This document shows, one piece after another, positions 1 through 49,377 of a stretch of DNA of 49,377 nucleotides. A program made the translations under genes and the position numbers. The DNA is taken from NCBI GenBank assembly GCA_043826455.1, contig JBDRQD010000073.1, positions 1-49,377 on the forward strand. The letters run 5' to 3'. Source of the stretch: Candidatus Bathyarchaeota archaeon. Its GTDB lineage: Archaea > Thermoproteota > Bathyarchaeia > TCS64. Positions within the stretch are counted from its first letter, which is position 1. Each line of letters starts with the position of its first letter. A model generated the notes under the pieces. It saw only the letters and a list, made by a program, of their open reading frames with translations. It was not told the origin of the DNA and did no database searches.

Positions 1-373
1 AATTTTCTTCCGACATTTTATATCCGTGAAGATATGCTCCTCGTCTTGGATCAGCTGATAACATGGTGTCTTTTATTGGGAGAGGGTTTTTGAACCAATA
101 TATATCATTAAAACTTAATATTGTATGAAAGTTATTACGTATGCAATATCTTTCTTCTTGGCGGGATAGCATCCATGGCTCTTCAATCTTTGAGATGTAG
201 CCACAACCTATTATTGAATCTCCGACGATCTCACCCTTTGCGAATAGAATTGGCGTCCCTATTATCCAGTTTCTTTTAATGCCTGTGTAATATCTCCTAA
301 TTTCTTTAATTTGGTTTAGCATCTCGATAGAGTTGACACGTACTAAGTATGCATAACCCCTTGAAAACGCCAT
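1..373 (-). CDS. Hypothetical protein, possibly EVE/ASCH (PUA-like) fold; 3' end runs off the window
   Basis: Not in ORF track. Manual translation from ATG at 373 is stop-free to position 1: MAFSRGYAYLVRVNSIEMLNQIKEIRRYYTGIKRNWIIGTPILFAKGEIVGDSIIGCGYISKIEEPW...LSFNDIYWFKNPLPIKD...; the fold call rests only on the ILF...IIGxGxI...FxxIxxFxxPxxI pattern. Confidence 0.6.
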   Translation of the reverse strand, partial: MAFSRGYAYLVRVNSIEMLNQIKEIRRYYTGIKRNWIIGTPILFAKGEIVGDSIIGCGYISKIEEPWMLSRQEERYCIRNNFHTILSFNDIYWFKNPLPIKDTMLSADPRRGAYLHGYKMSEEN

Positions 374-428
374 ATATTAAATTTTATTTTATATCATATA
401 TAAGTAAATCTAAAATACGTGGTTATTT

Positions 429-812
429 TTAAAGTTGTTCCAGTGTTTTTATGATGACCTTTTTGGTAGCTTGAGGATAATTTTTCATCAAGCTATCAAG
501 AACAGTTTTAATAAATTTCTCCTTAAACGTCATCTCATTATACGTGCATACATAAATTCTTGTACGACCTCCTTTGCCTGTAATTTCCGTGTAATTCATA
601 ATACCTTCATTTGCCATTGTGTTAAGGAAGTTGATGATGGACCCTCTGCTTACAGTCCTTTCTCCATTGAGGGTCTTATTGACATGTATCCATACATCAC
701 GGCTTCGTGAGCCCGCGTCGCCCCGTTCCCAGAGGTACTTTAAGGCAACTTCCTGGTAGTCTTTAAGGATCATTCTTAGCCCAGGTTTTGATGTATCCAA
801 GTATAACGGCAT
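429..812 (-). CDS. Winged-helix transcriptional regulator (BlaI/MecI-like, archaeal)
   Basis: ALKYLW...SRDVW...VSRGSIINFLNTMANEG...GKGG..RIY winged-helix pattern; clear paralog at 32501-32896. Confidence 0.75.
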   Translation of the reverse strand: MPLYLDTSKPGLRMILKDYQEVALKYLWERGDAGSRSRDVWIHVNKTLNGERTVSRGSIINFLNTMANEGIMNYTEITGKGGRTRIYVCTYNEMTFKEKFIKTVLDSLMKNYPQATKKVIIKTLEQL

Positions 813-1029
813 CCAAAGTCACTTAGTCTCGTAACTTTCTTCACCCTCATATCGGTATGTGTATCGAGATATGAAACTAACACGTTTTGGAATCCTATGT
901 AACGGTGACCCATGAATGTGATTAAAATTTGGGTTGCGTTTAGCTGGATCATGGTTCTGTGGGTTGTGTTTGGGTTGGGGACCATAATTTTATCCCCAAA
1001 CATGTGTTTCTTTTGACAGCGCCATTATT

Positions 1030-1362
1030 CTATTCTAGTTTCTCTAATCTTTCTAACCTGAATATTACCGGGCGCAGTCCATCACTACAGCACTTAATCA
1101 TCTCGTTCTTTTTGAGCCAAGGATAAAAAGTACCGCCCATGTGAAGGACAGACACGGTCTCTCGGATGTCTTGCCATGCGCCTGGGCAGAATCCCTCTGG
1201 TTTCTGGTAGTTGTGTGTGACGTAGTATTCTTGTCCTTCTTTATGGATGGGGCATCTTACGTGAGGTTCTCCGCTCTCTATGTTTATCGGGATATCATCT
1301 CCGTATAGTGTCTCGGGTTCAACCACCTTCATAATTGATATCTTGACCTTGTAGCGCGTCAT
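1030..1362 (-). CDS. TIGR04076 family protein
   Basis: CPIHKEGQ...KPEGFCPGAW...CCSDGLRPVIFRLER signature. Confidence 0.85.
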   Translation of the reverse strand: MTRYKVKISIMKVVEPETLYGDDIPINIESGEPHVRCPIHKEGQEYYVTHNYQKPEGFCPGAWQDIRETVSVLHMGGTFYPWLKKNEMIKCCSDGLRPVIFRLERLEKLE

Positions 1363-1466
1363 TGTATAACGTTCTCTCTATTGGCAGATAATAAGTTTCA
1401 GACTGTATGCGCGCTGTCTTGTCTCTAAGTCTATGATAAACTTGTGGGCAGCGCGTACGATGTGCA

Positions 1467-1673
1467 CTACACTGTTTTCCTCTCCACTCTCAACCTGGCT
1501 GAGCTAACCCCCGCAAGCGGCGGCAGGATATGGGAAAGCAGCTGCTCAGCGGTCATGGATCGGACTACGCCGTTCCTGCCCGTCTGCGTCCACCCACTCT
1601 TCTCCCTCTGGTACGTCTGCAGTATGTCTCCCCTGCTGTTCATTATATAGATAACACACTCATCGTTTCTCAT
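1467..1673 (-). CDS. Small hypothetical protein
   Basis: 68 aa ORF with GGAGG upstream of ATG; co-oriented with neighbours. Confidence 0.55.
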   Translation of the reverse strand: MRNDECVIYIMNSRGDILQTYQREKSGWTQTGRNGVVRSMTAEQLLSHILPPLAGVSSARLRVERKTV

Positions 1674-1719
1674 CTCAGCGCCTCCATCATCAACTAGGCG
1701 GACACATGGAACTTAATTG

Positions 1720-2094
1720 TTATTTCCGCGCTCGCATGAAGTCTTCCACAGATAATAGTTTGAGGAACGCACATATCAGAGAAGGAAGGTAAGCCTCCAC
1801 TTCATCATACCCAATGAAATCGACTGAGATCAGTGAATATCTCTCACCGCCCTGCCTGATGACCCCGCCGGCTGCCCGCAGGTTCCTCACCCAGTCCACG
1901 TCTCTGCCGTAGGTCAAGGCCAGCACGAACCCGTCTTCAGAGGCGAAGGCCAGCACGGGGGTTCGGTACATGCGGCCGGACCGTCTCCCGGTGTGGGTTA
2001 TCTCCGCGAAGGGCGGGAGCCAACCAGCGAACGGGAGGATGATGCGGTTGGTCACGTACTTGTTGAAGACGGCGACCTTCTTGGGTATGGGCAT
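1720..2094 (-). CDS. Deazaflavin (F420)-dependent nitroreductase family protein (DDN-like)
   Basis: HTGRRSGRMYRTPV...LTYGRDVDWVRNLRAAGG motif; start placed at ATG 2094 (MPIPKKV). Confidence 0.85.
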   Translation of the reverse strand: MPIPKKVAVFNKYVTNRIILPFAGWLPPFAEITHTGRRSGRMYRTPVLAFASEDGFVLALTYGRDVDWVRNLRAAGGVIRQGGERYSLISVDFIGYDEVEAYLPSLICAFLKLLSVEDFMRARK

Positions 2095-2186
2095 CTCGCT
2101 GGAGACATGTTGAGCGTGGGCTAGATTACGTTTTTCGTTCAGCGCCAAGCTTACAACCTGCAGGCACCTAGTATTCCCTGATACGC

Positions 2187-3308
2187 ATGGTCAAGGTTGA
2201 CGAGTTCCTGGTGGAGCGTTGGATGAACAAGTACGAGCACGACGTGGAGATCAACATGGCGGAGACCTGCGTCCAGCCCTTCACCCTCCGAGAATTCCTA
2301 AGCTTCGTGGACAGACCCGACTTCCTTGAGGAGATCATGGACACCCAGCTCACCTACGGCTGGATAGAGGGAAGCCCGGGGCTCAGGGAGGGCATAGCGG
2401 GGCTCTACAGGGATGTGGACCCGGGGAACGTCCTCGTCACCGGCGGAGCCATAGAGGCCAACTTCAACAGCTTCTACAGCCTCGTCGAGCCAGGCGACAC
2501 CGTCATCTGCGTGCACCCTGCCTACCAGCAGCTCTACAGCGTCCCCAAATGCTTCGGGGCCAAGGTGAAGTACCTTCGATTGACGCCGGAGAACCGGTGG
2601 CTGCCGGACCTGGAGGAGCTGAAGGAGCTGGTGGACCCCAAGACCAGGATGATAGTCATCAACAACCCCCACAACCCCTGCGGCAGCCTCATAGATACGC
2701 CCACCCTCAGAGCCATATGCGATGTGGCCGAGGACGCTGGCGCCTACCTCCACAGCGACGAGGCGTACAGGGGCCTCCACCTCAAGGAGGGTGTCACGGT
2801 GCCCAGCGCCATCGATCTCTACGATAAGGCGGTGGTCACAGGCAGCTTCAGCAAACCCATCAGCCTCACAGGTCTGCGGCTGGGCTGGATAGCATCAAAC
2901 ACTGAGGCCATCCAGGAGTGTATGCGCCACCGCGACTACACCACCATAAGCAAGGGCATGATAGACGACGCCCTGGCCGCCCTCGCCATCAGGAACATCG
3001 ACAAGATACTGAGGCGGAACAACGGGATAATCCGGGAGAACCACAGGTTCATAGACAGGTGGCTCAGGGACGAGCCCCTGCTAGAGTGGGTGCCCCCCAC
3101 AGCTGGAAGCGTGGGCTTCATGAAGCACCACCTGAACGTGTCAGCCGAGGAGCTTTGCAGGAGCCTCATCGAGGAGAAGAGCACCTTCATGGTGCCCGGG
3201 GACTGCTTCGGGTTCCCCGACCACGTTCGCATCGGCTTCGGCAACAGGCTCTCGACCCTTCGTGAAGGCTTCAAGCGGGTCAAGGAGCACCTGGACGCGG
3301 TGAGGTGA
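2187..3308 (+). CDS. PLP-dependent aminotransferase class I/II
   Basis: NNPHNPCG, DEAY and SFSKPISLTGLRLGW motifs. Confidence 0.92.
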   Translation: MVKVDEFLVERWMNKYEHDVEINMAETCVQPFTLREFLSFVDRPDFLEEIMDTQLTYGWIEGSPGLREGIAGLYRDVDPGNVLVTGGAIEANFNSFYSLVEPGDTVICVHPAYQQLYSVPKCFGAKVKYLRLTPENRWLPDLEELKELVDPKTRMIVINNPHNPCGSLIDTPTLRAICDVAEDAGAYLHSDEAYRGLHLKEGVTVPSAIDLYDKAVVTGSFSKPISLTGLRLGWIASNTEAIQECMRHRDYTTISKGMIDDALAALAIRNIDKILRRNNGIIRENHRFIDRWLRDEPLLEWVPPTAGSVGFMKHHLNVSAEELCRSLIEEKSTFMVPGDCFGFPDHVRIGFGNRLSTLREGFKRVKEHLDAVR

Positions 3309-3309
3309 G

Positions 3310-3795
3310 TTGAGGCCCAGGGTCGTGGCCAGCAGGTGCCTGGGCTTCGAGGCCTGCAGGTACAACAGGGAGAAAGTGGACAGCCCCGAGGTGGACGAAC
3401 TGCGAGGCCATGTGGAGTTTATCACTGTGTGCCCTGAGGTTGACGCCGGCCTGGGGGTGCCACGTAATCCCATCAACCTTCAGAAACATGGAGACCAGCT
3501 TCGAGTGATCCAAGTGGGCACGGAACTCGACTTGACTGAGGAACTGGTCAATCACATTAATGAAACCCTGATCGGCCTCAGGGATGTAGACGCCTTCATC
3601 CTCAAGGCGCGGTCTCCGAGCTGCGGCCTGGGGTCAACCCCAGTGTGGGACCAGAAAGGTGAGAACGTTGTGGGGCAGGGCTCAGGGGTGTTCGCCTGTG
3701 AAGCCCAGAGACGGTTCCCCGGCTCAATTTTCCTGGACGAGGAGGAGCTGTCAAGGATAGGCGTCGAGGGGCTCCTCAGGTTTCTTGAGGCTTGA
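3310..3795 (+). CDS. DUF523 / thiouracil desulfidase (TudS-like) Fe-S protein
   Basis: SRCLG..CRY, VCPEVDAGLGVPR and ILKARSPSCG motifs. Confidence 0.85.
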   Translation: MRPRVVASRCLGFEACRYNREKVDSPEVDELRGHVEFITVCPEVDAGLGVPRNPINLQKHGDQLRVIQVGTELDLTEELVNHINETLIGLRDVDAFILKARSPSCGLGSTPVWDQKGENVVGQGSGVFACEAQRRFPGSIFLDEEELSRIGVEGLLRFLEA

Positions 3796-4564
3796 GGGCA
3801 TCCTGCACCTCGGCTCTGAAGGCCTCTTTGTCGCTTATAGAGGACTTTATGGGCTTGGCGTTGACCAGCAGGTAGCTGACGCCCCTCCTGGCAGCGTCCA
3901 TGGGCCTCTCCCACATGTCCACGAAGGTCAGGGGCAGGTCGGGGGCAGCCTCCCCCAGGGCCTCCTCGATGCGGAGGGCGAAGAGGTAGCTGTACTCGCA
4001 GTTGCGGTTGTAGAACACTATGGCCCTACCCTTGTCCTCCTCTCTGGGCTCGTAGCTCACCCTTGTCTTGGCCTCGTACTCGCCGTGGATAGGGAAGTAG
4101 AGCTCCCCTTCCCCCCTCTTGAAGCTGTTGGAGATGTAGAAGTCCTCCATGCCCACCCCCTCCCCAGTGTTGAAGGCCTCGGCCACCATGAACCTGCACT
4201 CCCCCTCCATACACACGAGGCCCTTCGCGGCCTCAGCGATCAGGTGACTCAACAATGCTTTTCCGACGCCTTTCCCCCTGGCCTCGGGGGACGAGTTGTA
4301 TATGCACTCCACCCTGAGTACGCCTTTCCTGGGGTGAGGCTCATAGGGGAGCGCCTCCTCCGGGTAGTACATGACGTAGGCCGCGGGCTCGCCATCCAGG
4401 TAGGCTATCATGGAGACCGGGCCGTGGTCCCTGAGCATCGTCTTCAACCACTGCTGCTTGATGGCTATGCCCTTCCTCTGCCTGGGGTCGTCCAGCTTGT
4501 TCCTGGAGCAGACCCTGAAGGTGTCCTCCAAGTTCTCCTCCGTTACCTCCCGCACCGTGATCAA
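3776..4564 (-). CDS. GNAT acetyltransferase with C-terminal thioredoxin-like (YoaP-like) domain
   Basis: RGKGVGKALL acetyl-CoA motif; C-terminal IVFYNRNCEY segment. Confidence 0.75.
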   Translation of the reverse strand: MITVREVTEENLEDTFRVCSRNKLDDPRQRKGIAIKQQWLKTMLRDHGPVSMIAYLDGEPAAYVMYYPEEALPYEPHPRKGVLRVECIYNSSPEARGKGVGKALLSHLIAEAAKGLVCMEGECRFMVAEAFNTGEGVGMEDFYISNSFKRGEGELYFPIHGEYEAKTRVSYEPREEDKGRAIVFYNRNCEYSYLFALRIEEALGEAAPDLPLTFVDMWERPMDAARRGVSYLLVNAKPIKSSISDKEAFRAEVQDALKPQET

Positions 4565-4635
4565 GGCCGTTCAATGAACGTGACCACTGGACCCGTTATG
4601 TGTCTTTTGATAATGTTTAACCGTGGCTCAGCGTA

Positions 4636-5250
4636 TTGGTTGGAGACCTGGTGAAAGCTTTGGACATATGGCTGTGGATGAACCAGACGGTTACCACCTA
4701 CGGTTACGCCGGAGCCTTCACGATAAGCATCTTCGGCAACTTCACCGTCTTCTTCCCGGTGCCCTACGTCCTGACCATCTACGCTTTCGGCGCCACCCTG
4801 AACCCTATAATCCTGGGCCTGGTGTGCGGAGCCGGCTCCACGGTGGGCGAGTTCTCCGCCTACCTCATAGGCCGGGGAGGAAGGAGGGTGATAGACGAGA
4901 GGTATGGTGAGCGCCTGGAGACGGCTAAGCTGCTGGTTCAGAGGTACGGGATGGCCATAATATTCCTGTTCGCGGTCCTGCCTCTCCCAGATGACCTCAT
5001 ACTCATCCCCCTGGGGATGCTCAGGTACAGCCTCAAGAAGGCCATGACGGCCATGTTCGTGGGCAAAACCATCATGTGCACGGCCGTGGCCTACGCGGGC
5101 AGGTACAGCTACAGCTTCATCAAGGACGTGTTCGCGTCCAGTGGCTTCCTCGGCGGATTGGCCTCCACGGTGCTCCTGGCGTTGATCGTGGTTGCCCTGC
5201 TGAAGGTGGACTGGACCAAGTACCTTGACGCTAGGACGCCGAGTTCGTGA
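4636..5250 (+). CDS. VTT/DedA (SNARE-associated) membrane protein
   Basis: FFPVPY, GSTVGEFSAYLIGR and PLPDDLILIPLG motifs; hydrophobic. Confidence 0.85.
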   Translation: MVGDLVKALDIWLWMNQTVTTYGYAGAFTISIFGNFTVFFPVPYVLTIYAFGATLNPIILGLVCGAGSTVGEFSAYLIGRGGRRVIDERYGERLETAKLLVQRYGMAIIFLFAVLPLPDDLILIPLGMLRYSLKKAMTAMFVGKTIMCTAVAYAGRYSYSFIKDVFASSGFLGGLASTVLLALIVVALLKVDWTKYLDARTPSS

Positions 5251-6055
5251 TGAGCAGATCGTAGCCTGAGCCCCTGCTGCTAACCTTGCTGCTGATCATC
5301 CTGTTTGTGCAGAGGCTCATCAGGGTGAAGCCCGTGTCCGCGTAGAGCCCCCTGATGAGCTCCGTGTCTGAGTTGCTCTGAACCAGGTGGACCCCCATGC
5401 CGTCCAGCTCCACGCAAAGGTCCCTGAGACGGGTCTGGTCCTCCTCGCCGAACCCACCCGCGGAGTAGTCCACGAAGTGAGCCGTTTTACTGGCCGGCTG
5501 GTAGGGCGGGTCCAGGTAGCAGACGTCCCCGGGACTGGCACAGTCCTTCAGGTACGTGAAGTCGCCGCAGCGCAGATCGATGCCCCTGAGTATCCTGCTG
5601 GCTCTCCTAATCATCCTGGGGTGGACGATGGTGGGGTCAACGTACCTGCCGAAGGGGACGTTGAACTCGCCCCTGGAGTTCACCCTGTAGAGGCCGTTGT
5701 AGCCAGTCTTGTTGAGGTAGAGGAAGAGGGCCGCGTCCAGGACGGGGTCAGAGGGCCGCTGGTTGAACCTATCCCGGAGCCGATAGTAGACTTCCTCGTC
5801 GTACACGTACTCCTTGGCGGCCTCAACGAGCTCGTCGGGGCTGTCCCGCACAATCCGGTAAAAGTTCATGAGCCTGGCGTTCACGTCGTTGATGGAGCCC
5901 GCCTCCGGCTCAAGCCTGAAGAAGACGGCTCCGCCGCCGAAGAAGGGCTCGTGGAACGCCCGGCTCCCGTGGTCCTCCGGGAAGAGGCCCAGTATCCTCT
6001 CCACAAGGCTCCGCTTTCCGCCGGCCCACTTGAGGAGAGGACGCACGGACTTCAC
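5231..6055 (-). CDS. dam: Dam/DpnM-family DNA adenine methyltransferase (orphan)
   Basis: KWAGGK, EPFFGGGAV, YNGLYRVN..G.FNVPFG and DPPY motifs. Confidence 0.9.
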   Translation of the reverse strand: MKSVRPLLKWAGGKRSLVERILGLFPEDHGSRAFHEPFFGGGAVFFRLEPEAGSINDVNARLMNFYRIVRDSPDELVEAAKEYVYDEEVYYRLRDRFNQRPSDPVLDAALFLYLNKTGYNGLYRVNSRGEFNVPFGRYVDPTIVHPRMIRRASRILRGIDLRCGDFTYLKDCASPGDVCYLDPPYQPASKTAHFVDYSAGGFGEEDQTRLRDLCVELDGMGVHLVQSNSDTELIRGLYADTGFTLMSLCTNRMISSKVSSRGSGYDLLITNSAS

Positions 6056-7138
6056 CTAGAGAGCCGTGAAGCTCTCCACGGTCTTCCAGTCCAGCCGCTT
6101 CAGCAGCTCCATCACCAGCCGGACCGCGTTCTCCGCGTCCTTCAGGCTCAGCATGCCCACGTGGCTGTGGATGTGCCTGGTGGGAACCGTGATGACCACG
6201 CTGGGGCAGCCGCCCCTGTCCACGTGGATGCGGCCCGCGTCCGTGCCCCCGCCGCTCACCTGGCTCAACTGAAGGGGTATCTGGGCCTGCCTGGCGGTCT
6301 CTATGACGAACTCCTTGAAGGGCTGGTTGGGGATCATGCTCCTGTCGTAGGTTATGAGGCCCGGCCCCTTACCCATCTTGGTCTGGGCCTCATGGGGTTT
6401 GATGCCCGGCACGTCCCCGGCGATGTCCACCTCCAGGACGATGCTCACGTCGGGCTCAACTATGTGGGCTATGGTCTGGGCGCCGCGGAGCCCCACTTCC
6501 TCTTGGACGGTGGCGGCTCCGACGATGGTATTGGGGTGGGGTATCCCCTGCTCCTTGATACGCTTCATGGCCTCCATGAAGACGAAGGCGCCGATCCTGT
6601 CGTCGAAGGCCTTGGCCATGGCCACCTTACCGTCCTGAATCAGGCTGAAGGGGCTCCAGGGCACCACGGGGTCGCCCACCCTGATGCCCGCCTCCTCCAC
6701 CTCGGCCTTGCCGCAGGCGCCTACGTCTATGAACATGTTCTTCTTCTCCACCACCTTGCTCCTCTCCTCCTGGGGCAGGATGTGGGGCGGCTTGGAGGCT
6801 ATCACTCCGTGGACGTCGCCCTTGCGGCCCCTCACCACCACCCTCTGGGCCAGGAGCACCTGGTCCCACCAGCCCCCCAGCTGGTTGAAGGTGAGGTACC
6901 CCTCCTCGGATATGGAGGATACTATGAAGCCCACCTCGTCGGTGTGGCCGGCCAGGAGCACCGTGGGGCCGTCGCCCTCTAGCTTGAAGGCGACTGAGCC
7001 CAGCTTGTCCGTCAGCACCTCGTCGGCCACGTCCGCCATGTGCTTCTTGACGACGCCGTTGACCTCCCTCTCGAAGCCCGAGGGGCCGAAGGCCTCCATG
7101 AGCTCCTTCATGATCTCTAATGATTTCTCGTCGAACAT
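6056..7138 (-). CDS. M42 family (TET) aminopeptidase
   Basis: GPSGFE, AGHTDEVG, KAFDDRIG, QEEVGLRGA, GGTDAG and RHIHS motifs. Confidence 0.95.
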   Translation of the reverse strand: MFDEKSLEIMKELMEAFGPSGFEREVNGVVKKHMADVADEVLTDKLGSVAFKLEGDGPTVLLAGHTDEVGFIVSSISEEGYLTFNQLGGWWDQVLLAQRVVVRGRKGDVHGVIASKPPHILPQEERSKVVEKKNMFIDVGACGKAEVEEAGIRVGDPVVPWSPFSLIQDGKVAMAKAFDDRIGAFVFMEAMKRIKEQGIPHPNTIVGAATVQEEVGLRGAQTIAHIVEPDVSIVLEVDIAGDVPGIKPHEAQTKMGKGPGLITYDRSMIPNQPFKEFVIETARQAQIPLQLSQVSGGGTDAGRIHVDRGGCPSVVITVPTRHIHSHVGMLSLKDAENAVRLVMELLKRLDWKTVESFTAL

Positions 7139-7531
7139 AACCGTCGCAGTATATTACCTCTCAGGTGTTTTAGCGTTATCCTCACTGCCCGAAAACCACG
7201 GCCCCAAGGCTTTAATTACATGTGACCTGTCCGGGGGCGGCGTGGACACGTTTTTTAGTCGTCCGTTTAAACCCTCGGCACATCTGCGGTGATCCTCGGT
7301 GCAAGTTTCACTGGTTTAAACAATCCGTTGAGAGGCTAAGAGCCATGCAGACGAGGAACCCAAGATATTGATGAATCCAGATAAAGTGAACCCCTACGTA
7401 GGTTACTTTATTTACGTTTACGCAGCCTGCATCTAAGCTGCGAGGTTTTATATGTCTGTCATTTATAAAATGTTGATAATCGGAGCGTGGCAGTGAGCAT
7501 CCGTCGTCCCTCGTTGCCGTTGGGGCGTCCC

Positions 7532-7583
7532 GCTCCGGTAGCCCATATTTTCTTCACGGGAAGCCTTACTGTTCCTCAGGAGC
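7532..7583 (-). ncRNA. Candidate degenerate box C/D-like sRNA
   Basis: GCUCC-UGAGGA-ACAGUAAGGCUUCCC-GUGAAGA-AAAUAUGGGCUAC-CGGA-GC; TATA-like TTTTAATA upstream on the minus strand (~7627-7634); boxes non-canonical. Confidence 0.35.
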
Positions 7584-7734
7584 CCAGCGCCCACTAGCCA
7601 GCTCTAATGTTACCCCCCAGTAAACATATTAAAAAAACTATTCTAACAACAGATGAGAATAACTCAATTACATTAATAATCCCAGAAAATACAGTAAATA
7701 CTATACCAAAATCGTAGACCGCTATTACACTAAA

Positions 7735-8739
7735 CTAGGTGACTCCGGGCTCCAGCAGCGTTAACGCCTTTTTTCCCGCATCCACCTCGGCCTCAACCCC
7801 AACGGGCAGAGTCATGATAGGGTTAGTGTGACCGAAATCCATCCCAGCCACCACCGGGACATCCCTGTCCCCGAGAACCATCATGGCCAGCTCAGGCAGC
7901 CCCAAGCCAAGGGTGAGCCCCGCGGCCTCCGGCGTCCTACCCAGAAGAACGCCGCGGACCTCGTCGAAGACCCCCAGTTGCTCCAGGTGTCTAAGGCCCC
8001 GTAAGACCCTGAGACTCGGGCCCCCAGCCTCATCTACCTCAAGGAACAGTAGACTGCCCTCGAAGTCTGGCCAGTACTCTGTTCCGCTCAACGTGAGCAG
8101 GGACTCCGGGTGGCCCCCCCTGAGGATACCCCTGGCAACGCCGGCCCTCATTGTTCTCCAACCCGGGTTACCCTTCTCAACAACATCCTCCTCGGGGTGC
8201 ATGTAGTAGAAGGGGTCGTCAACGTAGGTAGGGGAAGGTTGGAGCCGGACCGGGGTCTCACCCACCATCACCACCTTCCTGAAGCACTCCACCTCCCAAG
8301 GCATGAGGAACTCGTGAGTGAAGGTGACGAAGGCGGGGCCCTGGAAGTTGACGAGGCCGGCCGAGCCTAGGAGGAAGCTGTTCAGCACCGTCACGTCGCT
8401 GTACCCTATAAAGGGCTTAGGGCTCTCCCTGATGGCGTCGAGATCGAGGTGGGGCAGCAGGTCGTTGCTGTTCCATCCACCCCAGGCGCACATGACGGCG
8501 TCCACCGCGGGGTCAGTGAAGGCCTCGGTTAGAGCTTCAGCCCTTTCCTCAGGCGTACCGGCCAAGCCCATGTGGTCGCGGGTGGCCTGTGGGCAAATCT
8601 CCACCTTGAGGCCAAGTGTTTCAAGGTTACGTATCCCCCGGGCCACGGCGGCATCAGAAAGACCCCTCATGGAGCTGGCCGGGGCGACGACCCTCACCTT
8701 TCCTCCGGGCCTCAGCTTCGGGGGTTTCACCCTGTCCAT
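7735..8739 (-). CDS. S66 family LD-carboxypeptidase / MccF-like
   Basis: VVAPAS, GYSD, LFLE and DFGH (Ser-Glu-His triad). Confidence 0.92.
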   Translation of the reverse strand: MDRVKPPKLRPGGKVRVVAPASSMRGLSDAAVARGIRNLETLGLKVEICPQATRDHMGLAGTPEERAEALTEAFTDPAVDAVMCAWGGWNSNDLLPHLDLDAIRESPKPFIGYSDVTVLNSFLLGSAGLVNFQGPAFVTFTHEFLMPWEVECFRKVVMVGETPVRLQPSPTYVDDPFYYMHPEEDVVEKGNPGWRTMRAGVARGILRGGHPESLLTLSGTEYWPDFEGSLLFLEVDEAGGPSLRVLRGLRHLEQLGVFDEVRGVLLGRTPEAAGLTLGLGLPELAMMVLGDRDVPVVAGMDFGHTNPIMTLPVGVEAEVDAGKKALTLLEPGVT

Positions 8740-8764
8740 GGAACCTTGAATGGCTCAGAATCCT

Positions 8765-9553
8765 TTAATCTTCTTCTATTAACTCGACGACCTTCCTGGC
8801 TGTGGTGAGGTAACCGCTGTGCCCCACCATGAGGGTCTCGGGCCTGGTCTTGTCCGGGGCTACCGTGATCCGGCGCAGGATGAGCTCCACCGTCTCTATC
8901 TCGATGAAGGGGCGGCCGCGTAGCTCCTCCACTGTCTTCATCACCTGCTCTATGGTGGGGCTGAAGCTGAGGAACACGCCGCTACCCGCCAGGGCGTCCC
9001 AGGCGTGGCCCACCACAAGCCAGGGCGTGGCCATGTCCAGGACCACGGCGTCCACGTCGGTCTCGGGGATGCCCTGGGTGATGTCCCCTGCCTTCATATC
9101 CACGTAAGGCATGAGGCCGGCCCTCTCGATGTTGCCTGCGGCTGTCCTCATGTGCTTCTCCACAATCTCATAGGTGTACACCTTGCCCTCGGGGCGGACG
9201 GCCTCGGCCAGCGCCAGGGTGAGGGCGCCGCTCCCCGTGCCGGCCTCCACGACCCTGCTGCCGGAGGACACGCCCAACTGCAGCAGGATGTAGCCGATAT
9301 CCTTGGGGTACAGGACCTGGGTGTGGCGGTCCGTCTTCATGATCCTGTCCCTGATCAATGGCTTCAGCGCGTAGAACCTGACCCCGAGGCTGCTCCTCAC
9401 GGTGACGCCGTAGGGCTGCCCCACGATCTCACCCAGGTTGATGAAGCCCTTGTGGGTGTGGAACTGTTTTCCAGCCTCTACCTTCACCTTGTAGGTCCGC
9501 TTCTTGTCCATGTACAGGAGGAGCTCGTCTCCCTCGGCTATCAGAGTCATCAC
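8765..9553 (-). CDS. trmI: tRNA (adenine-N1)-methyltransferase
   Basis: TQVLYPKD, EAGTGSGAL, LDMATPW and RP...MVGHSGYL motifs. Confidence 0.93.
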   Translation of the reverse strand: MMTLIAEGDELLLYMDKKRTYKVKVEAGKQFHTHKGFINLGEIVGQPYGVTVRSSLGVRFYALKPLIRDRIMKTDRHTQVLYPKDIGYILLQLGVSSGSRVVEAGTGSGALTLALAEAVRPEGKVYTYEIVEKHMRTAAGNIERAGLMPYVDMKAGDITQGIPETDVDAVVLDMATPWLVVGHAWDALAGSGVFLSFSPTIEQVMKTVEELRGRPFIEIETVELILRRITVAPDKTRPETLMVGHSGYLTTARKVVELIEED

Positions 9554-9620
9554 GGCTCAATAGTAGCCCGGGAATAAAATCCCTCCCCTAGGAAGCCACA
9601 GCTTATACAGTGGATGCGCC

Positions 9621-10007
9621 ATGGTTTCACCCATGAAGGATCTGAAGGAATTCAACGAGTTCAGGCGCAGGATGAACGAGCGCATCCTCAGCTGCGGCCA
9701 CCAGGGCCTAAAACGGTTCTGGGCCCTGGACAGCCGTGCTTACGAGGCGGGTGCCCTGGACGAGAAGACCCTGGAGTTCATGGGCCTGACCACCAGCATG
9801 GTGCTCAAGTGCGACGACTGCGTCACCTACCACCTTGTAAGGCTCATCCAGCTGGGGGCCTCCAACGAGGAGCTGTACGAGGCTCTTAACGTGAGCCTCA
9901 TAGTGGGCGGCTCCATAACCATACCCCACATCAGGAGGGCCTTCGAGACCATCGACCAGTGCAGGGAGCTACAGGCGACGGACCCCGAGCTCAAATCCCT
10001 ACTCTGA
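9621..10007 (+). CDS. Carboxymuconolactone decarboxylase / AhpD-like protein
   Basis: GALDEKTLE...LKCDDCVTYH...VGGSITIPH. Confidence 0.88.
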   Translation: MVSPMKDLKEFNEFRRRMNERILSCGHQGLKRFWALDSRAYEAGALDEKTLEFMGLTTSMVLKCDDCVTYHLVRLIQLGASNEELYEALNVSLIVGGSITIPHIRRAFETIDQCRELQATDPELKSLL

Positions 10008-10045
10008 GGACAAGTTTTTTAGAATCAGAGAAAAATAAATCAGCC

Positions 10046-11569
10046 ATGGCTGAGGGGGACGTCCGGCGGAGCTGGCTGAATCCAGCCATGATCTTCGCAG
10101 CTGCCTTACTGGTCCGGGCGTTGATCTGGTTTCTGATACCCGTGGACTGGAACTGGGACAGCTACCACCACTGGCAGATAAGCTACCTCAGCCTCAGGAT
10201 CGGCTTCAGCGGCGGCAGACTATGGGACCTGAACGGCTGCGAGTACATCTGGGGGATGGTGCCCCACCTAGCTGAGGCCGCCCTCATGGGGCTCCTGAAC
10301 ACCAGCTCCATGGCGCCGTACCGGGTCCTCAACGTCCTTCTGGGGGCCGTAAACGCCGTCTTGGTCCAGATGATCGGTGCGCGGTTCTACTCGGTCAGGA
10401 CTGGGCTCCTCGCCGGCCTCCTCTTGGCGGTCTTTCCGGTGGCTGCCGTCTTCGACGTGCTGGCCATGCAGGACACCATGGCCCTGACTCTGCTGCTGGC
10501 GAGCCTCTACCTGATCCGGGACAGGCCTTTCTGGTCGGGCCTGTCGTTGGCTCTGGCGGGCCAGAGCAGGGCCGAGTATCTGGCCGCCGGCTTCATCATA
10601 CTGGCCGGGTACTGCCTGAGGGAGAGGCTGAGCACCGATAGCCTGCCCTACGTCCTTGGCTGGGCCTTGGGGACGGGTGTCTTCTCGTTTCACCTGTTCA
10701 CCCAGACGGGGAACCCCTTCTATCACCTCTACGTTAGCCTCTTCAACGTTTTCGGTGGCTTCGATCCAGGCAACCAGGGGAAATCCTTCGCTTCCCTCGC
10801 CGTGGAGTGGGTTATCTGGAAGCTGTCGGTGTGGCCCACCAAGCCCACAGGGCTGCTCATCCTGTTGGCTGGGGCCACGGCAATCGTAATGGTACCATTT
10901 ATGGCCTGGAGGAGGTGGTTCAGGTACCAGCCCCAACTGTACTTCGTCGCCGTCACCGCTTTCCAGCTGCCCATCTTCATAACCTATCTGGAGTCGGACC
11001 ATGTGCTGCTCCTCATAATGCTCAGGATGGCCACCCCGATTGCTGCTCTGGGATATCCCCTCCTCGTCCACGCCTCAAACATGGTCTTCGTGAACAAGAT
11101 GCATGAGGATGTCCGCATAAGGCCCGAGCACATCCTGCTAGCCGTGTCCATCCTCTCCTTCCTCTACTTCGTGCCCGTCTACCAGGGATTCCAGGCGTAC
11201 GCCGCTGACGCGTTCCTCTCGGGGGACATTGTCGCCGCAGAGTACGGCGGCGGCGTCATCGTGTGCGATCACCCCACCATCAACTACAGACTGGTGAACA
11301 CCGGCGCCGTGGACGTGTTCAACCTTCTCGGTAACCACTACAGCCCAGCATTCTACGGTATAAGCGAACCGTCGGAGTACCTTGCATGGATGAGGGACCG
11401 CCAGGTGTCGATGTGGCTGAGGTACGATTACAGGTCGGACCACGTGTGGGCCGTAATGGAGGCCAACTACCCTGAGGTCCTGGTGTGGGTGGCTGACACG
11501 CCCTGCGCCAGGGTCTACGCCGTGGACAAGGTATTAATCTCGGAGCTCCTGAGCCGTGGAAACACCTAA
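10046..11569 (+). CDS. Multi-pass membrane glycosyltransferase (GT-C / PMT-like)
   Basis: Many TM segments, N-terminal loop DWNWDSYHH, SRAE motif, soluble C-terminal domain; start moved to ATG 10046. Confidence 0.6.
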   Translation: MAEGDVRRSWLNPAMIFAAALLVRALIWFLIPVDWNWDSYHHWQISYLSLRIGFSGGRLWDLNGCEYIWGMVPHLAEAALMGLLNTSSMAPYRVLNVLLGAVNAVLVQMIGARFYSVRTGLLAGLLLAVFPVAAVFDVLAMQDTMALTLLLASLYLIRDRPFWSGLSLALAGQSRAEYLAAGFIILAGYCLRERLSTDSLPYVLGWALGTGVFSFHLFTQTGNPFYHLYVSLFNVFGGFDPGNQGKSFASLAVEWVIWKLSVWPTKPTGLLILLAGATAIVMVPFMAWRRWFRYQPQLYFVAVTAFQLPIFITYLESDHVLLLIMLRMATPIAALGYPLLVHASNMVFVNKMHEDVRIRPEHILLAVSILSFLYFVPVYQGFQAYAADAFLSGDIVAAEYGGGVIVCDHPTINYRLVNTGAVDVFNLLGNHYSPAFYGISEPSEYLAWMRDRQVSMWLRYDYRSDHVWAVMEANYPEVLVWVADTPCARVYAVDKVLISELLSRGNT

Positions 11570-11586
11570 TATACGTTACACGCTCC

Positions 11587-12753
11587 ATGAAGTCTGAGGA
11601 AGGGATGTCCAGGTACGAGAAGCTGGGGGTCAACGTCAAGAAGCCGGGGATAGAACAGTTCAAGGACTCCATAGAAAACCTGCACCCCGGAGCCTTCTGC
11701 GTCATCCAGAGGGACCCCCTGGACCCCGAGATGGGCCTGGTGACCCACACCGACTCGGCGGGCAGCAAACCCATCCAGGCCTACCTCCACTACCGGGAGA
11801 CCGGTGAACCATCCTGGTTCCGGGGCCTGGCCCAGGACGCCCTAGCCATGAACCTCAACGACGTCCTCTGCGTGGGCGCGGACCCCGTGACCTTCGTGGA
11901 CTACGTGGCCTTCAACACCCTGCAGATCGACAGGGTCGGCCTCCTGGGGGCCCTGGCGGAAGGCTTCGCCGGGTGCCTGGACGCCATGAAGAGGGAGGGC
12001 CTGCCCTTCATGTTCGCCGGCGGGGAGACGGCTGACTTACCGGACCTGTTACGCACTCTGGACGTGTGCGTCACCATGGTGGGCCGCGCCAAGCTAAGAG
12101 ACCTGGTCACAGGGAGCAGGGTCGCCCCTGGGGACGTGATCGTGGGTCTCAGGAGCGGAGGAGAGGTCCGGTACGAGAAAGGTGTGAACAGCGGCATCAT
12201 GAGCAATGGACATACTCTGGCCAGGACGTCCCTCATGAGCCCAGACTACCTAGAAAGGTACCCCGAGATATCCCACCCGGCGCGAGGCAGGTACGTGGGA
12301 CGGTTCAAGTACGACGATCGCCTCGACGAGCTGGACTCCACGGTAGGTGAGGCACTGCTCTCACCCACCAGGCTCTTCGCCCCCATAGCCAAGGCCGTGC
12401 TCAGAGAGGTGGGCGCGGATGTCCACGGCATGGTGCACAACACGGGCGGCGGCCAGACCAAGTGCCTCCGCCTAGGCAGCGGCATCCTGTACGTGAAGGA
12501 TGGGCTGCCAGACCCTGACCCGGTGTTCAAGCTGGTGCAGAGGGAGGGCCGGGTGGAGTGGCGCGAGATGTACCAGGACTTCAACATGGGGGTCGGCTTC
12601 GAGTTCATAGTAGACCCGGACATGGTTGACGAAGTGGTGTCTACGGCCTCAGGTTACGGGATAGGTGTGGAAGTTGTAGGACGCTGCGAGCGGTCAAAGA
12701 CCGGGAACAAGCTGAGGATAGTGTCACCCTACGGCGATTTCGGGTACGCCTAG
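11587..12753 (+). CDS. purM: Phosphoribosylformylglycinamidine cyclo-ligase (AIR synthase)
   Basis: YEKLGV, DSAGSK, AMNLND, GGETA, SNGHTLAR, HNTGGG and FNMGVG motifs. Confidence 0.9.
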   Translation: MKSEEGMSRYEKLGVNVKKPGIEQFKDSIENLHPGAFCVIQRDPLDPEMGLVTHTDSAGSKPIQAYLHYRETGEPSWFRGLAQDALAMNLNDVLCVGADPVTFVDYVAFNTLQIDRVGLLGALAEGFAGCLDAMKREGLPFMFAGGETADLPDLLRTLDVCVTMVGRAKLRDLVTGSRVAPGDVIVGLRSGGEVRYEKGVNSGIMSNGHTLARTSLMSPDYLERYPEISHPARGRYVGRFKYDDRLDELDSTVGEALLSPTRLFAPIAKAVLREVGADVHGMVHNTGGGQTKCLRLGSGILYVKDGLPDPDPVFKLVQREGRVEWREMYQDFNMGVGFEFIVDPDMVDEVVSTASGYGIGVEVVGRCERSKTGNKLRIVSPYGDFGYA

Positions 12754-13440
12754 CTACCTCGCTGCCGTCGCCAAGGGTTTCGCTGTTAAGGTATTGCCGC
12801 AGTAGATGCAGTACAGGGTCTGGGGGACCTCGGACTTGCAGTGGGGGCAGGTTACGACGCCGGGGAGGGGCTCCTCCTTTTCCTCCTCGGGGTCGATGCT
12901 GGGCGCCTCATCGAGAATGGTGGGGCTGTCCGCGGCGACGTTCTGGGAACTGTAATCGTATCTCAGGTCGAAGAACTGGTTCTCGGTCTCTCTCCTCAGC
13001 TCCATCTCCTTAGGGCTCGGCTCAGGTGGCGTGGCCTGAGGCTCGGGGGTTGGGCTCGTCGGTGGCTCCACTATGAGCTCATCGATGGTCTCGGTCAGCG
13101 GCTCAATCACGGGCTCGGCGGTTTCCTCCCAGGATGTGATGATTAAGGGCTCCGTCGTTGGTTCGGGTGTGGGCTCAGGCTCCGCTGCTTGAATTATTAT
13201 GGGTTTGAAGAGGGCTTCACTTATCTCGATGGTCTCTGCAGGCTCCGGCTCGGGCTCAACTATCTTTGTGGGCTCCTGTCTCACATTTTTCTCAGGCTCG
13301 TATATTTTCTCAGGAACCTTTGTTTTTATCTCGATGGAGTCTTCTCTTTGCCTCATGTTTACTTTAACGATGAGTGCCATAATCCCCATGCCTATTAGGG
13401 CCGTGAACATTAACACGAGTAGGAGCTCATTATACCACAT
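12754..13440 (-). CDS. Membrane-anchored protein with Pro/Glu-rich linker and C-terminal zinc ribbon
   Basis: N-terminal TM helix, EPEP/PTPEP low-complexity region, CPHC...CIYCG. Confidence 0.75.
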   Translation of the reverse strand: MWYNELLLVLMFTALIGMGIMALIVKVNMRQREDSIEIKTKVPEKIYEPEKNVRQEPTKIVEPEPEPAETIEISEALFKPIIIQAAEPEPTPEPTTEPLIITSWEETAEPVIEPLTETIDELIVEPPTSPTPEPQATPPEPSPKEMELRRETENQFFDLRYDYSSQNVAADSPTILDEAPSIDPEEEKEEPLPGVVTCPHCKSEVPQTLYCIYCGNTLTAKPLATAAR

Positions 13441-13752
13441 ACCCTTACAAGTATGACTTCTTGGAATATATTATTAAAGTAGAGGGAGAGGTGTTCACGG
13501 TATAATATTTTAGTTGTTTAAGTCAACTCTGGCACACTCGACGCATCTTTTCACATCAATTTCCATGATCATTTTCAATGTTTTTTACATTAAAATGTTA
13601 AGATTTCACGGTTTCAGGGGACACCCTGTAATAGACGGGGCGCCTCCGAGTATCATTATTCGGTAAAACGTCGCTTTACCCGTCTTTTATCCAATCAGGA
13701 GTTGAAAACCCGAAAAAAGTTTAAAAACAGGGCCCCGTTTTCGATAATCTAA

Positions 13753-13953
13753 GTGGTTGAGACTTTGGACAAGAGGCAGATAGACTCCTACATCATCCTG
13801 TTTGGGGCCTTCAACTTCTTCTACTGCTACTATAACATCATGAGAGGTGACTGGCTGGGTACAGCCGCGGGCCTGGTGAACTTTCTGGCTCTGATATACT
13901 TCGGGGTCAACATGAAGAACCCTGAGTGGATGAAAAGAGCCGGGCTCGATTGA
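13753..13953 (+). CDS. Small two-TM membrane protein
   Basis: 66 aa, hydrophobic; TATA-like TTTAAAA shortly upstream. Confidence 0.6.
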   Translation: MVETLDKRQIDSYIILFGAFNFFYCYYNIMRGDWLGTAAGLVNFLALIYFGVNMKNPEWMKRAGLD

Positions 13954-13984
13954 AGCCCCATTTAATACAAATTTTAGCCCGGGG

Positions 13985-14194
13985 TTATGTTGGAGTGTTA
14001 CCCTTCATCCTTTCCAGGAGCTCACTGATCTCTATGGATACTTCCTCGTACCTCTCCCGGGCCTCAGGGGACTGGGAGTACATGTACCTGTCCCGCTCCT
14101 CTGAGAGCCGTTTGTACTTGTACTCTAGCCAGAGGCTCTCGGCTTCCATGTGTTTGATCTCTGAGCCACAGTAGGGGCAGGTGCCTTTCTCCAT
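13985..14194 (-). CDS. Small protein with CPxCG knuckle and helical tail
   Basis: MEKGTCPYCGSE..., typical codon usage. Confidence 0.6.
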   Translation of the reverse strand: MEKGTCPYCGSEIKHMEAESLWLEYKYKRLSEERDRYMYSQSPEARERYEEVSIEISELLERMKGNTPT

Positions 14195-14303
14195 GGTGGC
14201 ATTGATGGACGTTCAGGGTTTATGTAGGTGATGGAAAAACGATTTAGATTAATACTAAATAAAAGCGTGCGATGTAGGTCTCCGCGTGGCGGCGCTTCGC
14301 ACG

Positions 14304-14365
14304 TTGGCCTCAGTGTAACTCTGATTCATCACTGTTCAATCTAATGCCTTCACATCATCGGCCAA
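14304..14365 (-). ncRNA. Box C/D methylation-guide sRNA (double guide)
   Basis: Minus strand: UUGGCC g AUGAUGU [GAAGGCAUUAGA] UUGA aca GUGAUGA [AUCAGAGUUACA] CUGA GGCCAA = 6-bp terminal stem, C, D', C' and D boxes, two 12-nt guides. Confidence 0.88.
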
Positions 14366-14413
14366 TGATACCATGCAACGGGTTGACAATAAGTGTGTCG
14401 AAAAAAAGGCGGG

Positions 14414-15010
14414 CTACTCTATCTTGAGCTGGGTGCCCTTGTCGTCCTGCAGCTTCTTGCTGAACACTATCTCCAGGACCCCGTTCCTGTAGGTGCTCCT
14501 CGCCGTGTCCTGGTCCACCTCCGCGGGGAGCTCCAACTCCTTATAGTACTTTCTCTCCGGGTTGTCCACGCTGATGGTTAGCCCGCCCGGGGTGGCGTAG
14601 AGCCATATGTCCTGCTTCTCCACGCCGGGGAGCTCGGCCAGCACCTTGACGCTGCCGTCGTCCTCGATGATGTCCACCAGGGGCTCCCGCTTGTCCTGCA
14701 GTTTAAGGGGGGAGCCGCCCTCCCCGGTGAGGCCCGGCTTCATGTTGCCGAACTCCCTGATGACGGGCTTGCCGTCGGGGCCGATCTTAACGCTGTAACC
14801 GTACACGAAGGGCCCGTACTCCCGCCGAATGGAGCCGTCCGGCTGCCTTATCTCCCTGTACGCGTCGCTGGGCATGGTGTCCTGCATCTCCTTGAAGGTC
14901 TCGGCCATCTCCTTCTCCATCTCCTCCATCATGCGCTCTATGTCGCCGAAGATGCTGCTGCGTCTGCCGAAGCGCTTAAACCACTCGTCCCAGAAGCTCA
15001 ACTTTCTCAC
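14414..15010 (-). CDS. hsp20: Archaeal small heat shock protein Hsp20
   Basis: GPFVYGYSVKIGPDGKPVIREFGN, REPLVDI, AELPGV and YRNGVLEI. Confidence 0.95.
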   Translation of the reverse strand: MRKLSFWDEWFKRFGRRSSIFGDIERMMEEMEKEMAETFKEMQDTMPSDAYREIRQPDGSIRREYGPFVYGYSVKIGPDGKPVIREFGNMKPGLTGEGGSPLKLQDKREPLVDIIEDDGSVKVLAELPGVEKQDIWLYATPGGLTISVDNPERKYYKELELPAEVDQDTARSTYRNGVLEIVFSKKLQDDKGTQLKIE

Positions 15011-15086
15011 CGAGAAACCGTGAACGTGGACCCGATTTAAACCCTACCCTACTCCTTAAGAGCCCCGTTTCCCGATAATACCTGTC

Positions 15087-16247
15087 TTGAACATCCTCGT
15101 CAGCTACAGCGAGATCGCGTTGAAGAGCAGGCCTGTGCGGAGCCGCCTGGAGAAGCAGATGGCTGACCAGATCGGGTTCACCCTTCGGCGAGCCGGGTAC
15201 AGCGGCTTCACAGTCCACAGGCGGTTCGGCAGGATAGTCGTCGAGGACGTGCCCGGCGACGCCGCGGAGCACGTTGCCAAGGTCTTCGGAGCGGTCAGCG
15301 CCATGCCCTCCACCCGGGTGGACTCGGACCTGGAGTCCGTTGTGACGGGAGTGGCTGAGGAGGCCAAGAAGGTCGTGAAGGAGGGGGACGGCTTCGCTGT
15401 GCGCCCCAAGGTGGTGGGTGAGCACGGCTACGGCAGCAGGGATGTGGCTGTGGAGGGCGGCTCCAGGGTGCTGGAGGCCCTCAAAGGCAAGGACGTCCAC
15501 GTGAACCTGGACGCGCCCGACGTCACCATCTACGTGGAGGTCCGGGACAGGGACGCCTACGTCTACTCCAGGATCGTCCCGGGGGTAAAGGGCCTACCCT
15601 ATGGCTCACAGGGGCGAGCCGTGGCCCTGTTCAGCGGGGGCATCGACAGCCCTGTCTCCATGTGGATGATGATGAAGCGGGGCGTGGAGGTCCTGCCCCT
15701 GTTCATGGATCAGAGGCCCTACGTGGGTGAGAGCTACATAGATCGAGCCAAGGCGTGCTTTAGAGCATTGGCCGCCTACGCCCCCGTGGACAGGTTCAGC
15801 CTATACGCAGCGCCCATGGGGCCTGTGATGGAAGGCATACTGGGGTCCCCTGAGCCCAGGTTCACGTGTGTGCTGTGCAAGAGGAGCATGTATAGGATCG
15901 CGGAGGCCTTCGCCGTGGGGCGGGGGGCCAAAGCTCTGGTGACGGGGGAAAGCCTTGGCCAGGTGGCCAGCCAGACCTTGGACAACCTGTACGTGCTGGA
16001 CCACGCCTCATCTATTCCTGTCTTCAGGCCTAACATCGGCTTGGACAAGGTGGACATAGAGGCGAAGGCCAGAGACATTGGAACCTATGAGGTCACGGCG
16101 AAGTCCGTTGAAGGGTGTAAGGCTGTGCCCAGCAAGCCGGCTACTAGGTCCGTCTTGAAGAAGATAGAGGCCTTGGAGCAGGAGCTGGGCCTGATCTCCT
16201 TGTGCAAGGAAGCTGCCGAGAACGTGTTCACACTGGGCGAGGTGTGA
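15087..16247 (+). CDS. thiI: tRNA 4-thiouridine(8) synthase; THUMP + PP-loop, CxxC Fe-S type, no rhodanese domain
   Basis: YSEIALKS, GLPYGSQG, SGGIDS, CVLCKR and TGESLGQVASQT motifs. Confidence 0.95.
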   Translation: MNILVSYSEIALKSRPVRSRLEKQMADQIGFTLRRAGYSGFTVHRRFGRIVVEDVPGDAAEHVAKVFGAVSAMPSTRVDSDLESVVTGVAEEAKKVVKEGDGFAVRPKVVGEHGYGSRDVAVEGGSRVLEALKGKDVHVNLDAPDVTIYVEVRDRDAYVYSRIVPGVKGLPYGSQGRAVALFSGGIDSPVSMWMMMKRGVEVLPLFMDQRPYVGESYIDRAKACFRALAAYAPVDRFSLYAAPMGPVMEGILGSPEPRFTCVLCKRSMYRIAEAFAVGRGAKALVTGESLGQVASQTLDNLYVLDHASSIPVFRPNIGLDKVDIEAKARDIGTYEVTAKSVEGCKAVPSKPATRSVLKKIEALEQELGLISLCKEAAENVFTLGEV

Positions 16248-16297
16248 CCCGGAAAAGGTTAAACCATCCCGCTCCTCACATTGGGCGGAGAAAAGAT

Positions 16298-16561
16298 TTG
16301 TCGTCACTACCCACCGAGGCCTTCCAGGACGCAGAGGAGATAGACTTCGTCGAGGACAAGGAGTACTGGAACGAGTACAAGCTTGCAGACGGCACCACAC
16401 TGAAGGTGAAGCTGGTGCTCCGCGGCGTCAAGCGGCTCAAACGTTACGAGCCCGACGGGTCTCCCATATACGCAATCAACAGCATGAACGTGGTCAGGGC
16501 CGTGGATGTGCCTGAGAAGCTGAAGGCCAAGCCCAAGAAGTCAGATATGGCCCCCATCTAG
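16298..16561 (+). CDS. Conserved-looking small archaeal hypothetical protein
   Basis: TTG start at 16298; EYWNEYKLADGTTLKVKLVL...DGSPIY. Confidence 0.65.
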   Translation: MSSLPTEAFQDAEEIDFVEDKEYWNEYKLADGTTLKVKLVLRGVKRLKRYEPDGSPIYAINSMNVVRAVDVPEKLKAKPKKSDMAPI

Positions 16562-16572
16562 AGGTTTAAGCG

Positions 16573-16989
16573 TTGAGGATAACGCTGGTCGCCCACACCC
16601 CAGACGTGGAGGTCATGGTGGCAGCCAGCATGCTCACCACCACTAGCGGCGCCCAGCCCAGCATCCTCCACGAGAGGCTGCAGGCCAACCCGGAGAAGGT
16701 CAGGGAAGTAGTGGAGCGCCTGGAGGTCCAGCACGGCAACGTCCTGGAGCACAACCGCCTCACATGGGTGGTGGAGGCCACTAGGGACCAGGTCATGGAA
16801 GTAATGCTGGACACCAGGTACCTAACCTTCATCAGGCTCGGGGACGACAGGTGGCTCATGAGCGGCAACCTGAGGACCGTGGCCGAGTACGCTCACCAGA
16901 AGAACACGGAGTTCACCAAGAAGCTTGTAGAGTCGGTGAAGAAGGCCGCGCCCACCATCCACAGCTACATCCGGAGGGGCGCCAAGTGA
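16573..16989 (+). CDS. ThyX-like partial/degenerate domain protein
   Basis: RITLVAHTPD, HGNVLEH and LMSGNLR resemble ThyX segments but RHRx7S is absent; GTGA overlap with the next gene. Confidence 0.6.
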   Translation: MRITLVAHTPDVEVMVAASMLTTTSGAQPSILHERLQANPEKVREVVERLEVQHGNVLEHNRLTWVVEATRDQVMEVMLDTRYLTFIRLGDDRWLMSGNLRTVAEYAHQKNTEFTKKLVESVKKAAPTIHSYIRRGAK

Positions 16990-17582
16990 AGGCCAAGCTA
17001 CTGGCGTACACTCCTCTGAAGCCTCTGAGAGAAGTCTCAGGCGGGCAGGACTGGAGGAGCCTGCTGCCACACCTGGGGTACACCTTCGCCGTGGAGAAGA
17101 TCAGCAGGGCCTGCAGCCACCAACTGGTGCGCCACAGAGTGGCCAGCTTCAGCCAGCAGAGCCATCGGTACATCACGGTGAAGCGGCTCCGCGAGAGGAT
17201 CGTGACGCCGCCAAGCGTGAGGGCCGCCGGAGCCGACGAGTTCAACAAGTTGGTAGGTGAAGTCAGCGGGGCATACCAGAGGCTCGTCGAGCAGGGTGTG
17301 CCCAAGGAGGACGCCAGGTTCATCCTGCCGAACGCCACCGAGACCAGCCTCCTCATGACCATGGACGGCCGCAGCCTGCTCCACTTCTTCGGGCTCCGCT
17401 GCTGCAACCGGGCCCAGTGGGAGATCAGGACCCTGGCCGACAAGATACTGGAGGAGGCGAGAGCCGCAGAGCCCGATGTGTTCAACGTGGCGGGGCCCTA
17501 CTGCTATCAGCTAGGCTACTGCCCCGAAGGCCGGTTCACCTGCGGCAGGATGCAGGAGGCCGTGGACAGGTACCGGCCCTGA
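16986..17582 (+). CDS. thyX: FAD-dependent thymidylate synthase
   Basis: SRACSHQLVRHRVASFSQQSHRY, EDARFILPNA and LRCCNRAQWEIR; GTG start at 16986. Confidence 0.92.
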   Translation: MKAKLLAYTPLKPLREVSGGQDWRSLLPHLGYTFAVEKISRACSHQLVRHRVASFSQQSHRYITVKRLRERIVTPPSVRAAGADEFNKLVGEVSGAYQRLVEQGVPKEDARFILPNATETSLLMTMDGRSLLHFFGLRCCNRAQWEIRTLADKILEEARAAEPDVFNVAGPYCYQLGYCPEGRFTCGRMQEAVDRYRP

Positions 17583-17629
17583 TCCAAGAGTTATATGCTC
17601 ATTGGGCCAAGAAATATCCGTGATTCTAC

Positions 17630-18718
17630 TTGGACGAGTTCAGTAAAGCAGTTCTAGAGGGCTTCGGGGACACTGTTGACCGCATAGTGGCCACCCCCTC
17701 AGGGGCCGTCCCCGTCCTCAGAGGCGGCAGGGACGGGCCCAAACACAACAGGTACATCTGGATGAAGGTGTACGACGAGACTCGGGCAAGGTACGGTAGG
17801 CCTCTCACCCTTCTGGCTGCGGAGAAGCTTGTGGAGCGGGTGAAGCCAGGTGACCACGTCCTCATCATGACCAACAGCCACGAGATGGACGGGCCTCCAG
17901 GCTCAGCCGCCCTGGCGCGGGCTCTCCTGGTGGGTCTCAGGGCTATCCCCGTGGTCATGGCCAACTTCGTCAGGGGAACCAAGTACGAGAGGGCCCTCAC
18001 CCAGAGCCTGACCGGGTGCCAGGTCATCCCTGTGCTGTCCCGGGAGGAGCTAAAGGGCAGCATATGGACGCCCTACACGGCCCTCGTGTACAATTGGCCC
18101 ACTATGACCGTTGACGAGGTCAGGGAGGCGTCGGAGAAGCTTCTCGACGAGTTCAGTCCCAAGGCCGTCATCACCGTGGAGGCGACAAGCTGCAACGAGA
18201 AGGGCATCAGGCACGGCGCCCTGGGCGGCCCCAGCAACAAGGGAGACCCCGGGGAGCGTATCATCAGGTGGAACCAGCTCCTGGACGCGGCAAAGAATCG
18301 AGGAATCCTGACCATCGCAACAGGGGACAACGGCAACGAGTGCGGGTTCCACACCGTCAAGGACATCCTGGTCAAGCACCACAGCTACTGCAGGGACTGC
18401 GGCTGCCCCTGCCGCGGAGGAATAGTCTCGGCTTCAGGCGCAGAGATAGTCATCCCGGCCACCAGCAGCAACTGGGCCGCCTACGGGATAGAGGCGTGCA
18501 TGGCTAGGCTCCTAGGCAACCCCGACGTGATACACGACGAGTACACTCACAACAGGATGCTGGTGAACTGCGCCAACGAGGGCATCCCTGATGGCGCCAC
18601 GGCCATGGCAAGCCCCAGCACCGACGGGTGCAGCCACGAAGCCGACATGGCGCTGATCACACAGATCAGGCAGACGCTCCATATGAGCGTGAAGGAGATA
18701 GTGAGAGAAAGTAGGTAG
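17630..18718 (+). CDS. D-glutamate cyclase (DUF4392) family protein
   Basis: EMDGPPGSAALARAL, TGDNGNECG and TSSNWAAYGI motifs. Confidence 0.8.
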   Translation: MDEFSKAVLEGFGDTVDRIVATPSGAVPVLRGGRDGPKHNRYIWMKVYDETRARYGRPLTLLAAEKLVERVKPGDHVLIMTNSHEMDGPPGSAALARALLVGLRAIPVVMANFVRGTKYERALTQSLTGCQVIPVLSREELKGSIWTPYTALVYNWPTMTVDEVREASEKLLDEFSPKAVITVEATSCNEKGIRHGALGGPSNKGDPGERIIRWNQLLDAAKNRGILTIATGDNGNECGFHTVKDILVKHHSYCRDCGCPCRGGIVSASGAEIVIPATSSNWAAYGIEACMARLLGNPDVIHDEYTHNRMLVNCANEGIPDGATAMASPSTDGCSHEADMALITQIRQTLHMSVKEIVRESR

Positions 18719-18721
18719 GGA

Positions 18722-19792
18722 TTAGTCGCAGGGCTCGGGGTCGCGTTCCAAGCTGCCGACGCAGCAGTGAATGCTCCCGCTGTTCCTGGGCCGGACGAGG
18801 CTGCTGATGCTCACCTCGACGACCTCCACCCCTATGCTCTCGAACCACCTGGTGGCCTTGGGGTACTGGTCGCTGGTGATGATCTTCCTGGGCTCCAGGA
18901 CGACCCCGCAGTCGGGGCCCTTCTTGAAGCCGCGGGTGTCGATGCTCACCAGGTCGTCCGGGGGCACTATGAACTCCCAGCCCATCTCACGCCTCATCCA
19001 CTCTACGAGGTACGGGTCATAGAACCTGGGGTCCGCGACGCTGGTGTGCCTATCAATCATGCTGTAGTGGATGGTGCCTTTCCTTGTGCCGTAGCCGGGC
19101 CCGAACCTGATGTCCACCTCTGGGTCCTGGGCCCGGACGATGTTGGCGTACTGCTGGTGGCCCCACTCGTTGGCCCTGGTGACGCCGGGGTCACCTGTGT
19201 TGCCCCTCGGATAATGAACCTCGATGATCATGTGTTTCTCGTCCAGCCATCCGCAGGGACCACCCTCCACCATGCCGTCACCGATGACCATGCCGACGAC
19301 GGGGCACCCGATCTCTGCCAGGGTCTGGTAGGTGGGCGCCTCCTCCCCCTTCCGGATGCTGTCATACATCCTGAGGATGACCTGACCGTAGACGGCCGCG
19401 TGGCACACGTCGTCCGTGTAGATGCTCTTCACCTGGTACGGCGGATCATTGGGGTCCGGCTTCCTGATGACCACCCTGACGCCCTCAGCCTTGAAGGCGT
19501 CGGCCAGGGTCTCGTGGTGCCTGACCAGCTCATCCAGGTCCGGCTTGTGGGGCATTCTCCAGGCGTTGAGGCTGGACTCGTATGGGGGCCACGGCGTGGG
19601 CTTGCCCACGGTGAGGAACTCCTTGCCGGGGCGGTGGAGGAGCACCGTCCTGAGCTTGCCTATGGTTGTGTTGGCCTTCCACTTGCCCCCCCAGTACTTG
19701 GGCATCTCGTCCTCATATTGACTGAGGACCTGGGGGTGGAGCCTGCTGTACATGTCGTGGAGCTCATCTTCGGCCTTCTTGTAGCCTGACAT
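18722..19792 (-). CDS. Amidinotransferase / arginine deiminase / DDAH superfamily protein
   Basis: GKLRTVLLHRPG, VEGG and C-terminal GSIHC catalytic Cys. Confidence 0.8.
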   Translation of the reverse strand: MSGYKKAEDELHDMYSRLHPQVLSQYEDEMPKYWGGKWKANTTIGKLRTVLLHRPGKEFLTVGKPTPWPPYESSLNAWRMPHKPDLDELVRHHETLADAFKAEGVRVVIRKPDPNDPPYQVKSIYTDDVCHAAVYGQVILRMYDSIRKGEEAPTYQTLAEIGCPVVGMVIGDGMVEGGPCGWLDEKHMIIEVHYPRGNTGDPGVTRANEWGHQQYANIVRAQDPEVDIRFGPGYGTRKGTIHYSMIDRHTSVADPRFYDPYLVEWMRREMGWEFIVPPDDLVSIDTRGFKKGPDCGVVLEPRKIITSDQYPKATRWFESIGVEVVEVSISSLVRPRNSGSIHCCVGSLERDPEPCD

Positions 19793-19833
19793 GGGTTAAA
19801 CCATGCACGGCTACGCTTTAAAACAACTGCTGT

Positions 19834-20022
19834 CTACCTCGCGGCGTACCTGTCCCTGTTTCTATACGGGTTCACGACGATGTAGACGCCTATGAGCGCC
19901 AGCACAGAGAGCAGGACCAGCCACAGGACGTTGTCCAGGTACCCCGAGGCTATGATCGCGAACACAATTATCCCTATGAAGTAGATGGGTAGCTCCCGCC
20001 TGCTCCCGCTCAGGAAACCCAA
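19834..20022 (-). CDS. Small two-TM membrane protein
   Basis: 62 aa hydrophobic ORF. Confidence 0.55.
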   Translation of the reverse strand: MGFLSGSRRELPIYFIGIIVFAIIASGYLDNVLWLVLLSVLALIGVYIVVNPYRNRDRYAAR

Positions 20023-20158
20023 CCTTGCCTCAATAAGGAAATGTTAGCCGTCTATTTAAACTATAAAAACTCACTCTTTTCGCTCCATTTTCACCGCTCC
20101 CCCACCTCCACGGGCCTGCGGCCACCTTAAAAACGGGGCCGGACAGGTTTGACTCGCC

Positions 20159-20935
20159 ATGAGCCCCCACCCCACCCCAGGCCAGAGCCCCGCAGACGCC
20201 TTCCATACCGCCCTCACAGTCATGGAGAGGCGCCGAGAGAAGCAGAGGCTCACCACTGGCAGCCGGTCCCTGGACGAGCTCCTGGGCGGCCTGGAGCCTG
20301 GGGGCTTCTACCTCTTCTACGGGCCCGGCGAGGAGGAGCTGGACGCCCTCCTCCACCGCCTGGTCTTCGAGGCCATCCGGTCCAGCCCCGACCTCGGGGA
20401 GGCCGTGTACGTGCTCTGCGGCAACTACAGGCGGTCCCGCACCATGATGGACCTGGACTACCTGCTGTCCCTCTTCGCGGAGGCCGGCCTGGACGTGGAT
20501 TATGCTCTCTCCCGGATACACATGGTCTACGCCTTCTCCGAGAGGCAGCTCATACAGGTGCCCCGGCTCGTGGAGAGGATAATGGGGGACGCGGAGCCCG
20601 CGCTGGTGGCCGTCCAGCAGCTCACCAAGCTCTTCTACGGCCCCGACGCCGTCAGGTTCGAGGACCCCGCCGAGTTCACCGGCGTCGTCTCGGGCCTCAG
20701 ACAGCTGTGCTACGAGAGGGACACCGTGCTGGCCGCCACTTGCCGCCCCGCGGGCAGAAGCCTGACGCCCCTCCCCGAGGGGGGCGCCTACCTGAAGCAC
20801 GCGGCCACCGCCATGGTCTACCTCCGGCGGATGAGGGGCGATGAGATGTCGGCCCACCTGGTGAAGCACCCAGAGTCGGCCCGCATCGGCAGACGCATCA
20901 GCCTCGACGGGAGGGAGACCCCTTGGGGCGGATAA
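20159..20935 (+). CDS. RadA/RecA-fold protein with degenerate Walker A (PolB2-associated)
   Basis: RLTTGSRSLDELLGGLEPG N-terminal motif and GGAYLKHAATAMVYL; YGPGEEEL replaces GxxxxGKT. Confidence 0.8.
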   Translation: MSPHPTPGQSPADAFHTALTVMERRREKQRLTTGSRSLDELLGGLEPGGFYLFYGPGEEELDALLHRLVFEAIRSSPDLGEAVYVLCGNYRRSRTMMDLDYLLSLFAEAGLDVDYALSRIHMVYAFSERQLIQVPRLVERIMGDAEPALVAVQQLTKLFYGPDAVRFEDPAEFTGVVSGLRQLCYERDTVLAATCRPAGRSLTPLPEGGAYLKHAATAMVYLRRMRGDEMSAHLVKHPESARIGRRISLDGRETPWGG

Positions 20936-21195
20936 TGAACGGCTCCATGAGGACCAGGCTCCAGGAGTCCATGGCGCAACTGGACTCCAAGTACCGGGCC
21001 GCCCTCAAGGACGACGCCATGCAGGCAGCCTTCGAGAGCCTCTGGGACGCCTGGTCCAGGGAGATGGGGGCCATGATCCACTCCGAGGTCCTCTCCACCC
21101 TGGACCTGCTCCTGCTCACGGCCGCCGTGGACAACAGGCGGCAGATCATGGAGCTGAGGCGGCAGCTGGAGGAGCTGAGGCGTGAAGACCGTTGA
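20923..21195 (+). CDS. Small helical PolB2-associated protein
   Basis: MGR...YRAALKD...AFESLW...LLLL..., overlaps both neighbours. Confidence 0.75.
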   Translation: MGRIMNGSMRTRLQESMAQLDSKYRAALKDDAMQAAFESLWDAWSREMGAMIHSEVLSTLDLLLLTAAVDNRRQIMELRRQLEELRREDR

Positions 21196-23239
21196 GGGGT
21201 GGCTCCTCGGGGGCCAGGTCACCGGCTGCAAGGCCGTCCTCTGGGTGAGAGCCGAGAGCGGCCGCGTCAGGCTCATCGACGCGTACAGGCCGGACCTGTA
21301 CCTGGAGCCCAGGGGCGTCGAGGCCGAGCACCTCCAGTACCTGCTGGAGGAGAAGGACGACCTCAGGGACGTCACCCTGGAGCGCAGAGCAGACCTCAGG
21401 GGCACCGTCAAGACGGTTCTCAGGGTCCAGGTGGAGACCGCCGAGAAGTACCGCCGCGTCGTCAACCGGCTGGAGGCCAGCCCCTTCGTGGCAGGCGTCT
21501 ACGACGTGGACATGAGCCACGCCCAGCGCTACCTCTGCAGCCGGCGCCTCATCCCCATGGGCAGGCTCACAGCCGAGGTGGGCCGCCGCGGCCAGGTTAA
21601 GACCATAAGGGCCCAGCCCCTGAACCTGGACCCCAGGCCCCCGCCCCTCAAGGTCCTCCGCTTCGAGATCAGATGGAGCAGCGGCGAGGCCCTCTGCGTC
21701 CTGGAGGACGAGGACCAGCGGGAGACGCCGCCCACACGGACCCCCATCCGCGACCTCCTGTGTTCACTGGACGAGGTAGACCCAGACATCATCGTGTGCA
21801 CCACCCGGGACCTCTCAGACGCCCTCAGGTACTGCAGAGCCAACGGGCTCCCCAGGTTCGGCGCGGTTAAGGACGGCGAGGCCCACCTCTGGAAGGGAAG
21901 AGTACACGTGACCCCCGGCACCTACGAGGCCCTGGGCCTCGCAGGCATAGCCGAACGGGTCCAGTACAACCGGGAGGACCCCCAGGCCTCCGCCGACTGG
22001 GGCTCAGGCCGCGCCATAGAGAGCAGGCAGTGCTACGAGGCCCGCACCCGAGGCATACTCATACCCCGCTCCGGGGACTTCCAGCCCGTCATGACCCTCA
22101 GGGAGATGGCCCGCTTGGACCACGGCGGCCTCATACTGACGCCCGACGTGGGCCTCCACGAGAACGTGGGGGTCCTGGACTTCGAGAGCATGTTCCCCAG
22201 CCTCATGGTGACACGCAACATAAGCTACGAGACCGTAAGGGAGAGGGCGGGCAAGGGCTTCGTGGTGGACTTCACCAGGGAGGCCTTGGACAGGCGCCTC
22301 CACTTCAAGCACATGCGCCGGACGCTGGAGGAGGGCTCACAGGAGTGGACCTGGTGCGAGGGCAGGCAGGAGGCCCTCAAGGCCATCCTCTTCTGCACCT
22401 ACGGTTACAGTGGCTGCTGGGCCAACAGGTTCGGCAACTTCGACACCTTCATGGAGATAAACCGGGTCGCCCGGGAGACCCTGGTGGAGAGCATGAACAT
22501 AGCCCGCCGCCGCGGCTACAGGGCCCTGTACGGCAACAACGACAGCCTCTTCCTCAAGCGCCCCGGCGCAGCCCCCCGGGACTACAGGGAGCTGGCCGAC
22601 GAGATCGCTGCCCAAACCGGCCTATCCATGGCCGTGGACAAGGTTTTCCAGTACTTGGTGCTCCTACCCCAGAAGGGTGAGGAGCGCACCGGAGCCATCA
22701 ACAGGTACTACGGGAGAACCGTGGAGGACCGCTACGTCTACAGGGGAATAGAGCTGAGGCGCAGCAACACGCCGCCCTACGTGGCCGAGGCCCAGAGGCG
22801 AGCCACCGTGGCCCTCCTCGGCCACGGCACGGTGGAGGAGGTGTGCACCGTGGGCGTGGACGAGGCCGTCGCCGTCATAGAGGAGGCGTGCCGCCGCCTC
22901 AGAAGGGGCACTGTGCCCGAGGAGGAGCTGTGGGCCACCACTGTCCTCAGGAGGAGCCCCTCCGAGTACAGGGCCAAGCTGCCCCACGTGGCCGCGGCCG
23001 AGGCCATGGAGATGCAGAGGATGAGGATGGGGGCTAGGACTCCCGTGGGCTTCGTCTACGCGGACGCCGGCCACCCCAACAGGTTCAGGCGGGTCAGGCC
23101 CGCCGGCATCAGGGGGAGGGTGGACACGGAGAAGTACGTGGAGCTGGTCCGGGAGGCGGGCCGCAGCGTCCTCATGCCCTTCGAGGTGGACCTGGAGGAG
23201 CACGGGCCCAGGCCGGTGTCCCTCACAGAGTTCATGTGA
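21182..23239 (+). CDS. polB2: Family B DNA polymerase, PolB2-type
   Basis: Motif A DFESMFPS, motif B RQEALKAILFCTYGY, altered motif C YGNNDSLF, RGIELRR; exonuclease motifs eroded. Confidence 0.9.
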   Translation: MKTVEGWLLGGQVTGCKAVLWVRAESGRVRLIDAYRPDLYLEPRGVEAEHLQYLLEEKDDLRDVTLERRADLRGTVKTVLRVQVETAEKYRRVVNRLEASPFVAGVYDVDMSHAQRYLCSRRLIPMGRLTAEVGRRGQVKTIRAQPLNLDPRPPPLKVLRFEIRWSSGEALCVLEDEDQRETPPTRTPIRDLLCSLDEVDPDIIVCTTRDLSDALRYCRANGLPRFGAVKDGEAHLWKGRVHVTPGTYEALGLAGIAERVQYNREDPQASADWGSGRAIESRQCYEARTRGILIPRSGDFQPVMTLREMARLDHGGLILTPDVGLHENVGVLDFESMFPSLMVTRNISYETVRERAGKGFVVDFTREALDRRLHFKHMRRTLEEGSQEWTWCEGRQEALKAILFCTYGYSGCWANRFGNFDTFMEINRVARETLVESMNIARRRGYRALYGNNDSLFLKRPGAAPRDYRELADEIAAQTGLSMAVDKVFQYLVLLPQKGEERTGAINRYYGRTVEDRYVYRGIELRRSNTPPYVAEAQRRATVALLGHGTVEEVCTVGVDEAVAVIEEACRRLRRGTVPEEELWATTVLRRSPSEYRAKLPHVAAAEAMEMQRMRMGARTPVGFVYADAGHPNRFRRVRPAGIRGRVDTEKYVELVREAGRSVLMPFEVDLEEHGPRPVSLTEFM

Positions 23240-23241
23240 GC

Positions 23242-23505
23242 TTAAAAGCCATGATCTTGGGCCTCCACCTGGGCTGTGTTCAGCGCATGGGCGTCCCCGC
23301 CCTCCATGCCCTCCCGGAGGATCGCTAGGACGAGCCTCCCCGAGTCGGTGAGCCTCACGTCCACAGGGTCCACCGCCGTGCCGTAGTTCAGGAGCTCCAG
23401 CTCCTTCAGCACCTTGGCGTTGAACTTGAGAGTCGAGTAGGGTACCATTTGCTTCTCGGACAGCTCCGCGAGTATCCGGGTTATCCTGTCCTTCTTTTTC
23501 TCCAC
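23242..23505 (-). CDS. Small hypothetical protein (possible winged helix)
   Basis: VRLTDSGR wing-like motif. Confidence 0.5.
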   Translation of the reverse strand: MEKKKDRITRILAELSEKQMVPYSTLKFNAKVLKELELLNYGTAVDPVDVRLTDSGRLVLAILREGMEGGDAHALNTAQVEAQDHGF

Positions 23506-23702
23506 GGCGGAGAGAATCAGAACCTGGTTAAGGTTCAGAGATCTGTTCAGAAGCCTGCTAAGCGATATGATATGGCTTCCGGTTAATCGAATTGGCGGCT
23601 CAAAATCACCACTTCCCTACAACGGGCGCCGCCAGCGTTATTAATGTTTACGGTGAGGCCGGGCCAACAAGTTTCATTAGCCTTGAAGGGCTTATCCCTG
23701 CC

Positions 23703-25160
23703 ATGTCCATAGGGATCAAGGGTAAATGGGTCATCGCATTCGACGGCGAGGAGCACAGGCTTCTAAGGGACGGAGTCGTGGTCACCGAGGGCCAGAGAGT
23801 AAAACACGTGGGTAAGAGTTACACCGGCAAAGTTGATCGGTGGATCGACGCGGGCCACCACGTGGTCATCCCCGGCATGATATGCACCCACCTCCACGCA
23901 TCCAGCGCCCCCAAGGACAAGACCTTCATCGACGACACCGGCGCCCGCCACTTCTACATGAGCAGCCTAGGAGAGAACCTCACCGCACTAGGCAAAAGTA
24001 TCAAGCCCAAGGACTACCACGTCTTCGCCAAGTACAGCATGGCCGAGCTCCTCAGAAGCGGCTGCACCACCATGCTCGAGATAGGCATGGTGGGCACCCT
24101 GGGAGCCGAGGCCACCGTCAAATACGTTGATGATCTGGGCATAAGGGCCGTGGAGGGCTGTAACGTTGAGGACGGCTCCTGGGCCAGGGACCAGGGCGCC
24201 AACCTGTACACAGAGTGGCACGGCCTGGACCATGGCCTGAAGCTGCTGGATGGGGCCGAGAAGTTCGTGAAAAAGTACGACGGGGCACTGGACGGCCGCC
24301 TCATTGGGGCCCTATATCCTAGCACCGTGGACAAGGTGAGTGGGGACCTGCAAAGGGCGGTAAGGGAGAAGGCCGACGAGCTGGGATGCCCTGTTACCAT
24401 CCACGCGGCCCAGTGGGTGGTGGAGTTCCAGAACATGCTCCGGATGCACCGTAGGACCCCCGTAGAGTTCCTCAGCGACACTGGGCTCCTGGGCCCAGAC
24501 CTCATCATAGGCCACGGCTGGGCCATAGCAGGACATCCTTTGGTCGCTTACCCGCAGGTGGGGGGAGGGGACCTGGAGCTCCTAGCCAAGTCGGGGGCCA
24601 CGGTGAGCCACGACCCCCTGGTCTTCGCGAAGAGGGGGAACAAGATGCACAGCCACAGCAGGTACCTCAGGGCGGGTGTGAACGTGAGCATCGGCTGCGA
24701 CACCAGCCCCCAGGACATGCTCAACGAGATGCGGGTGGCCAGCTACATGACCAAGGTGGCCGACTGGGACTGCTTCAGCGGCAGCGCCCGGGAGATATTT
24801 ACCAGCGCCACCCTGGGTGGAGCCCGCGGCCTCCGCAGGGAAGACCTAGGCAGGCTTGCCCCCGGTGCGCTGGCGGACGTCGCCGTGGTGGACATGGAGA
24901 ACCTCAACAACGTGCCCTGCAGGGATCCGGTGAAGGGGCTGGTGAACAACGCCTCAAGGGACGACGTGAAATATGTCATAGTGGACGGGAGGCTGGTGGT
25001 GGAGGACGGCGTCCTCCTTACCATCGACGAGCCCAGGCTCGTTAAGGAGGTTCAGAGGACTGCGGAGGCCATCTGGGTCCGGATACCCGAGAACCACTAC
25101 CTGGGCCAGAGCAGCGACGAGGTGAGCCCCCAGAGCTTCAAGCCCTGGGACCCCAAATAA
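23703..25160 (+). CDS. Amidohydrolase (chlorohydrolase / MTA-SAH deaminase-like)
   Basis: PGMICTHLH, IHAAQ, GHG, GCD and GRLAPGALADV; start at ATG 23703. Confidence 0.9.
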   Translation: MSIGIKGKWVIAFDGEEHRLLRDGVVVTEGQRVKHVGKSYTGKVDRWIDAGHHVVIPGMICTHLHASSAPKDKTFIDDTGARHFYMSSLGENLTALGKSIKPKDYHVFAKYSMAELLRSGCTTMLEIGMVGTLGAEATVKYVDDLGIRAVEGCNVEDGSWARDQGANLYTEWHGLDHGLKLLDGAEKFVKKYDGALDGRLIGALYPSTVDKVSGDLQRAVREKADELGCPVTIHAAQWVVEFQNMLRMHRRTPVEFLSDTGLLGPDLIIGHGWAIAGHPLVAYPQVGGGDLELLAKSGATVSHDPLVFAKRGNKMHSHSRYLRAGVNVSIGCDTSPQDMLNEMRVASYMTKVADWDCFSGSAREIFTSATLGGARGLRREDLGRLAPGALADVAVVDMENLNNVPCRDPVKGLVNNASRDDVKYVIVDGRLVVEDGVLLTIDEPRLVKEVQRTAEAIWVRIPENHYLGQSSDEVSPQSFKPWDPK

Positions 25161-25211
25161 TGGTTACTCAAAGTGGCTCCGAGCCTTAATAAAAAATGGC
25201 GGAGATAAGGC

Positions 25212-25811
25212 CTACGGCCCCGCGTATGCTCTCTTGCCCAGCTCGAATGCCCTCATGTTGAGCTCAATGAACTGGGGCCTGAGGCCAGCCTTGATGGTCT
25301 CCACCATCACATCCTCCCCGTAGGGGAGGACGCCGCTGGCTGTGAGAGCCCCCAGCATCACGATGTTAGTGGTTATAGGGTCGCCGGCCTCCTCCGCGAC
25401 GGCTGTAGCGTCGAAGGCCTTGACGTTGCCCGTCACCTTACCCAGGAGCGCCATCATCTCGCCTATGTCGGGGTAGGGGACCAGCCCGGAGATGACCTCC
25501 ACGGGGGCCGTCACCCGGGTGTTAACCAGCGCCAGACCGCCCTCCTTGAGGTAGGTGACACCCCGGCGCACGGCCTCCGCGGGCTCGAAGCCTATCAGGG
25601 CGTCGGCCTCCCCCTTCCTTATCTGGGGGTTGCTGGCCTCTCCGCCCATCTGGATGTGCCCCATGACGGGGCCGCCCCTCTGGGCCATCCCGTAGGTCTC
25701 ACCTATCTTGACGCTGAGCCCAGCGTTGATGGCCGCCTCGGCCAGGAGCCGGGACGCGAGCAGCGTGCCCTGGCCGCCCACGCCAGCTATCACGATCTTG
25801 AAGGCCTTCAT
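25212..25811 (-). CDS. iorB: Indolepyruvate ferredoxin oxidoreductase beta subunit
   Basis: AGVGGQG, GMAQRGG and NIVMLGA; ATG 25811 overlaps iorA stop (TGATG). Confidence 0.93.
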   Translation of the reverse strand: MKAFKIVIAGVGGQGTLLASRLLAEAAINAGLSVKIGETYGMAQRGGPVMGHIQMGGEASNPQIRKGEADALIGFEPAEAVRRGVTYLKEGGLALVNTRVTAPVEVISGLVPYPDIGEMMALLGKVTGNVKAFDATAVAEEAGDPITTNIVMLGALTASGVLPYGEDVMVETIKAGLRPQFIELNMRAFELGKRAYAGP

Positions 25812-27700
25812 CAGCCGTCCCTCCTGTGGATGGCGTCCACGGGGCAAACCTGGGCGCAGCTGCTGCACCCCATGCACAGGGTGGTGTCGATGCTGGCCCT
25901 GCCCGCGTCCATGTCCCACGTGAGGGCCGAGCACCCGTAGCCGTTCAGGCACATCTTGCATCCTATGCACGCGTCCTGGTCCACGGTGTAGACGGGGGGC
26001 CTGTCCGGCCTCATGTTCCTGACAGCCACCATGGCGCATGTGCGGCGGGCGATGACCATGGCGACGCCCTCGGCCTTTAGCATCCGCTTGAAGGCCTCCT
26101 CGGCCGCGTCCAGGTCGTAGGGGTCTACTACTTCCACGTGTTTGACGCCGCTGGCCCTGGCGATGTCCTCGATCATGATGGGGTCAACCCTGGTGCCGGT
26201 GGCTGTGCGGCCCAACTGGGGGTTGGTCTGGAACCCGGTCATGGCCACTGCCTGGTTGTCGGCCACCACGATCTTAATCGGAGCCCCGTTGTGGACCGCG
26301 TTCTGCAGCGCAGGGATGCCGGCGTGGAAGAAGGTGCCGTCACCTATCCAGGCGATGGTGGCCACCCCGAAGCGCTGCATCCCCTGGCTGACGCCGAGGC
26401 TGGCGCCCATGCAGAAGTAAGTGTCCTCGAAGGCCATGGGTGGGGCGTGGGCCAGTCCGTAGCAGCCTATGTCGCCGTTGACCACCACGTTTCTGAGGTC
26501 GCCTTTCACCTCCTTCACAGCCTGCTTTAGGGCGTAGATGGTGGACCTGTGGGGGCAGCCGGCGCACATGGTGAGCATCCTGTCGAAGAGGAGCTCCTTC
26601 TTCTCCTCTTCCAGCTTAGGCCTCTCAACCTTAGGGACCTTCACTCCGAGTAGCCTGCCGAGTAGGCTGTCCACCAGCTCGTGGCTCAGCTCTCCTTCCC
26701 TGGGCAGGTCTCCGCTCATCCTGCCTACTACCTTTATGGTGGGGTTCACGTCTTTGGCCAGGGCCTTGACCTGGAGCTCCACGAAGGGGTCCACCTCCTC
26801 CGCCACCACCACCGTGTCCACCGCCTTAAGCAGCCTGGAAACCAGTTTGTTTGGCAGCGGCTGGGGCGACGCTAGCTTCAGCCACGCCACCCTGTCCTCG
26901 GCGCCCAGGGCCTCCAATGCGTCCTTGACGTAGGTGAAGCTGAACCCGACGCCGATGACACCGATCTTTTCGCCGCCTTTGATCTTAAGCTGGTTGAAGG
27001 GCAGGTTCTCGAACTCTTCTCGGGTCCTGTCCTCCTTCTCGTTGAGCTCCCGCTCCCTGTAGAAGAGGTTGCTGAACCCTGCGACGCGGTAGCTGAAGCC
27101 CTCCCAGTCGAACTCCACGGGCCTCTTCATCCGGCTTATGGGGCTCAGGGTCACGTCGCTGCGCATGTGGCTCAGCCGGGTGACGGTCCTGAGCATGACG
27201 GGTAGCCGCACCTTCTCGCTGAGGCCGTAGGCGTACTTGACGAGCTCCTTGGCCTCCTCGGGGCTGGACGGCTCTAGGACGGGCAGGTTGTTCTGCTTGG
27301 CCAGCCACCTGTTGTCCTGCTCCTGGCCGCTGCTGTGCTGGGACGGGTCGTCCGAGGAGACGAAGACGAGGCCTGCGTTGACTCCTCTGAGGCTCATGAG
27401 GTTCAATATGTCCAGGGCCACGTTGAGGCCCACGTGCTTCATGCTCACCATGGAGCGCTGGCCCACCATGGAGGCCCCGTAGGCCACCTCCATGGCCACT
27501 TTCTCGTTGGCGCTCCACTCGAAGTGGATGCCCAGCTCCTTGGCGATTCTTGCGAAGGTGTCGCCTATCTCCGATGATGGTGTCCCGGGGTACCCGGAGG
27601 CCAGGGTCACGCCGGCCTCGATGGCGCCGCGGACGATAGCCTCGTTGCCCATGAGGAGAACCCGCTCGCCGGGCCTGTCTAGGGCTACTGGATGAGACAT
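25811..27700 (-). CDS. iorA: Indolepyruvate ferredoxin oxidoreductase alpha subunit
   Basis: MGNEAIVRG, GYPGTPSSE, MKHVGLNVA, CAGCPH, GDGTFFH and two C-terminal 4Fe-4S motifs. Confidence 0.95.
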   Translation of the reverse strand: MSHPVALDRPGERVLLMGNEAIVRGAIEAGVTLASGYPGTPSSEIGDTFARIAKELGIHFEWSANEKVAMEVAYGASMVGQRSMVSMKHVGLNVALDILNLMSLRGVNAGLVFVSSDDPSQHSSGQEQDNRWLAKQNNLPVLEPSSPEEAKELVKYAYGLSEKVRLPVMLRTVTRLSHMRSDVTLSPISRMKRPVEFDWEGFSYRVAGFSNLFYRERELNEKEDRTREEFENLPFNQLKIKGGEKIGVIGVGFSFTYVKDALEALGAEDRVAWLKLASPQPLPNKLVSRLLKAVDTVVVAEEVDPFVELQVKALAKDVNPTIKVVGRMSGDLPREGELSHELVDSLLGRLLGVKVPKVERPKLEEEKKELLFDRMLTMCAGCPHRSTIYALKQAVKEVKGDLRNVVVNGDIGCYGLAHAPPMAFEDTYFCMGASLGVSQGMQRFGVATIAWIGDGTFFHAGIPALQNAVHNGAPIKIVVADNQAVAMTGFQTNPQLGRTATGTRVDPIMIEDIARASGVKHVEVVDPYDLDAAEEAFKRMLKAEGVAMVIARRTCAMVAVRNMRPDRPPVYTVDQDACIGCKMCLNGYGCSALTWDMDAGRASIDTTLCMGCSSCAQVCPVDAIHRRDG

Positions 27701-27791
27701 AGTGAATCGTAGAAAGGAGCCTAGTTATATTAAATCTACCACCCGGTTGGACGATTTAAATTCAGCCATATACATGAGTCAGTGAACAGTC

Positions 27792-28832
27792 TTGAAGGAG
27801 ACGATGCTGGGCAGAACCGGCCTCAAAGTGAAGACCCTGGGCTTCGGAGGCATCCCCATCCAGAGAATTCCTGAGAAGGAGGCAGTGGAGGTGGTGAGAC
27901 GGTGCCACGAACACGGCCTAAACTACTACGACACGGCCCGCGGCTACACCAACAGCGAAGAGCGCATAGGTAAAGCCCTGGAGGATGTCCGGGACACCGT
28001 CTACCTGGCCACCAAGAGCCACCAGCGCACCGCGGAGGGCATATTCCGTGAGCTGGAGACAAGCCTCAGGAACCTGAGAACCGACTACATAGACGTCTAC
28101 CAGCTCCACAACGTCACCAACATGGATCAGTGGAAGCAGGTACAGGCTGAGGGCGGAGCCCTGGAGGCGGTGTACCAGGCCAAGGAGGAAGGCAAGATTA
28201 AGCATATAGGCGTCACCAGCCACAACCCCGACCTGGCCGTGGAGCTTGTCAAGTCAGGCCACTTCGAGACCCTCATGATACAGTACAACTACATTATCAC
28301 CAAGCCCGAGGAAGCCGTTCTGCCCTTTTGCAGGCAGCTGAACGTCGGTACCATAATCATGAAGCCCTTCGGCGGCGGAGCCTTCAGCAACGCCAACACG
28401 GCCCTCAAATACGTGTACGGCAACCCCTACACCGACCTCGTGATCCCGGGGACCCTGAGCGTCGTGGAGGTGGACGAAAACGTCGGGGTGTGGCTGGGAG
28501 ACTTGACCATAACCCCCCAGGAGTACGAGCTCATAGAGCAGGACAAGCGCGACCTGGGCCAGTGGTTCTGCCGCGGCTGCGACTACTGCCAGCCCTGCCC
28601 CCAGGAGATACCCATCAGCTTCATACTGCGGGCCGAGAGGCAGATGCTCAGAAGGATGGGGTGGACCGACAGCAGGGTCGAGTCCGTGAAGAGAGCCAAG
28701 GAGAAGCTGGACACCTGCATCCACTGCGGCACATGCGAGTCCAAGTGCCCATACGAGCTACACATACAGGAACTGTTACCTAAAGCCATGGCCTCCCTGT
28801 GGGACCACATGGAGAACCGCACAATACCCTAA
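27792..28832 (+). CDS. Aldo/keto reductase with C-terminal 4Fe-4S domain
   Basis: LGRTG..LGFGG, YDTARGY, ATK, LRTDYID; CRGCDYCQPCP and CIHCGTCESKCP. Confidence 0.9.
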   Translation: MKETMLGRTGLKVKTLGFGGIPIQRIPEKEAVEVVRRCHEHGLNYYDTARGYTNSEERIGKALEDVRDTVYLATKSHQRTAEGIFRELETSLRNLRTDYIDVYQLHNVTNMDQWKQVQAEGGALEAVYQAKEEGKIKHIGVTSHNPDLAVELVKSGHFETLMIQYNYIITKPEEAVLPFCRQLNVGTIIMKPFGGGAFSNANTALKYVYGNPYTDLVIPGTLSVVEVDENVGVWLGDLTITPQEYELIEQDKRDLGQWFCRGCDYCQPCPQEIPISFILRAERQMLRRMGWTDSRVESVKRAKEKLDTCIHCGTCESKCPYELHIQELLPKAMASLWDHMENRTIP

Positions 28833-28876
28833 CCCATCAAACCCTTACATTTTCTACGGAGTCATACACGTTTTCA

Positions 28877-29362
28877 TCATGGCTTATTTGATGCCTGGGT
28901 TTTCTTTCTCTTATTGTGCATGTATTGGTAGTAGCTGAAGGAGCCCATCATGACGAAGAAGGAGCAGACTAGGATCGCCCCATGGAGCTCCGAGACGATA
29001 TAGCCGTACCAGTTCAGACCTATGCTTCCCACCATTAGAAGCAGCAGATATACCTTCAGCTCCAAAGGCCAGTGATCAGGGTGGTGAACCGGCTTACGCC
29101 GAGTGATAGCTCTGTACCATAGGTCATATAGAAGATAGATGATTATCGGCGCCAGGGCAACGAGGCGGCTCACATTGAAGCCTTTGAATAGATTCGCCGC
29201 CCACAGCCCGATGAATGGGATCAGCTGGGCGCTGAACAGGGGCCCCAATCTTATCTCCAGCCTCGATTTTTCGTGTGCGCGGAGAACGTAGACGATAACC
29301 AATAGGAGATAGTATGCCAACGAGAAGAACATCACAAGGTTATCGACGAGAGCTTGATCCAT
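28877..29362 (-). CDS. Hypothetical membrane protein
   Basis: About five hydrophobic segments; lower GC than flanks. Confidence 0.65.
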   Translation of the reverse strand: MDQALVDNLVMFFSLAYYLLLVIVYVLRAHEKSRLEIRLGPLFSAQLIPFIGLWAANLFKGFNVSRLVALAPIIIYLLYDLWYRAITRRKPVHHPDHWPLELKVYLLLLMVGSIGLNWYGYIVSELHGAILVCSFFVMMGSFSYYQYMHNKRKKTQASNKP

Positions 29363-29529
29363 GGTACAATCCTGTTTTGAACGCTGGGCCCATTATTAAA
29401 TCGAATCGACGACCAGTCCTTAAGCTCCAGCATAGTACATGTAACCGCACACATCATCCTAGAATCATTTAAAGAGAACCAACCAAACCATGAATCAATC
29501 TTTTATCCCTCGAAGACCCATCTTACTCC

Positions 29530-30810
29530 ATGGATCTTAAGAAGATAGACAAGCTGGCTGAGGCCGCCAGCGGCGAGGTCGCCGAGCTAACCTCCGGCCT
29601 AGTGAAGTTCAACTCCGCACACCCCAACGGGTACACCGACGAGGTGGTCGCCTACATCAAGAAGTACCTGGACAAGCACGGTATAGAGAACGAGGTCCAC
29701 GCCACGGACCCAAAGAAGCCCAACATCGTAGCTAAGGTAAAGGGCAAAGGAAAGAAGAAGGTGCTCTGGGTGGGCCACATAGACGTGGTCCCCGAGGGCA
29801 AGCCGGAGAACTGGACATACCCGCCATACAGCGGCAAGATTGCCGATGGCTGCGTCTGGGGCAGGGGCAGCAGCGACATGAAGGGCGCCTGCGCCGCGGC
29901 CATGGTGTCCGCCCGCCTAATCCACGAGATGAAGGATGTCCCCAACTCCGTGGAGTTCTGGTTCACAGCCGACGAGGAGATCGGCGGGGGCGCGGGGGCC
30001 AGGTGGCTGGCCGAGTCAGGCAGGTTCAAGGGAGACATATGCGTCATCGGTGACGGCAACGGCGGCGGCCCCGAGGCGCCCAGTATCGACCTGGGCTGCA
30101 AGGGCGGCGCCGGCGTCAAGCTCGTAGCCAGGGGCAGGACCGCCCACGGCAGCACCCCGTACCTGGGGGACAACGCCATCACCAAGCTAATCAAGGGCGT
30201 CCCCTGGGTGGAGAAGATCGCCGGCTTCAAGCTGGACTACCCCAAGGACCTGGAGCCCGCCCTAAAGAGCAGCGTAGAGTACTACAAGGTGGCGCAGCCT
30301 CTGACCCCTGAGCAGCTGAAGGCAGTGGAGGGTAGCTTCCTCACGCCCTCGGTGTCATGTAACATGATCAGTGGCGGCGTCAAGATCAACGTGGTCCCCG
30401 ACTACGCGGAAGCCGAGTTCGACATCAGGCTAACCCCGGGCTCGCACCAAGCTAAGGTGGTGCAGCGCATCAAGGATCTGGTGAAGGAGTCAGGCATAGA
30501 CGGCCTAGAAGTAGTGACATCGAGACCAGTGAAGCCCACCGACACCGCCGGCTACTACGAGTCGCCCAACAGCAGCTTCGCCAACCAGTTCACCGGCCTC
30601 ATCGGCGAGATCACCGGGAAACCCGTCAACATGAAGATTCTTACAGGCGGCACGGACGGCGTCAGCACCAGCAAGATCGCGGGCATCCCCAGCCTGGGCT
30701 ACGGCGCCAGCCTCACCGGGCAGGCCCACCAGCCAGATGAACGGATCACCATAGAGAACCTGGTCTTGGGCGTCAAGATATTCACGGCCTTCCCCCTGTA
30801 CTACAAATAA
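29530..30810 (+). CDS. M20 family (ArgE/DapE-like) metallopeptidase/deacylase
   Basis: GHIDVVP, GRGSSDMKG, DEEIGG, AHGS, GGTD and AHQPDE. Confidence 0.92.
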   Translation: MDLKKIDKLAEAASGEVAELTSGLVKFNSAHPNGYTDEVVAYIKKYLDKHGIENEVHATDPKKPNIVAKVKGKGKKKVLWVGHIDVVPEGKPENWTYPPYSGKIADGCVWGRGSSDMKGACAAAMVSARLIHEMKDVPNSVEFWFTADEEIGGGAGARWLAESGRFKGDICVIGDGNGGGPEAPSIDLGCKGGAGVKLVARGRTAHGSTPYLGDNAITKLIKGVPWVEKIAGFKLDYPKDLEPALKSSVEYYKVAQPLTPEQLKAVEGSFLTPSVSCNMISGGVKINVVPDYAEAEFDIRLTPGSHQAKVVQRIKDLVKESGIDGLEVVTSRPVKPTDTAGYYESPNSSFANQFTGLIGEITGKPVNMKILTGGTDGVSTSKIAGIPSLGYGASLTGQAHQPDERITIENLVLGVKIFTAFPLYYK

Positions 30811-30853
30811 ACTATATTTTTCGTTTGAATACGGGAAATCTGGGGCCGGGCCG

Positions 30854-31036
30854 TCAGAGGTCTAGGGCCTCTTTTATCATACGTGTGTATGCTTTTAGTT
30901 CCCGTATGTTTTGCTCTGTGGGGTTTAGGAGGGCCCGTTTTCTCAGATTGTATAGGGTTACTCGGATGTCTCTCAGTGTCATGTTTAGGGGCTCAGGGCA
31001 AACGAAGGTGTGCTCACATTCATTTTTCGGATTCAT
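30854..31036 (-). CDS. Small hypothetical protein
   Basis: 60 aa ORF in an AT-rich spacer; helical-looking. Confidence 0.35.
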   Translation of the reverse strand: MNPKNECEHTFVCPEPLNMTLRDIRVTLYNLRKRALLNPTEQNIRELKAYTRMIKEALDL

Positions 31037-31283
31037 GGTTCACGTTACACTACCGTGATGCAATAAAAACTACTTGTAGCCAGAAGATAGATAAAGTGAG
31101 TGACAGTGAATAGTAGTAATTTTTAGAACCATGCTGGCATAAACATTAAAAATAGTTAAATTTGATATAAAAATTACTTCACATTCTACCCAGTAGCAGT
31201 CATTTCCCCCATTCACAACACGCAGCAAACCATGACTTCGAAGAAGATTAGTACCTGTACAAGCACCCATTCAGTGAATCAAG

Positions 31284-31577
31284 ATGTTCGAGATCGACAA
31301 GTTCGTCATAGGCGGCAAATCCTTCCAGGGAGTAAAATCCACGTTACCCAACGTCCCACCACTCCTCCTCATCAAAGGCGAGAAAGGCTTCGTCATGTGC
31401 GGGTACCTCAACATGGAGGCAGCGGAGAAGCTGGGCGCAGCAGCGGCCGTAGTCTCCGGCGTCAAGACCTTCGAGGACGTCCTGAACGCGGAGATCAAGG
31501 CCGTCACCAGCAAGGCCAAGGAGCTTGGCGTGGAGCCCGGTAAGAAAGTGAAGGACGTAATCGCCAAGCTGGGCTAG
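31284..31577 (+). CDS. YunC / DUF1805 family protein
   Basis: KGFVMCGYLN...AAVVSGVKTFEDVL...AKELGV. Confidence 0.9.
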   Translation: MFEIDKFVIGGKSFQGVKSTLPNVPPLLLIKGEKGFVMCGYLNMEAAEKLGAAAAVVSGVKTFEDVLNAEIKAVTSKAKELGVEPGKKVKDVIAKLG

Positions 31578-32212
31578 CTGCAGGACTCGATGAGCCTCAG
31601 AACCTTCTCCTTCGCGCCACTGTACGTGTTCTTTCCGTGGCTCAGCAGCAGCGCGTCGAAGTCGTAGCCGGCCAGAATCCTCAGGTTCCTAGCGGCCATC
31701 TCCCCGTCGCTGCAGTACTTCTCCGGCGGCGCCTCCAGGTTGCCTTCCGAGTCGCCGAAGATTGTGTCCCCCGCGATGATGGCCTTGTGCCTCCTCAGGT
31801 ACAGGCAAAGGTTGCCGTCGCTGTGGCCCGGCACGTGAACGATCTCTATGCCCCCGCAGGCGCCGATGAGGTCGCCGTGCTCCAGTTCCACGTCTGCCCT
31901 CACCCCGGTCTCCTCCTCCAAGGCGTCCCCGTCCCCGTACCCTACGATCACTTCGGCGTCTGTCAGCGCCTTCACCTTGGGCAGGTTATCTATGTGGTCG
32001 CCGTGGGCGTGGGTGATGATGATCATCTTGATGTCTCCCCAGCCCATACCCATGGAGTCCAGCTCGGCCTGGATGCTGGCGTGGCACTCAGGGGTGAACC
32101 CCACATCCACCAGGATGAGGCCGCCCTCACACTCCAGGAGGTAGACCTCTGTGTCCAGGCCATCCGCCTTAGCAATCTCGACCGTCCTTAGACCTTCCAG
32201 AACCTCAACCAT
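31574..32212 (-). CDS. Metallo-beta-lactamase fold hydrolase
   Basis: THAHGDH, PGHSDG, GD and SHG motifs. Confidence 0.9.
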   Translation of the reverse strand: MVEVLEGLRTVEIAKADGLDTEVYLLECEGGLILVDVGFTPECHASIQAELDSMGMGWGDIKMIIITHAHGDHIDNLPKVKALTDAEVIVGYGDGDALEEETGVRADVELEHGDLIGACGGIEIVHVPGHSDGNLCLYLRRHKAIIAGDTIFGDSEGNLEAPPEKYCSDGEMAARNLRILAGYDFDALLLSHGKNTYSGAKEKVLRLIESCS

Positions 32213-32254
32213 GTTTACCGCGTATCATATCCACCGCCACGGTATAAAAACAGC

Positions 32255-32470
32255 CTACACTTCCACCTCGAAGACCTTCCTGTTGGAAGTGTGGCCGATC
32301 ACAAGCGTCACCTGGGCCCCCAGCTCCTTCCTCAGCAGCTTAACGATGGCCGCGTTGGCCTTGCCCTTACGGGGCTGGGCCCTGACGTGGACAAGGTAGT
32401 GGTCCGCTCCTAGGCGCTCCACGGAGTCACGGTTTGAACCAGCCTTAACATCCACGACGATGCGCGTCAC
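32255..32470 (-). CDS. DUF167 (YggU/UPF0235) protein
   Basis: VKAGS...VRAQPRKGKAN...GHTSNRK. Confidence 0.88.
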   Translation of the reverse strand: MTRIVVDVKAGSNRDSVERLGADHYLVHVRAQPRKGKANAAIVKLLRKELGAQVTLVIGHTSNRKVFEVEV

Positions 32471-32500
32471 AGAGTAAAAATAGTGTAAAAAGCTTAAAGA

Positions 32501-32896
32501 TTAATCGTGTAGAGCTCTGAGCTGACTGGAGTCCAGGCTCCCCTTGATGGCCTCGACTGTCTGGTCAGGGAAGTCCCTGATGAGGCTATCCAGCACCGTG
32601 GATGCTACGTAACGTTTGAAGCCGTTCTCGTCCATCCCCTTGGAGTACTTCCTCCTCATCCCACCCTTGCAGGTCTCCTCCTCGAAGTCGAGGACCTCCT
32701 CATCGCACATGGCGTTAAGGAAGTTGATTATGGAGGCGCGGCTCACGCTCTTACCACCCAGATTCTTGTTTACAGCCTCGTAGACTTCACGGGACGTGAG
32801 GCCCTCCCCAGTGTTACCCCAGATGAGCTTAAGAGCCTCAATCTGGTAGTCGCGTAGAACCTTCTCTAGGCCAGTCTTTGACGGATCTATTATCAA
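32501..32896 (-). CDS. Winged-helix transcriptional regulator (paralog of 429-812)
   Basis: DYQIEALKLIW...VSRASIINFLNAM...KGGMRRKY. Confidence 0.78.
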   Translation of the reverse strand: MIIDPSKTGLEKVLRDYQIEALKLIWGNTGEGLTSREVYEAVNKNLGGKSVSRASIINFLNAMCDEEVLDFEEETCKGGMRRKYSKGMDENGFKRYVASTVLDSLIRDFPDQTVEAIKGSLDSSQLRALHD

Positions 32897-32972
32897 GTTA
32901 CATTATCACCTGAACTCTCCATAGTCACTTTCAACGCGTATAAAAACGTTGGGCGGAAAATTTATCAAGGGA

Positions 32973-33374
32973 TCAGCCGCCCGGCTGAAGCACGTGCCCG
33001 GATAGGACAAAGCACGTCATCTTACCTTTGAGGACCGTCTGCTCCCCCACAGAGACCACTACGTTCACGTCCCTGCGCTTGCCTTCAACGCCTTCCACGG
33101 TGGCGGTCGCTCTCATAAGGTCCCCCACCTTGACGGGCGCGGTGAACCTCACCTCAGACGAGCCTAAGACCACGTACGGGTCGTTGACCGCCAGCATGGC
33201 GGCGTAGTCGGCCAACCCGAAGGTGAAGCCTCCGTGAATCAGCCCCACTTCATCCACCGCCATATCGGGGCCAGCCCTCAGCTCCACCACAGCTAGCTTA
33301 CCGTCCTCAATGTGGAGAGGTGTACCGAGGAGACTCGGGTCAGCCTTCAAGTGTGTACGAGACGCCAATGTCAT
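32973..33374 (-). CDS. PaaI/hotdog-fold thioesterase
   Basis: DEVGLIHGGFTFGLADYAAM...FTAPVKVGD. Confidence 0.9.
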   Translation of the reverse strand: MTLASRTHLKADPSLLGTPLHIEDGKLAVVELRAGPDMAVDEVGLIHGGFTFGLADYAAMLAVNDPYVVLGSSEVRFTAPVKVGDLMRATATVEGVEGKRRDVNVVVSVGEQTVLKGKMTCFVLSGHVLQPGG

Positions 33375-33438
33375 GAAACGCTCCTACCCTTAGAGCCGTG
33401 AATAACGTTAAATCCTCTTCCCCCCCTCTAAAACAGAC

Positions 33439-34326
33439 ATGAAGCTTATAACCTACAAGAAAGGAGCCGAGTACGGACTCGGAGCCGTCATCGGCGACCA
33501 TGTCCTCGACCTCAACAAGGCCATGGGCACGAAATTAGACGTGCTCGGCCTCCTAGACAAGGGCGAGAAGGGTATGGCTGAGGCTGTCGAGGCCGTGAAG
33601 GCAGCCCAGGATAAGGCTGAGGCGGGAAACACCAGGGGTCTTCAATCTCTGAAAGGCTTAAAGATCGCTGCGCCCATCCCACGCACCCGCAAGAACATCG
33701 TCTGCCTGGGCCTCAACTACGCTGAGCACGTCAAGGAGGGGAGTAAAGACAGGGACCTGCCACCCCACCCCGTCTTCTTCACGAAGCCCCCCACCACCAT
33801 CACCGGCCCCTACGACCCCGTTGTCTACAACCGGGCGGTGGAGAGGCTGGACTACGAGGTGGAGCTGGCCTTCGTCATGGGTAAGACAGGCAAATACATC
33901 CCAAAGGACGAGGTCTACAGCCACATAGCCGGATACATGGTCTTCCAGGACATCTCGGCTCGCACCCTCCAGAGGCAGCACCAGCAGTGGTTCAGGGGCA
34001 AGAGCCAGGACACCTTCGCCCCTATGGGCCCCTACCTGGTGACACCGGACGAGGTGGGCGACCCTCAGAACCTGGACCTCTGGTGCAAGGTGAACGGCCA
34101 GGTGAGGCAGCAGGCCAACACCAGCGACATGATCTTCGACATCAGGACCATCGTCAGCACCTTGTCGGATGGGATAACCCTTGAGGTGGGGGACGTCTTC
34201 GCAACGGGGACACCGTCAGGCGTGGGGGCCGCTCATCCTTTGGGTTTGCTTAAGGTGGGGGACATCATCGAGTCGGGCGTCGAGAAGCTCGGCACCATGA
34301 GGAACGAGGTCGTGGCCGAAAAATAG
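33439..34326 (+). CDS. Fumarylacetoacetate hydrolase family protein
   Basis: CLGLNYAEH, DYEVEL, DISAR, GKSQDTFAPMGP and TGTPSGVG. Confidence 0.93.
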   Translation: MKLITYKKGAEYGLGAVIGDHVLDLNKAMGTKLDVLGLLDKGEKGMAEAVEAVKAAQDKAEAGNTRGLQSLKGLKIAAPIPRTRKNIVCLGLNYAEHVKEGSKDRDLPPHPVFFTKPPTTITGPYDPVVYNRAVERLDYEVELAFVMGKTGKYIPKDEVYSHIAGYMVFQDISARTLQRQHQQWFRGKSQDTFAPMGPYLVTPDEVGDPQNLDLWCKVNGQVRQQANTSDMIFDIRTIVSTLSDGITLEVGDVFATGTPSGVGAAHPLGLLKVGDIIESGVEKLGTMRNEVVAEK

Positions 34327-34448
34327 CGGACGCGGCGACGTTTCACCCCCTAAAACCCCTTTTCCCGTCAAAAAACAACAGAAACGGTCCCACTTCTGGT
34401 TTTCTAAGAAACGTTTATATCTACTACGCTTTGTTTGGGTTATAGCTT

Positions 34449-34510
34449 CGAGGCGTTGGGTAAAATTGATTAACCATGCACCGACATGGAGATCACCCTG
34501 GAACGCCTCG
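34449..34510 (+). other. Long imperfect hairpin upstream of rpoK (structured leader or ncRNA candidate)
   Basis: Nested stems CGAGGCGTT/AACGCCTCG, GGGT/ACCC and CCATG/CATGG; TTTATAT about 30 nt upstream. Confidence 0.5.
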
Positions 34511-34548
34511 CATAGCAGTTAAAACAAGAGACACTGTGAGCGATCAAG

Positions 34549-34800
34549 TTGAGTGAAAACGTAACCATAGGGCCTCCGAAGCTCACACGCTTCGAGAGGG
34601 CGAGGATAGTAGGTGCGAGAGCTCTCCAGGTGTCCCTTGGAGCCCCCATCCTCATCCAGCTTCTGGCGGGGGTGAGCGACCCCATAGACATCGCCATAGA
34701 GGAGCTCAAGGGGGGTGTGCTGCCCATGACCGTCCGCAGGACCCTGCCAGAGGGGAGCTACCAGGATATTCCTCTCCTAGATCTATTGACCCTGAAATAG
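34549..34800 (+). CDS. rpoK: DNA-directed RNA polymerase subunit K (Rpo6)
   Basis: [22 protein letters not shown]...IAIEEL...LPMTVRR. Confidence 0.97.
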
Positions 34801-34807
34801 ATACGAG

Positions 34808-35032
34808 ATGTCCGGCGAACGCGAGTCCTGGAGAAAGGCGTGCATCGTACTTGTCCTCGTCTCCATAGTTGTCGGGCTCATCCAGAGGTCTAGCTACCAG
34901 TTTCTTGACACCAAGTTTGAGGTATCAGTCTTCCATTTACCCACCGTAATTTCCCTAGTAATCTACTACTACCTGACACGGAAACAGAGTCCCGGCACCG
35001 ATCATGAGCAAGATGAGTCAATAGTGGATTGA
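34808..35032 (+). CDS. Small membrane protein
   Basis: Two hydrophobic segments; 7 nt after the rpoK stop. Confidence 0.5.
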   Translation: MSGERESWRKACIVLVLVSIVVGLIQRSSYQFLDTKFEVSVFHLPTVISLVIYYYLTRKQSPGTDHEQDESIVD

Positions 35033-35129
35033 ACTCGTTCTCCGTGTCTGTGAGGGTCTCCACAGACAATCTGATAAGTATCAGGTTCAGGCACACAAAA
35101 ACAGTGGATCCAATCGAGAGTGCGCAAAA

Positions 35130-35771
35130 ATGAGATCATTGATCAAATTTAATGGATATAAAAGAGGCATCACGGGTATAGAGACAGCCATAATTCTTGT
35201 AGCCTTCGTAATAACCGCCTCAGCGTTCAGCTTCGTCATCCTCAACGTCGGATTCCTGACCTCCGACAAGGCCCAGACCACAGTGATCACAAGCATGAGG
35301 GAGACCACCAGCGCGCTCCTGGTGGATGCCGGGATCACGGGGTACTTCAGCAACACGACGGTTGCCAACCAGGACGAGGTCTGCCTGGAGGAGGTGGTGT
35401 TCTACATCAGGCTGGCCCAGGGTCACGAACCGGTTGACTGCAGCGACACTAAGATGGTGATGACCTATACTAACATGAGGGGCCACGCCATCGTCTACTC
35501 AAACACTTTCACCAACGGTACAATTACCACCATAAGGACCATTAATGGCGACTCCGACGCGCTCCTGGAGCCGGGTGAGAAGATGCAGGTATACATGGAC
35601 TTCAGGCAGATACGGAGCGCCGACGTGAAGCCGGTGCTGACCAACCATCAGGACATCTATGGAAAACCATACGAGATTATAAGGATAGAGCTGAGACCAA
35701 ACGTGGGCGCTATACTGAGCATGGAGAAAGAGATACCGGCAGTGAACGCCCCCGTGATGACGCTAAAGTAG
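35130..35771 (+). CDS. arlB: Archaellin (archaeal flagellin)
   Basis: Class III signal peptide KRG|ITGIETAIILVAFVITASAFSFVILNVG; LEPGEK and IELRPNVGA segments. Confidence 0.9.
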   Translation: MRSLIKFNGYKRGITGIETAIILVAFVITASAFSFVILNVGFLTSDKAQTTVITSMRETTSALLVDAGITGYFSNTTVANQDEVCLEEVVFYIRLAQGHEPVDCSDTKMVMTYTNMRGHAIVYSNTFTNGTITTIRTINGDSDALLEPGEKMQVYMDFRQIRSADVKPVLTNHQDIYGKPYEIIRIELRPNVGAILSMEKEIPAVNAPVMTLK

Positions 35772-35803
35772 CCTTCAACCATTTTCATAATAATATCAGG
35801 GAG

Positions 35804-36973
35804 CTAGATCTCCCTGGTTGTGGTCACCGTCTCAGATATCTCCACCCCTCTCTCCCGGAGCTTACCCAGGAGCTCCTCGAAGAGGCTGCCGTTGATGACT
35901 CTCACTGGCCACTGGATGCCCTTCTCCTTTATGGCTCCGCGGCCCAGCATCCTAGCCACAATGGCGGTCGTATACCCCGTGGTCTTGGCCATGGAGGTCA
36001 CGTTGTTCTCCTCATCATAATAGTCCACCATATCGTAGCTGACGCTCACATCTGAGCCGTCTTTATGCCCCTCAACCCTGACGAGGAGGACCGTTATGTC
36101 CCTGTCCCCGGCCTCAGTGTCGAACTTCACCAGCGGGTAGATTATCTTGTGGAACAGCTCACGTGGGACGACCTCCTTGCCCTCGTAGTCCACAGGCTTC
36201 TCGCTGATCAGCCCCAGGTCGTTGAGGAACATGATCTTGTCCACGAAGCCCGAGTACCTGATGGTCTTACCTCTGAAGTTCTTCACCCCTCTCTCAAGGC
36301 ACAGCCTCAGCAGGGACGATGGGTAGCCGTCCACGAAGGCCTCCATGGGCTCCAGGTCCTCCACGAAGATGGGCTCCACCTCGCTGTACCTGTCCATCTC
36401 CGCCATCTCCCCGTCGACGATCATGGACACCTTCCCTGGGCGCACAGGCATCCTGGTCCCGCCAAACACTATCTTGTAGTCCATAGGGGGCTCAGGGTCC
36501 CTGGGTAGCCCGCCGCAGGCGAAGGTGACGTCGTCGACCTCATCCAACATGCTGATGGCCTGCCCGGATAGGACGTCGATGAGCCCCGGGTCGACCCCGC
36601 ACCCCGGTATTACCGTTATGCCCGCCTTCTTCACCCTCTGATACAGTTCGCCTTCCTGGGGGTAGCCTCCGCCGGCCATGTCTACCACGTTCACCTTGGC
36701 CTCCACGGCTGCCTCAAGCACGTCGAGGCTGAACCTGGCTGCCGTGCCATTTACCACCACGTCGTAGCCTCTCATCTTATCAGCGAGGGCTTTCCTGTCC
36801 GTAACGCTGATGCATGCAGTGTCAAACTTGGGGTTACCCAAATACTCCTGAGCTGCTCTCAGCTTGTCTTTATCAACGTCGCAGCCAGTTACCTTGGTGA
36901 CCTCCGGCGCCTCGGCGCAGTCCTTGGCCACGGTAGGACCCATGAGACCCATTCCCAATATGAGTATCTTCAT
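35804..36973 (-). CDS. Saccharopine dehydrogenase / lysine 6-dehydrogenase family protein
   Basis: ILGMGLMG Rossmann motif, GCGVDPG, CGGLP, KTIRY and SMAKTTG; start at ATG 36973. Confidence 0.88.
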   Translation of the reverse strand: MKILILGMGLMGPTVAKDCAEAPEVTKVTGCDVDKDKLRAAQEYLGNPKFDTACISVTDRKALADKMRGYDVVVNGTAARFSLDVLEAAVEAKVNVVDMAGGGYPQEGELYQRVKKAGITVIPGCGVDPGLIDVLSGQAISMLDEVDDVTFACGGLPRDPEPPMDYKIVFGGTRMPVRPGKVSMIVDGEMAEMDRYSEVEPIFVEDLEPMEAFVDGYPSSLLRLCLERGVKNFRGKTIRYSGFVDKIMFLNDLGLISEKPVDYEGKEVVPRELFHKIIYPLVKFDTEAGDRDITVLLVRVEGHKDGSDVSVSYDMVDYYDEENNVTSMAKTTGYTTAIVARMLGRGAIKEKGIQWPVRVINGSLFEELLGKLRERGVEISETVTTTREI

Positions 36974-37118
36974 ACTTCTGTCAGTATTGAACTGCCGGCC
37001 TGAGTATATAGAGCCCACGAAATTTCGGTTCGTCTAGGATCGAAGAATGTTTTGATCCATGTAGAAGCTTTTAAATACGGTACAGTTAATTTGAAACGAA
37101 TTCATCTGGTGAAGATGT

Positions 37119-38330
37119 TTGGTAGATTTTTCATTCACTGAAGAGCAGGACCTGTTCCGGGAAGCCGTCCGGGAATGGCTATCCAAGAACCTCACCCTAG
37201 AGCATGTGAGGGAGAACGACACGAAGCACGAGATACCCCGATCCTTCATCAAGGGTCTGGGGGACCTTGGCTTGATACTGTTGACGCTGCCGGAGGAGGA
37301 CGGAGGGTCCAACGCCGACTGGGTCACAGCGACCATAGGGGCGGAGGAGCTGGGGTACGCGGACATCTCCGTGGCCACACCCGTCTTCTACCTGGTCCAG
37401 GCCAGCTGGGGCTACGTGGTCAACAAGTTGGCCTCGGAGACCGTGAAGGAGCGGTACATCAGGAGGGCCGCTAAGGGGAACGGGTTTATAGGGATAGGCG
37501 TCACTGAGCCTGGCGGAGGCTCAGACGTGGCCGGGTTCAAGACCAACCTGAAGCCCGACAAGGGCGGCGGTTGGGTGGTTAATGGCGAGAAGTGTTACAT
37601 CAGCGGTACGGCTGAGGCCACCGATATGGACGGAGGCTACTTCGTATCAGGCTACACTGACCGAGCGGCGGGCCACAGAGGGATGACGGCGGTTTTCATG
37701 CCCATCAACATGGAGGGCGTGGAGATCACCAAGCGGTTCGACAACATGGGCAGGATGGCCATCAGCACAGGCGGCTTCACGATGACCGACGTCAAGGTCC
37801 CCAAGGAGTACCAGCTCGGCGAGACCAACCGCGGCTTCTACCACACCATGGAGGGCTTCGACGCCGCCCGCGTCCTGGTCTCAGCCAGCTGCATAGGCGC
37901 GGCCCAGAGATGCCTGGAGATAGGCATGGACTACATCAAGGAGCGGGAGGCCTTCGGCCAGCCCCTGGCCAAGTACCAGGGAATCCAGTTCGACTTAGCC
38001 GATATGGTCGCCCACCACGAGGCCATCAGGAGCCTGGTCTACAGGACGGCCTGGATGCTGGACCAGAGGTATCAGCATGACAGCTTCACAGCCCTCGAGG
38101 TGAGCAAGTACCTTGGCATGTGCAAGTACCTGGCCCCCCACCACGCCCTGGACACCTTCAGGCGCGTCATGTACTGGCTGGGCGCCTACGGGTACACCAA
38201 GGAGTGCCCCCTGGAGATGGGCATCAGGGGCGTCATGAGCTACTGCATAGGAGCCGAGGGCGCCGCCAACATCCAGAAGATCATCATAGCCCGTGAGACC
38301 CTGGGGAGAGACTGGACCCGCGCCAGGTAA
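37119..38330 (+). CDS. Acyl-CoA dehydrogenase
   Basis: TEPGGGSD, NGEKCYIS, REAFGQPL and GAYGY motifs. Confidence 0.93.
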   Translation: MVDFSFTEEQDLFREAVREWLSKNLTLEHVRENDTKHEIPRSFIKGLGDLGLILLTLPEEDGGSNADWVTATIGAEELGYADISVATPVFYLVQASWGYVVNKLASETVKERYIRRAAKGNGFIGIGVTEPGGGSDVAGFKTNLKPDKGGGWVVNGEKCYISGTAEATDMDGGYFVSGYTDRAAGHRGMTAVFMPINMEGVEITKRFDNMGRMAISTGGFTMTDVKVPKEYQLGETNRGFYHTMEGFDAARVLVSASCIGAAQRCLEIGMDYIKEREAFGQPLAKYQGIQFDLADMVAHHEAIRSLVYRTAWMLDQRYQHDSFTALEVSKYLGMCKYLAPHHALDTFRRVMYWLGAYGYTKECPLEMGIRGVMSYCIGAEGAANIQKIIIARETLGRDWTRAR

Positions 38331-38397
38331 ACCCACACCCCACCCTTTTTTACGGTAACATTAAAAGCAGGGCGTAAAGGTATTCTCTGCGATAAAC

Positions 38398-38760
38398 ATG
38401 TCAGGAATGTCTCAGCTTCCACCCCCGGTCCAGGAGAGGATTCAGCGCCTACAGCAGCTACAGAACACCATGCAGCAGCTTCTAGCCCAGAGGCAGAGGA
38501 TAGAGATGGAGATGGCGGAGTCCGACAAGGCTCTGGAGGTGCTGAAGGAGGTGCCGGGGGACGCCAAGGTCTATAGGTCCGTGGGCGCCGTGCTGGTGGA
38601 GAAGGAACGGGACAAGGTCATAACGGACCTGGAGGAGAGGAAGGAGTTCCTGGACATGCGGGCCAAGGTTCTCCAGAAGCAGGAAGAGAAGACCAAGGAA
38701 AAGCTCACCGGCCTACAGGAAACCCTCCAGAAAGAGCTGGGTATTAGCCCAAGCGATTAA
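38398..38760 (+). CDS. pfdB: Prefoldin subunit beta
   Basis: Coiled coils flanking VYRSVGAVLVE. Confidence 0.93.
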   Translation: MSGMSQLPPPVQERIQRLQQLQNTMQQLLAQRQRIEMEMAESDKALEVLKEVPGDAKVYRSVGAVLVEKERDKVITDLEERKEFLDMRAKVLQKQEEKTKEKLTGLQETLQKELGISPSD

Positions 38761-38795
38761 CCAAAATCTTATCCCGTGTCCAGCGGACTTCACTC

Positions 38796-39794
38796 ATGTT
38801 CTCGCTGGGGATGGCGTTGAATCAAGGCTACGGTAGGCTGATGGACTGCATCGGTGCACGTGTGGTGATATTAGGCCACCACAACGCTGACCCCGATGTC
38901 ATAGGGGCAGCCCAGGGCATCAGAGAGCTTGTGACGACTCTGCGACCCGAGTCCTCGGTGCAGGTGTTCCTACCCGACGACGTGAGCTCCCTCTCCAAGT
39001 CTCTGGCGGCGAGCCTCGGCGTCGAGATCGAAGAGAAGGTCACCCTGTCGGACCCCGACACCTTCATAGTGGTGGATACGGGTAGCCTCAGCCAGTTGGG
39101 CCCCTACGAGAAGGTGATTAAGGAGACCAGGGGAAAAGTGGTCTTCATCGACCACCATCTTCAGAGGCCTGAGCTTCGTGAGGTCTGCCTCAGCATTCTG
39201 GAGCCTGAAGCGTCATCCACTTCTGAAATCGTGTACTGGATACTACGACACCATGACATTAAGCCCAGTCACGTGACGGCCAGCGCCCTGTTATCAGGCA
39301 TGGCTTTCGACAGCAAGCACTTCTCCATCGGCGGCCCCAGCCTTTTCAGAGCGGCATCAGAGCTGCTCGAGATCGTTGGCGACGTAGCGCATGTTAAGGA
39401 ACGGCTTGTTCAACCCATGAGCTACTCCGAGAAGGTGGCGCGCCTTAAGGCGAGTCAAAGGGCAGAGATTGTATCCATAGGAGAGTGGGTGGCTGCTTTC
39501 AGTGTCCTCGGGTCTTTCCAGTCTTCGGGGGCACGAGCGATGGTTTCACTGGGTGCTGATGTCGCGGCCGTGGTGGGGGAGGACAAGGGGGAGCTGAGGG
39601 TCAGCCTTCGCTCAACCAATGAGCTGCGCAACAGGACAGGGTTTCACCTAGGGGATTTGGCCGCCCAGCTTGGCGCCGAGTTTGACGGCTCCGGCAGCGG
39701 ACATCCGACTGCTGCCGGGGTGAACTGCCGAGGCTCACTGGACTCGTTCAGGGTCAGGTTCTTTGAGCTGGTGACAGAAGCCATCCGCGCCTAA
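38796..39794 (+). CDS. DHH/DHHA1 phosphoesterase
   Basis: HHNADPD, VVDT, IDHH, SSTSE and GSGHPTAAG. Confidence 0.9.
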   Translation: MFSLGMALNQGYGRLMDCIGARVVILGHHNADPDVIGAAQGIRELVTTLRPESSVQVFLPDDVSSLSKSLAASLGVEIEEKVTLSDPDTFIVVDTGSLSQLGPYEKVIKETRGKVVFIDHHLQRPELREVCLSILEPEASSTSEIVYWILRHHDIKPSHVTASALLSGMAFDSKHFSIGGPSLFRAASELLEIVGDVAHVKERLVQPMSYSEKVARLKASQRAEIVSIGEWVAAFSVLGSFQSSGARAMVSLGADVAAVVGEDKGELRVSLRSTNELRNRTGFHLGDLAAQLGAEFDGSGSGHPTAAGVNCRGSLDSFRVRFFELVTEAIRA

Positions 39795-39865
39795 AACACC
39801 AGTATTATAGACATAACTATTATATCCTGAGGCGTTTTCCATTATCAAATCCTTCAGATACGAGG

Positions 39866-41611
39866 GTGGATAGTTTGACGATCATCGAGGTGCGGGACCT
39901 AACCTATACGTACCCCCACGCCTCCAGACCCGCCCTCAAGGACGTAAACCTGGATATCAACGCCGGGGAGTTCCTACTACTGACGGGGCCAAGCGGCTGC
40001 GGCAAGACAACCTTCTGCAGAGCACTGAACGGCCTGATACCCAAGTTCTACAGCGGCGAGATGCTGGGCACCGTTAAGGTCGAGGGCCTGGACACACGGG
40101 AGCACCCCACCATGAAGCTGGCCCAACACGTGGGCCTCATCTTCCAGAACCCTGACAACCAGATATTCGCCCTCACGGTGGAGAAGGACATAGCCTTCGG
40201 CCTCGAGAACCTGGGCGTACCCAAAGCCCAGATGCTTCAGCAGATACGCTGGGCAGCCGAGAACACAGGCATATGGGAATTAATGCAGAGGGCCACCCAC
40301 GAGCTGTCCGGGGGCCAGAAGCAGCGCCTAACCATAGCGTCCATCCTCGCCATGCGCCCGAAGATCATCGTCATGGACGAACCCACGGCGTTCCTGGACC
40401 CCGTGGGGGCCGAGCACATATTCGAGGTCCTGGACAAGCTGAACAAAGAGCACGGGATGACCATCATCCTCATCGAGCACAGGATGGACCTGGCCGCAAA
40501 ACACGTGAACAGGATTATCATTTTTAACAATGGCATGGTAGTCCACGACGGTAAGCCCCAGGAGGTGCTCGTCGAGGAGTCCACGAGGCTTCTGGGTGTC
40601 GGCACCCCGAGAATTCTTGAGCTGGCCCGCAGACTAGAGCCCAGAGGCCTCAAGATGAACAGCCTGCCCGTCTCAGCCGAGGCACTGTACGAGTCCCTGA
40701 AACCTTATCTCCCTGAGCCTCGAGCCGGGCCAGCAGTCGACGGTAGAGGCCTGGATGAATATGTGGGGGAGTATCACCACCAGCCCATCATACAGGTGAA
40801 GGGCGTCAACTTCACCTACCCTGGAAACGTCAAGGCCCTAAATGATGTCGATCTCACAATAAATCAGGGAGACTTCGTCGCCATCATGGGTGAAAACGGC
40901 GCCGGTAAGACAACCCTGGTCAAGCACTTCAACGGGCTGCTGAGGCCTCAGTCCGGCTCCGTGCTCGTGGAGAACTTGGACATCGTAGGCACCAGCGTAG
41001 CCAAGCTGTCCAGAAAAGTTGGCCTCGTATTCCAGAACCCCGACGATCAGCTCTTCGAGGAGACCGTGGAGAAGGAGATCAGCTTCGCCCTCAAAAATTT
41101 TGGTTTCAATGACAGCGTCGTGGAGAAACGTGTCAACTGGGCCCTGAACCTCCTGGACCTCGCTGAGTACAAGGACAAGAGCCCCTTCACCCTGAGCGGA
41201 GGCGAGCGCAAGAGAGTAGCGCTGGCCTCAGTGCTAGCCTGGGACCCCGACATCCTGGTGCTGGACGAGCCCACGGTGGGCCAGGACTACGGCCAGAAGG
41301 AGAGGCTGCGCCACTTCCTTGTCCAACTGAGAACCCAGGGGAAGACGGTCATCATAGTCACCCACGACGTGGAGTTCGTTGCGGAGAGCCAGCCCAGGAT
41401 CGTGCTCATGGCCCAGGGCCGAGTCATCGGGGAGGGCCCGGCCAAGGAGATCATGACCTGCCCCGAGAAGCTCAGCCAATGCAGTGTGGCTCAGCCAGAG
41501 ATCACGAGGCTGTTCAACAGGCTTTCCCGCCACGGCCTTCCCTCTGACGTGCTGGACGTGGACGAAGCCTACGATATCCTAGTTAGATACCTGAAGGAGG
41601 CTGACCCATGA
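39866..41611 (+). CDS. ECF transporter ATPase (fused A-A')
   Basis: Two ABC domains: GPSGCGKT/LSGGQ/DEP and GENGAGKT/LSGGE/DEP, each with FQNP. Confidence 0.93.
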   Translation: MDSLTIIEVRDLTYTYPHASRPALKDVNLDINAGEFLLLTGPSGCGKTTFCRALNGLIPKFYSGEMLGTVKVEGLDTREHPTMKLAQHVGLIFQNPDNQIFALTVEKDIAFGLENLGVPKAQMLQQIRWAAENTGIWELMQRATHELSGGQKQRLTIASILAMRPKIIVMDEPTAFLDPVGAEHIFEVLDKLNKEHGMTIILIEHRMDLAAKHVNRIIIFNNGMVVHDGKPQEVLVEESTRLLGVGTPRILELARRLEPRGLKMNSLPVSAEALYESLKPYLPEPRAGPAVDGRGLDEYVGEYHHQPIIQVKGVNFTYPGNVKALNDVDLTINQGDFVAIMGENGAGKTTLVKHFNGLLRPQSGSVLVENLDIVGTSVAKLSRKVGLVFQNPDDQLFEETVEKEISFALKNFGFNDSVVEKRVNWALNLLDLAEYKDKSPFTLSGGERKRVALASVLAWDPDILVLDEPTVGQDYGQKERLRHFLVQLRTQGKTVIIVTHDVEFVAESQPRIVLMAQGRVIGEGPAKEIMTCPEKLSQCSVAQPEITRLFNRLSRHGLPSDVLDVDEAYDILVRYLKEADP

Positions 41612-42402
41612 GCCTTCTGGAGAGCCTCAGGTTCACCCGAGGCGACACGCCCATCCACAACATGGACCCCAGGGTCAAGTTCATGCTGACCATGACCCTC
41701 TTCACGGCCTCCGTGATGTTCCTCGACCTGATCCCCCTGGCGGCCATCTTCCTCGTGCAGGCGCCCATCGTGGCCTACGCCAAGGTGGCGGGCGCGTGGC
41801 TCAAGTCCCTGAAGGGGGCGTCCATGATAGCTGCCATCATCTTCGTCACCAACATGGCCAGCTTCTACTACTTCCGGGGCGGCGTCCTCACATACGGGAT
41901 ACTGGAGTACAGCCTCGCCCTCACCCTAAGGTTCATCGTACTTGTGACGAGCTTCAGCATCTTCTTCCTCACAACCAGCCCGGACAAGCTGAGCCTAGCC
42001 CTGGAGAAGGCCCGGATACCCTACGAGTTCAACTTCGCCTTCATAACGGCCATCAGGTTCGTGCCCGTGCTGGCGGATGAGGCCCAGACCATCATGGACG
42101 CCCAGAGAAGCAGGGGGCTTGAGCTGGACAGGGGCAACTTCCTGATGCGTGTAAGGAACTACATACCCATCCTGCTTCCGCTCATCATCAACTCCATCAG
42201 GCGGAGCCTGGAGCTCGCCGAGGCCATGGAGTCCAGAGCCTTCGGCGCCACCGAGAACAGGACAAACCTATACGAGTTGAAGATGACCCGATTCGACTAT
42301 ATGATGCTCTTCATCATTCTGCTTAGTATAGGGCTGCTCGTTTACCTGAAACTGTTTTACCCTGGCTTCCCCAAGCTCCTCGGTGAAGGCGTAATACTGT
42401 AA
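41608..42402 (+). CDS. ecfT: ECF transporter T component
   Basis: MDPRVK, AIRFVP, AQRSRG and AMESRAF. Confidence 0.93.
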   Translation: MSLLESLRFTRGDTPIHNMDPRVKFMLTMTLFTASVMFLDLIPLAAIFLVQAPIVAYAKVAGAWLKSLKGASMIAAIIFVTNMASFYYFRGGVLTYGILEYSLALTLRFIVLVTSFSIFFLTTSPDKLSLALEKARIPYEFNFAFITAIRFVPVLADEAQTIMDAQRSRGLELDRGNFLMRVRNYIPILLPLIINSIRRSLELAEAMESRAFGATENRTNLYELKMTRFDYMMLFIILLSIGLLVYLKLFYPGFPKLLGEGVIL

Positions 42403-42506
42403 TCGGGGGGCGCCGATGGAAAGTAATGGTTTTTGAGGATGCTTTATAAGCTAGTAATTATTCTTTTTCGAGATTAATGATGGTAAAAACCCCAGCCATC
42501 CAGGTG

Positions 42507-42534
42507 GATCAAAAACATTTACAGCTTTTTGATC
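42507..42534. promoter_or_regulatory. Perfect 9-bp inverted repeat, candidate operator upstream of the PhoU/AbrB gene
   Basis: GATCAAAAA-N10-TTTTTGATC, 45 nt upstream of start 42580. Confidence 0.45.
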
Positions 42535-42579
42535 AACTTGCACAGACGGGTGCCAATATTTACTGTTCAGGTGAAGTAG

Positions 42580-43641
42580 TTGGAGCCTAGGAAAATCCAG
42601 AAAGTAGGCTACTCGACGCTCTCCGTCTCAATACCCATGAACTGGGCGAAGAAGATGGGCATCGCCAAAGGGGACATCGTATTCATATCGGAGGAGAACG
42701 ACGGGGCCCTCAGGATAACTCCCGAGCCCACAAAAGCGGAGGACAGCAGCATATACGTGGTCAACGTTGACAACTGCGACAACACAAAGGTCCTGGCGCG
42801 GGTCATTGTGGGGAACTACGTCCTCGGCCGCAACCTCATAAGGGTGGAGTCGTCCCGGAGACTCATGAGAGAGCAGATCGAGAGCATAAGGAGTGTAACT
42901 CAGAGGCTGCTCGGCATCGGGATAATAGAGGAGAGTGACAGGCACCTCCTTCTCCAGTGCAGCATAGACCCCAAGAACTTCCCGCTGGAGACGGTGGTTA
43001 GACGCCTTCACGTCATCACCAGCATCATGTTCAAGGAGAGTATCGACGCCCTCATAGACAGGGACATGGAGCTAGCCAAGGACGCCATCGCCCGTGAACA
43101 CGAGGCAGATACCATCTTCTGGCTCCTGGCGAGGCTCTTAGCCAGTGCCCAGCAGTCAAGACTCGTCTCCGAGGCCATAGGGATCACGGACCCCATGGAG
43201 GTGGTTGAGCACAACCTCATAGCGTGGTACCTGGAGATGATAGCCGACAGGCTGAACAACGTCGCCTCAAACATCCTGGAGCTGGAGAACTATAGGGACG
43301 ATTCGGACGAGGCCCTCATCGAGAGGCTCAGCCAGATATGCCTCATATGCTTCACCATGTTCGACCAGGCCATGAGGAGCCTCTTCGAGAACGACCTCAA
43401 GCTTGCCAGCGACGCCGTGGACCTCTACGAGGCCGTGGAAATGGAGGAGGACAGCCTCCTGAAGGAGTTCCAGAAGAACCACGACCCCGAGGTCTCCGTC
43501 CACGTGAACGAGATCGCGTGGGAGATGAGGATCATCAGCGAGTACAGTACGGCGATAGCCACCATCTCCATCGATAACGTGCTGAAGTCCAACAACGATA
43601 TCTGCTCCGTGGTCGAGCGCGATATCGACGAGGCCGAGTGA
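42580..43641 (+). CDS. Archaeal PhoU-family regulator with N-terminal AbrB domain
   Basis: RKIQKVGYSTLSVSIPMNWAK...GD (AbrB-like) followed by PhoU-type helical repeats. Confidence 0.88.
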   Translation: MEPRKIQKVGYSTLSVSIPMNWAKKMGIAKGDIVFISEENDGALRITPEPTKAEDSSIYVVNVDNCDNTKVLARVIVGNYVLGRNLIRVESSRRLMREQIESIRSVTQRLLGIGIIEESDRHLLLQCSIDPKNFPLETVVRRLHVITSIMFKESIDALIDRDMELAKDAIAREHEADTIFWLLARLLASAQQSRLVSEAIGITDPMEVVEHNLIAWYLEMIADRLNNVASNILELENYRDDSDEALIERLSQICLICFTMFDQAMRSLFENDLKLASDAVDLYEAVEMEEDSLLKEFQKNHDPEVSVHVNEIAWEMRIISEYSTAIATISIDNVLKSNNDICSVVERDIDEAE

Positions 43642-43871
43642 GCCCCAAACTCTTTTCCTCACTCCCTAGTCCAATTTTCACCGATAAATGAAAAAAACCT
43701 CAAAACGGCGGGGTTAAACCTTCATCGTATATATCTCGTTAACGCGTATATATTACGCTAAACATAAGCAGTGGATTGACGCTACTGTTTCATGATTTTA
43801 TTTTAAGAAAGGGTTTAAAAGAGTCCTGCTTCTGTCTATAGTCAAAATACGGTACAGGGATTGACCTAGAT

Positions 43872-46079
43872 ATGCCACGATATAAACAAACAGACGACAT
43901 CCTCAAGCTGATGCATAATCGGGACAAGGTCCGAAACATCGGCATAATCGCTCACATAGACCACGGTAAGACCACCATGAGCGACAGCCTCCTGGCCCAG
44001 GCGGGCCTCATGGCCCCCAACCGGGCGGGGGAGGTTAGAGCCCTGGACTACCTGGAGGAGGAGCAGAGGAGAGGTATTACTATCAAGACGGCCAACATCA
44101 GCCTCATGTACGAGGAGGGGAAGGACCAGTACGTCATCAACCTCATCGACACCCCAGGCCACGTGGACTTTTCAGGCAAAGTCACGAGGGCCATGAGGGC
44201 CCTGGACGGCTGCATCCTGCTGGTGGACGCAGTGGAGGAGTTCCAGATCATGACGGAGGTCAGACTCCGCATCGCCCTGGACGAGATGGTTAAGCCTATA
44301 TTATACATCAACAAGTTCGACAGGCTCATCAAGGAGCTGAAGATGGACCCCCAGGCCATCCAGAAGAAGCTTCTCAGAATAATCAACAAGTTCAACGAGA
44401 TCGTTCAGACCTACGGCCTAGACGAGGTGAAGAACGAGTGGACGGTGAACGCGGCCAAGGGCGAGGTGGCCTTCGGCTCGGCCCTGGATCTATGGGGCTT
44501 CACCCTACCGATGCTTCAGAAGAACGGCCTCACTCTCCCCGACATCGTAAAGATGTACGGCGACGGTAAGCTGAAGGAGCTGCAGGAGATGCTGCCCCTC
44601 AGCGAGGCCATACTCAGCATGGCCGTCCACAAGCTGCCGTCACCCGACGTCCATCAGCCCCGCAGAATCAAGCAGATCTGGAAGGGCGACCTGGAGAGCA
44701 AGATGGGCAAGTCCATGATGGCCGTGGACCCTGACGGCCCCGTAGTCATATGCCTCACCAATATAGTCATCGACCCCCAGGCCGGCGTAGTCAGCACTGG
44801 CAGGGTGTTCAGCGGCACCATCAGGAAGGGTGAGACATTGAACCTTCTGGGCGCCGAGAAGGTGTTCAAGGCCCAGCAGGTCAGCATCTACATGGGTCAG
44901 TACCGTGAGATAGTGGACGAGATCCCTGCGGGTAACATCGTGGCGCTCCTCGGCCTATCAGAGGCTAGGGCGGGCGAGACCATCGTGAGCCCGGACATAC
45001 TGGACCACGCGTTCCCCTTCGAGTCCATGAAGTACTTGTCTGACCCCGTCCTCACCATAGCTGTGGAGCCCAAGAGGCCCATGGACCTGCCTAAACTCAT
45101 CGACGCCATGCAGAAGCTGAGCATCCAGGACCCCAACCTGGTGACCACCATAAACCAGGAGACCGGAGAGTACCTCCTGGCGGGCATGGGTGAGCTCCAC
45201 CTGGAGATCGCTGTCAAGGACATCAAGAGTCAGTACGGCCTGGACCTCATCCAGACGGAGCCCACAGTAGTCTACCGTGAGGCCATAAGGGAGGAAGTCG
45301 GTCCCTTCATGGGCAAGAGCCCCAACAAGCACAACAGGATATTCTTTAACTTCAAGCCCCTTGACGACAACATCATACAGCTCATCAAGGATGGCGAGAT
45401 CAACGAGCTCCTAAGCCAGAGCCGCCTCGAGGAGGTCCTCGTCAAGAAGGCTGGGTGGACCACACGCGAGTCGAGGCAGGTCTTCGCCATCAACGAGAAC
45501 GCCAACGTGCTCATAGACACCACCGTAGGCATACAGGGACTAAGGGAGGTCAAGCAGCACATCAGCGGAGGCTTCCAGTGGGCCCTCCAGAACGGGCCCC
45601 TAGCGGGTGAGACAGTGAGAGGCCTCCTCGTGGACATGATAGACATCAAGCTGCACGAGGACCCAGTCCACCGTGGTCCAGCCCAGATGATGCCCGCAGT
45701 CCGCGGAGCCTTATTCGCCGGTATACTAAGCGCCAACCCGACCCTCCTTGAGCCAATATACAAGATTAGCGTCCGAGTGCCGGCGATGGAGATGGGTAAC
45801 GTCACAGGGCTCCTCAGCAGGAAACGGGGAAGCATCCACAGCGTGGAGCAGGACGGACCCATCGTCAACATAATAGGCATGATCCCGGTCTCCGAGACCC
45901 TGGGCCTCTCCCAGGAGCTGCGCGCAGCCACCAGCGGCGCCGCCTTCTGGCAGATGACCTTCGACCACTGGGCCCCGGTTCCAGACAGCATGCTCCTGGA
46001 GCTGATCGAGAAGATCAGGACAAGGAAGGGGATGAGCCCCGAGCCGCCGAAGGCCAGCGACTACGTAGTCCGCGAGTAG
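43872..46079 (+). CDS. fusA: Translation elongation factor aEF-2
   Basis: AHIDHGKTT, RGITI, DTPGHVDF, NKFD and diphthamide loop LHEDPVHRGPAQ. Confidence 0.96.
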   Translation: MPRYKQTDDILKLMHNRDKVRNIGIIAHIDHGKTTMSDSLLAQAGLMAPNRAGEVRALDYLEEEQRRGITIKTANISLMYEEGKDQYVINLIDTPGHVDFSGKVTRAMRALDGCILLVDAVEEFQIMTEVRLRIALDEMVKPILYINKFDRLIKELKMDPQAIQKKLLRIINKFNEIVQTYGLDEVKNEWTVNAAKGEVAFGSALDLWGFTLPMLQKNGLTLPDIVKMYGDGKLKELQEMLPLSEAILSMAVHKLPSPDVHQPRRIKQIWKGDLESKMGKSMMAVDPDGPVVICLTNIVIDPQAGVVSTGRVFSGTIRKGETLNLLGAEKVFKAQQVSIYMGQYREIVDEIPAGNIVALLGLSEARAGETIVSPDILDHAFPFESMKYLSDPVLTIAVEPKRPMDLPKLIDAMQKLSIQDPNLVTTINQETGEYLLAGMGELHLEIAVKDIKSQYGLDLIQTEPTVVYREAIREEVGPFMGKSPNKHNRIFFNFKPLDDNIIQLIKDGEINELLSQSRLEEVLVKKAGWTTRESRQVFAINENANVLIDTTVGIQGLREVKQHISGGFQWALQNGPLAGETVRGLLVDMIDIKLHEDPVHRGPAQMMPAVRGALFAGILSANPTLLEPIYKISVRVPAMEMGNVTGLLSRKRGSIHSVEQDGPIVNIIGMIPVSETLGLSQELRAATSGAAFWQMTFDHWAPVPDSMLLELIEKIRTRKGMSPEPPKASDYVVRE

Positions 46080-46143
46080 CCTCCCAAAACTTTTCCTTTA
46101 CCCAATCATTTCTCTTATATCGTCAGCCCTCTGAGGCCAACAT

Positions 46144-47535
46144 ATGAAGATCAGAAATTATGAACACTTGGAGTCAAACACGTGTAGCCTGGAGATGCGA
46201 AGGCTGCGGGCTGATGTGGTCATGATACTTGAGGCGGCCCTGAACGCCGTGGACCCCAGGAAGGCTGTACTCGCGAAGGTGCAAGCCTCTGAACTTGGGC
46301 TGAGGATCGATGACTTGAACCTGCCTTGGGATGAGATCAGAGACATCGTTGTGGTGGGCGGAGGCAAGGCGGCTGGCCCCATGACCGAAGCCATCGAGGA
46401 GGCGATTGGAGATAGGGTGAAAGACGGGCTTGTGAACGTTCTCAAGGGGACGGAGACCGGCTGCAGCTTGAGACGCGTTAAGCTCAACCCCGCCTCGCAC
46501 CCCATACCCGACAAGGAGGGGGTGAGAGGTGTGAGAGCCATGATGCGGATGGTTTCCGGCTTAAACCGGAGAGACCTTGTCATCTGCCTAATCTCAGGAG
46601 GCGGCTCAGCGCTGATGCCTCTCCCAGCCGAAGGCGTAACCCTCGACGACATCCAGAGCGTCACAGGCTTGCTCCTCAAGGCCGGGGCCACTATAAATGA
46701 GTTAAACGCAGTGAGGAAGCACCTCTCAGCCTTCAAAGGCGGCCAGCTGGCTCGAGCCTGCCAGCCAGCCCGGGTTGTTAGCCTCATCCTATCTGATGTC
46801 GTCGGTGACCCTCTGGACACTATTGCCTCGGGGCCCACCTCGCCGGACCCGACGACCTTCTCCGTTGCGGTCAGCGTACTGAAAAAGTACGGGGTCTGGG
46901 ATGATCTGGCTTCAAGCGTAAAGAGTCGGCTTGAGGCTGGGGCGCGGGGAGAGATACCGGACACGCCCAAGGCTGATGACCCCATGTTCAATAACGTCCG
47001 CAACATCGTGGTGGCTAGCAACCTCACAGCATCCAAGTGGGCCACGGTGGAGGCCGAGAGACTGGGTTACAGGGCACAGCTCTTGACCACTCGCCTTGAG
47101 GGGGAGGCCAGACACGCCGGAGTATTCATAGCGGGGTTAGCTAAAGGAGTCGTCGTCAACGGGCTACCCTTGAAACCGCCAACTGCTCTGGTCATCGGCG
47201 GCGAGACAACCGTCAGAGTCAGGGGGCAAGGGATCGGTGGAAGAAACCAAGAGCTGGCATTGAGCGCCGCCCAGAATCTATCAGGTCTCAACTGCGTCAT
47301 AGCCGCCCTGGGGACAGACGGCATCGACGGGCCCACTGACGCCGCCGGGGCCATAGTGGACGGCGAGACAGCGAGACGAGCCGAGGACCTGGGCCTAGAT
47401 ATTTACCGCTTCTTGGAGGCCAACGACTCCTACAGCTTCTTCAAAGCCATGGGGGACCACATATTCACGGGGCCCACTGGGACCAACGTCAACGACCTAA
47501 CCATATTATTGTGTGGAAAGAGGGAAGATGCCTAG
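46144..47535 (+). CDS. Glycerate 2-kinase (MOFRL family)
   Basis: GGGKAA, HPIPD, ISGGGSAL, SDVVGD, GGETTV, GGRNQE, TDGIDG and GPTGTNVND. Confidence 0.93.
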   Translation: MKIRNYEHLESNTCSLEMRRLRADVVMILEAALNAVDPRKAVLAKVQASELGLRIDDLNLPWDEIRDIVVVGGGKAAGPMTEAIEEAIGDRVKDGLVNVLKGTETGCSLRRVKLNPASHPIPDKEGVRGVRAMMRMVSGLNRRDLVICLISGGGSALMPLPAEGVTLDDIQSVTGLLLKAGATINELNAVRKHLSAFKGGQLARACQPARVVSLILSDVVGDPLDTIASGPTSPDPTTFSVAVSVLKKYGVWDDLASSVKSRLEAGARGEIPDTPKADDPMFNNVRNIVVASNLTASKWATVEAERLGYRAQLLTTRLEGEARHAGVFIAGLAKGVVVNGLPLKPPTALVIGGETTVRVRGQGIGGRNQELALSAAQNLSGLNCVIAALGTDGIDGPTDAAGAIVDGETARRAEDLGLDIYRFLEANDSYSFFKAMGDHIFTGPTGTNVNDLTILLCGKREDA

Positions 47536-47932
47536 CGACGCTGTGAAAAGAGAGGCACTTGAGCGCCTCACGGGGCTACTAACAGAGTTCGCCTCTACAG
47601 TTGACCTAGTGCTGGTGGAGGGCCCCAGAGACGTGGAGGCCCTGATGAGCCTAGGGTACACCGGCGAAGTGGCCACGTGCAGCAGGGTCCACGTCAACGA
47701 CGCGGAGCTGGCCGAGATCATCGCCTCGGAGAACAGGAACGTCCTCATCTTGACGGATTTCGATCAGGAGGGGGACGAGCTTAATACAAGGTTCTCTGAG
47801 CTCGTGGAGCACATGGGCGCTGTGGTTGAGAGGGGTCTTCGAGGTGAGGTGGGGCGGATAATGGCTGTCCTGGGTGTCCGCGTTGTGGAGGCATTGGACA
47901 ACGTCAGGGACTCTCTCAGCGAAGGTTATTAG
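47528..47932 (+). CDS. Stand-alone toprim domain protein (RNase M5/primase-like)
   Basis: LVEGPRDVEAL and ILTDFDQEG; start ATG 47528 overlaps the upstream stop. Confidence 0.85.
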   Translation: MPSDAVKREALERLTGLLTEFASTVDLVLVEGPRDVEALMSLGYTGEVATCSRVHVNDAELAEIIASENRNVLILTDFDQEGDELNTRFSELVEHMGAVVERGLRGEVGRIMAVLGVRVVEALDNVRDSLSEGY

Positions 47933-47973
47933 ATTAGTTTAATACGGGCTCCAACCAAGATGTTGTGTCGCGT

Positions 47974-49377
47974 ATGGCCGAGCAGATCATGGACAAGGGC
48001 GTGAAGAGGCAGTTAAAGGCATTACTATGCATGCTGAAGACCAACGTCCACGACCACACCATTTACAGGATAAAGATGAACGAGCTCAGGAGCCTCGTGG
48101 AGGCCATGAACATAGAGGTTGTGGGCGAGGTCATCCAGAGCAGGTTCAAGCCCTTGAGTAAGTTCCACATCGGCAGCGGCAAAGTGAAGGAGCTGAGAAA
48201 GAAGGTCGAGAGCAGCGAAGTGGACATGGTCATCTTCTACAACATCCTGAAAAGCAGCCAGAAGCTCAACCTCCTCCAGGCCCTCAAGTGCGAGGTCATC
48301 GACAGGTACGAGCTCACCTTAGAGATATTCGACAGGATGGCTTCAGACCAGCTAAGCAAGCTCCAGATAGAGGCGGCTCGGCAGGAGAAGATGGCCCCCT
48401 TCTACAAGCTCCAGGCCAGCATCAACTACAGGTACGATCGGCCATTCTTCAGAAGCGGCGGCGAGTACGGGTTCCACGGCCAGCTCAGGGAGCTCACCAG
48501 GAGCCAGGCCAGGATAAGGGAAGAAATCGATAAGCTGATGGAGGAGAAGAGCCAGCAGATATGGAACAGGCGACGGCTAGGGTACCCCCTCATATGCATA
48601 GCGGGGTTTTACAACGCTGGAAAGACTAGCTTGTTCAACGCCTTGACCGGAGACAACAAGCTTGTGAGCGACAGGCCCTTCACTACCCTCACCAGCAAGT
48701 ACCAGCGTAGGTTCATTGACCACGAGACCTCGGTGCTCTTCATAGACACCATCGGCTTCGTCATCGACCTGGACCCCAGGCTCATCCAGAGCTTCAAGCT
48801 GAACCTCCTGGACATCAGGAGCTCGGACCTGGTCATCTTGCTCCTAGAGATCACTGACCCGCCCCTCACTCTCCAGATCAAGCTCAACGAGGGAGTAATG
48901 CTGCTGAAGGAGATCGGCGTCCCCCACGAGAGGATCATCGTGGTCTTCAACAAGCTGGACAAGGCCCCTGAGAAGGAGCACACCATAGGGGACGACGTGA
49001 ACATAAGCAGCCTCAGACTCCCCTGGATAAGTGTCTCAGCAGTGGACCGGATTAACTTCCAGGACTTGCTTAACCTGATAGCAAGCCGACTCAAAGTACT
49101 CAAGACTATGCCCTCGGAGCACGTGGAGGTGTCCAGCTTCAGGAGAGCGGAGACAGCCGTGAACAGGCTGCTCCAGGAGTACCCCTCAGACTACTCTCCC
49201 CCCACTAGAGACCCGTTCAGAGGCCTGGTAGCCACCATGCTGAGCCAGAACACCAACAGGAAGAACCAGTCCACGGCCTACCAGAGACTGGAGGAGATGG
49301 TGGGGATCACACCCGACAAGCTAAACTCTGCCCCCATGGAAGCTATAATTGAAGCCATCAGGCCCGCCGGCATGCAC
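47974..49377 (+). CDS. hflX: HflX GTPase fused in-frame to an endonuclease III (Nth)-like domain; truncated by window end
   Basis: Not in ORF track. 468 stop-free codons: IGSGKVKEL, VIDRYELTLEIF, KLQIE, G1 GFYNAGKTS, PFTTL, DTIGF, NKLD, SA; then RDPFRGLVATMLSQNT...TPDKLNSAPMEAIIEAIRPAGMH. Confidence 0.88.
   Translation, partial: MAEQIMDKGVKRQLKALLCMLKTNVHDHTIYRIKMNELRSLVEAMNIEVVGEVIQSRFKPLSKFHIGSGKVKELRKKVESSEVDMVIFYNILKSSQKLNLLQALKCEVIDRYELTLEIFDRMASDQLSKLQIEAARQEKMAPFYKLQASINYRYDRPFFRSGGEYGFHGQLRELTRSQARIREEIDKLMEEKSQQIWNRRRLGYPLICIAGFYNAGKTSLFNALTGDNKLVSDRPFTTLTSKYQRRFIDHETSVLFIDTIGFVIDLDPRLIQSFKLNLLDIRSSDLVILLLEITDPPLTLQIKLNEGVMLLKEIGVPHERIIVVFNKLDKAPEKEHTIGDDVNISSLRLPWISVSAVDRINFQDLLNLIASRLKVLKTMPSEHVEVSSFRRAETAVNRLLQEYPSDYSPPTRDPFRGLVATMLSQNTNRKNQSTAYQRLEEMVGITPDKLNSAPMEAIIEAIRPAGMH

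Follow-up and report, generated by a model that had tools for sequence, protein, structure and literature searches.

A predicted dual-guide box C/D sRNA of Bathyarchaeia aimed at two 23S rRNA adenosines that are also methylated in yeast and humans

Can a single archaeal RNA guide methylation of two 23S rRNA adenosines which in yeast and humans are served by separate snoRNAs? This question is raised by a short intergenic element on the minus strand of the window, by which we mean the whole 49,377-nt stretch of Bathyarchaeia DNA that was analysed. The best reading of the element, which we hold with a probability of roughly 0.85, is that of an independently transcribed archaeal dual-guide box C/D sRNA predicted to guide 2'-O-methylation of 23S rRNA; its most likely targets are A1913 and A1938 (E. 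coli numbering is used throughout), two adenosines that are also marked in yeast and humans.

The sRNA gene and its surroundings

Minus-strand positions 14304..14365 are confirmed as an archaeal dual-guide box C/D sRNA gene. Including the terminal stem the gene is 62 nt long, an extent that follows from the sequence and from its conservation as a 60-nt island in related genomes. Read in the direction of the RNA, with all coordinates on the minus strand, it begins with the 5' arm of the terminal stem (14360..14365; stem I of the K-turn), which forms 6 bp with the 3' arm (14304..14309, placed by sequence and homolog comparison). The C box AUGAUGU (14352..14358) differs once from RUGAUGA and is followed by a 12-nt D' guide (14340..14351) aimed at A1938, which is position 2021 of the genome's own 23S rRNA and A2281 in yeast; the D' box UUGA (14336..14339) was placed by sequence and homolog alignment. 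A loop of 3 nt leads to a canonical C' box, GUGAUGA (14326..14332), and then come a second 12-nt guide (14314..14325), aimed at A1913 in the loop of helix H69 (own 23S position 1996; yeast A2256), and a canonical D box, CUGA (14310..14313). The initial annotation had described this minus-strand architecture, and every element was found where it had been placed. The order C, D', C', D within 62 nt fits the 50-70 nt of archaeal dual-guide sRNAs, and the conserved, compensating pairs of the terminal stem suggest that it closes a K-turn.

Comparison of the window with Rfam returned no family at the gathering score; the 18 weaker matches were all to C/D models, the best at 26.4 bits against 39, and none of 11 related loci reached the gathering threshold either. 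A resemblance to SNORD45 and SNORD115, also under threshold, reflects generic boxes only and was rejected, and the snR63/U46 and snR13/U15 families are absent among the 18 weak matches. Folding of the free RNA was no better than that of shuffled sequences (z -1.44), as is usual for C/D RNAs.

The element lies between hsp20 upstream (14414..15010, minus strand; NF041800 above its cut-off), which ends at 14414, and an ORF of 69 aa that starts at 14194 and is without family assignment. Of the 73 loci that match the exact pattern described below, 54 have a close hsp20 at most 1.5 kb upstream, and other families have different neighbours. A TATA-like element (14388..14392, minus strand), weak in this genome, precedes the C box by 34 to 30 nt. 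Of 70 distinct upstream regions from homologs, 69 have an AT box between -40 and -27 relative to the C box, as against 13 of 70 for a control window, and in the homologs a purine-rich, BRE-like stretch sits just upstream of the TATA-like element. Judged by their sequence, the AT box and purine stretch may constitute a BRE-TATA promoter, from which transcription would start at the sRNA stem; a run of seven T after the hsp20 stop codon (14401..14407, minus strand) is a likely terminator that would separate hsp20 from the sRNA. A sigma-70 scan, which is not applicable to archaea, found nothing. One metatranscriptome run contained 5% of the sampled words of the sequence; nine RNA contig pieces from four metatranscriptome runs fall on hsp20 and on the downstream ORF and none covers 14310..14391, in libraries of a type that loses 60-nt RNAs.

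The genome (2.95 Mb, 97.66% complete, 7.21% contamination) also carries genes for fibrillarin (C18:18267-18932), Nop5 (C18:16654-17280) and an L7Ae-family protein (C61:24093-24371). From the observed anatomy, pairing, conservation and covariation, together with these three protein genes, we infer transcription, RNP assembly and methylation as follows. L7Ae, Nop5 and fibrillarin would assemble on the C/D K-turn and the C'/D' K-loop; the two guides would pair with nascent 23S rRNA, one at the H69 loop and the other 25 nt onward, before H71; and fibrillarin would 2'-O-methylate the base opposite the fifth nucleotide upstream of each box. Methylation of A1938, perhaps partial, would be helped by the tether that the stronger D arm provides. 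By the E. coli structure, we take A1938 to lie just before H71, not inside it.

Pairing with the 23S rRNA and the two arms compared

The genome's own 23S gene (C36:21297-24284) lies on a contig of 88.8 kb with a G+C content similar to that of the window contig. The D guide forms 10 Watson-Crick pairs with the H69 loop, from +2 to +11, and its U-A pair at +5 falls on position 1996; the D' guide forms eight contiguous pairs (+4 to +11) and, beyond an A-A mismatch at +3, one G-C pair at +2, and its +5 nucleotide faces position 2021. The duplex energies are -15.2 kcal/mol for the D arm and -10.9 kcal/mol for the D' arm. The D' pairing thus totals 9 bp with one mismatch, which is below a strict rule of nine contiguous base pairs. 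The two predicted targets are 25 nt apart, i.e. within 100 nt of each other on one rRNA. In the kin genomes with a suitable 23S sequence, 15 in number, the pairing of the D guide is 9-11 bp. The complementarity to 23S rRNA claimed at the outset thus stands in that both guides align to the cognate molecule, while the 12-nt 'targets' quoted with that claim were merely reverse complements of the guides; the proposed alignment to the cognate 23S gives 10 bp for the D arm, and leaves the D' arm, with 8 contiguous and 9 total base pairs, at the threshold. The positions derived from the D+5 rule, A1913 and A1938, agree with the alignment.

Chance would seldom produce this arrangement. Among 200,000 shuffled guide pairs searched against the genome's own 16S and 23S rRNA, 982 give 10 bp for the D guide and 26,168 (13%) give 8 bp for the D' guide alone, and only 4 give both within 100 nt of 16S or 23S. 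The combined double-guide score is 36 against a cut-off of 32, by our own arithmetic and following the rule as worded in the relevant passages of PMC6009581.

The numbering of the H69 loop follows Dennis et al. 2015 (PMC4644070). In the portions of that paper used here, alignment position A2178 is E. coli A1912, and guides of the same register as ours are assigned to A2179 and A2204; A2179 is therefore A1913, and A2204 is A1938. Yeast pseudouridine 2258 corresponds to E. coli 1915, according to the pertinent section of PMC2794176; with this offset of 343, A1913 is yeast A2256, and by the shared 25-nt spacing A1938 is A2281. The entries for these sites in PMC5199042 give snR63 as the guide for yeast Am2256 and snR13 as the guide for Am2280 and Am2281, which bears out the yeast assignments that the initial annotation had made; those in PMC8817022 list the human counterparts Am3739 (U46) and Am3764 (U15) and the Dictyostelium sites Am2522 and Am2547, with the second site only in Arabidopsis.

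We consider methylation of A1913 through the D arm very probable. Methylation of A1938 through the D' arm is reasonably probable; it is the less certain of the two because the arm has only 8 contiguous base pairs and a conserved mismatch at +3, next to a D' box that is not canonical. Of 85 distinct homologs, 67 have A at D'+3 and the other 18 have U; C or G is never seen. A search of 50 genomes yielded 15 with the 23S stretch, 14 of them readable at the D' site; the target base is A in all 14, and 13 of these show the mismatch. A U at 1936 in the 23S rRNA of Bathyarchaeia, which would perfect the D' guide, is hence rejected, the base being A in these 14 kin, in the window genome and in 8 of 8 further genomes. 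An A at +3 of the A1938 guide also occurs in forms of the sRNA with swapped guides (see below) from four families (f17, f49, f50 and f55). The experiments with reconstituted RNPs described in part of PMC7229835 left an 8-bp substrate unmethylated, methylated those of 9-10 bp and, at lower temperature, were inhibited by more than 10 bp; the 10 bp of our D guide, from +2 to +11, match the 10-nt limit given there for archaeal RNPs. Fibrillarin contacts duplex positions 1-6 (structural passages of PMC5389607), and the D'+3 mismatch falls inside this stretch, yet a single mismatch is described as tolerated in a second guide near a strong first one (guide-scoring passages of PMC4644070 and PMC6009581). 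The idea that pairing is capped below 10+10 was dropped: none of the 85 homologs with the window's order reaches it, but one swapped form (L177) does, and as kin are not independent the absence in the former is a hint only.

Three other readings of these data have to be weighed. The D arm alone might methylate, at A1913, with the D' arm a conserved anchor or chaperone on 1937-1944 while H69 is being opened. The eight contiguous pairs with their conserved A-A mismatch, the inactivity of an 8-bp duplex in vitro (the same portion of PMC7229835), the degenerate D' and C' boxes of many homologs and the conserved non-methylating arms at the same helices in Pyrobaculum sR33 (entry in PMC6009581) all fit such a role; we nonetheless find it rather unlikely, as every homolog seen retains the U-A pair at +5 and its spacing to the D' box, even where the search had not requested them, whereas published anchors mismatch at +5. 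Moreover, several lineages carry U at +3 (the 18 of 85 above), and in the swapped forms, as in the tabulated Sac-sR125 and Iho sR109, the same guide occupies the D position with perfect pairing. If the D' arm does methylate, slippage at +3 could in principle lead to modification of A1937 as well, in the manner of yeast snR13 with Am2280 and Am2281; the target has a run of three A, and non-consensus C'/D' motifs permit two-site modification in snR13 (corresponding passage of PMC5389607). The energies make this very improbable: an A at +3 leaves the bulged register at -6.7 kcal/mol, 4 kcal/mol less stable than the -10.7 kcal/mol of the normal register, and only G at +3 favours the bulged register, with A1937 at +5 (-13.3 versus -10.7 kcal/mol). 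G is absent at +3 in the 85 homologs, which may be because it favours this register. Finally, that the motifs are a chance arrangement, or that the D' guide is aimed at some other RNA (16S, tRNA or mRNA), is barely credible. The D' guide is weak by itself and finds 7-bp matches in 16S and tRNA-Met, but conservation is confined to 60 nt, the stem covaries, a promoter-like element precedes it, and only the 4 shuffles in 200,000 do as well; no other site in rRNA or in a real tRNA pairs better than the 23S one. The 7-bp matches are the best that real 16S and tRNA offer as alternative targets, which were therefore discarded, the better-scoring 'tRNA' matches being spurious long-intron predictions; the rest of the genome contains few exact copies of the guide 10-mers, at unrelated sites. 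We thus retain the dual guide, with A1938 as the less secure of its two targets.

Distribution and the two guide orders

A BLAST search with a 171-nt query matched 27 of 41 relatives, the window genome included, and in 24 of the 26 other matching genomes the similarity barely exceeds the 60-nt element. An exact pattern run over a species collection gave 73 loci, of which 69 are sRNA-shaped; the other four (L044, L060, L078 and L098) lack C'/D' boxes and were rejected as chance matches. The records are labelled Bathyarchaeota, Bathyarchaeia or Bathycorpusculum in 64 of the 73 cases, and no Asgard-labelled record is among these window-order matches. A pattern demanding both guides is present in 98 of 401 genomes of the class (one, G362, without a C box) and in none with a reversed-pattern control; by family the counts are 56 of 70 in the window genome's own, 15 of 25 in f13, 8 of 18 in f29 and 7 of 104 in f11, with none in several other families of this 401-genome scan. 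Since such a pattern requires both guides, we also used the D guide alone as an anchor, which gave 131 of 401 genomes, chance rows included. Among the matches listed in this search, all sRNA-shaped rows of ten families (f1-f4, f10, f11, f13, f29, f33 and f35) have the A1938 guide in the same register and unchanged from +4 to +10; likewise among the matches listed, the A1913 guide is joined to a guide of the G1945 type in the nine f9 genomes and to others in f16 and f23, in one genome of f18 and in two of f26.

Within the 85 distinct homologs the two innermost stem pairs are kept without exception, with a C-G to G-C swap at the first pair in 22; the inner stem pairs are kept in 85, 85, 83 and 80 homologs, with compensatory changes. 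The length from C to D is 48-55 nt. The C box occurs as AUGAUGU, AUGAAGA, AUGAUGA or AUGACGA, and the D' box as UUGA, GCGA, CUGA, UAGA, GAGA and others in a constant register; D' and C' boxes are degenerate in many homologs. Conservation of boxes and guides in relatives, which had been proposed as a check of the gene, is thus found, with matches in 98 of 401 class genomes and a stem that covaries.

Some individual records deserve mention. Two contigs labelled Patescibacteria (L085) and Desulfaltia (L090) carry hsp20, thiI and the sRNA and are probably mis-binned Bathyarchaeia DNA. Two assemblies have two copies of the sRNA (G201 on C51 and C79; G520 on C127 and C161), by either duplication or contamination. 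In 4 of 23 other genomes read, the 23S gene has an insertion of ~560-780 nt between the target sites (at about E. coli 1923-1927), and all four keep the sRNA (loci L117/L119 in G041, L118 in G060, L157/L159 in G034 and L158/L160 in G457). These insertions are probably rRNA introns of the archaeal kind, located at a homing site that is already known. With the insertion between the sites, the two arms would have to wait for splicing, or reach across the intron, in order to pair at the same time.

The two guides also occur in swapped order. The A1938 guide is found in the D position in 92 of 281 genomes of the phylum, against 1 for the control. By reading of the rows, 74 of 280 other Thermoproteota genomes have the H69 guide in the D' and the A1938 guide in the D position: 40 of 42 in f38, 6 of 6 in f44, 7 of 17 in f50, 5 of 11 in f59, 3 of 3 in f55, 3 of 5 in f48, 2 of 3 in f49 and one each in f40 and f57, and within Bathyarchaeia 6 of 42 (f6, f9, f10 and f17). 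The remaining genomes with A1938 at D comprise 14 with the G1906-type partner of Sac-sR125, 1 with another partner and 3 that seem to be chance. An archaeal amoA is present in both f38 genomes that were tested, which points to f38 as an ammonia-oxidiser family. When 25 swapped loci were read against one cognate 23S, the D arm falls on A1938 in all 25, and the D' arm on A1913 in 15 and on A1912 in 8 f38 loci (L142, L143, L150, L173-L175, L178 and L179), with no clear D' box in 2; the f38 D' guide has 13 nt, by which the predicted target shifts from A1913 to A1912. Most swapped forms have an A1938 guide that pairs perfectly over 10-11 bp from the D position. Rows outside the class that at first resembled D' guides turned out to be the 3' halves of swapped sRNAs; the window's own order does recur beyond the class, namely in G569 and in L065, the latter labelled Thermoproteales. 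The A1913 D guide is present in 18 of 18 f52 genomes, two rows matching the Sac-sR113 core exactly, and also in f53, f60, f67 and f39, where partners differ and are often directed at G1945.

How the two orders are related can be judged from an intergenic slot shared by two genera of f10. One genome (G038) has the swapped and the other (G093) the window order in the same slot, on opposite strands, directly before what we take, from protein sequences, to be an RPA-like gene, and near a presumed Lhr-like helicase gene. Both orders at the same slot support the view that they derive from one old gene by circular permutation, and we lean towards this reading, with the same-slot evidence consisting of one genome pair in opposite orientation. 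Circular permutation of sRNA genes has been described for Pyrobaculum sR56/sR57 (sR56/sR57 passage of PMC6009581), where it took place within one genus and both targets are shifted by 2 nt; here the orders span classes of the phylum. A less favoured but serious alternative is that the two orders arose independently, with modules for A1913, A1938, G1906 and G1945 being shuffled and linked targets selected repeatedly. Guides are plainly exchanged among partners, and a common target by itself makes guides alike. The A1913 D guide is combined with G1945-type or orphan guides in several families, Sulfolobales-like ones among them, the A1938 D guide with a G1906-type guide in the 14 genomes above, many shared guides are regarded as convergent by Dennis et al. 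(in the discussion portion of PMC4644070), neighbouring genes differ between most families, and co-travel of boxes with guides is mixed: the odd C box accompanies the A1938 guide in swapped L142, L143, L175, L178 and L179, and the A1913 guide in swapped L145, L161 and L169. Against it stand the occurrence of both orders in the one f10 slot and in one class, the recurrence of the pair in at least nine families outside the class, and the window order in G569 and L065. On balance we prefer the reading in which a single old gene was permuted.

Two further observations concern the swapped forms. In six of them (L145, L161, L162, L163, L166 and L169, from f6, f10, f44 and f48) the H69 guide has a fixed mismatch at +8 with an unchanged 23S target, so that, as in the window order, it is the arm in the D' position that carries an internal mismatch; that the A at +8 of the A1913 guide tracks a change in H69 was rejected in 5 of 5 cognate 23S sequences. 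One f9 genome (G037) has two sRNAs with an A1913 guide (L146 and L176), one with a G1945-type partner and one with the swapped A1938 partner, and G097 is alike; these twins are a possible duplication intermediate.

Known guides, evolutionary reading and the guide repertoire

Both sites are already predicted targets in Sulfolobus and Ignicoccus, on separate sRNAs (matching supplement rows of PMC4644070). According to these rows, Iho sR91 and Sac-sR113 are expressed and share core sequence and register with our D guide, with A2179, i.e. A1913, as predicted target; the D' partner of the former is aimed at G2211, which is G1945 and by spacing yeast G2288, and that of the latter has no prediction, whereas here the partner is aimed at A1938. 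Sac-sR125 and Iho sR109 carry a guide for A2204, i.e. A1938, in the same register as ours, but in the D position and with +3 paired, where ours is in the D' position with a mismatch; their D' partner is directed at G2172 (~G1906). In other respects our sRNA resembles the archaeal dual guides surveyed in the consulted parts of Dennis 2015 and Lui 2018, with ~60 nt, 12-nt guides and a target hotspot at H68-H71; about half of the known archaeal C/D sRNAs counted there are double guides, and two targets lie within 100 nt of each other for 262 of 489 and 237 of 526 sRNAs, respectively. The combination of A1913 and A1938 on one RNA is absent from the matching supplement rows of these two studies. 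We found no published description of this sRNA family and no measured archaeal Am1913 or Am1938, data that recent modification maps may hold; the passages on archaeal sRNAs in the review PMC7994747 do not mention Bathyarchaeia.

The eukaryotic snR63/U46 and snR13/U15 act at the predicted target nucleotides of our sRNA, and their likeness to it is that of a guide dictated by its target. As given in the site entries cited above, in yeast and humans each of the two guides resides on its own, longer RNA, and snR13 also modifies A2280. Because guide sequences are dictated in this way, they cannot show descent of the eukaryotic snoRNAs from this RNA. The initial annotation had expected that one archaeal guide for both sites would be evolutionarily informative; what is informative is, rather, the spread of the pair through the phylum and its occurrence in two orders. 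Since Iho sR91 (same rows of PMC4644070) joins A1913 and G1945, one archaeal guide for two eukaryote-modified sites also has a precedent. New here are the same two guides in swapped order across Thermoproteota and the presence of both orders at one locus. The phylum-wide spread, the two orders and the two eukaryote-modified sites set the sRNA somewhat above the routine; its mechanism is ordinary.

A far-reaching joint reading, which we regard as improbable and offer as speculation, would place one dual-guide sRNA for Am1913 and Am1938 in the ancestor of Thermoproteota, perhaps shared with eukaryotes; it would survive as two circular permutants, belong to the very small set of rRNA guides that mesophiles have retained, and its halves would be ancestral to snR63/U46 and snR13/U15. 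In surveys of cultured archaea the precise sites of methylation mostly differed from lineage to lineage, and a search for sites common to archaeal sRNAs and old eukaryotic snoRNAs recovered only one to three (PMC3511168); if the reading were true, two more sites would be added to the handful of C/D sites that Hoeppner and Poole knew to be common to archaea and eukaryotes. A pair kept across many families, mesophiles too, at sites modified in yeast, humans and Dictyostelium is a candidate for an old selected modification, and the sites concern subunit bridge B2a and the contact with the A-site tRNA. The swapped form in ammonia-oxidising archaea offers a cultured system in which the methylations could be tested, and the paired orders would be a clean natural case of sRNA permutation.

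The repertoire of C/D sRNAs that guide rRNA modification in the window genome may be small, which our scans suggest and are too insensitive to prove. A strict scan for rRNA guides returned the sRNA as its sole candidate (1 of 1), and in a structural scan it was the only one of 10 candidates that reached at least 9 bp. Loose scans were at the level of reversed-target controls; one overlooked the sRNA itself owing to its C box, and they also overlook a C/D-like tRNA-Trp intron. We therefore do not claim that the sRNA is the only rRNA guide of this genome. The intron just mentioned lies in tRNA-Trp(cca), at 905-1038 of its contig; it has C/D-like boxes and a stretch complementary to the tRNA's own anticodon arm, and in this resembles the known cis-acting archaeal guide.

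Follow-up and report, generated by a model that had tools for sequence, protein, structure and literature searches.

The 49,377-nucleotide contig of a Candidatus Bathyarchaeota archaeon analysed here (in its whole length, the window) ends in a single reading frame in which a full HflX GTPase is followed by an endonuclease III-like domain. At a probability of roughly 55%, we read this frame as an intact HflX and an intact iron–sulfur glycosylase domain that were merged once within a gene overlap, with both halves keeping their usual jobs and their expression locked together. Judged from sequence, a two-function protein on a short tether, each half acting on its usual substrates, is likely the best reading. 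The resulting domain architecture is built from two known families, extends across a lineage and is apparently undescribed. The initial annotation knew of no HflX-Nth fusion, and no description was found in literature on HflX-endonuclease III or HhH-GPD fusions, on Bathyarchaeia HflX or on Bathyarchaeota endonuclease III, in a search that covered few subscription papers and no supplements. Because named records are called only HflX or GTPase, databases hide the fusion.

Reading frame and its continuation

Translation of the frame gives 468 stop-free codons from ATG 47974 to the window end at 49377, in agreement with the initial annotation. The frame lacks a stop because the window is the whole of contig C73 and the frame runs off the contig. 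The features of the region are as follows.

43872..46079, + strand: elongation factor EF-2 (profile match)
46144..47535, + strand: DUF4147+MOFRL glycerate-kinase-type gene (profile match)
47513..47932, + strand: small toprim-domain gene, the usual upstream neighbour in the genus (profile match)
47974..49377, + strand: hflX-nth fusion frame with residues 1-468 of about 615; the contig end truncates it, and the remainder is on contig C68; 94% identical to the full-length relative P0002
48073..48330, + strand: HflX N-terminal domain ND1, PF13167, residues 34-119 (E 4.8e-25)
48343..48570, + strand: HflX helical domain with glycine loop, PF16360, residues 124-199 (E 0.0088, below cut-off)
48586..49107, + strand: HflX G domain (G1 48604-48630, G2 48676-48696, G3 48745-48756, G4 48949-48960, G5 49036-49041)
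49108..49134, + strand: linker, residues 379-387, where hflX and nth formerly overlapped; ATG 49108, which is not conserved, lies in it
49135..49377, + strand: N-terminal half of an endonuclease III-like HhH-GPD domain, with helix 1 and the LSQNT motif

The second half of PF00730 was located by a family search over the contigs of the same genome. The 3' remainder of the fusion is a 149-codon frame on the reverse strand of C68 (30498-30052). It shares 7 nt with the end of the window, in frame, and shows 88% identity to P0002 residues 467-615. The 7-base overlap is weak by itself, but both the homology to P0002 and the gene order in genome G029 agree with the putative join: G029 carries the toprim gene, the fusion (95% identity) and rpl3 in this order on a single contig, and on C68 the fusion is followed by rpl3-rpl4-(rpl23)-rpl2. 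The HhH motif with its lysine, the aspartate of PVDRH and the Cx6Cx2Cx5C cluster motif, which the initial annotation expected of a true HhH-GPD domain, are all present in frame on C68. As side observations, the spacer between the fusion and rpl3 on C68 (L003, about 1100-1330) is A/C-rich and of low complexity, and the C-terminal tail of this genome's fusion differs from those of close relatives; poor sequence quality near the contig end is possibly the cause.

The junction itself is crossed without gaps by contigs from three sequencing runs, as the initial annotation had wished to see. The contig from run X1 spans 48652-49376 with 0 differences, but it is not independent support since X1 is possibly the source sample. 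Two RNA-library contigs from other studies, X16 (48685-49272) and X17 (48234-49377), belong to relatives with 30 and 71 differing letters, respectively. They are no proof of transcription, as DNA carry-over is possible.

Conservation in the fused clade

Among 120 listed homologues, the best 77 cover 93-100% of the query at 94-63% identity, and 75 of these 77 are fused proteins of 570-629 residues with HflX and PF00730 domains; 43 of the 120 are HflX alone. The named records are from Ca. Bathyarchaeota. In total, 75 protein clusters with identities as low as about 60% contain the fusion. From 31 genomes of the same genus, 24 gave one full-length match and three a match that crosses the junction before the contig ends. 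One match ending before the junction and three genomes without a match (68-76% complete) were excluded as uninformative. All 27 informative genomes are thus fused; close relatives do not encode the two genes separately, and the idea of a stop codon lost privately in this genome, which the initial annotation had kept open, is refuted.

A related proposal was that ATG 49108 is the ancestral nth start. It fails as well, since ATG stands at that codon in one of 28 fused loci. Between codons 372 and 395, no position carries ATG, GTG or TTG in more than 6 of the 28 loci, and seven loci have none. These data also bear on the view that the frame is an artefact of assembly or of a stop lost in this genome only, and that translation of nth still begins internally at ATG 49108. 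The in-frame ATG, GTG codons at residues 384 and 386 and the distribution of the gene over two contigs in its own genome speak in favour of it; the 27 fused relatives, the 75 clusters, the scarcity of start codons and the gapless contigs across the junction speak against it. At the DNA level this explanation is refuted, and we regard it as hardly credible overall. Stop read-through at the junction was considered for four genomes of the genus flagged with TAG and rejected, as none has a stop at the junction: in G008 the TAG terminates the gene normally, in G013 TAG occurs at codon 52 and at the end, and G017 and G007 have none inside the aligned part. The gene of G013 (L007), counted among the 27, is otherwise intact; its codon-52 TAG would be either an assembly error or a recent pseudogene.

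Pooled over seven disjoint close pairs, dN/dS amounts to 0.064 for HflX, 0.105 for Nth and 0.146 for the linker. Purifying selection acts on both halves. The fused sequences group as a single clade in the HflX tree (25/25, support 0.999), in the Nth tree (24/24, 0.998) and again in the concatenated tree, with FastTree supports of 0.998-1.0 over the three trees. The Nth/HflX rate ratio is similar in fused and unfused proteins (1.58 vs 1.52; second estimate 1.68 vs 1.86). Accelerated change of the Nth half at the time of fusion was considered and rejected, since the ratio on the fusion branch, 2.67, is only the sixth highest of 42 branches and no outlier. Likewise, L279 and S284 were dropped as fused-specific interface marks because the HflX-only lineage P0092 has them too.

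The HflX half

The succession of a full HflX and an endonuclease III-like half, as first annotated, is borne out by TIGR03156 over residues 17-372 and PF00730 over residues 419-467. In the window protein TIGR03156 scores 216.8 bits against a cut-off of 216.75, and the scores of relatives (202-220 bits) fall on both sides of it. The helical region forms two long helices in the predicted model, and its glycine loop aligns with the loop of Sulfolobus HflX. GxxNxGKT together with DTIGF, as well as NKxD, are present in 75/75 fused proteins; T237, T238 and S355-A356 are invariant in the 68 of the 75 that were aligned (68/68). What had been annotated as substitutions in G1 and G2, GFYNAGKTS and PFTTLTS, are ordinary, as Sulfolobus HflX has GYTNSGKTS and LFTTM at the same places. 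A C-terminal domain of the bacterial type is absent after the G domain. The best fold matches of the modelled HflX half are ribosome-bound HflX and HflXr, and the fusion contains the sole HflX copy of its genome.

The linker and the Nth half

In the AlphaFold2 model (pTM 0.56) both halves are confident, and residues 379-387 form a low-confidence coil. The Nth-like stretch had been placed from about 49210, and DPF...LSQNT indeed begins at 49210. PF00730 matches residues 419-467 of the window protein with E 1.9e-5 and reaches 70.8 bits in full-length P0002 (cut-off 26.2). The Nth half of the model has the two-lobed HhH-GPD fold (Foldseek match 1ORN, rmsd 2.3 Å). K514 and D532, both encoded on C68, are invariant (68/68 aligned of 75 fused proteins) and align with the Lys and Asp of 8a5c; we take them to be the equivalents of the catalytic K120 and D138 in E. 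coli Nth.

The fusion of this genome carries all four cysteines of the Cx6Cx2Cx5C cluster motif, three of which are invariant among the 68 aligned fused proteins. The second Fe–S ligand, residue 589, is His in 38/75 fused proteins and Cys in 37/75; the 32 intact unfused relatives all have Cys. The genome tree separates the His and Cys forms into two sister clades with 12 members each (His-ligand examples: L017, L019-L028 and L030). About half of the lineage has accordingly undergone a natural Cys-to-His change in an Fe–S motif. The Nth half is damaged in three fused records, P0041, P0044 and P0073. P0041 lacks K514 and D532 through an in-frame deletion, and P0044 has a full-length cluster mate.

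The Nth half is not a canonical endonuclease III by profile: three fused proteins score 100-117 bits with TIGR01083 (cut-off 211.7), and 106-126 bits with NF053634, the DR2438-type monofunctional glycosylase profile (cut-off 400). A separate canonical nth lies on contig C17 of the same genome (TIGR01083, 245 bits), and canonical genes above the cut-off occur in 29/32 genomes of the genus. The Nth half of the fusion is an extra paralogue. A third Nth-like gene was noted in the same genome (G000, C50:2680-3336, L002; 214 aa), which scores 180 bits with TIGR01083, below the cut-off; genes scoring like it occur in about a third of the genus.

Unfused relatives and origin of the fusion

Outside the genus, 38 of 47 genomes of the order have this HflX. 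All 38 loci were retrieved and inspected, and none is fused. In 33 of them nth lies directly 3' of hflX, always in the +1 frame (33/33) and nearly always overlapping it. A conventional nth start (ATG, GTG or TTG) is found upstream of the hflX stop in 27 of the 33 pairs, and in 12 pairs the start, TTG or ATG, is at -14. Five pairs have only a CTG upstream, and in one pair the start is 16 nt downstream of the stop. The hflX stop is 88 nt before LSQ in 24/33 pairs; two pairs have it displaced by as much as 51 nt. Between the G5 serine and LSQ, 74/75 fused proteins have 68 residues, and the 32 unfused pairs for which the spacing was measured have n+1/3 codons (63.3-94.3). Because the fused spacing lies within the unfused range, no sequence had to be added for fusion, and given the +1 frame and the n+1/3 spacing, a small frameshifting indel in the overlap would suffice. 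A single frameshift within the overlap of such an hflX-nth pair, at the base of the genus, is therefore the likely origin of the fusion.

The uniform +1 frame might also suggest that the fused product is older than the genus, with sister lineages making a little of it by programmed +1 frameshifting at the hflX stop and the genus having hard-wired it. The constant 88-nt distance in most pairs and the five pairs without ATG, GTG or TTG ahead of nth helix 1 could be read in this way. Conversely, 12 different codons precede the hflX stop, with no slippery run among them; the start at -14 is ATG in some pairs and TTG in others, as is usual for a real start; an in-frame CTG is available in each of the five start-less pairs; and the stop is displaced in two pairs and the overlap absent from one. 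With so variable a pre-stop codon and a start that behaves as a genuine one, programmed frameshifting is improbable, and we consider this explanation very unlikely. As to the start-less pairs, L062, L064, L069 and L071 have only CTG ahead of nth helix 1, which makes CTG initiation likely. In genus g4 (L059, L062, L064, L065, L067-L071, L080), the C-terminus of HflX is an acidic tail that contains a conserved Gly-Asp-(Pro/Leu)-Asp, the codons of which supply an in-frame CTG or TTG for nth.

A second, independent HflX-Nth fusion was not seen. Among the best 150 representatives at 50% identity, only P0051, from the same clade, spans both domains, and nine long or doubtful HflX matches contain no HhH-GPD domain. 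Across 401 genomes of the class (E <= 1e-62, three candidates scored per genome), junction-spanning matches occur only in genus g1; these thresholds leave room for weaker fusions. The Atlas holds one cluster with the HflX + HhH-GPD architecture, with 86 members. Gene transfer to bacteria, suggested by two records with bacterial titles (L095, L098), was dropped, because these are the same loci as in G029 and G020 of the same genus, with archaeal neighbours; the records are probably mislabelled genomes.

Loss, unlinking and probable re-splitting

Beside hflX, nth is missing, decayed or frameshifted in 5/38 unfused relatives, whereas the Nth half is lacking in 0/27 informative genomes of the genus. 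One of the 33 adjacent pairs has a frameshifted nth. In four genomes hflX is followed by rpl3 without nth, one of them retaining an nth remnant, and a search of the rest of these four genomes (82-95% complete) did not recover the orthologue. The two genes are apart in G038, within the order, and in G121, outside it.

The P0092 cluster consists of four HflX-only records (P0092, P0270-P0272) on contigs of 7-47 kb, which end in the linker. P0092 nests among fused proteins with local supports of 0.93-0.98, in a larger tree that resolves the base of the fused clade only weakly. Since it nests there and has the marker residues of the fused clade, the fusion has likely been undone once. The DNA context of P0092 was not among the matches listed in the metagenome scan, which comprised nine other loci. 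Together, the loci display the stages of a gene fusion, from unlinked genes over a +1 overlap to the fused and likely re-split forms, and are informative in this respect even without functional coupling.

Gene neighbourhood

Domain matches upstream of the fusion support the annotated neighbours EF-2, glycerate kinase and toprim gene. The latter, first annotated as RNase M5-like, matches only PRK04017, a hypothetical family, in NCBIfam, below the cut-off. Across the genus the fusion lies between EF-2 and the rpl3 cluster, sometimes with a transporter or GrpB gene inserted. The hflX-nth pair is linked in three families though its flanks differ: the rpl3 cluster is just downstream in most genomes of the own family, and a tRNA intron endonuclease region flanks the pair in family f4. 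This long linkage is weakened as evidence for a partnership because the overlap itself resists separation. Outside the order, nth orthologues sit away from hflX, and one is beside a TatD DNase gene (G052, L048 2575-3342), which precedes it. In G037 (L040 1527-3314) a PolX-PHP gene is divergent from the hflX-nth pair.

Functional interpretation

By analogy with bacterial work, the HflX half would bind the large ribosomal subunit and split or guard stalled ribosomes. The Nth half would remove oxidised pyrimidines or cleave abasic sites in DNA, presumably as a back-up beside the canonical Nth of the genome. In the ancestor, nth may have been made by re-initiation at a weak TTG or CTG start inside the end of hflX; the frameshift would have replaced this weak re-initiation by 1:1 synthesis, and once the old start had decayed, a return would need a new stop plus a new start. 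Coupling of the Nth half to ribosome rescue or to RNA, as the initial annotation proposed, is unproven. The loss of nth in sister genera, the one likely re-split lineage and the unchanged relative rates argue against coupling; the long-lived linkage and the position in a translation gene cluster argue for it.

Tentatively, the data would also admit a closer partnership, in which HflX delivers the base-excision enzyme to stalled ribosomes and the once-coupled pair became one protein that clears the ribosome and cuts damaged transcribed DNA, or mRNA or rRNA, behind the stall. The linkage in three families, the 0/27 loss, the nearly fixed linker length and the fusion-branch ratio fit a selected partnership better than simple co-expression. 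Complex prediction for the unfused HflX and Nth of G036, from 30-row alignments, gave a score of 0.00 and a mark of 0.32 and counts neither for nor against a partnership. If delivery is true, the fusion would be the first direct link of ribosome rescue to base-excision chemistry.

What the glycosylase would act on at the ribosome can be specified in two ways. One is DNA at active genes: HflX on ribosomes trailing RNA polymerase would carry the glycosylase to heavily transcribed, partly single-stranded DNA, so that when a polymerase-stalling lesion also stalls the ribosome, HflX clears it and the Nth half starts repair. Here the substrate is DNA, and it is the tether that matters. Transcription and translation are coupled in archaea, which favours this idea, as do the linkage of the pair across three families, its place directly before the rpl3 cluster in most own-family genomes and the retention of the Nth half in all informative fused genomes. 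Moreover, the best sequence match among solved structures is D. radiodurans EndoIII-1 (8a5c, E 4.4e-33, vs 2e-19 for 2abk), which is mostly monofunctional and can process single-stranded DNA according to the available part of PMC10523315. However, identity to EndoIII-1 is only about 34% and the NF053634 score is far below its cut-off (126 vs 400 bits), hence the properties of EndoIII-1 need not carry over; nth has also been lost or broken in 5/38 unfused relatives, and one lineage is likely re-split. We find repair of DNA by a ribosome-tethered glycosylase rather doubtful.

The other is control of RNA damage. HflX would bring a glycosylase/AP lyase to ribosomes that are stalled or damaged, and there the enzyme would nick mRNA or rRNA with oxidised or abasic positions and mark it for decay, the Nth domain standing in for the C-terminal domain of bacterial HflX. 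The Nth domain follows the G domain, the position at which the bacterial C-terminal domain touches the stalk base (PMC12493154, seen in part), and Sulfolobus HflX lacks that domain (PMC3814362, in its accessible text). The separate Nth genes would be free for DNA work, and the gene sits between EF-2 and rpl3. A precedent is the ribosome-borne cleavage of abasic mRNA by Rps3 in bacteria (PMC11662941, accessible portion), and RNA in hybrids is a substrate of human MPG and APE1 (PMC10281472, likewise in part). Against this, the accessible text of the latter review on abasic RNA does not mention "endonuclease III", "NTH" or "lyase", and no RNA-level precedent for Nth-type enzymes was found in the portions of these two papers. 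The Nth domain keeps the standard motif set and fold of a DNA glycosylase, its orthologues outside the order lie away from hflX, one of them next to a DNase gene, and nth is dispensable in sister genera; the HflX G domain is moreover about 45 Å from the sarcin-ricin loop (PMC9067457, available excerpt). Action on RNA is thus unlikely. The fusion offers a direct test of a physical link between ribosome rescue and nucleic-acid repair, with the split relatives as natural controls.

Relation to known systems

With the HflX family (TIGR03156; SsHflX 2QTF; bacterial HflX/HflXr; human GTPBP6) the fusion shares ND1, the helical domain and intact G1-G5 motifs; unlike the family, it has a whole C-terminal HhH-GPD domain. 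Ribosome splitting is documented for bacterial and mitochondrial HflX members. Where bacterial HflX has its C-terminal domain, the only HflX of this genome carries a repair enzyme. Bacterial HflX binds the large subunit and clears stalled ribosomes (PMC12493154, PMC9067457 and PMC6028529, as far as their accessible text goes). SsHflX 2qtf is a sequence match (E 1.1e-32) and shares the absence of the HflX C-terminal domain (PMC3814362, same partial source).

From endonuclease III/Nth (TIGR01083, PF00730 + PF10576) the fusion retains the HhH motif, the catalytic Lys/Asp and the C-terminal cluster motif, and the nearest solved relative is D. radiodurans EndoIII-1 (DR2438; 8A5C, 4UNF; NF053634). 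It differs in falling below TIGR01083 (117 vs 211.7) and NF053634, in being joined to a GTPase, in being an extra paralogue and in the His ligand of 38/75 proteins. Rps3/uS3 also cleaves damaged nucleic acid at the ribosome (PMC11662941, in part), but it is an unrelated small-subunit protein, and such an activity of the fusion is hypothetical.

The unfused relatives resemble translationally coupled gene pairs. Termination-reinitiation couples overlapping pairs, and short overlaps are enriched for complex subunits (PMC10666635, accessible part; for coupled pairs see also PMC6728339, likewise partial); in 33 unfused genomes hflX and nth overlap or lie almost end to end. Unlike the common -4/-1 overlaps, the hflX/nth overlap is mostly 14-38 nt long and in the +1 frame, and one genus has made it a single frame.

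The HflX of the fusion belongs to a divergent subfamily, about 34% identical to HflX of the other orders of the class sampled. In a comparison of window positions 47974-49089 with L083-L092, the order's HflX was 31-35% identical to that of most other orders sampled. The subfamily has its own helical-domain loop and is common to G047 (49%) and G121 (58%).
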